Source of the DNA: the human T2T-CHM13v2.0 reference genome, Homo sapiens
Length of the DNA: 64,000 bases
Strand: one strand, 5' to 3'
Assembly (NCBI RefSeq): GCF_009914755.1
Contig: NC_060929.1
A model generated the notes under the pieces. The model was given only the letters and a program-made list of their open reading frames with translations, ran no database searches and was not told the origin of the DNA. Below are positions 1-64,000 of the stretch, one piece after another. Positions within the stretch are counted from its first letter, which is position 1, and each line of letters starts with the position of its first letter. Position numbers and translations under genes: made by a program.

Positions 1-1756
1 CATTTTTCAGCTTTTTAAAGTGGGAGTTGATGGGGCAAGCTGGGTTGAGGGGTTTTAGGATGAGCCCATGTGAGGCCATATAGAACAGCTTGGCCAGCAA
101 GCCAAAGTTGGGAATCCACAGATGGAAGCATCCCATGCAGCCTGAGAAGGAGAGGAGGTTATTTTTCGTGTGGGGAAGAGGCATGTCCCAAATTAGCTCC
201 TTTCATTGGGTTGGAATGGCCTGAGAATTAGGGGTTAGGACAAGCCCAAGGTAAGTGACCTGCATTTGGGCTAACCTGAGCCTTTGTGGGTAAGACCCTA
301 AAATTTACTTGGTATGTCCCACCCCAAGATAGGGGTAGGGCACTGAGGGATAAACAGGAAAGAGTGGGTGAAGGGGGTGATGAATAGGTTGCATAATAGA
401 GGACCAGTCTGTTTGTGCCTAGAGGGGATTCTATCGACTCCCACAATAGAGATAGAAGAACTGAGGAGGGGCTCAGAATATTCTGGTAAAATTGAATAAC
501 TAGCCTCATATTTAATGGGAAAGACATGGGCTTAGCAGACACTGACAGCATTACTCTTGGTTCCAAGGTGGTGATGGTGGTGGGAGTGGTGGATTCTGGG
601 CCCTATCAGTCTTCAGGTAGAGGTGGTGAAGTGGGATAAAGCGTTTTGCTGAGCACAGTCTGAGATGTGCTCCCTGTCCTCCAGGGTGAGGGAGGAAGAG
701 AGGATGACGTAAGTGTCATGCCAGGTAATTTATAAGATTGAGTGACATACAGAAATTCCTTGTGGAAGGAGGTGGGATCCATGGAAAAGAAGCCAAGTCT
801 TTTTTCAAGCTGGAAGAGGTCAGCTAGGGAGAAGGAAACATAAACTCAGATTATACCTTCGGCCCGCGTGACTTCCCGCAAGGGGATGACTTTGGAAGGC
901 CTTTGGGTGTATGCCTGGTTTTCAGAGGAAGGGGGTTAAGTGTGAGACTGGGTATGCGGTGGAGAAGAAAGGGGGAACAGAGGGCAACAATAAGGGAGTG
1001 AAGGAGCCGGAGCTGAAGGAGGAGGAGGGGATGGTGGTGGGAGAAGGACTGAAGGAGGGGTTTTGTTGTCCGGGTTGAAATTAGAGGAGGAAGGCTTGTC
1101 TGAAGGAAGGGGCATTTTTGGGTTTGGAGGTTCCAGATTAGACATCTGAGAGTGGTGTCTGGAGGAAGTTTTGAGGAGCCTTGCCCCATACTGGTGGCTG
1201 GAAGGGTGAGAAATATAGAGGAGGGGTGTGAGTACCCTGGAGGGGAGTAAGTACCATGATTCCTCTTGGGAGGAGGGACATAAGAAAGCCAGGGCATCCC
1301 TGCAGCTCTTCACAGTCCTCTGGAGATCAGAGTGACTGGAGTGGCGAGCATTCTGAGGGCGTCCCCTGAGAAGGCAGACCATGGTCACCTGGTGACCAGG
1401 GAGACCTCTCACCCAGCACTGGGATTTTCTGGTGAAGGAGCAGAAGCATGAGAGGAATCTGGAGAGGAGGTAAAGGGAGACTCACCCATTAATTGGAGAC
1501 GGCGTTGGACGTGATGTTCTGCAATGGGGGTGATCCTTGCCGGAGCCACCCAGAAAGGGGGAGAAAGAAAAAAGAGGCTAGAGAGTTTGATCAGGATCTA
1601 GAGGTCAGCCCAGGGCCAAAGGAGAGAGAATAAGAGAAAAAGGGCTGCAAAGAGGGAGTCTACTCAGGATCTGGAAGCAGGCCTCAGTCTAATTTTTGCT
1701 GCTTGCTGCTTTCCAGGTTGCAAGAGAAGACTTACCCGTTTAGAACCCAATCTATG
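1..1756 (-). mobile_element. Degenerate ERV1 (HERV-F/H-like) internal region: leader, gag, pro and start of pol, internally deleted
   Basis: Minus-strand translations: MGQGSSKLPPDTTLRCLIWNLQT from ATG at 1189 (matrix-like N-terminus) followed by a Pro-rich tract; PLREV..VSFSLADLFQLEKRLGFFSMDPTSFHKEFLYVTQSY..TWHD at about 890-715 (capsid-like, with a stop and a frameshift); TLEPRVMLSVS (protease entry) at about 570-540. Confidence 0.8.
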
Positions 1757-1774
1757 TCCTGGGTTTCTGCGCCA
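1757..1774 (-). other. Retroviral primer binding site, tRNA-Phe type
   Basis: Minus strand TGGCGCAGAAACCCAGGA versus TGGTGCCGAAACCCGGGA (complement of the tRNA-Phe 3' end), 15/18; lies 3 nt inside an LTR ...CA end at 1778. Confidence 0.75.
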
Positions 1775-1777
1775 AAA

Positions 1778-2158
1778 TGTAGTGGAGTTTTTTTCATAAT
1801 CAGGAGTTTGAGAGGGTACAATGGAAGTTGTTAGGTTTTGAAGGGAAGGTGAGGGTTAAAGAAAGAGAGTTGGATGCTTTGCAGTAAATGCAGGTTTTAT
1901 GTCTAGCCCAAGACCTGCGGAGGTGGGGGACCAGGTTAATGCCTGAACCCACTGCCACTTACAGGCTGGGGTACTTACAGGTATGGGAGGGAGGGGTCTG
2001 GGCAGTATGGCTTGCTGCCCAACAGGCTATTGATAAGATGTTCCCATGATGAGGTGACTTGGTCCTTGTTCCAGCAGAATGTGATAGGGATGTTCCTTGG
2101 ACTTTTTCCCAGTGGAATGTGATCAGAAAGTCAGGTGGTCAGGCCGATGTTTCTCACA
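1778..2158 (-). mobile_element. 5' LTR of the PBS-Phe provirus
   Basis: TG...CA termini (minus strand starts TGTGAGAAAC), abuts the PBS, CATAAA-type signal near 1895-1900. Confidence 0.6.
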
Positions 2159-4704
2159 CAGAGAACCACTTCCACAAGATTAATTTCCATACTCCTTCCA
2201 CCACTTGTTTGAACCTTCAGCTTTATCCTATTAAATTCAAAACAATCTTTTAACTCTAGGCAACAATTTACATTTCCATGGCTTCTTATAACCTTTTAGT
2301 AAAACACACACACACAGACATTTTTCTGAACACACCTTGCATGTAAAAATATTTTTAGTAGTATCAATTACATGTTATAATGATGACTCTTAGCAATCTT
2401 ACTTTTAATGTAAAAGCTGGTAAGTTATGTTAATTATGTACTAGATGCTGATAAGGTCTTACTATTCCAGCATAGCTAGGGGTGTGGCCAACTCCACATG
2501 TCCCCAGGCCTTACCTAGCTGTAAAGCAGGCAAGTCAAACAATTTTCAAAAGCCAAAGAAGCAGTTTATGACCTTAAGGCACTTAGCAAACCTAATATTT
2601 GAACATAATTTAGATGACATGTTTGTATTTTGAAGACATTTGTGAAAACTTTACAGAGGAGATAAACAGTGACTTTCACGTCTCATTTAGCCAGTTTGCA
2701 CAGAGAGAAAGAGGTCAGAGTCTGACTGGTAGGAAATTCTTATCCTTTTGCCAGTAGGCCAGGTTTCTGGGTTTTCTCTCCCTGAGCAGCCCTAGTGAAC
2801 CTGCTCAACTGTATGCAAACAAACACACTACCATGAATTAAGAACATTTACAAATAGTTTACAAATTTTGGAGAAATTAGGCAGAGAGAGAAATATGACT
2901 TAAATTCTGTTTACAAAAGTATACTCAACATACTTAAAATATCAATAAGCCTAAACTCCAAAAAGTTAGTTTAAGGTTAAAAAGCTGATGTGTTCCATTA
3001 ACTCCTGTGGGTCTGACAAAGGTAGCCTAGGAATTCCAGTTAAATGGAACAAATGATGACTTGCTAGAAATGCACAGGAAACAAAATAACTATCCACAAA
3101 ACCAAATAAAAGCCTTCTAGAAGCAAAAACAAATAAACAGGAAAGCAACCCTAATTTTTTCTTACTCAATTTACCCTGGAGGCTAAAGTGTTGCCCAGGG
3201 CCCCAAAAGAGCCACATAATAAATATTTTATTCCTGATACACAATTCAATATCCTTAAGTTCACCAATATCATCATACATCCTGTGCAATCAAGAAGTTC
3301 ACTTTAGGCCCATGACCAATAAGCACTCCAGTGCCAGCACTATCCATGCAAAACAGTAAACATAGTGTGAAGCAGTGCAAGCATATCTGGGAAATTTGGC
3401 TCCACACTAAATCCAGCTTCAAGCTTAACTATATAAAAAAAAGAATTGCCAAACTGCCAATGCATTTCTTTACAATACTTATTATTTTACTTTAATCAAG
3501 ACTAAGAGCTTTAACTACGAAAATGTTAACTAGCCCAATGTCTCCAATTCTTTATCATGTTTTAAAGAATATTTTATTATCTAAACTTTTTCCACATCCT
3601 TCTCCCCTAATCACTGGTTCTTTACTACATTGTTTCACAAATAATTTTTTCAAATGTGTAATTTGAACTAACTTTTAGATAACTTCTTAATTAGACAAAA
3701 TTATTCTTTTTCTCAGTAATAACACAAACTTTTTGGCACATTTTGTATACAGAACTCTGTGTTAACTAGAAGTATTATCCTTAGTAACCTAAAATTTTAG
3801 TGAAACCCTAAAAAGAAATACTGAACTATCAGATATGGGCATTTATAGATAAGAACAATTCCACAATTTTTAGAAACATATTTCCCCATATCACAACCCT
3901 TCCTTAATTGGAAATGACCCAAATATTCAATGAGCATCAAAATTAATTTTAAGCTTTTAATTTACACAAAAAGTTTACCTAAAACATTTATCCCATTTAC
4001 TGTACTCAATTCTTTCATTTTTAACAGTTTATCTAGATTACTTCTGTAAACTGAGATATTAGACACTATCACTTAAAGTTAGTTATTTCCTTGCTAACCA
4101 TGTTTCTAATAGCCAGTGAATATCAAGTGCTCACCTGAACCTGAGAGTCTCAGAATTAAATACATAAGTATTTTGCCAATAACTCAGAAGACGTAGCTAA
4201 CATTAAATTGCTCTTATTTGTCAAAAAAAAAAAGGCACACAAACCGAGATCATTTTGTTTTGGCTGGGTTTGTAGTTTTATAACATTCTATGCCAAACAT
4301 TGACATCTCAAAATATTTAGCAAACACAAACATAAAATCCAGACAAAATGTATGCTGACAATTCTGAAGGCATTTCTATTTTTATTCTACCAATAATTTT
4401 AAAGCCAGCTTGTTTAGTAAAGTTATACTTAAGTCACTTTAACTTAAAAATCGCTTAGGCTTATTAATTTATGAGCGCTCTTTTACTTATAAGCCAATTT
4501 GGCAAACATAACATATAAGTGTACATACAAATAAACACATCTAGACATGTATACACACACACAAATGAAGATCTAATAGCTTGAAACCCTAGCCATGAGA
4601 TAGCAACACAAGCTTACCGGTTTTACTTTGTTTGCCCCAGTAGGTAATGCAATGAAGGCTGTGAACCAAAATTTTGGGTAAAGCAATTTCCATGGCAGTT
4701 TGAT

Positions 4705-5026
4705 TTTTTTTGTTTCTTTTTCTTTTTTTTTTTTTTCTTTGAGATGGAGTCTTGCTCTGTAGCCCAGGCTAGAGTGCAGTGGTGCAATCTCGGCTCACTG
4801 AAACCTCTGCTTCCCAGGTCCTGGTTCAAGCAATTCTCCTGCCTCAGCCTCCTAAGTAGCTGGGATTACAGTCACGTGCCACCATGTCCAGCTAATTTTT
4901 GTATTTTTAGTAGAGATGGGGTTTCACCTTGTTGGCCTTGTTCATGTCTTGAACTCCTGACCTCGTGATCCGCCCGCCTCGGCCTCCCAAAGTGCAGGGA
5001 TTACAGGCGTGAGCCACCGTGCCCAG
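4705..5026 (-). mobile_element. Alu (AluS-like)
   Basis: Poly-T followed by GAGATGGAGTCTTGCTCTGT...GAGCCACCGTGCCC. Confidence 0.95.
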
Positions 5027-5039
5027 ATGGCAGTTTGAT

Positions 5040-5357
5040 TTTTTTTGTTTTTGTTTTTGAGACAGAGTCTCACTCTGTTGCCCAGGCTGGAGTGCAGTGG
5101 CGTGATCTCAGCTCCCACTGCAGTCTCCGCCTCCCGGGTCTAAGTGATTCTCCTGACTCAGCCTCCTGAGTAGCTGGGACTATAGGCACGCACCACCACG
5201 CCTGGCTAATTTTTTGTATTTTTAGTAGAGATGGAGTTTAGTAGAGATGGGGTTTCACCACGTTGGCCAGGATGGTCTTGATTTCCTGACCTAGTGATCC
5301 ACCTGCCTCGGCCTCCCAAAGTGCTGGGATTACAGGCATGAGCCACTGCACCTGGCC
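5040..5357 (-). mobile_element. Alu (AluS-like)
   Basis: T-rich tail followed by GAGACAGAGTCTCACTCTG...CACCTGGCC. Confidence 0.95.
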
Positions 5358-6444
5358 CTAGCAGTTTGATTTTTAAAGGTGAAACCTCCCCAGACTCCAA
5401 AGAACACTAAGACCAAACAGTACCAAAGGAGAACATCACTCTTTCACCAGGCCCTCTGCTTAGAATAGCAGCACCAAAGCCTGGATATATGCAATGGCAA
5501 TGCCATCCCAGTTTTCCATTCAACAGTAAACTCCGCATTCCAAACAATATTGGGGCCAAATAGCATTGCAACTGCGAGATAAAATTCTAAGGAGAGTTTA
5601 ATACTAGACCTCAGAACCTCTGCCAAGGGCATCCTCTTTGGAGAGGTTGAGGTCCGGAGGATTCCCCTCTGGGGCTTCCCCTAGTGGGGCCCAATCTTAA
5701 GAGTGTCAGACGTCTCTGACCTTAGGTGGGCACCAGTCCTGCTTGCATGTTTTCCCTCTAAAGGGAATGGCCTACTATGAGCTTTCATTTTGTCCCTGGA
5801 TGAAGGCCTTGACTTTTAGCATCCTTATAATTTGATAAGGCCACACTTTCCCATGTTTCCCATTCCATGAACTTAATAACTGGAAGCTGGATGTGTTTCT
5901 TTTGCTCTTAGCCAGTTGACTAGGGAAACGGAAGAATTACGCATAAGAAAAGGTTTAAGTTGCCTGAAACAGGCGAGTTTGCTCTGAGCTGTGCCACACA
6001 TAGGGATCAGGGACCACACCCAGAAAAGATTTAAAAAAGAGTCCTTCTCCCTTCTGGGCAGGGCAATTATCCCCATTCACTCCATGGTCTTCAGGCAATA
6101 TTGGGGATTGATCCCAGCCAATTTCCCTCAATTTCCAAAGAGCTACTAGGAAACAGCTGCTAAAAGACCAATAAAGAAGAAAAGGAAAAAAAAAAAGAAA
6201 AAGACCCAGGTCCCTTAGGCAAACCAGGTGGTGGCGGTTAGGCTTCTTCACATGAAAACCCCTTAGTATTCACCAGCCATGGCCAGAAACCTGCAGTTTA
6301 CCTCCATGTTTACACGCTGCTCACCAAGGGTCCCGAGTTGGAAAGGAAAAGAGAGAGAGAGATTTCCCTGTATGTAAAAAGGGAAAGGAGAAAAATAAAT
6401 CCCAAACTTTGGGCTTACCTTCTCCTGGCTGGCTCACCAAAATA

Positions 6445-7268
<824 letters not shown>

Positions 7269-8544
7269 CTGGTATCCAAGGGACTCTGCCATTAGGCTAG
7301 CTGTGGAGGGATGGAGAGAGAGCTGAGGCCTCAAATGCCAGTATTCCTTCCTTCCAGATTTGCGTGTAAGACCAGATAATCTTCCAGACCAAACAGTATC
7401 TGTTGATGAGTATTAGGCTCGAATGAGAAGGAGAGAGAAGTGGAGCACTGGATTGAAGAGAAAGCAAAAAACCTTCCTAGATCAACAAGGAAATAGCCTC
7501 TTCTAGAATCCAGATAGGGCCCTGGACTCCTGTGGGATAATGTAGTGGGTGAAAAAATTGGTAATGAAGTCCTCGGATATGGGGATGCACTTGGAAGTCT
7601 TGGGAACAAGGAAGAGAGACATCCTGTGGTGGTGATTTTTAGATCCAACACCCAGGGGCTTGGGTGCCTTTGGGGGGATTAGTAGAAGAGATCGACACAT
7701 TGAGGGAGGTTCAGGATAACTGTCTGAAAATGAGAGATTTTTATTGCTTATACTGATGTCCCAATAGGGTCTGTATGTGCTTCAAATAGGTAGAAAAGAA
7801 TGAAGTCCGAGCCTGAAGATAACAATATCAGTCAGAATTTTAGGATTGTGAATACCTGTCCACAGAAATAGCTGGGCCCTGAGCCTCTGCTGATGATGTA
7901 GGAATGGAGGCAGTTAATAAGCTTTAAAGTCATAGGGTCTCAGGGCTAGGGTATGGTGAGGACACTTTGCCACCCCTAAGGTTCAAAGCCTCTTGGACTG
8001 GAGGAGGTTGTTAACAGATATTCTAGGCAGAAAAGCTGTGTCAGGTTGTGGTGTATGAAGAGGGAGAATTTGACACCAAATGGTCAGCTGGCCATCTGCT
8101 CACCTGTTCCCCTGTGCTCCCTACTCCCACAGGGTCTGCTTACAGAACAAGGCACAGCAAGGAGGCAAGACACAAGCAAGAAATGTGCTTGATGTTACCC
8201 ACTGCAGTCCTTCTTCCACTCTGGAGGATTCTGAAGACTCAGAAGAGGGACAGGCAATGGATTCAGTCTAAACCCCAGGACCAGGACACTGCCTCAGCTT
8301 CGAAGCCTGGATGCAATGCTCCAGGGTATAACCACTGCCCAGAAGCACAGCTAGTACAAGCTGCAGCCTCAATCCAGGCAAGGAGCCAACTCCAACAGGT
8401 CAGGCTCCAAGGGATGAAGACTGAAAACATGAATGTGTTGTGCCACTAACTCTAGCGTTTGCTTTTCCTTGTGTTTTTGCATGCATTGTAGACCTTGGCA
8501 TCAGCATTTGGCTAGCTTTAAGACAGAAACTGAGAAGCCTTTTG

Positions 8545-8929
8545 TGTTTTATGCGTCAACTTGACTGGGTCACAGCATGCCCAAATATTTGGTTAAACAC
8601 GATTTCTAGGTGCATCTGTGAGGATTTTCTGGACGAGACTAATATTTGAATTTGAATCAGTGGACTAAGTAAGGCAGACTGCCCTCCCCAGTGTGGGTGG
8701 CCCTCATCCTTCTCTCTGCCTGACACTCTTCTAGCTGGAACATTTGTCTTCTCCTACCCTCGGACTCAGACTATGACTGGAATTGATATCATTGACTCTC
8801 CTAGTTCTTCAGACTCAGATTGCTCTCCCGGGACTTCTCAGCTTCCAAATCACATGAACCAATTCATTATAGGAAATTTTTTTATATATCCTATTAATTC
8901 TGTTTCTCTGGAGAACCCTGATTAATACA
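8545..8929 (+). mobile_element. MLT2 (ERVL) LTR
   Basis: TTTATGCGTCAACTTGACTGGG start and TCTCTGGAGAACCCTGATTAATACA end match recalled MLT2 termini. Confidence 0.75.
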
Positions 8930-8959
8930 GATTTATTTTCCTACACTCCAGTAACTCTC

Positions 8960-9690
8960 CACTACTCCCTCCCTCAACCCCTGGTAACTATCCTACTTTC
9001 TGTCTCTATAAATTTGACTATTCTCAGTACCTCATATAAGAGGAATCATGCAGTATTTGTCCTTTTGTGACTGGCTTATTTCATTAGCATAATGTTTTCA
9101 AGGTTTATTCATGTTGTAGCATGTATCCAAATTTAATTCCTTTTTGAGGCTGAATGATACTCCATTGTATGTATATACCATATTTTGTTCATTCATCCAT
9201 TGATAAACATGTTGTTCCCACATCTTGGCTATTAGGAATAATGTTGCTGTGAACATGAGTGTACAAATATCTGAGTCCTTGCTTTTTTTTTTTTTTTTTT
9301 TGGACACAGAGTCTCTCTCTGTTGCCCAGACTGGAGTAAAGTGGTGTGATTCTCGGCTCACGGCAACCTCTGCCTCCTGGGTTCAAGTGATTCTCGTGCC
9401 TCAGCCTCCCCAGTAGCTGGGATTACAGGCGTGTGCCACCATGCCTGGCTAATTTTTTGTATTTTTAATAGAGATGGGATTCGTCATGTTGCCTAGGCTG
9501 GTCTCAAACTCCTGAGCTCAGGCAATTTGCCCACCTCGGCCTCCTAAGGTGCTAGGATTACAGGCGTGAGCCACCATGCCTGGATCATTGCTTTTCATTA
9601 TTTTGGGTATATACCTAGAAGTGGGATTGCTGGATCATATGGTCATTCTGATTTTTTGAGGAACCATCATACTGTTCTCCACAGTGTCTG
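8960..9690 (-). mobile_element. L1M 3' fragment with an inserted Alu (9283-9584, minus)
   Basis: GTACCTCATATAAG.GGAATCAT.CAGTATTTGTCCTTTTGTGACTGGCTTATTTCA and TTGCTGGATCATATGG are typical of antisense L1 3' ends. Confidence 0.85.
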
Positions 9691-10940
9691 ATGACCTACA
9701 GTTTTGAGCTTAGCCTTTCTAAAATAGTGGGGAAAAAAATGAAAAGAAAACAACTAGAAGTGGAAGTAATTTGTCCTTCATTAAGCCAGATATACACATC
9801 CTGATTCAAGCTTGAAAACAATATCACCTCCTTCGCTGATATGTAAGTACCTTTTTATAATTTAAATTTTAAGTTATGATTAATTAGAAACTTAAAATGT
9901 ATAGTCTGTATATGCACTGGATGTCCACAAAGTGACCCTTGGTTGCTAAATCTTTGAGAAAGGCTGAGTAGACACTGAACGAATGTATATCCAACTTACT
10001 TGTCAACTCCTCCAAGAACATTCCTTACCCCCTGACCCAAGACATGCTTTCTATGAGCTCCAACAGTGCCCCTAGTCTTCAACAGCTACCACATCTGTGC
10101 TCGTCACACTCTTGTCCTTCTCCTAGTCTCAACTGTGAGCCATGGATGGCAAAGGCCGGTTTTTACCCTTCAGGTCTCCAGTTAGGCCTGTGATGGTTCT
10201 AGGGTTTTGTTTAGGCTGCGAGTCTGATTGGGGCTAGGACAAAGGGTCAAATTCAGGATGAAAATCAGCCTGGCCAAGAGCAGTGGATACATAGCCCCCA
10301 TCATCCCACTTCTCAGATGCTCCTAGAACTCCAGCCCGGGATCCTTTATCCTCTGTATACTCCACCTTCTCCCCATACAAGACCCTCTGCAGAGAGCAGG
10401 CACAAGGAGCAGATAAATGATGGTCGATGCTGCCTGTCAATTCAGATGGGCCTGGCATAACGGTTAACTAATGGGTTTCTTGTTTGATTGATAGGTTCTC
10501 TCAAAACTAAAGGAGTTAAATTTCTTTAATAGCAATACATGCTCATTGTTAAAAACTCATATCAACTGAATTTCCCTTGAACACTATTAACATTTAGTGT
10601 ATTATCCTTTCACATTTGTATAGATATTTAGAAAAATGGAGTGTAGTATATACGTTTATATATTTTTGCTTAGCAGTACATCATAGACATCTATTTCATT
10701 ATATTCAAATGGCTCAATAATATTCCCCTGTGTAGCTGTACCATAATCTAGCCAAACTCCTATGTGGGGGCCTGGTTTGTATTTGATTTTTCAGTAACAT
10801 AAACAATGCTGAGATAAACCTCTGGCTATCAGCTAGATTATTTCTATTGACTGATTTTAATACATGATTGGAATTTTAACCACAAGGGGGAAGCAGGCAA
10901 CCATGGGAAGACAGGCTAAGATTTAGGATAAAGAAAAAGA

Positions 10941-11115
10941 GGCTGGGTGCAGTGGCTCATGCCTGTAATCCCAGCGCTTTGGGAGGGTGAGGCAGGAGGA
11001 CAGCTCAAGCCTAGGAGTTTGAGGTTACACAAAGCTATAATCACACTACTGCACTCCAGCCTGGGTGACAGAGCAAAACCCTCTCTCTCAAAAAAAAAAA
11101 AAAAAAAAAAAAAAA
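10941..11115 (+). mobile_element. Monomeric Alu (FLAM/FAM-like)
   Basis: GGCTGGGTGCAGTGGCTCA start, about 150 bp long, poly-A tail. Confidence 0.85.
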
Positions 11116-11583
11116 CGATTTAGAAAGTTATCTCACATACATAAGCTTACCCCAACCTTGTGAGCAGGTAGTAGCATTAGTATTAGCCTCATTTTTTGGA
11201 GGCAAAGCTGATGATTTCATTATCAGGCGCTCTTCTGTATTTCCAAATAAATTGACAGCAGTACAACATTCTGCCTACATTCAGTTCAAGTCCAGGTGCT
11301 GTGCTGGGGACACTATGAGGCATGCAGAAATAAAGAAGACAATCCCTGCCCCTCAGGGGGTCATTATCAGGTGTGAGGACAGACACACCTAAATAACCAA
11401 GTGCCCACTGTAACAGACAGGAGAGCCCAGGAAGGTAGGAAATTCACTTCGATAGTGAGGCTGGGCACAGTTTTATGGAAGGGGTATGCTGACAATAAGA
11501 GGTAAGGTGTATTTAGCCTTTACTCTGTGCATGGCACTGTGCTAAGTGCTTTACCTGCATAATCTCATTAAAACTTCCCCACA

Positions 11584-11742
11584 GGCCAGGCACCGTGGTT
11601 TATGCCTGTAATCCCAGCACTTTGGGAGGCCAAAACAAGAGGATTGCTTAAGCCCAGGAGTTTGCAACCAGCCTGGGCAACATAGCAGGGCCCTGTCTCT
11701 TAAAAACAAACCAACCAACCAACAAACAAACCAACAAACAAA
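11584..11742 (+). mobile_element. Alu left monomer with (AAAC/CAAC)n tail
   Basis: GGCCAGGCACCGTGG...CCCTGTCTCT. Confidence 0.85.
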
Positions 11743-12524
11743 TCCCCATAGACCTGGAAGGTATCCTACCCTTTTTTACAGAGAAGAAAACTGATGGTCA
11801 GAGAGGTTAAGAAACCAGCTACCGTGGCACAACACTGGAACGCGCGTCCTTAATGTGAATTCAGGAGGCCCTACAAGGGTTGGTAGACTTTCAACAGGCA
11901 GGGCTGGGAGAGAGACTTCTAAGAGAGGAAACACAGAAACGAAGCCTTAGAGGCAAGAAATACAGGCACGTCTGGGAATGGCAAGGGGATCAGCGTGCCT
12001 GGGGTGTGAAAAAGGAGGAATCTGAAGAGATCAAAACTAGAGAAAGAAAACTGAGTCAGAGTGGTGAAGACTGTGAGTAGCAAGGCAAGGAGATCCCGCT
12101 GTATTTTGTATTCAGGTGAAACCAACTGAAGATAATGACATCATGTGTGCTTTATGAGGATTAATTTGGTGCATTGCATAAGAGAACAAGGAGACTAGTT
12201 AGGGGCTTGTTAAAATAGTCCTGGCCAAAGATAACTAGCGAAGGAATGAGAACCAGAAGACATTACAGAGATAAAATCCACAAGATCTTATTAGATGCTG
12301 GGGAAAGAGGAAAGAATTGTGATTAAGATTTTCATGTTTGGGCAACCAGGAGAATGTGAGTGTGTACACCAGGAGAGGGGCTGGACAGAAGGGAGAGGCG
12401 AGTTCACTTTTCTTTTATGAGCTGGAAGGACCACAGGGACCTTTGAGTGGAGATGTTTAGAGGAGAGTTAGAAACAGGAAGCTGGTGATTTAGACATAGT
12501 ACCTGAGAATCAGAAGAAACCCAG

Positions 12525-12970
12525 GGCCGGGTGTGGTGTCTCACACCTGTAATCCTAGCACTTTGGGAGGCCAAGATGGGAGGGCTGCTTGAGGCCAGGA
12601 GTTCAAGACCAGCCTGGTCAACATAGTAAGACCCTCTCTATATAGAATAAAATAAAATTTAAAAAAAGAAGAAGGCTGGGTGCAGTGGCTCACACCTGTA
12701 ATCCCAGCACTTTAGGAGGCCGAGGCGGTGGATCACCTGAGGTCAGGAGTTCAAGACCAGCCTGATCAACGTGGTGAAACCCCGTCTCTACTAAAAATAC
12801 AAAAATTAGCTGGGTGTACTGGCAGGTGTCTGTAATCCCACCTACTCAGGAGGCTGAGGCAGGAGAATCACTTGAACCCAAGAGACAGTGAGCCAAGATT
12901 GCGCCATTGCATTCCAACCTGGGTGACAGAACGAGACTCTGTCTCAAAAAAATAAAAAATAAATAAAAAG
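12525..12970 (+). mobile_element. Alu left monomer followed by an AluS (12674-12970)
   Basis: Two GGCYGGG starts, each with an A-rich tail. Confidence 0.9.
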
Positions 12971-15900
12971 AAGAAGAAATGACCAAGGGAGCTGGCCAGG
13001 GAAAAACCTACACTTAAGATTCAGCAAGGCATGTTAGACCCTGATAACCTGCAATTCCACAGCCAGGTTTCTATCCCAGAGAAACAAAATCACACGTGCA
13101 CAAGAGAGCGTATGAAAGTTCACAGCAGCATTGTCTGTCTTGGTGAAAGCCTGGGTCAGGGAGGAGCAGGCAAATAAACCATTAAACATCCACATTGTGC
13201 AATAGTTACCAATTAAGTAGATCAAAGGTATTGACATGGACAGATCTTCAGAACATACAGTGGATGAGAAAAACAACATGTAGTGCAATAATAATGTATA
13301 AAACATTACTTATGAAAAAAGAAGAAAAGCCAAACAATCCTGTCACATATATATTTTAAATGATGTATGTGTAGGCATAGAGAAAATTCTGGAAAGCTAA
13401 ATCCATGCTAATTGTGATAAAGGGGAGGAGTTGGGACAAACATGAAGAGCAGAAGGGGTTAAATGGGGTTTTAGCATAGTTGTCAGGTTTTAATTTTATA
13501 AGAAAAATGTAATCATCTGTTACTTATGTGAATAAAAATTCTCAAAATATTTTTAAAAAGAAAGATTCAATGGGAAGAGGAAGCAATGGAATAGACAGGA
13601 ATACATTCCTAGACTCTAGGTAGGACACTGTTACTGGGAACACTGGGAGAAGTTTCTGGAATGCAAGGTGGAAAAAGGATCCACTGCACTCAGCAACGCT
13701 GCAGAGACAGCAGCCAGCAGGATGAGTCCTGTGAGCTCAGCTGGTTGTCAACACCTTTCACTTACAGCCACTAGCTCCTGTGTCCTTGAAAAGTCGCCAT
13801 GTCCCACCACTGCCCTTGAATGAGATGGAGACTTTCTGTTCTTTTTTGAGTTGTAAACATCCAAAAGCATTTCGTCAATTTCTTGTATTTAGACATTCCC
13901 TTCCTTTCCCAGAAATTCCACAGTGATATTCTCAGTGTTCTCTTTCCAGTCCTTCAAGCTGTGTATGAAATCTACTTCTTCCCAGTCCAGCTCCAGCAAA
14001 TACCTGCCTCCTCTCTTGTTCTCCATTCAAAAAACTTCCAATTTGAGGTCATTTTTAAGAGCATTACTGTGGTGGTGGCGGTGGTGGAGTTTATAGAATT
14101 TCTCATGGGACCCACAGCATGGATGTGGCTAACACTGACTGAGCACACAAAGGTGCAGGCACTGTGCTAACTTCATAGGAAGTATCTCGGTTAATCCTTT
14201 CAGCAACCCCAGTAGGTCAGTACTATTATAACCTCCAAGGTCTTTCTTTCACAGCTGGGACTTAGTGTGGCTGAGCGACCTAAGGAGGTAAGTGGCAGTA
14301 AGCTTGTGGTGGGTGACTCTGTGTTTGTCTCACTATGTGAGTTTGTCCTAAGTGATCAATAGGGGTGGGGACTGGACTAGAAACAAGGTCTCAGGTATGC
14401 AGGGGTGTTCAGTTTACCAAATGCCTTTATGACCATTAATTCATTTGATGTCACCACAGTGCTTTAATGACATGGGTCATTAGGGAAAATAATGAGATGA
14501 GTCAAGCTTTGTAATTCCCTTAAAGTGGTCAAGTCTGGGTTAAGGGCTTTTAGGGCACATTAACTCACTATGTCGTCTTGAGCAACTCTGCAAGGGGTGG
14601 GAGCAGAGGGGGCCCCCTTTGGCCCAGCTCTCTACAAATCATCTAGTTCCTAGCAGCCACTCCTCCTGGTCTGCAAATTCTTGGCGAGGCACCCTCCTGC
14701 TCTCCAAACCCACCCATTCCAGGCGATCCCTTAAGTGGCAGAGGAGCCAGGTTCCTGGGGTTAATAAGCAGGCTGTTTATAGCCAGCAGCAGTCACGGGA
14801 CAGCCAGCTGGAAGGTCATGCCCCTTCTGAATGTTGAGGTTTCTCATAAACATTTCCCCAGTGAGCCTTCTGGGAGATGAGGATGACTCTGGGCCCATTG
14901 CCCTTGCTGGGGCAGAGCGCCAAGGCCCCATACTCACTTTCTTCTCCTTTCTCCCGAATCTGGCTCTCTTCCTCTTTCCTCCTTCCTCTCCTACTCTGCT
15001 GTCATTCCTTCCCTTTCTTCAGTGGAAAGAGGACACGTTTCACAGTAGACACACAGGATAACTCAACCTTCTGAGCCTCAGTTTCCTCCTGCGTAAATGG
15101 GGTAATAATGGGACCTTCATCTCAGGATGTAAGGGAAAGTGCTTAGCACTGTGTTAGGCACGCACAGTGGACATTTAAAACATATTGGTCATGTCTTTCC
15201 CCCTCCACCCTATCCTTTTGCCCTAATCCTGGCCACTGCCCTGTTTTCTTTCTATTTTCCTGCTCCAGCCCTGCTCCCATTTCCACCCTGGGCACTTCCA
15301 CCCCACTGATTGTGCTGCTGCTGCCTGGGAGGGTAGACGAAGAAGCCAGGCTTCATTCAGAGGAGGGCTGACCACCGCAGGGCCCGCCTGGCCTTGGCAC
15401 TTCCCCATGAGACCGCACCCTAGGCCTCTCTGCTTTTAGTAAATAGCCCATGGGAACAGGGGGTGGAGGGAGGATGTAGAATGGGAGAGGCCAAGACATT
15501 TTAACCTTTGGCTTCTATTTGCCCTTAATCTGGCTCTTCCAATGGCTTAATGATCAGAGATCATTGTGTAAATTGCTGTGTGACTTTGGGCAAGTCCCCT
15601 TCACTCTCTGAGCTTCAGTGAAGTGTGGGAAGGAAGTGAAGAGCAGAAGTTGGGTAGAAGTGCAGGTCCTGGAACCAGACCATCTCCACCACTTGCTAGC
15701 TTGGAGTACATAACTCCTCTGTGCCTCAGTTTCCTCAACTATAAAATGCAATTTATAGTATACCTAATTTATAAAAGCACTTTTAAAAGTGCTTAGAATA
15801 GCGCCTAGCCCATAGTTGGTACTAAATTAATCTCAGCTATTATATGCAAATGGAGAGGTAGAACAGGGGTATGTGTGCATGAGAGGAGAGCTGGACCTTC

Positions 15901-16567
15901 TCTGAGGGTATTCTAAAGTCCTGAAAACCCACATTCCTCCTTTTTGGATAAGAAGAAGACAGAACCTTGAACACAAAGTACTTCTCCCAAGGAGACCATA
16001 GGAAACTTGTCAAAGACTTTTAAAGCCAGATGGACCCCTTAGAGGTCATCTGGTCTAACTTGTCATGCTACAGTAAGAACAGGGTGGACCAGAGAGATTC
16101 GGACTTATCTGGGACCACAGAGCTTTTGACGAGTTATAGAATTGCAGGTGGTGCATTGCAGGGAAGGGAGGCACTTTAAGAGGACAGTGGGATGGGCTGC
16201 CAGAGGGCTGGTGGGATGCTAGAGGTCAGATTCCCAGGCTCCATGACCTCCAGGATTCTTAGTTCAGGCACTTACCCCATAACTAAAGCACTGATGTCAC
16301 CACCGGCATCTTTAATAATTATAACCATGTAATGAGGAGGGACTATATCCCAAGCACTGCACCAGACGCTTTCACATGCATTACTTACTCCATACAAAAT
16401 CCCCTTGGCAAATGAGGAAACACGCCTTGCCCAAGCTGCAACAATTACAAAGGGGCAGAGCTGGGCTTTGAATCCCGGTCTCTCTGATGCCAAAACCAGG
16501 GTTCTCATGCAACACTCTTTTCATGTTTCCCAGAGCCTAGTTTGAGGCTTGAGCCTCAATAAATAAG

Positions 16568-16634
16568 GATCTTGTATTTGTCTCACTGGGCTGGCCAAGC
16601 AGATCTTGTATTTGTCTGACTGGGCTGGCCAAGC
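16568..16634. repeat. 34-bp tandem duplication
   Basis: GATCTTGTATTTGTCTSACTGGGCTGGCCAAGC twice, 1 mismatch. Confidence 0.9.
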
Positions 16635-18280
16635 GATAACACTAATGAATCAGCCTGGGTCCCAGTCACCTTTCCAGCCCTTTCCACCCTGACCCACAAG
16701 CCATGATGAGAGACCAGACCCTGTGTAGGAAATCTTTCTTCCAGGGGCCCTGCCTCTGTGTTATCTGTCCCCACTGTCAATGGGAGAAGCAGTGGCTGCT
16801 TTCGGAACAGGCAGGGGAGGAGGGCTTAGAGCCTGGGGTGACGCTTCTGGCTGCTGGGCCTGACCTCCCCAGACTTTAGCCAGGGCCCTGACTTGAATGG
16901 GAGGAGCATGAACAAACAGAAAGTTGTAGGAGAAGCAAGAAACCAGGTAAGGTGAAAAAAACTTTTCCCCTCCAAAAATACGAAGTTTATAGTTGATGTG
17001 AATTTGTCAACTTAATATAGTGTAAGAAGCATAAGGTTTAATACGGTCTTCCTCGCCATGATGGCAGGAAGCACATCTGTTGTATTCACTACCACATGCT
17101 TAGTGCCCCACCCAAGGCCTGTCTAGAGTCAGTGCTCAATAAATAAACATGGAAAATGAATGAAAAAAAAAAATGGAGGGACATAAGGAAGAGCACTGAA
17201 ACATCAGTCAGAAAACCTGCATTACAGTTTTTAGCTTCATGGCTCACAGCAACCCTTGGACAAGTCACTTCGGCTCTGTAAACCTCAGTTTCTACAAGTG
17301 TAAAATAGATATCATGGCAGTTCCTACTGCACAGGGCTTTGAAATCACAGACTTCCGTAGGAGTCATGGTTCCATAACCACCTAATGTCAAGTTGAAAAT
17401 TGTATTTCTTCAGAGTGAGGCCGGCTTTAGCAATCTATGCAAGGGGTCTTGCTGAACCAGGGCCAGAGGAAGGCCAGAGGTGTGGTTCTAAGAATGAGGA
17501 TTAAACATGAGAGAGACTATAAATCTGCTTGGAGAACCGCAGCATTAGGAGGGTACAGCGGACCTGGCAGGCATGACAGATACTCTCTGCCCTGGAGAGT
17601 CTCCAGCCCTGCCCATGCAAGGTGTCAGTTAGTATCAGCGGGAGCACAGATGGGCTTAAATCAGAAGATGTTACAGATTATCTAGTCCACACTGGACAAT
17701 AGCCCAGTGAGGGGTTAAAGGCTGAGAGACAAAGACCCAGATATTCTAATTCCCAGCTCAATGCTACTCTTCCCACACCACCATCAAAGGAGGGGGACGG
17801 TGGTGAGAGGGGGTATTTGAAGAGAAACAGATTGGACAAAGGAATGAATGCCTCCATGTAGCAACAGCTTCAAAGGGGCTTCAGAATAGGAGATATCTTG
17901 TTAAAGAAGGAGGAACGAGAGGGGGAAATGGTTAAAAATAACGTCTTACATCCATGTGGATTATGTTTCCAACTATATCATGTGTAGTTATTGCATGTAA
18001 GGTACTATGGTGGAGAGTTACTGATGGGGCATCAGAAAGCCCATTTCATTACCCAGCTCTGCCATGTACAAGCTCTGCGACCTCGGGCAAATCCTCTCTC
18101 TGATCCTCAAATTTTCATGTGAAGCATGAAGCAATAGTGCCTACCCCATAGACCTATCCTGGGGACCAGGTTAGGAAAGGGAAGTGGAGGGAGGTTGTAT
18201 CCTCTCTAAAATGCTCTGCAAATGGGCAACATGGCAAAGCGGTCACAAGCAAGCGTGTGAGGTAGACCGTCACTTAGCCT

Positions 18281-18583
<303 letters not shown>

Positions 18584-19214
18584 CCACTTAGCCTTTCTAC
18601 GACTTTGTATCCTCATCTGTAAAATGGATGTGGTGGGAATCAAATATAATGCATTTGCAGCCTTTGGCACAGTCCCTGACACATACAAAGCCTGCAACAT
18701 CCTGTTAGTTACTACCACTAGTTGGGTTTAAAGAATTTTCTCATGTAATCCTCACAATAATCCTATGAGGTAGGATTATTATTATTCTCATATTGCAGAT
18801 GGGGAAACCAAGACCTAAAAAGAATTGCTTACCCAAATCAATAGCTAATTAGTAGACAGCAAAGCCAACTAGAACCCAGATGCCCTATCAGATCAGGCAG
18901 GCAAAGATCAGAATTAGTGAGTAGGGCAGGCAGCAGCGGGAATGTCTGTGGAGTCCAGACAATAATGCAGCCACAAAGCCAGAGTTCTGGTAGCTGCAGA
19001 GGCATTTCCAACTTTAAACTCTGGTCAGTCTGGAGCTCAGTCAGAACAAACCTTGTTTCATCTTTGATTTAAGGAGCTGAGAAAAATAAGCTCTGGAAAG
19101 AGAAGAGGGGACCCTGTGTTCCAGCATCATCTGCGTTATTTATTCACTAGGCTGATTGCTTCTCCTCTCTGGGCCTCAGTTTCCCCAGCTGTATATGAAA
19201 GGTTGAACTAGATT

Positions 19215-19382
19215 AATGCTTCTCAAACTTGAATGAGGTTCTGAGTCACCTGATGATCTTGTTTGAATGTAGATTCTGATTCTCAGTAGGTCTGGGAAAA
19301 AGCCTGAGATTCTGAATGTCTGACGAGCTCCCAGGCCATGCCAGTGCTGCAGAGCTAAGGATCACTCTCTGAGGAGCAAGGA
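19215..19382. mobile_element. MER5-like hAT DNA transposon fossil
   Basis: TGCTTCTCAAACTT...AGATTCTGATTC..AGTAGGTCTGGG...CCTGAGATTCTG. Confidence 0.65.
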
Positions 19383-20540
19383 ACTAGATCAGCTTGAAGG
19401 ACATTTCTGGTATGATAATGCCTATGAGAGCAATACACCAAAGACTGAGAAGTCGAGCAAAAACAAATTCTGCCCAAAGTGCCTTACAGTATTTGGGGGT
19501 CCAGTGTGAGGGCCAGGCTATTTCCCATGGACCACAGACCCCTTTAAAAAGGGGCTTGATATCCAGCACTCAGTGAGGCATTCAGCTGCAGGGCCAGCTC
19601 TCCAGACTCTTCTTCCCAGCCCATCTCCCACCCTCACCTGCACTTCACCTCCTAAAGGGAAGAGACAAAATTTTCTAAGCCATTTCCCTCCCCTATCAGG
19701 GCTGGGGAGGGAGCGGCTTGTTCCTAATGAAGACAAAGGACAAGGCTTAAGGGACACTTGAGAATCTTTTTCTGTCCTTCCTTTTCCTCATTCATTCATT
19801 CATTCTTCATTATTCAACTATTTATTGAGTACTCTCTACGTGCCTGGTATTCTCCTAGGGGCTGAGGTTACAGCAGAGAAAATAAGACAGATGTGGCCTC
19901 TGACCTCATGTTGCTTACATTCTAATTGGGAGGAAAATGGGACAGGCCATAAATAGGTAGATTTTAAAAATGAATGAGATCATCTAAAATCACAAAAAGC
20001 AATAAAAGAATAATGAAACAAAGTGATGGGGTAGGGGGCTTCTTCTGTCTATTGTCCTCAAGACAAAGTCCAAGGTTGGAAAAGCTCATCTCCACCTGCC
20101 CTTGTTTGCTTCTCCAGCCTCATCTCCTGTCACTTTTTGCCTTGAACTTTCCATTCCAGCCACACAGGACATGGAGTATCAAGGCTGGAAGACGCCAACC
20201 AGCCTTTGATCCAGTGGTTCTCTCAGCCCCAATCACTCTTTCTCTTTGTCCCTACCTCTTCCTCTTTTTCCCTCTTTCTCACCCAACTAACCCCTCCTGC
20301 TCTTTCCCAGCTTACTCGCCACTCCCACTGGAAGCTGGCCCTGCTGCCACTGATCTGGGCTAGGAATCCGTCTGCGCCACCTTCCCTGATGACAGCATCC
20401 ATCACCTGTGCAGCCGTGTTAATTGGCTGTCCTTCCCCCACCAGACTGTAAGTGCCTCAAGGGCAGGAGTCCTGTCTTATTCACTCTGAATCCTGAATCC
20501 TCAGCAGTTGCTGCAATGCAAAGCACAGAGTAGGTGCTTA

Positions 20541-20929
<389 letters not shown>

Positions 20930-21925
20930 CTACAAGACATGGCTTTGGAGACAAAGAATAAATTGATAAATTGGAAGGAAAAGAATATAACAATTCCTCA
21001 GTCCTTTCTGGAGTCCACATTCTAGTGGCTTTCAGCTCTACACTGTATCAGGCCTCCTACAAGGCTTACCAGGCAGACTGGGCAGAAATTATTGACCCCC
21101 ATTCAACAGCTGGGGAAGGTCATGCCTCAGAGAGGTGAACCTACTTCAGCTGAAGTTACCCAGCCAGGTGGTGGCAAAGCATGTCCAAAGAAAGTTAGGG
21201 ACCAGAGACGTCAGATCCAACCCCTCCCTCTTGCAGGGGATGGGGTAGGGGTGGTAATCTGCAGACTCTGAACTAAGTGTTCTAGCTCATTTCAAACTCA
21301 GAATAACCATTTGAGGTAAACAGTAGCCATAGCCACAAAAAAAGTAGACACATGATTTGCCCATCATCCACCTTCCCCCTCTAACCCAATTGTCCCTGGG
21401 CAGACCGTGCAGAGTACCACCCCATTCGTCCTCAAGGACTCCCTGCCTGGGGTCAACTCATGAGAAACTGTCCACCCGCAGATTGACTGGGACAGAAAAA
21501 ACCCTAGACTTTTAATTTCCTTATTTCACAGTTGGAGACAATCCAAAGCTTCGAGAGAAGGAACTAGTCTATATAGCACATACTGAGACAGGGTCAGAAC
21601 TCCGGAGTCAGAACTTTCTGAAGTATAGCCCACAAGTCCCCTTGACATGAACCTTTTGAGTTGGGAAAGGGCTAAGAATGATGTGAACATGACCTGGCCA
21701 TTTGTTAGCTGTGGTCAGGCTGGGCGAAGAGAGGCAGCCCCTCTGGTAGTTCTACTCTAGAACTCATTAGTCCCGCCAGTCCTCAATGGTTTGTGCATTG
21801 GTAGGTAGCCCATGGGAAGTAGGATGTGGGTTGCTTACTGCTTAGTGACTGTTTATGAAGATTGTTATTGCTACTACAGCAGTATAGTCTCCCAGCTGAA
21901 CAATAACCTAGAAAGTATGGAGAGT

Positions 21926-22225
21926 GGCCGGGCGCAGTGGCTCACCCTTGTAATCCCAGCACTTTGGGAGGCCGAGGCAGGCGAATCACGAAGTCAGGAG
22001 TTCGAAACCAGCCTGGCCAACATGGTGAAACCCCGTCTCTACTAAAAATACAAAAAAATTAGCTGGGCATGGTGGTGGTGCCTATAATCCCAGCTACTCA
22101 AAGGGCTGAGGCAGGAGAATCGCTTGAACCTGGGATGCGGAGGTTGCGGTGAGCTGAGATCATGCCATTGCATTCCAGCCTGGGAGACAGTGCGAGACTT
22201 CGTCGCAAAAAAAAAAAAAAAGAAA
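21926..22225 (+). mobile_element. Alu (AluS-like)
   Basis: Full length; TSD AGAAAGTATGGAGAGT. Confidence 0.95.
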
Positions 22226-22566
22226 GAAAGTATGGAGAGTAGGTGGAGAGGGGCTAGCAGAGACATAGGTAGGGCACCTTACCACTAAGAAATAGAGCAA
22301 AGGGTAGGTGCTTTATGTTCCAGAAGCATATAGATCCAAGAGGAGGGAAGGGACATTTTGGCTGAAAGCTTGGAACTATATCTAGCATAGATAAATGTGA
22401 TTCTCATAGGTGCTTGTATTTGCTATGGGACCCTGGACCAATCATTCAGTCTCTTGAAGCCTTAGCCTCTCCCATAAGAGGGTGGAATGAGCTAGTCTCT
22501 AGGGATTCTTCTTTTTATAACTCTCCCTCTAAGTGGGCTTTGCAGGCAGAGGGAGTCATTAACTCC

Positions 22567-23215
<649 letters not shown>

Positions 23216-23259
23216 ACTCCATTTCAGGTAAGCCCAACAAACCTAGTATTTGCCAGGCC

Positions 23260-23831
23260 AGGTCCTGTTGAGGCTTAATTGAGAAATGTGTAGCAAATTG
23301 TTAGTAGTACAGGCCCGAGACCATGATCCTTAGACCGCTACACTTGGCCTGTGGTCAGCTCTTGGGAACTTCTATTTCAGAAGGATTTCCACCATTCCCC
23401 AAACTAATAAGAGTAGCTCATTATGCCTAAACTGGACAAACAATGCAGTTTCTGTTGACTGCCTAATTTTCTTCTGGGAGTTTAGAATTCTGGTATGTGC
23501 TTAGCCAAGGATGCCTATGTGACCAGCCCCTAACAAAAACCCTGGCATTGAGTCTCCAGTGAACTTCCCTGGTAAACAACATTTTACACATGCTGTTACA
23601 GTTCATTGACAAAGGAATGAAGCACATCCTGTGTGCTTAATTCAGCTGGGGGATGATTCTGGGAATCTCGTGGCTGTTTTCTTCCAGACTTTGTCCCATG
23701 CACCTTTTCCCTTTGCTGATTTTGTAACCTTGTGCTGTAATAAATCATAGTGTCAGTGTACTTATATGCTGAGTTCTGTGAGTCCTCCTAGCAAATCACT
23801 GAACCTAGAGGTGATCTGGGGACCCCCAACA
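23260..23831 (+). mobile_element. LTR, MER21-like
   Basis: GTGACCAGCCCC..AAAAACCCTGG, AATAAA at 23739, ends GGGGACCCCCAACA. Confidence 0.6.
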
Positions 23832-23901
23832 GGAGTTAAGCCTAGATTTCACAGAGTCAATCATAATCTTGTGCCAGTCCCTTAAGAGTATACAGCTGAA
23901 A

Positions 23902-24482
23902 CCAGTGCTATCCAACAGAGATATAATGTGAGTCACATGTAATTTTACATTTTCTAGTGGCTATATTTTAAAAACCAAAAAGAAACAGGCAAAACTAATT
24001 TTAAGCACATGTTTTCTTCAACCCAATATATTATTATTCTTTTATTTTTATTTTCGAGACAGAGTCTCACTCTGTCACCCAGGCTGGAGTGCAGTGGTAC
24101 AATCACCACTCACTGCAGCCTCAATCTCCTGGGCTCCAGTGATTTGCCCAGCTAATTTTGAAAATTTTTGTAGAGATGTGGTCTCACTATGTTGCCCAGG
24201 CTGGTCTCAAACTCCTGGGCTCAAGCCATCCTCTTACCTCAGCCTCCCAAAGCGCTGGGATTACAGGCGTGAGCCATTATGCTCAGCTAACCCACTATAT
24301 TAAAAATATATTTAAAATATTTCCATATGCAATTTTATTAAATTAAGATATTTTATATTCTTTTATCACACTAAGTCTTCAGAAAACACTGTGTGTTTTA
24401 TACTCACAGCACAGATCAGTTTGTACTAGCCCTACTCCAAGCGTGCAACAGCCACACACGCCCATGGCCTGCCTGCTATATT
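23902..24482. mobile_element. MER3/MER33-like DNA transposon with an inserted Alu (about 24040-24288, minus)
   Basis: CAGTGCTATCCAACAGA.ATATAATGTGAGTCACATGTAATTTTA start. Confidence 0.6.
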
Positions 24483-24520
24483 GGCTTAGAGGTTAATGGC
24501 AAGGGCTCTGGAGACAGTAT

Positions 24521-24962
24521 ATGCGGAGGCTAAAGACACTCTGTCTAGGATGCTGATTCAACCATGTTGATTTCTGATTAACTCCAGTTCCAGGAAAGCC
24601 GCTAAGGTTTTCAGTTTATCTACTCTTCCTTGTGTAAGAGCATGTCCTTAACATAAATATTCCCCTTAGGTGAAAACAAACTTAATATTCTCACACTTCA
24701 GTTGGCCTACACATCCCTTCAATAGGGAAATCGCCCCTTCCCTATGCTATATAAGCCCTGGGCTGAGGAGGGGTAATAGCTTGGGGATCCACTATCTCAC
24801 TTCACAGCCACCTAAGACTTCTGTGGCTTCTGTTTCTAAGTCCCTAATAAATGTTTCTTTCTGAGAAACTGGGTATGTCAGCTTCTTTCTTCAGCTTCTC
24901 AGCCTCCTCTGACTGGCTGGCGCGGGGGTGGGGTAGGTTTACAGAGATCTGCTCACAGCAGA
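24521..24962 (+). mobile_element. ERV1 solo LTR (MER31-like)
   Basis: TGCGGAGGCTAAAG start, TATATAAG box near 24749, AATAAA near 24846. Confidence 0.55.
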
Positions 24963-27900
24963 ATAGTATGTGTGGGTCAGAATCCCGGTTCTGTGACTTA
25001 CCAACTGCATAACCTTAAGCAAAGTTGCTTAACCTCTCTATGTATTAGTTTCTTCATTTACAAAATGGGGATAATAATGTTGGCTACCTCAAGAGGTTGC
25101 AGAGATTAATTAATCTAAGGCAGCACCTGGTATAGATAGGATATTGAGTGAATGCTGGCTGCTACTCTCTTTATGCTAAAGCTTGGCCCATGGAGATCAA
25201 CTTGTCTAACACCTCGTTCCATAAATGAGAAAACTGCAGCCCAGAGTTTGGAAGGCACTAGTTTCACAAGCAAAAACTACAGCCACCCACCTCTCCTCTT
25301 GATGAACTCCCTGTCTTCTGGCTGGCCCTGAGATCAAATTTGCCAATTATTTAGGAAATTGGCAGCTCCAGGGCCCCAGCTCGGTTCTGCAATTTCTCTC
25401 GATTGCAAAACAAGGGCTACTGTTTGAAGTTGGCACTGAAGTGACGCAGGCTGGGCCTCACTTCTGCTTCCACCTAGGCTCATCAGTTAGAGTGGCTGAT
25501 CCCATCTTTGAGTTCAGAACCTGAAATGTTTACTAACCAATAATAAGGCTGGCTTTCGTTGTTTTAACTTTTTACAATCCTTTGAGTTTATTAATTTGTG
25601 TTCTATCTTCCTTGAAGACACAGTGCATCAGCACTTTTTGTAAAACCTCTTTTTAAGTCATCTTCGGTCTCTGTTCACCTACCAAGTAGGTAAGTAGTGA
25701 GCTCCCTATAGAGGTCTCTAAAAAATAGGATGAAGAGGTTCCGAGTGCTCACTTGTCTGGAATGCGGAAGACGTGTTCTCAGACTGGAAGCAAAACTAGC
25801 TTATGATTCTTCTACAGCTTCTCCTTCCATCCCTCCCTTCCCATTTTGGCCAATGCAAATCATCTACTCTCCTCTGACAAGCCTACTCATCATAACCCGC
25901 ACGTCTTGAATCTTCCTAGAAGATGAAATCAGACCAGTCTTGCGGGCTCTACATGGTTACAACTTGCTAACTTGAAGCTCTCCTTATTCTATATGCCAAA
26001 TATTGTTTTCCTTGACATTAATTTATTTGATAGATATGTATCAAGCAACTACTATGTATTAAGCTCTGTGCTGGTGCTGGTGTCTTTTTGGATCTTATAA
26101 TTTAGTGCAGAAAATAGACAAACAAGAAATGATGATAAAGTACAACAAAGGGTCGATGTACAAAGTGTCAAATACTCTAGGAACTACAGGAAAACAAGGG
26201 AACCATCACGAAACCCCTGTCTTAAGACGTGACATTAGTGGAGATATGAAAAATGAGTAGGATAGTACCAGTTAAAGGGAGACAACCTCTGTTCCAAGCA
26301 CAGGGAACAGCAGAGATGAAACCTGGAAGTGAGGGAGAATGGCAGACTGCAAGAACGGAAAAATGTCCAGTGTAGCGGAGGCAGAGAGAATATGGAGAGT
26401 GTGGCAAAAGAGGAAGAAGCAGATGGATTTTGAGGGCACTTTCTGAAGTGCTAAGGAATTTAGACTTTAACCTGAGGGCAATCAGAAGCAGCCTGGTGGA
26501 GAACGATATATTTCAAAACATAGGGTCCTTGAAAACAAGTCAACCAAATGTATTTAAAAGGCTGCTGATGAAAAGATTGGGAAGTATTGTTTTCATTCTC
26601 ATTGTTTTCACTGTCATGCTCTTTGTGCCAATGGTTAGACCTCCTTTGAAAGCTCACTGCAGCATGAAAGCCCTTCTTAATGCCAGGGCAGGCTCCCCAA
26701 GCCTCCCCACCCCACTGTCCATGTCATCAGTTTTGTACTCCTGTTTTGTATGGCTCAGGCTTTCCTTATACTCTTAGGAATGAAAAGCCACAGACACCAC
26801 CACTGAGAGACTGTCAAAGATCCTTGTTAAACAGGTGGACAACTGAGATCAGAGAAGGAAAGTAATTTTATTACTTTCTGTAGCAATCCAGGGGTAGCAT
26901 CTCAGGTCTCTGGCTCCTTCTTGTCTCCCCTAAAGAAATAGACCACCAGGGCTGGGATTAAGGTGAGACAAGTGAGACATAGAGGGTGCAAAATGTAGAG
27001 AGATGCCCGCTGCCAGGTGCCAGCCTGCACTTGTGTGACCCTAGGTGCCTTCCCTTCCCTCACCCTGCTGGTATCTGCTGGAAACACCTTTGAGAGCAGG
27101 GACTTTGGCTTTTAGACAACTCTTTAGCATCTCTCATGGTGTTAACATGTTGCTAGGTGCCTATTTTGAGGGTCACTAGATGCCTACTGATACTAATGAA
27201 CAATGGATTTCTGACAAACTGATGTGCACACAGATGTTTATATTTTAGGGTAAATACGAACCTTAAAAGACAACAGAACAACATGGAGAGGGCCTGAGAC
27301 TGAGTCTAGAGACCTGGATTCTGGTTCCCTCCCTGCCATCAGTTGGTTATGGGAACTTGGATAAATTGCTCCTCATCTCTAGGCTTCAGGGAAATGAGGT
27401 GGTTGAATAAAACGTATTGAGCACTTACTGTGTGTCAGCCATTGTTCATATGCTCCCAGGCTTTAACTCAGCTAAAGACTTCCTGGCCTCTGTGGTTCCT
27501 TCCACTTCAACAGGCTGTGGTTTGAGGTGGGAAGACTTCGTAGAGAATGCAAAACTTGAGAGACATCTTCCAAATTCCCAGGGGGATGTTAATACCTTTA
27601 ATCATAGTAAAGGTATGGTTTCTCAAGGCATTTCTTGGTCAGAAGAAAGTTCCAGAAGGCACTTAATCCTAGGACTCACACTACCAAGGCTACAGCCAGG
27701 CCAACTGCCTCACAATAACCTTAGAACATGTCTGAAGACAGATTTTCAGCTTCTGCCCCTAGAGATTCTAATGCAGTGATTCCAAAGTGGGGTCCAGGAA
27801 TCTGTATTAAAGGCTTCCCAGTTGACTCTGGTGGTCAGAGAGATTTGAGACTGATTCCATCACATTCCCCATCTGTGAACGGGATCATACCTAGACAGCC

Positions 27901-28194
27901 CAGCCCTAGAACTGCCTGGTCTGATCCTAAGTGTTCCATGGAGATTTTGTTTTTTTAATGTAATGAATGATTAAGTCAGCAAATACTTTACATCTCTTGT
28001 GTGCTAGGCCCTGTGCCAGGTGGTGATTATGGGCCCTATTCTCAAAGGACTCCTGGTCTCCGTCTGTCACTTACTTTAGAAACAAGTCATCTAGCCAGAG
28101 CCAGAAGGGCACTGGAGATCACTAATCAATCCCATCATTACATAGCTGAGGAAACTGAGGCCCAGAGAGTAACTGCAACATGTTAAAGACTACA

Positions 28195-28546
28195 CAGGGA
28201 GCAAATTTATTTTCTGCTTCTAAGCCAGGTGGTTTGGCCACAGATAGGCCAAGAAGAATACGAACAGACAAGCCTTGCTGGGTTTCCCACTCAGTTTATT
28301 ACTATTAGACCATTCCCTTTTTCCCCACTCACATTTCTGCGCATTTCCATGGTCTTCATAGAATCTAAGCCTAAAAATAGAGTTTTCCTTGAGTCTTTGG
28401 GTCTTCATTTCTGAAGACTCTCATGTCACAGAAAACTTTAATTAAATAAATCGTTATGCTTTTCTCTTGCTAACCTTTTTCTACAGGCATGTCAGCTGTG
28501 ATCCTTATGATGGGGAGGAAAGGCACCCCACCTTCTCTGTCCCTAC
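28195..28546 (+). mobile_element. ERV1 LTR 3' part (MER34/MER39-like), about 0.5 kb upstream of GPX3
   Basis: CCTTGCTGGGTTTCCC..ATTAAATAAAT..TATGCTTTTCTCTTG..CCCTACA. Confidence 0.55.
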
Positions 28547-28859
28547 AGTCCTAATGCCCTACCCAGAATGGGGTTTTCAAAATCCCAGGACACCCACTCT
28601 TTGTTTCTTAAGCACTAAACCTATATATAGTAAATGTTTCTGGAAGTTTAACTTCAGCTCTTGCTGAAATTTTAAACCCTCAATTTCCAGAGGACCATCG
28701 CCAGGTGTTTTTAAAACCTCGATAGGAATAAGAAATGCTTCCCAGAATGGAGACTTCCATCAGTTCTAGGGAGCTATTAGCCCCCTTGCCCTGGCTGTAA
28801 TGGAGACCGCTGTGTCTGCCTCCTTTCGCACTTTGGAGCCAAAAGAGGAAGGGACCGCC

Positions 28860-29070
28860 TCCCACGTCCACAGGGACCTGACTTCCACCTCTCTGCCCAG
28901 ATTTGCTTATGTCACTGTCGCCCCGGGACGGGGAGGTGGGGAGCTGAGGGCAAGTCGCGCCCGCCCCTGAAATCCCAGCCGCCTAGCGATTGGCTGCAAG
29001 GGTCTCGGCTTGGCCGCGGATTGGTCACACCCGAGGGCTTGAAAGGTGGCTGGGAGCGCCGGACACCTCA
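28860..29070 (+). promoter_or_regulatory. GPX3: GPX3 proximal promoter
   Basis: GC box GCCCGCCCC 28959-28967; two inverted CCAAT boxes (ATTGG 28989-28993 and 29020-29024); RCGTG core on minus at 28863-28867; no canonical TATA box. Confidence 0.75.
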
Positions 29071-29550
29071 GACGGACGGTGGCCAGGGATCAGGCAGCGG
29101 CTCAGGCGACCCTGAGTGTGCCCCCACCCCGCCATGGCCCGGCTGCTGCAGGCGTCCTGCCTGCTTTCCCTGCTCCTGGCCGGCTTCGTCTCGCAGAGCC
29201 GGGGACAAGAGAAGTCGAAGGTGAGTGAGCCTCCGGGCCGGGGGCCGGGAGAAAAAACCTAGCCCCTCGGTGTCCAGCGCTCAGTGCAATGCACCCCTTT
29301 TCCCAGGCTCCCCGCCAGATGGGCAATCCCCAGGTGCGAGAGACCTCCTGAACCCCTTTTGCCGCCCCCTCCGCCGCCGGGACCCCGCCCCCGACCGTCG
29401 TCGTCTCGTAGTTCCATCTGTTGGAGAGCCGAGACCTGGTGCTTCAGGCGGGCAGAATGACTAAGGGAGGAAGGTCTCTCTCCCCGAGCTCGCACTTTCT
29501 CCCCACTGCCACCTCGAGGGTCGCCTTGCTACATCTATGTCACCTCCGTG
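28915..29550. promoter_or_regulatory. GPX3: CpG island over the GPX3 promoter, exon 1 and start of intron 1
   Basis: Visibly dense CG dinucleotides and high GC against a CpG-depleted background. Confidence 0.85.
29134..29220 (+). CDS. GPX3: GPX3 exon 1 coding part
   Basis: Kozak GCCATGG; [29 protein letters not shown]; donor AAG|GTGAGT. Confidence 0.98.
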
Positions 29551-32500
29551 CCTGAGCTGCTCCCCTTCAGTAGGGCCTAAGAGGGAGGGCGTCACAGAAA
29601 AAAATGCCCAGCGTCTGGGTGGGCTGTGCAAGTTCCCAGGGAGAGAGACAAGGAGAAAGGAGAGAGGCAGCTGGGTGGTCCTGGTCCTGAAGAACTGCTG
29701 TGGGGGGCTCTTCTACCCCAAGAATGATACAGGCAGGTAGAAATGGCCACTTGGATTCAGGGCATTGGTAGAAGAGGCAGAGATCTGTGCTAGAAAGAGC
29801 TCTGGAGTGACAGTGCAGAACACTCAGGACCCTGAGTCCTTACCTGCTCCTGGACCCCCGTTTCTCCATCTGCAGGGGAGAGTTTGGGGGTGGGAGTGCA
29901 TGGGGCACAATGAAGCTGAGGGCCTCAGAGGGGATGCTTGGAGAAGCTGAAAAATCCACAAGCTGTTCTCTGAAATTTCCTCCCCTGGGGCAGCCTCACT
30001 ACCCAGGACCCACTGTCCTCATTAGCCTGAGGAAACCTGGTAGTTGGAGAAAGCTGGGGACTGCTAATTCAGAAGAAGAGGTAGAATTCTCTAGAGCCTC
30101 AGTCTATTTCCAGCAGGTGTGTGGCCCACACCTGGAGTGGGGATACTGAGGCCAGGAGTGGGATGACCCAGCATGCTTATCTCCTTTGACAGTATGTACT
30201 GGGGTGGGCTCTGTAGACCTCTCCTCTACCCAGGGAGTGGGAGTGGGTGGGGAAGGAGGCAGAAGCCAGGTGTAGGGATAGACTCAAAGCGAGCGATTTC
30301 TGTCTCCAACTTCCCAACATGCATAACTCACATTTTTGCAAGCTCTGAGCTTTTGTTTCTAAAATCCTCTGGGTCTTCACTTTAATTAAGTTCTTATGAG
30401 TCTAGGATTCCGTTTCCAAAATTCTGTCCACTTCTCAGGAAGCCCATTGGAAGCACAGGGTTCCTTCCATGTTACTCACCCCTTTTCGGTCCTCAGCCTA
30501 AATCCGATTAATCAGCCTCTCCTTGGAGTCAGTCTAAATGGATGTGAAGCCACTTCGTCCAAGTCCCCTCCTTTTTATCCATCCCTGTTCATAATCCCCA
30601 ACTCAGAAGGCATTTTCCAGGTCAGGAATGGGATCGATTTTCAACATTGAGGTTTGGGGTGGGCCATAGACAGGCCAGCACCGTGGAGTCAGTCCCAACC
30701 TTCAGTTTTGGAAGGGTCAAAGAAGATACAATTGGGCCCTGCCTCAAGAAGGCTAGTGGGGAGAACGTGGACTCCATGAATAACTCATCATAGCTGTGTC
30801 TTCTCTGCCGCACTCTGGGGAAGGATAAATGGACTCAGAGAGAATAGGATGGGGATGGTCTAGAAAAGTTTTAGGGTGAGGTGTGATCATATCACATACA
30901 ACCAGTCAGGACTTGCTGGCTAATGAAAGCCTGGGCATGCCCATCTCTGCTCCCAAGTTCTTAGAGTTCAGATGTCTTAGCTCTGGGTTAGGACCCAACC
31001 ACTCACCTTACCCCCAACCCCAGGGTAAAGAGATAGGGTTATGGGGCATGTGGAGAATGGAATGGACGAAAGGTGACTCAGCCCCAGAGAGGTGTTTTCC
31101 TCCTACCAATTGAAAGGGAGATGCTAGGGAAGAGACCAGGTCCTCCTCTTCTTGCTGCGTCACCTCCCCAGTCCAACTTCAGGCTGCCCACGCTCCTTGT
31201 CTCTACAAAAGGACTGCAGAAGCCGGAAAGAGTGACAACTGCTGACGTGCATGGGATCCTAGTAACTGCTGGTTTCTAGGTGACTAAACCTGGCAGAGAG
31301 AATCATGGAACCACAGGCTGACAGAGTTAAAGGGCCCTTAAGACAGCCCTGAACCTGACTCCATCTTACAATGGAGGAGCTGGAGCCCCAGCAAAGGGGG
31401 TCACATGCCATCAGAGACACAGCAAAGCCCAGCACTCAGGTCTCCTGACTCCCAGACCACTTCTCACAGCATCATATTGATAGGAGTGATAAGACGGGAG
31501 AGGAGAAAGACACAAGACCAGCAGCCCCAGCCAGCCAGAGTCCTGGCTGAGTCCCATCATCCAACTCTCAAGCCATTGGAACCCTCTTCTCTTGCCCGGC
31601 TGTGGGAGGATTCAGGCACCCTCATGGCCTCTCCCCTTATCTCCTCTGGCCACTGTTTCAGATGCGGTGCTCTGGGATTCCACGTGCCCAGAGAAGGGAA
31701 GGGGGCTCATAGAGGACTGAGTTGCAGTGATCAGTGGTGAGCACAGCCGTGGCTCTCCACCCATGGGCCACCTTCTGACCCCCACTATCCCTTGACATGA
31801 GATTTCGTTCCAAGAGACTCCAGGCCTGTTTTGCTCTGCCAGCAGATTCCCACAACCGTTTTGGGCAGCAGCATGCTTATCTCCCTGGACATATGCCCAG
31901 ACAGTGTAAGTGACTTGCTCAGGGCCACGCAGCCAGCAAAAAATAGAACCTAATGAAATAGGGTTCTCCTTGCCACACCCCCAAGCTGAAACTGTGCCCA
32001 GAAGCTGGTCCTTCTGTTTACAAGTTCCCATTATTAGGACAACCTGTAATCTTTTTTTCCTCCATGTCTCAGAGTTCATTTTTGGATCATGGCAGAGTTA
32101 AAAAAGTGGAGAGGCTATAGACATGCCTGGCTTTCTGGCCACTAGATCTTTGTGGCGGTCTAGGGTGTATTTGTTGTGCCCCAGTTTGTCTGCATTTTAA
32201 GGCGGAACTGGCCCTGGCTGGGAACGAGGAGGTCCAGGAGCAGTAGGAATGTTGATCTTAGGTCTTGGGCCTGCCTCCAGCACCCACCAAAAGTCACCGG
32301 ATGTGGAATATTAGACTCATGTAAAGCAGGAAGTTTGCACCAGAGCCAAGAAGAGAGCTTGCAGCTGCCAGGGAATGGCCTGGCGGAGGAAGCGCAGCCT
32401 CGCCCAGCTCAGCAGACCTGCTTCATGACAGAGGCAGCTCTTCTGCACTCTACTGGGGCCACGCCCTGCCAGCATATATCACTCCCTTCACCTGGTCAGG

Positions 32501-35500
32501 CCCAGGTACCTTGCCTCAACAGCAAGTTCTCCAGAATTGAGGGGAAGAGAGGGAGTGAATTTGCTTCTCTAACTCCAGCCACCTGTCTCTGCCCTCTCCT
32601 GGTCTATAATGCTACTTTGCATTCCATTTGTTTATTGTCTGCCCACCTCTCAAAGGATATCAGGGCCACAAAGGACCTTAAAGACCACCTTATACAATGG
32701 TTTCAAGGTTTCTCCTTTCCCATCACGACCAGCCCACCTGCCAAATTGTGTCAATGATGCAATGACATCCTTTCAAGAATAGTCTCAGAATTTTGTTGTC
32801 TGTGTCACGGGCAGAGTAGGCTCATAGGCCACATCCTACTAGCCAGCAGTGACCCCAATCCCCTCTCTCCCACTGATCATGATCCTATCAAGCCATCATG
32901 GTTGACCTGGTTGAAGAGTTGGTTCAGTTCAAGGTTCTCATTTTATAAATGAGGAAACTCAGGTCCGAAGAAAAGAAAGGGCCAGTCCAAGACCACACAG
33001 GGAGTTAATGGCAGAGGGACATGGAGCCCAGGTCTCCCAGCCCACAGTCCACTGCACTCTGTCCCTCCTTGTCCTGGAGGCTGACTGTGAGCAGCAGCTG
33101 GGGAGGGAGGAAGGCATAAGGGTCATCACCAGCCTGCTCAGACCCGGAACATTAACACATGCAGGTACTGTTGCTTTTCCCTACCTCACCACAGCCCTTT
33201 CCCCCATGCCTGGCTCTCAGTCCTGCTTCCCTATTTGGTAACAACAGCTTCATCTTTCCTGTCCTGCAGATTGGGAGCCTCTGAATCACCATGTCCATAC
33301 TGCCTCTTCCTCCTTTCTGTTCAGTTTTTCCTTCACACTGGCCTAGTTCAGGTTCTCATCCTCAATTGCCTGGATTATTCCAACAGCCACCCAACCAGTC
33401 TCCATCAGCCCGTCTAGGAACCCAGTCATCAGCTTTAGGGCAGTCTCCCTGAGAGCCCAGTAAATGTTCTGAAATTGACATGTGATGTGGAAGTAATTAG
33501 CAAAATAAGTCATTCTCCAGGGTTCCATAGCACTCACTTATTAAGTGCTTAATATTAATAAGTGCTTATTAGGTGCTTAATATTAATAAGTGCTTTTTAA
33601 GCACTTAATATTAAGTACCCGAAAAGCACTTATTAAGTGCTTTCATAATCATTATCTTAAACAAGGAATTAGGAGACGTCAGTGCTAGTCCAGTTCCAAT
33701 TCTCGGTGATTACTTTGAGAAAGTCACTCTCTCTGTTGGGATCTTTCATTCTTTTGAAAACGGAGATGTCCAAGTTCCTTTCCAGCTCTAACTGCTCCTT
33801 TTATGGCCTGTGTTCCAGATGGACTGCCATGGTGGCATAAGTGGCACCATTTACGAGTACGGAGCCCTCACCATTGATGGGGAGGAGTACATCCCCTTCA
33901 AGCAGTATGCTGGCAAATACGTCCTCTTTGTCAACGTGGCCAGCTACTGAGGCCTGACGGGCCAGTACATTGGTAAGAGCCCACCCTTCCTCCCTGCTTT
34001 ATTTGGGGCTGTATGGCATATTTCAATCACAGGAGCTTTTCTGGTGCATGGGGGAAAGGGTGATGGCAATCACGAGAGTCCAAGCCCCTTTTCTCAGCTC
34101 CACTGTGTTCCGTGGTTTTGTGAAGATGATTATATAAGCCTGAGGTCTGATTGCCTTTGGACATGTTCTAGGAGATTCCTAGTTATCCTTCTTCATCTCT
34201 GGGCACCTCAACAACCCTAAAGGCAGAGGGATAGAGATTAGGTTTGTGCTTAGAGCTCCCTTTGGCTGGAGCATGAGATGGTAACTGAAGCTCCATCTTG
34301 CTGAGAATATCTCATTTTCCCTCAGCCCCATCTGCTTTGGTGCTTCTCTTGGCAGCTCTCTGGAAAGCAGGCAATTGCCTCGAGGCCCCAGAGTGTATGC
34401 GTGGTGTAGCGGGATGAAGGAGCAGGCTACACTTCTAATGCCCATTCTAAAATAAACTTTGAAGATGATCTAGTTTAGCCTTCCCCTCTTCTCAATCTAC
34501 ACATGGGAAACCAAGACTCAGAGCGAAGATACAACTTAAACAGGGTCACAAAGCTATTAGCGGTGGAATGGGGCATTTGGCGCAGGTTTCATGATCTCCT
34601 GATATGCTTACTCCTTTCTCCCTAGCTGGGGTAGAATACAGAGGCTAGGGGAACAGGCAACCAAAGGCAAGCGACAGCACCCAGGGGAAAACGCTTTGGG
34701 GCTGAGCAGTCTACTGGCAGGGGGTCAGGGAGGCAAGGGCAATTTGACCCTCCATGCTCTGCCTGGCAATCACAGGCGAATTCCCGGAAGTGAAAGGACG
34801 GCGGTCACGTGGCCCAGTGGCTGTGAGTGCTTTTTCTGGGATGCTTCTCTCTAGCCTTGGAACAGAGCAGAGTGCGTTTGGGCAAGAGATGGGCTGGGTG
34901 CTGCTGCAAAAGAGACCAGGGGACACTGAGGAAACTGGGGAGCTGGGCCAGGGCCTCATCTGTGTTCCTGATTTGCCAAAGATTATGGGAGGGTTGTAAC
35001 CTCACCCCAAAGAAGTTCTCTGCCTTGTATCCAGGGATGGATAGTTCTTGCTCCAGAAAACTCAATCCTGAGGGTTCTGAATGAGTGCTCTAGCTGGCCC
35101 AGGTGGAGGGCCTTGGCAATGGGCAGGTGACTGACAGCTGACTTGAGGAAGGGTATTATTCTTGTCCTCCAAACCTCCAATCCATCCAGATTAGAGTCAA
35201 GAGGATAGGACCTGAGTCCCAGCATTGCTGTGAACTCACTGGTGATCCTGCGCAAGTCCCTCCCTTTCTCGGGCCTCAGTAGTTCCAGCGGCACAGCGGG
35301 TGAGCCGGGGGAGTGGTGTGGATGAGACAGGGCTCCTCGCCAGGATACTCCCACATCTGCTCTTTCTCTTTGGCCCAGAACTGAATGCACTACAGGAAGA
35401 GCTTGCACCATTCGGTCTGGTCATTCTGGGCTTTCCCTGCAACCAATTTGGAAAACAGGAACCAGGAGAGAACTCAGAGATCCTTCCTACCCTCAAGTGA

Positions 35501-36609
35501 GTACTCACTCAGCATCCTGAGAAAGCTCCTCTCACATGGCCCACATCTTGTTATCAACCCCAAATCATGGTGGACATTTATCGGCCACCAAGAACTACTC
35601 TCCTCTTCTAGGATCCCCAGTGGAATGAGGGAAGGGAAGGGACAAGAGAGGGAGAAGGACAGGGACAACTGGTTGTGATGTGCATCCGCAGGGAGCACCA
35701 AGGTTGAGGGACACTGAAAAGGGACCAGGCTAGAAAGGAAGACCGTGGACTCACATTATGCCTATGCCCACTGCACATTCACTGGCTCCTGCTGCCCACT
35801 GCAGAATAAATCCAGACTCCCAACACCCTCTCCCCTGTTCTGTCCCTTCCTCTCATTTCTGAGCCCTGTGCCCACCTCCTTGGGACCCACCTAAGAACAT
35901 TTCTCAACAGGTATGTCCGACCAGGTGGAGGCTTTGTCCCTAATTTCCAGCTCTTTGAGAAAGGGGATGTCAATGGAGAGAAAGAGCAGAAATTCTACAC
36001 TTTCCTAAAGGTAAGTGAGCTGCCACCTGTGCTGGCTGGGGCTGCAGCCCCTCCTGGCTCCAGCCCACAGCGTCAGGGCCCATGCCACCTCCCCTGCTCC
36101 TGGGCTCTTGGGGAATTTCTTGGCACCTGACTATTGTTCCAACTAGAGGGCTCTGCAGACCCTGACTAGGGTCTCATTGGCCCATTTTACAGAAAGGCCC
36201 AGAAGGACCCAGAGTGAACATACTAAGGGTCTCACAATCTTCTAGAGCCACAGCTGGCGCTGGCAGTCTTCTAACTCCCAAACTGGGGCTCTTTTCTCAG
36301 GGCCAGGCTATTCCCCAGGAAGGCCTGGGAAGGAAGAGGGTCAGGGGGCCTCAAGCAAGGTTGACACTCCTCTCATCCCTGCTCTAGAACTCCTGTCCTC
36401 CCACCTCGGAGCTCCTGGGTACATCTGACCGCCTCTTCTGGGAACCCATGAAGGTTCACGACATCCGCTGGAACTTTGAGAAGTTCCTGGTGGGGCCAGA
36501 TGGTATACCCATCATGCGCTGGCACCACCGGACCACGGTCAGCAACGTCAAGATGGACATCCTGTCCTACATGAGGCGGCAGGCAGCCCTGGGGGTCAAG
36601 AGGAAGTAA
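29134..36609 (+). CDS. GPX3: Glutathione peroxidase 3 (plasma selenoprotein), 5 exons, 226 aa
   Basis: join(29134-29220,33819-33972,35379-35496,35911-36010,36388-36609) = 681 nt; all introns GT-AG; signal peptide; catalytic Sec73, Gln107, Trp181, Asn182; motifs [21 protein letters not shown]. Confidence 0.99.
33535..33644. repeat. AT-rich nested palindrome/tandem cluster of TAAGTGCTT units
   Basis: 28-bp tandem pair 33541-33596; palindromes at 33587-33607, 33603-33616 and 33623-33643. Confidence 0.85.
33819..33972 (+). CDS. GPX3: GPX3 exon 2, with the selenocysteine UGA at 33948-33950
   Basis: [51 protein letters not shown]; ttccag| and |gtaaga. Confidence 0.98.
35379..35496 (+). CDS. GPX3: GPX3 exon 3
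   Basis: [40 protein letters not shown]; cccag| and |gtgagt. Confidence 0.98.
35911..36010 (+). CDS. GPX3: GPX3 exon 4
   Basis: [33 protein letters not shown]; aacag| and |gtaagt. Confidence 0.98.
36388..36609 (+). CDS. GPX3: GPX3 exon 5 coding part
   Basis: [39 protein letters not shown]...LGVKRK*; TAA 36607-36609. Confidence 0.98.
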
Positions 36610-37255
36610 CTGAAGGCCGTCTCATCCCATGTCCACCATGTAGGGGAGGGACTTTGTTCAGGAAGAAATCCGTGTCTCCAACCACACTATCTACCCATCA
36701 CAGACCCCTTTCCTATCACTCAAGGCCCCAGCCTGGCACAAATGGATGCATACAGTTCTGTGTACTGCCAGGCATGTGGGTGTGGGTGCATGTGGGTGTT
36801 TACACACATGCCTACAGGTATGCGTGATTGTGTGTGTGTGCATGGGTGTACAGCCACGTGTCTACCTATGTGTCTTTCTGGGAATGTGTACCATCTGTGT
36901 GCCTGCAGCTGTGTAGTGCTGGACAGTGACAACCCTTTCTCTCCAGTTCTCCACTCCAATGATAATAGTTCACTTACACCTAAACCCAAAGGAAAAACCA
37001 GCTCTAGGTCCAATTGTTCTGCTCTAACTGATACCTCAACCTTGGGGCCAGCATCTCCCACTGCCTCCAAATATTAGTAACTATGACTGACGTCCCCAGA
37101 AGTTTCTGGGTCTACCACACTCCCCAACCCCCCACTCCTACTTCCTGAAGGGCCCTCCCAAGGCTACATCCCCACCCCACAGTTCTCCCTGAGAGAGATC
37201 AACCTCCCTGAGATCAACCAAGGCAGATGTGACAGCAAGGGCCACGGACCCCATG

Positions 37256-37336
37256 GCAGGGGTGGCGTCTTCATGAGGGAGGGGCCCAAAGCCCTTGTGG
37301 GCGGACCTCCCCTGAGCCTGTCTGAGGGGCCAGCCC
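37256..37336 (+). promoter_or_regulatory. GPX3: SECIS element (type II) in the GPX3 3'UTR
   Basis: AUGAG 37273-37277 with UGAG 37313-37316 forming the GA quartet; about 10-bp helix II; unpaired AAA 37288-37290; apical mini-stem GCCC-UUGU-GGGC. Confidence 0.95.
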
Positions 37337-37446
37337 TTAGTGCATTCAGGCTAAGGCCCCTGGGCAGGGATGCCACCCCTGCTCCTTCGGAGGACGTGCC
37401 CTCACCCCTCACTGGTCCACTGGCTTGAGACTCACCCCGTCTGCCC

Positions 37447-37497
37447 AGTAAAAGCCTTTCTGCAGCAGCTGAGCCTACTGTGTGTGGTGCTTCTTCA
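37447..37497 (+). terminator. GPX3: GPX3 polyadenylation signal (variant AGTAAA) with a GU-rich downstream element
   Basis: AGTAAA 37447-37452; TGTGTGTGGTGCTTCTT about 27 nt downstream; I saw no AATAAA in the 3'UTR. Confidence 0.75.
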
Positions 37498-37598
37498 ATG
37501 GTGGCCGCCCCCGCCTGGGTGGGAAGTGAGGAGGAGAAGGTGGGGCAGGGTAAAGGGGGGAGGATGAGAAAAGAACAAATATGACAACAAAAACTTTT

Positions 37599-37800
37599 TA
37601 CAGTGGGTGCAAAGGTAATTGCGGTTTTTGCCATATGGCAAAATCCAAGGCTACCTCCCCACCCCACAATTCTCCCTGAGATCAGCCAAGGCAGACTGCA
37701 AGGGCCATGTAGCCCTATTAGGGGTGGCATCTTCATGAGGGAGGCCCCCCTGCCACAAAAAAGGGGCAAAAATTGCAATTACTTTTTCAACAACCTGATA
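37599..37800. mobile_element. MADE1 (Hsmar1-derived MITE) split by an inserted copy of the GPX3 3'UTR
   Basis: Left arm GGTGCAAAGGTAATTGCGGTTTTTGCCAT, right arm GGCAAAAATTGCAATTACTTTTTCAACAACCTGA-TA, versus MADE1 TIR TTAGGTTGGTGCAAAAGTAATTGCGGTTTTTGCCAT. Confidence 0.85.
37645..37750 (+). repeat. Direct, diverged copy of 37158-37287 (pre-SECIS sequence and SECIS 5' arm)
   Basis: First 36 nt have 2 mismatches; the 25-nt block AGGGGTGGCRTCTTCATGAGGGAGG has 1 mismatch. Confidence 0.92.
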
Positions 37801-37970
37801 GTTAGCTGCAGTGGCGCACTCCTTCAGCTACTTGGGAGACTGATGTGGGAGGCTCCCTTGAGCCCGGGAGTTTGAGGCTATAGTGTGCCGTGACTGAGTC
37901 TGTGAAGAGCCACTGCACTCCAGCCTGGGCAACACAGTCAGACTGTCTCTTAAAAAAAAAAAAAAAAAAG
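37801..37970 (+). mobile_element. Old Alu right monomer
   Basis: CAGCTACTTGGGAGACTGA...CACTGCACTCCAGCCTGGGCAAC, poly-A tail. Confidence 0.85.
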
Positions 37971-38419
37971 AGAGAAATTAGACAATGCTTTGAGTCCCTG
38001 CTTTTTGGCTCCTACCTTGGCCCACTCTGCTTCTCTCACTCAGCATTTGGAGTTTATAAAACCAGTTCTGATCTACTCTCATTCCCTCCCACAGTTCTCC
38101 AAGTCAGCTGAGGTTAAGATGAGGTGTTCTGTTTGACGGATGAGGAAACTGAGGCTCACAGAAGGGCCACGCCTTGCCCCAGGTCTCCTGATGAGTGAGG
38201 GGCAGGACTGGAATTTAAACCCAAGTCCCCTGAGTCCTGGCCTAGGCTCCTTCCACTGCCCCGGCTGCCCTACCCTCAGGGAGGCCCTGATACGTCACCA
38301 TTACTCAAGAGTAATGGTGACCATCTCAGGGAAAGGAAGAAAAGGGGAACAGAAGGAGGGACCCAGGAAAGCAGGGGGTTGACAGGGGAACATTAGCGCA
38401 TAAATGAACATGAGTCAGA

Positions 38420-38448
38420 ATGTTGATCTTCTTCAACTTGGATTTATG
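38420..38448 (-). terminator. TNIP1: Probable TNIP1 polyadenylation signal (variant CATAAA)
   Basis: TTTATG at 38443-38448 (CATAAA on minus), about 740 nt after the stop; U-rich sequence follows. Confidence 0.6.
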
Positions 38449-39119
38449 TCCATGATTCGTGCAAATAGCTATCCAGGGATGGACAGCCACCCTAATCTGG
38501 GCTTCTGGCACCACAGGCCTCCAGCTATGGGGTCCAGGGTCTGAACCTCAGGGCCTGGCAGCTTCAGGCTGGCGCCCCTCGGCGGACGTGGCTGGCATGG
38601 CCTTCTCCCATCTGTGATGGCTTCAGCAAGGCTACTGTGAGTGGTGGTGGAGAGGGCCCCAGAGCCAGAATATCCATCATTCTCTTCTGTTCTGGAGACA
38701 AACCCACACTTCCCACAGCTCCTCACAGAGGGGTAGGGGTGTGCGTGGGGCAGGTCCTGCTACAGAGCTTGAAGCAAAAATTAAACACACACACAAATTG
38801 GTCATGGCAACTAGAGGGCCTGAAACCACTTCCGGGAGGTTTTGAAGGAAGGGGGTCTTGGCTGCCTCCCACTCTTAGGATTGCTGCTCCTGGAGGCTTC
38901 TGCAACGGATGGTGGGTCAAAGCCGGATGAGGCCTCTCTCCACTCAGCAGCAGGGAAGGAGTTTTTCCCAGTCACTCCCAGCAGAGTACAAATGAAAGCC
39001 TTCTGGGTGGAGCCTCCCCAGTCCTGTAAACAGCTCAGTTCAGGGACTGGTATACAAGCTGGCCACCCATCTCAGCCTCTCATCCAGCTGAGGCTCTGGC
39101 CACACCGTGCAAGTGGCTT

Positions 39120-39151
39120 CTAGTTTCTTGGCAATCTGAGATCAGCTGGCT
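39120..39151 (-). CDS. TNIP1: TNIP1 alternative terminal coding segment (beta-type C-terminus EPADLRLPRN*)
   Basis: ccttcatcttgcag|AG CCA GCT GAT CTC AGA TTG CCA AGA AAC TAG; same phase as the main acceptor. Confidence 0.8.
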
Positions 39152-39190
39152 CTGCAAGATGAAGGTGGAGCCAAATGACACAATCTGGTC

Positions 39191-60739
<21,549 letters not shown>

Positions 60740-61540
60740 CTGTGGGGCAGGGGAACAGACAGGGTGAGGGAAAGGAGGGGCCCCTCCCAGGTGCAGGCTG
60801 AGCTAGAGGATGGTGGGGGGCCTGTAGCCACCCCAGGGCCCAACTCCTTATCCCCTTTGCCTGGCCTCACCCCATCCCTCTCTAAGGAGCTAAGCCACTT
60901 GGCCACCCACGTGTCCTCTCCCTTGGGAGCCAACTACGGAGAAGCCTGACCAAGTATCAGCCATGGGGCCTTCTGCTCCTCCAAGACAGACAGCTCCATC
61001 CCTTCTCCTTCATCCCTGCTCCCACTGCCGGGACCCCTATTCCCCACCAGCCTCCCCCAGCTGACTTCTACTCTTCTTTGAAGTCTTAGTTTAAATCCCA
61101 TCTCCTCAGAGAAGTCCTCCCTGACTCCCCGATCCAGCTACATTAGGCTAACTCCGTTATCCTTGCTCACAGCCCCCCGCTTTTACGCTTCTCAGCACCT
61201 GTGGCAGATAAAGCTAAAGAACTGTTCGTGCTGCTGTTTTCTTAATATCTACCCCCTTACCCCTAATTAATTCCTGAGCTCCCGGAGGGCTGGGACCCCT
61301 AACCATCCTCTTGTTCACTGCCAGATCCCCAGCCCCCAGCTCAAAGTTTGTGGAAGGAACAACATGACTGAACAGCCAAATGAGCAAATGGACAAATGAG
61401 CAGGCGAGTCCTAGGGGGGCTGAAAGGCACACCAATTTGCAGGTGTGAGAGGTGCCCAGTGTTGCCAAGGGGAAAACCAGAAGACAAGGCATTCAGTCGG
61501 GACCTCACTATGCCCTCACGCCCTCACAATGTGGCTGTGA

Positions 61541-61944
<404 letters not shown>

Positions 61945-62773
61945 TGAGACAGTGAGAGTGGAAGTGTCCATGAACCATCAGTCACTTGCTTATGTGCGGG
62001 GACTCATATTGGAAGCTCTGTGAACTGGGGGCATGGAAGAGGGGTCGCCAGACTCAGGACCTCACAGGCTGGGGGGAAGGGAAGGTGCTGACTAGCAATG
62101 CTAGCATACAGTGTCAGCACAGAGTTGTTCAATCTTTCCACAGATCCTCACTGAGCACCTCACCTGTGCCAGGTACATTGCTCGGTGTTTCTCCATATAC
62201 TGCCTCACTGGTGCCTCACAACTTCCTCAAAGCTAAGTAACTCATCTCTATGTTAAAGGTAGGGAAACCAGGTAAAATGATACAGTCTAACAGGTGCACA
62301 GCTGCTAAGACTCATCACTGGCGGGGAGTAAAACTCCAATTGGCAGACCCCACACTGGTGTCTCTTCCCCCTGTGATGAAAGATCAGAGAAGGGAGAGAG
62401 ATGGTGCCCAAAGGAGGGGACAGCCTTTGAGCTGGGCCAGGACCAGGGCCATTCACTAAACAGCCATCTGCTGCCTTCCACCTCCCAGGCCTGTTGCAGG
62501 TGGATGCAACCATGTGACTAGTTCTGGCCAACAAAAGAGGTGTAGAAGGGACAAGCATCACTCCTGGACTGGCCTACGCACAATTCTCCAGTCTCTTTTT
62601 CCTGGTAGCAGGGGCTGATGTGGATGCCTCGTATTCTAAAGGGCACCGGAAAGTTGGGCCCCTGTCTCCCTGGGACTCTAAGGAACTGTGTAGAGCAGAA
62701 ACAAACCCCTGCCACACAGAATAGGAGGGAAAACTTTTGTTGTGTAACCCAGGGAGATTTCAGAGTTGTTTCA

Positions 62774-63180
<407 letters not shown>

Positions 63181-64000
63181 AAATCAAAAAATTATTGTTA
63201 TGAGTCCATTCAATGCCTAGCAGAGAGCCTTATGCTATACCTGACCTTGAATATGTTTGTTTAGTGAACCAAGAAACACATCAGTGAATGAATGAGGAGG
63301 AACTGGATCAATACACCTCCACCCAGGCAGTAAAAATACCTGAGATGCCATGTCTCTGGGCGAGGCCTCCAGGGAACAGAATGGCCTGCTCCTAGTCCCT
63401 AAGGGAAGGCCAGGACAAGGCCTCACTTGCTGTCCTACCCTTGCAGTCTAGAGAGCTGTTTCCTTGGAGTCTCTGGGCCAATGCCCTGGGTGCAAACCGG
63501 CCAATGGATAGAATCATCAGAGGTCACAAAGATCATCACCTTCCATCCAAGGTGCTACGAGAGCTATGAGTTCATTTGATCATTTATTATTTTGTCCTTT
63601 CATTCATTCACCAAGTGTGTATGAAGTGCCACGAACTGGGACGCAACAGTGAATACAACAGACATGGTGCCTGCCCCCCTCAAGCTTACCTTCTAGCAGA
63701 GAGTATAAGAAAAAAAAGAGTATAAGAAAAAATGTATTAAATAAAATTATTACAAACTATGATAAGAGCTAAGAAGGAAATAAACAAGGAGGGGACTGAA
63801 ATAAAAAATAACAGAGGTTGGCAGGACCCCTTTTAAGGGGCCTAGGATCTATCCCCATCTCAAAGCTGAAAAGTGGATGCGCAAAGTGCTCTCACCCCAG
63901 GCACCTTCCTACCCTGCCCACAGCCTAGGCACTGTGCCAGGCTCACCTTGCCAGGGTTCAGCCTGGATACCTTGAAGCCTCACTGACATCTTAAAGGGGT

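What the first reader, a model, noticed from the sequence alone, without database searches (positions are those of the whole stretch)
37599..37800. Mariner MITE (MADE1) carrying a captured copy of the neighbouring SECIS 5' half
Seen: the two MADE1 arms (37599-37643 and 37751-37798, followed by TA) enclose about 105 bp copied from 37158-37287, roughly 490 bp upstream and in the same orientation. The copy includes the SECIS core CTTCATGAGGGAGG and stops just before the AAA loop. The MITE centre TGCCA..GGCAAAA appears on both sides of the insert, and the left one is collapsed to the perfect palindrome TTTTGCCATATGGCAAAA. Established: MADE1 is an 80-bp palindromic Hsmar1 derivative in anthropoid primates. 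Inference: a break at the hairpin was repaired by templated insertion from nearby DNA or nascent RNA, making a Pack-type MITE with a half-SECIS. It has no 3' GA partner, so it cannot be a SECIS alone. In read-through RNA it might compete for the real SECIS 3' arm only indirectly, while the TIRs could clamp it in a stem-loop. I know of no description of this structure.
Basis: partly seen in the sequence, partly recalled or inferred. Interest (0 to 1): 0.8.

Follow-up and report, generated by a model that had tools for sequence, protein, structure and literature searches.

The report
Broken MADE1 patched with GPX3 3'UTR copy
A small palindromic transposon relic just downstream of the GPX3 gene broke at its centre and was patched with a 100-base copy of the neighbouring GPX3 3' untranslated region; this looks like an old, harmless repair scar of a type that recurs at other copies of the same relic in the human genome.

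Summary
MADE1 arms lie at 37599-37634 and 37763-37798, followed by TA. They enclose a 100-nt copy (37645-37744) of GPX3 3'UTR 37158-37282, at 90.9% identity with 4 gaps. Genome-wide, only these two copies exist, and the composite occurs once. The copy carries the SECIS 5' core but is not a SECIS: Rfam gives no hit. It lies 132 nt past the annotated GPX3 3' end.

The "Pack-type MITE" and RNA-competition ideas are not, because there is no second copy and no annotated transcript.

The structure is not a one-off. I found 52 places where MADE1 arms are split by 60-400 nt and examined 26 of them with flanks. Nine of those 26, including this one, carry a copy of DNA from 0.36-1.6 kb away: 5 direct and 4 inverted. 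They usually show 2-7 nt junction microhomology and a 16-29 nt duplication of the MADE1 centre on both sides. Three more are weaker cases. One insert comes from another chromosome, and one is the U2 snRNA 5' end.

Best reading: microhomology-primed templated synthesis after a break or stall at the palindrome centre. This is a new member of a known kind (filler DNA, templated insertion), and the recurrence is of modest interest.

The parts
37158..37282 (+). Source segment in the GPX3 3'UTR (exon 5). It ends inside the 5' arm of the SECIS.
   Evidence: Alignment to 37645-37744. It is the only other genomic match of the insert.
37265..37328 (+). The real GPX3 SECIS element: AUGA at 37273-37276, AAA at 37288-37290, and a 3' UGAG.
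   Evidence: Rfam SECIS_1, 27.5 bits, E 0.012. This is below the gathering score of 35, but the whole model is matched.
37447..37467 (+). AGTAAA poly(A) signal (37447-37452) and the annotated GPX3 3' end (37467). The composite starts 132 nt further on.
   Evidence: for the hexamer; the supplied annotation table for the 3' end.
37599..37634 (+). MADE1 left arm (start uncertain by 1 nt). The outer 20 nt differ at 5 of 20 positions from the consensus of 42 arms.
   Evidence: mir-548 model alignment.
37635..37643 (+). First 9 nt of the MADE1 right arm (ATGGCAAAA), joined to the left arm with no loop. Together they form the perfect 18-nt palindrome 37626-37643. Base 37644 (T) cannot be assigned to either side.
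   Evidence: loop reduced from 8 to 0.
37645..37744 (+). Templated insert: a 100-nt copy of 37158-37282, with the SECIS 5' core (ATGA at 37735-37738) at its 3' end.
37745..37750 (+). A run of six C of unassigned origin at the right junction.
   Evidence: Near-matches to the junction 8-mer occur at 4 other places within 1.3 kb on the two strands, so no source can be named.
37751..37762 (+). Second copy of the MADE1 centre: the end of the left arm (TGCCA) plus an A-rich loop.
   Evidence: Intact centres listed have the same layout.
37763..37798 (+). MADE1 right arm. Its CCG has decayed to TTG, and the outer 20 nt differ at 3 of 20 positions from the consensus.
37799..37800 (.). TA dinucleotide after the right end. 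The matching left flank (37597-37598) reads TT.
37801..37951 (+). Alu-monomer-like repeat with an A tail, directly abutting the element. It is not part of the composite.
   Evidence: Rfam Metazoa_SRP, 29.6 bits, E 2.5e-5, with 141 central model positions missing.

Best explanation
An ordinary MADE1 (an 80-bp palindromic Hsmar1 MITE) sat about 130 nt downstream of the GPX3 poly(A) site.

**Steps (all inferred).**
1. MADE1 suffered a break, or a stalled or disengaged nascent strand, at its dyad centre.
2. Both sides kept, or regained, a copy of the central mini-palindrome.
3. A 3' end finishing in ...GGCAAAA primed by 2-3 nt of microhomology (CC or TCC) at 37156-37159, some 490 nt upstream.
4. 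It copied about 125 nt of the GPX3 3'UTR and stopped inside the SECIS stem.
5. It was then joined back to the other half of MADE1 at TGCCA.

**What it is.** The result is filler DNA, a templated insertion. It is not a mobile cargo element and has no SECIS function; it has since decayed neutrally.

**What is shown.** The anatomy, the uniqueness of the pair, the direction of copying and the recurrence of the architecture are shown.

**What started it.** My split for the initiating lesion is:

| Initiating lesion | Probability |
|---|---|
| Structure-induced break or replication stall at the palindrome | about 0.5 |
| Hsmar1-transposase excision followed by abortive gap repair | about 0.2 |
| L1-endonuclease nicking | about 0.1 |
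| Other | remainder |

The confidence given (0.8) is for the general claim: an in-situ, non-functional templated patch at the MADE1 centre.
For: **This locus**
- The insert and the source are the only two copies in the genome, and the composite occurs once.
- They lie on the same strand with 362 nt between them, at 90.9% identity.
- The source side is the ancestral one. It is continuous with the SECIS and with a paralogous region on contig 6.
- There is no poly(A) tail at either end of the insert.

**Recurrence**
- One search found 52 split-MADE1 places (99 matches; 0 for the reversed-pattern control). I examined 26 of them with +-1.5 kb flanks.
- Nine of the 26 carry an insert copied from 0.36-1.6 kb away: this window, L014/L033, L017, L024, L026, L035, L037, L041 and L043. 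Five are direct and four inverted.
- Three more are short or weak (L032, L044, L045).
- Five of the nine inserts were checked genome-wide. Four (this one, L014, L017, L024) have no close copy other than the nearby source; L024 also has one weak partial match on another contig. The fifth, L035, also hits many diverged repeat-family copies, and the nearby copy at 91% is much the best.
- Junction microhomology of 3-7 nt is visible. Examples are TGGCAAA in L043, TTAATG in L024, GGCAC in L037, and GTATGAG and TTTGC in L035.
- Most cases show a 16-29 nt duplication of the MADE1 centre on both sides of the insert, as here.
- The four inverted cases cannot come from tandem duplication plus deletion.

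**Precedents**
- Pol-theta templated inserts copied from close by, at mariner-family (Tc1) breaks (PMC4490562, passages read).
- Filler DNA made by SDSA at rice transposon excision sites (PMC4423477, passages read).
Against: - No primate orthologues could be examined. It is therefore not shown that an unsplit MADE1 once stood here, and the event is not dated.
- For this locus alone, a 487-bp tandem duplication followed by a roughly 360-bp deletion gives the same product.
- The right junction is not clean. Six C (37745-37750) have no assignable source, so microhomology there is not demonstrated.
- The left microhomology is only 2-3 nt.
- Half of the 52 places were classed only by eye from 80 printed bases.
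- The genome-wide counts are stated by the tool to be lower bounds.
- The arm-insertion control is small: 0 local copies among 6 true arm insertions. It does not prove that the effect is specific to the centre.
- A DNA template cannot be told apart from an RNA template.
Confidence: 0.8

Rival explanations
1. Transposition-coupled origin. The MADE1 was excised by Hsmar1 transposase and the gap was refilled from the sister copy. Both nascent strands ran past the palindrome centre, and one switched template into the nearby 3'UTR before the ends were joined. This is abortive gap repair with filler DNA, as described for Ds- and P-type elements (recalled).
For: - It explains a centre copy on both sides, and the microhomology.
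- The local cases are all old: K2P is 0.035-0.104 in 12 pairs, mean 0.076.
- Gap repair interrupted after excision is the textbook origin of internally altered elements (PMC3014272, introduction passage).
Against: - Insert-to-source divergence per copy (about 0.04) is well below the outer-arm divergence from consensus: 45 of 400 positions, or 11%, in ten of these elements. This suggests the events came after the transposition burst, although arm divergence overestimates age.
- The interchromosomal case L042 is 98.2% identical to its source, which is far too young for Hsmar1 activity.
- Nothing at this locus requires an excision.
Confidence: 0.15
2. Two ordinary steps. First, a 487-bp tandem duplication running from 37158 to the MADE1 centre. 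Then a deletion of about 360 bp in the second unit, from the SECIS 5' arm to the end of the duplicated left arm.
For: - The copy starts exactly where a tandem unit of 487 nt would start (start-to-start spacing 487, D1).
- A second MADE1 centre on the right falls out automatically.
Against: - It needs two independent events whose end points both fall at the MADE1 centre.
- Four of the nine strong cases of the same architecture are inverted copies (L024, L026, L037, L041). This route cannot produce those.
Confidence: 0.1
3. RNA-templated patch. The template was GPX3 (pre-)mRNA, copied by a reverse-transcribing polymerase (L1 ORF2p or Pol theta) at a nick or break in the MADE1 loop.
For: - The source lies wholly inside the GPX3 last exon and is in the sense orientation.
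- The MADE1 loop is a frequent L1-type target: 21 of the 52 split places hold an Alu.
- One MADE1 centre holds the first 35 nt or so of U2 snRNA, starting at model position 1 (L060 230-264, Rfam U2, 40.7 bits).
Against: - There is no poly(A) tract and no splice junction to prove an RNA origin.
- By my reading, the boundaries of the flanking duplications in the local-copy cases do not fall at T-run/A nick sites, unlike the Alu cases.
- Inverted and intergenic-looking sources at other loci do not call for RNA.
Confidence: 0.12
4. Functional element: a Pack-type MITE or decoy half-SECIS that affects GPX3 selenocysteine decoding or 3'-end formation in read-through RNA.
For: - The 14-nt SECIS core is identical in the copy.
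- The arms can pair around it.
Against: - No SECIS model hit on the copy.
- It lies beyond the annotated poly(A) site, with no annotated transcript.
- It is single-copy.
- CpGs have decayed in the copy, there are 4 indels, and the arms are the most diverged of the set (8 of 40 positions). This is a neutral look.
- Eight other loci captured unrelated DNA in the same way.
Confidence: 0.03

Closest known systems
Templated inserts of polymerase-theta-mediated end joining at DNA breaks, including breaks left by mariner-family Tc1 excision (PMC4490562; passages read)
   Same: The insert is a copy of sequence close to the break, the junctions use very short homology, and the source is left intact.
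   Different: - Here the break is at the centre of the transposon relic, not at an excision site.
- By my recollection, the insert (100 nt; 56-264 nt in the sister cases) is long for that pathway.
- A 16-29 nt duplication of the palindrome centre flanks the insert.
Filler DNA from synthesis-dependent strand annealing or abortive gap repair at plant transposon sites (PMC4423477, passages read; Ds-element work recalled, not read)
   Same: Foreign segments are copied into a transposon-associated break, and elements end up with unrelated internal sequence.
   Different: In rice the fillers sit at empty excision sites and average 13 bp (range 1-123). Here both transposon arms remain and the filler sits between them.
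Pack-MULE or Pack-MITE type transduplication (recalled)
   Same: A host gene fragment lies between the terminal inverted repeats of a non-autonomous DNA transposon.
   Different: Those elements are defined by having moved or amplified with their cargo. This composite is single-copy and its cargo comes from 0.5 kb away at the same locus.
Replication-based template switching (FoSTeS, MMBIR, short-range template switches; PMC7954356 and PMC8421209 seen as search listings and abstracts only)
   Same: A nascent strand leaves at a secondary-structure-prone site, copies a nearby template in either orientation, and returns using microhomology.
   Different: No study listed or 39 ties these events to MADE1. 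The return point here duplicates the palindrome centre.
Palindrome-centre breakage through hairpin or cruciform cleavage, as proposed for AT-rich palindromes in recurrent translocations (recalled, not read)
   Same: Break points lie roughly symmetrically about the dyad of a near-perfect palindrome.
   Different: The outcome here is a small local patch, not a translocation. No cruciform or nuclease has been shown.

Membership tests
MADE1 (Hsmar1-derived MITE) | Two terminal arms of about 37 bp matching the family's inverted repeats (definition: PMC1784062, passages read). | tested here: met
   - Left arm: 4 substitutions and 3 extra bases against a 34-nt arm of a genomic MADE1 copy. Right arm: 6 substitutions and 1 extra base.
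- Outer 20 nt differ at 5 of 20 and 3 of 20 positions from the consensus of 42 arms.
- Twelve genomic MADE1 arms match at 88-95%.
MADE1 (Hsmar1-derived MITE) | Arms in inverted orientation flanking only about 6 bp (an 80-bp near-palindrome). | tested here: not met
   The arms are inverted (I1), but 128 nt lie between them (37635-37762). This is a disrupted member, not a canonical one.
MADE1 (Hsmar1-derived MITE) | TA target-site duplication on both sides. | tested here: inconclusive
   TA on the right (37799-37800) and TT on the left (37597-37598). The outermost left bases are badly decayed.
MADE1 (Hsmar1-derived MITE) | Presence only in anthropoid primates at the orthologous site. | not testable with these tools
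   No primate genomes are on hand.
Pack-type (cargo-carrying) MITE | A host gene fragment between the terminal inverted repeats. | tested here: met
   100 nt of GPX3 3'UTR lie between the arms.
Pack-type (cargo-carrying) MITE | The composite has transposed, giving further copies with the same junctions elsewhere. | tested here: not met
   A whole-genome search with 37599-37800 found 1 full-length match (itself), the 3'UTR source, and 12 arm-only matches.
Templated insertion / filler DNA | The insert is a copy of an intact sequence elsewhere, typically nearby. | tested here: met
   The source at 37158-37282 is intact, 362 nt away, and is the only other copy in the genome.
Templated insertion / filler DNA | Microhomology at the junctions. 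| tested here: inconclusive
   - Left junction: a 2-3 nt overlap (CC or TCC).
- Right junction: blurred by six unassigned C.
- Sister loci show a clear 3-7 nt.
Templated insertion / filler DNA | Dependence on a particular polymerase or pathway (Pol theta, SDSA, MMBIR). | not testable with these tools
   This needs genetics or cell assays.
SECIS element (for the copy at 37720-37750) | AUGA core, a helix with an apical A-rich loop, and a 3' GA partner forming the kink-turn. | tested here: not met
   Only the 5' AUGA and half of the helix are present. Rfam SECIS_1 hits 37265-37328 but nothing in 37599-37800 at E<=1.
L1-mediated retro-insertion (target-primed reverse transcription) | A poly(A) tail next to a target-site duplication that begins at a T-run/A nick site. 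| tested here: not met
   There is no A or T tract at either end of the insert. A flanking duplication exists, but its edges (before TGCCA, after GGCAAAA) are not of that type. Alu inserts in other MADE1 centres do show both features.
mir-548 microRNA gene | Match to the family model at its gathering score. | tested here: not met
   26.1 bits against a gathering score of 90.

The most novel reading that the evidence does not exclude
The centre of the MADE1 palindrome is a germline hot spot where breaks were patched by copying whatever template lay at hand: DNA 0.4-1.6 kb away in either orientation, DNA from another chromosome, or an snRNA. Each event left a signature of a duplicated palindrome centre plus microhomology. 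The thousands of MADE1 copies would then form a natural, datable record of palindrome breakage and templated repair in primate evolution. The GPX3 half-SECIS is one entry in that record. I found no description of this.
Probability: 0.45. Interest if true: 0.55.

Novelty: new member of a known kind. Interest (0 to 1): 0.35.

Why it matters
For GPX3 itself it probably does not matter. The copy is outside the annotated mRNA, is not a SECIS, and looks neutral.

The value is methodological and mechanistic. The locus is a clean, fully resolved example of a templated repair patch. Following it up showed the same architecture at 8 or more other MADE1 copies. If a full survey confirms this, MADE1 and perhaps other palindromic MITEs would give a set of old and young events. 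From these one could read the rules of templated repair in the primate germline: template distance, orientation, microhomology, and possible stops at hairpins such as the SECIS.

It also warns annotators that a SECIS-core match downstream of a selenoprotein gene can be a repair copy.

Tried and rejected
- **Chance or a shared repeat family.** Rejected. The insert has only one other genomic match. The 3'UTR's only further match is a paralogous SECIS region on contig 6, which does not cover 37158-37263.
- **Mobilised composite.** Rejected for this genome.
- **Retro-insertion.** Rejected: there is no A tail.
- **A third template switch to explain the six C at 37745-37750.** I considered skipping of the SECIS apex to 37307-37315, the minus strand of 37254-37266, or 37374-37382. 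Near-matches to the junction 8-mer occur at several places in this C-rich 1.3 kb, so none can be preferred. I left it unexplained.
- **L1-endonuclease origin of the local-copy class.** Considered because Alu inserts share the hot spot. The duplication edges do not look like T-run/A nick sites (my reading), so I kept it at low odds.
- **Arm-insertion control.** Only 6 true arm insertions were found, all Alu or L1-like. This is too few to test centre specificity.
- **Wider flanks (20 stretches of about 10 kb).** Sources further than 1.5 kb away could therefore be found only by whole-genome search, which was done for L035 and L042 only.
- **Dfam, RepeatMasker and primate genomes.** Not available. 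Alu, L1 and MIR labels are my reading of the sequences, apart from the SRP/Alu and U2 Rfam hits.

Full report

Yes. The stretch 37599-37800 reads as follows:
- a MADE1 left arm (37599-37634);
- the first 9 nt of the right arm, joined to it with no loop (37635-37643), giving the perfect 18-nt palindrome 37626-37643;
- one unassignable T (37644);
- a 100-nt insert (37645-37744);
- six C (37745-37750);
- a second copy of the MADE1 centre, namely TGCCA plus an A-rich loop (37751-37762);
- the right arm (37763-37798), followed by TA.

The arms match a genomic MADE1 copy with 4 substitutions and 3 extra bases (left) and 6 substitutions and 1 extra base (right) over 34 nt. They are 80% complementary over 30 nt. 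The MADE1-derived mir-548 model aligns to the left part with its 8-nt loop reduced to zero (26.1 bits, far below the gathering score). MADE1 is defined as two 37-bp inverted repeats around 6 bp (PMC1784062, passages read). This is therefore a disrupted MADE1.

The insert aligns to 37158-37282 on the same strand. There are 99 columns, 9 mismatches (6 transitions, 3 transversions) and 4 gap events of 19, 5, 1 and 2 nt. Identity is 90.9% and K2P is 0.098.

**2. Is it more than chance, and which copy is the original?**

A search of the whole assembly with the insert finds only itself and the 3'UTR segment (2 of 2 matches; E 2.9e-11). A search with the whole composite finds itself, the same segment, and 12 places that match only an arm. 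A search with the 3'UTR finds itself, the insert, and a 76% match on contig 6 that covers only the SECIS part, window 37264-37372. I take the contig 6 match to be a paralogous selenoprotein gene; that identification is recalled, not tested.

The source is continuous with the real SECIS, which Rfam places at 37265-37328 (27.5 bits, E 0.012, full model length). Two CpGs in the source are TpG/CpA in the copy. Copying therefore ran from the UTR into MADE1.

**3. Is the copy a SECIS, or transcribed?**

The 14-nt core CTTCATGAGGGAGG is identical in both copies (37269-37282 and 37731-37744). However, the copy stops inside the upper helix, lacks the apical loop and the 3' partner, and gives no SECIS hit at E<=1.

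It starts 132 nt beyond the annotated GPX3 3' end (37467; AGTAAA at 37447). It lies in the 954-nt spacer before the convergent TNIP1 3' end, and the supplied table lists no transcript over it.

Folded alone, the arms pair, but the energy is only modestly better than shuffles. As DNA it is -33.5 kcal/mol, z -1.51, with 16 of 200 shuffles folding as well. As RNA it is -70.1 kcal/mol, z -2.16, with 6 of 200. I see no support for a role in selenocysteine decoding.

**4. The structure is recurrent.**

Two arm-only hits (L003, L004) showed a left arm followed by the start of the right arm and then other sequence. This prompted a genome-wide search for MADE1 arm cores separated by 60-400 nt.

- Exact cores gave 12 matches, with 0 for the reversed-pattern control.
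- Cores that allow CpG decay gave 99 matches: 51 forward and 48 reverse, with 0 and 0 for the control. I collapsed these to 52 places.
- The same cores 0-30 nt apart, that is, intact centres, gave 281 matches. I estimate this as roughly 155 places, since 55 places make up the first 100 rows.
- The tool states that its counts are lower bounds.

I examined 26 of the 52 places with +-1.5 kb of flank by self-BLAST. The results were:

| Class | Places | Loci |
|---|---|---|
| Strong local copy | 9 | this window (L040), L014/L033, L017, L024, L026, L037, L041, L043, and L035 |
| Short or weak local match (35-63 aligned nt) | 3 | L032, L044, L045 |
| Copy from another chromosome | 1 | L042: 341 nt, 98.2% identical to contig 10, matching the insert only |
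| Alu | 4 | |
| L1-like | 2 | |
| Rearranged or adjacent MADE1 pieces only | 7 | |

The L035 source lies 1.6 kb away and was found by whole-genome search.

The other 26 places I classed only by eye from the 80 nt printed:
- 17 Alu;
- 2 L1-like or T-tailed;
- 5 MADE1-only;
- 1 duplicate of L041 in what looks like a segmental duplication;
- 1 that holds the first 35 nt or so of U2 snRNA. I then fetched this one and confirmed it (L060 230-264, Rfam U2, 40.7 bits, model position 1 onward).

Features of the nine strong local cases:
- Five are direct and four are inverted.
- The gap between copy and source is 362-1,622 nt.
- The aligned length is 56-264 nt.
- K2P is 0.035-0.098. Over all 12 local pairs it is 0.035-0.104, mean 0.076.
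- Genome-wide uniqueness was checked for five of the nine. It was not checked for L026, L037, L041 or L043.
- Junctions commonly share 3-7 nt between the MADE1 centre and the source. Examples are TGGCAAA in L043, TTAATG in L024, GGCAC in L037, GTATGAG and TTTGC in L035, and TGC in L014 and L042.
- In most cases the left piece runs through the loop to ...GGCA or ...GGCAAAA. The right piece starts again at or before TGCCA or inside the loop. A 16-29 nt stretch of the centre therefore stands on both sides of the insert.
- In L014 the two loop copies are reverse complements of each other.

As a small control, I searched for insertions inside an arm (14 matches). By my reading this gave 6 true arm insertions, all Alu or L1-like, and none was a local copy. 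The numbers are too small to carry weight.

**5. Mechanism.**

*Shown:* a unique nearby sequence was copied into the dyad centre of a palindromic element. The centre is present on both sides. Homology at the left junction is short. There is no A tail. The same pattern occurs at other loci in both orientations.

*Inferred:*
- A break, or a disengaged nascent strand, arose at the palindrome centre.
- Each side kept or regained the self-complementary central segment. Such tails can fold back on themselves instead of re-annealing with each other.
- A 3' end finishing in ...GGCAAAA primed on nearby DNA through a few paired bases and copied about 125 nt.
- The extended end was captured by the other side at TGCCA.

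This is the logic of polymerase-theta end joining, SDSA filler, or replication-based template switching. [quoted passage not shown]

That the copy ends inside the SECIS stem could mean the template hairpin stopped synthesis. This rests on a single case and is speculation.

What started the event is open. My odds are:
- Structure-induced breakage or stalling at the palindrome: about 0.5. The break points are roughly symmetric about the dyad. The events span K2P 0.018-0.104, which argues against a single transposition-era burst.
- Transposase excision with abortive gap repair: about 0.2.
- L1-endonuclease nicking: about 0.1. Alu inserts share the spot, but the duplication edges of the local-copy cases are not T-run/A sites.

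A DNA template and an RNA template cannot be separated for this locus. The U2 case shows that RNA can be used at such sites.

**6. Age.**

K2P of 0.098 rests on 9 substitutions, so the error is large. With recalled neutral rates of about 1-2.2e-9 per site per year, it suggests some tens of millions of years.

The outer arms of ten of the local-copy elements differ from their consensus at 45 of 400 positions; this element differs at 8 of 40. That is more per copy than half the insert-to-source distance. It hints that the patches post-date MADE1 insertion. However, arm divergence also contains differences among source elements, so I do not press the point.

**7. Rivals for this locus.**

- A 487-bp tandem duplication followed by a roughly 360-bp deletion gives the same product and cannot be excluded here. 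It needs two events that both end at the MADE1 centre, and it cannot explain the four inverted sister cases.
- A mobilised cargo MITE is contradicted by the single copy.
- A functional half-SECIS has nothing in its favour beyond the conserved 14-mer.

**8. Comparison with what is known, and novelty.**

As a kind, this is filler DNA, also called a templated insertion. That kind is known, so the GPX3 composite is a new member of it.

It fails the defining test of a Pack-type element, which is movement with cargo, and the tests for SECIS, retro-insertion and mir-548 membership.

My literature searches gave the following:
- No paper holds both MADE1 and GPX3 (0 papers).
- Among papers with MADE1 or Hsmar1 plus "filler" (16 papers), none is about such inserts, judging by title and abstract.
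- None of the 12 papers listed (of 268 holding at least 2 of the terms), nor of the 12 listed (of 35), ties MADE1 to templated insertion, cruciforms or template switching.

Subscription-only papers are not covered. The classic Hsmar1/MADE1 descriptions and the primate DNA-transposon dating work are among these; I recall them but did not read them.

The recurrence at MADE1 centres may therefore be undescribed. My survey is partial: half of the places were judged by eye, no repeat masker was available, and the counts are lower bounds.

**9. Verdict.**

The repair interpretation is supported. The Pack-MITE and functional ideas are not supported.

Interest is low for GPX3 biology. It is moderate for DNA-repair and transposon specialists because of the recurrent, signature-bearing class.

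Noticed in passing
window 37801-37951: An Alu-monomer-like repeat with an A tail starts directly after the TA that ends the MADE1. Rfam Metazoa_SRP gives 29.6 bits with the central 141 model positions missing, and a mir-3135 hit lies inside it.
   Followed up: no
window 37185-37203 vs 37204-37218: The source 3'UTR holds an imperfect tandem repeat (CTCCCTGAGAGAGATCAAC then CTCCCTGAGATCAAC). The copy has only one unit. Either the source duplicated later or the copying slipped.
   Followed up: partly
window 37256-37269 and 37369-37382: A 14-nt inverted repeat, 93% complementary, brackets the SECIS (I5). It could extend the lower stem of the SECIS. The copy's version of the 5' arm (37720-37731) is 100% complementary to 37369-37380 (I6).
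   Followed up: no
G000 contig 6, 28374986-28375095 (L012): The only other genomic match of the GPX3 3'UTR: 76% identity over window 37264-37372, that is, the SECIS region only. It is presumably the SECIS of a paralogous glutathione peroxidase gene; that identity is recalled, not tested.
   Followed up: no
52 places listed (e.g. L013, L022, L025, L029-L031): The MADE1 loop is a frequent landing site for Alu: 21 of the 52 split places. The inserts have A tails and 12-14 nt target duplications starting in the A/T-rich loop. L1-like fragments occur as well (L015/L034, L027).
   Followed up: partly
L060 230-264 (G000 contig 7, about 139.6 Mb): The first 35 nt or so of U2 snRNA, from model position 1, sit in the centre of a MADE1 (Rfam U2, 40.7 bits, E 8e-7). 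This looks like an RNA-derived patch with no A tail.
   Followed up: partly
L042 1529-1869 (contig 8) and L061 (contig 10): A 341-nt insert in a MADE1 centre is 98.2% identical to a single place on another chromosome. It has CA and TGC junction overlaps and a 20-nt direct duplication of the centre. This is a young, long-distance templated insertion.
   Followed up: yes
L018, L021, L026, L028, L038: Several MADE1 copies carry complex internal rearrangements made only of MADE1 centre pieces, with inverted and tandem repeats of the loop and arm ends. This is as expected from fold-back copying at the palindrome.
   Followed up: no
G000 contig 5, 176480643-176480818 and 178451058-178451229: The same split MADE1 with the same insert occurs twice, 2 Mb apart, on opposite strands. 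This is probably a segmental duplication rather than transposition; the second copy was not fetched.
   Followed up: no
L003 1396-1545 (contig 23) and L004 1492-1545 (contig 11): L003 is a MADE1 with a 44-nt internal tandem duplication that includes the centre. L004 is a left arm plus the first bases of the right arm running into unrelated sequence, with no right arm within 1.5 kb.
   Followed up: partly
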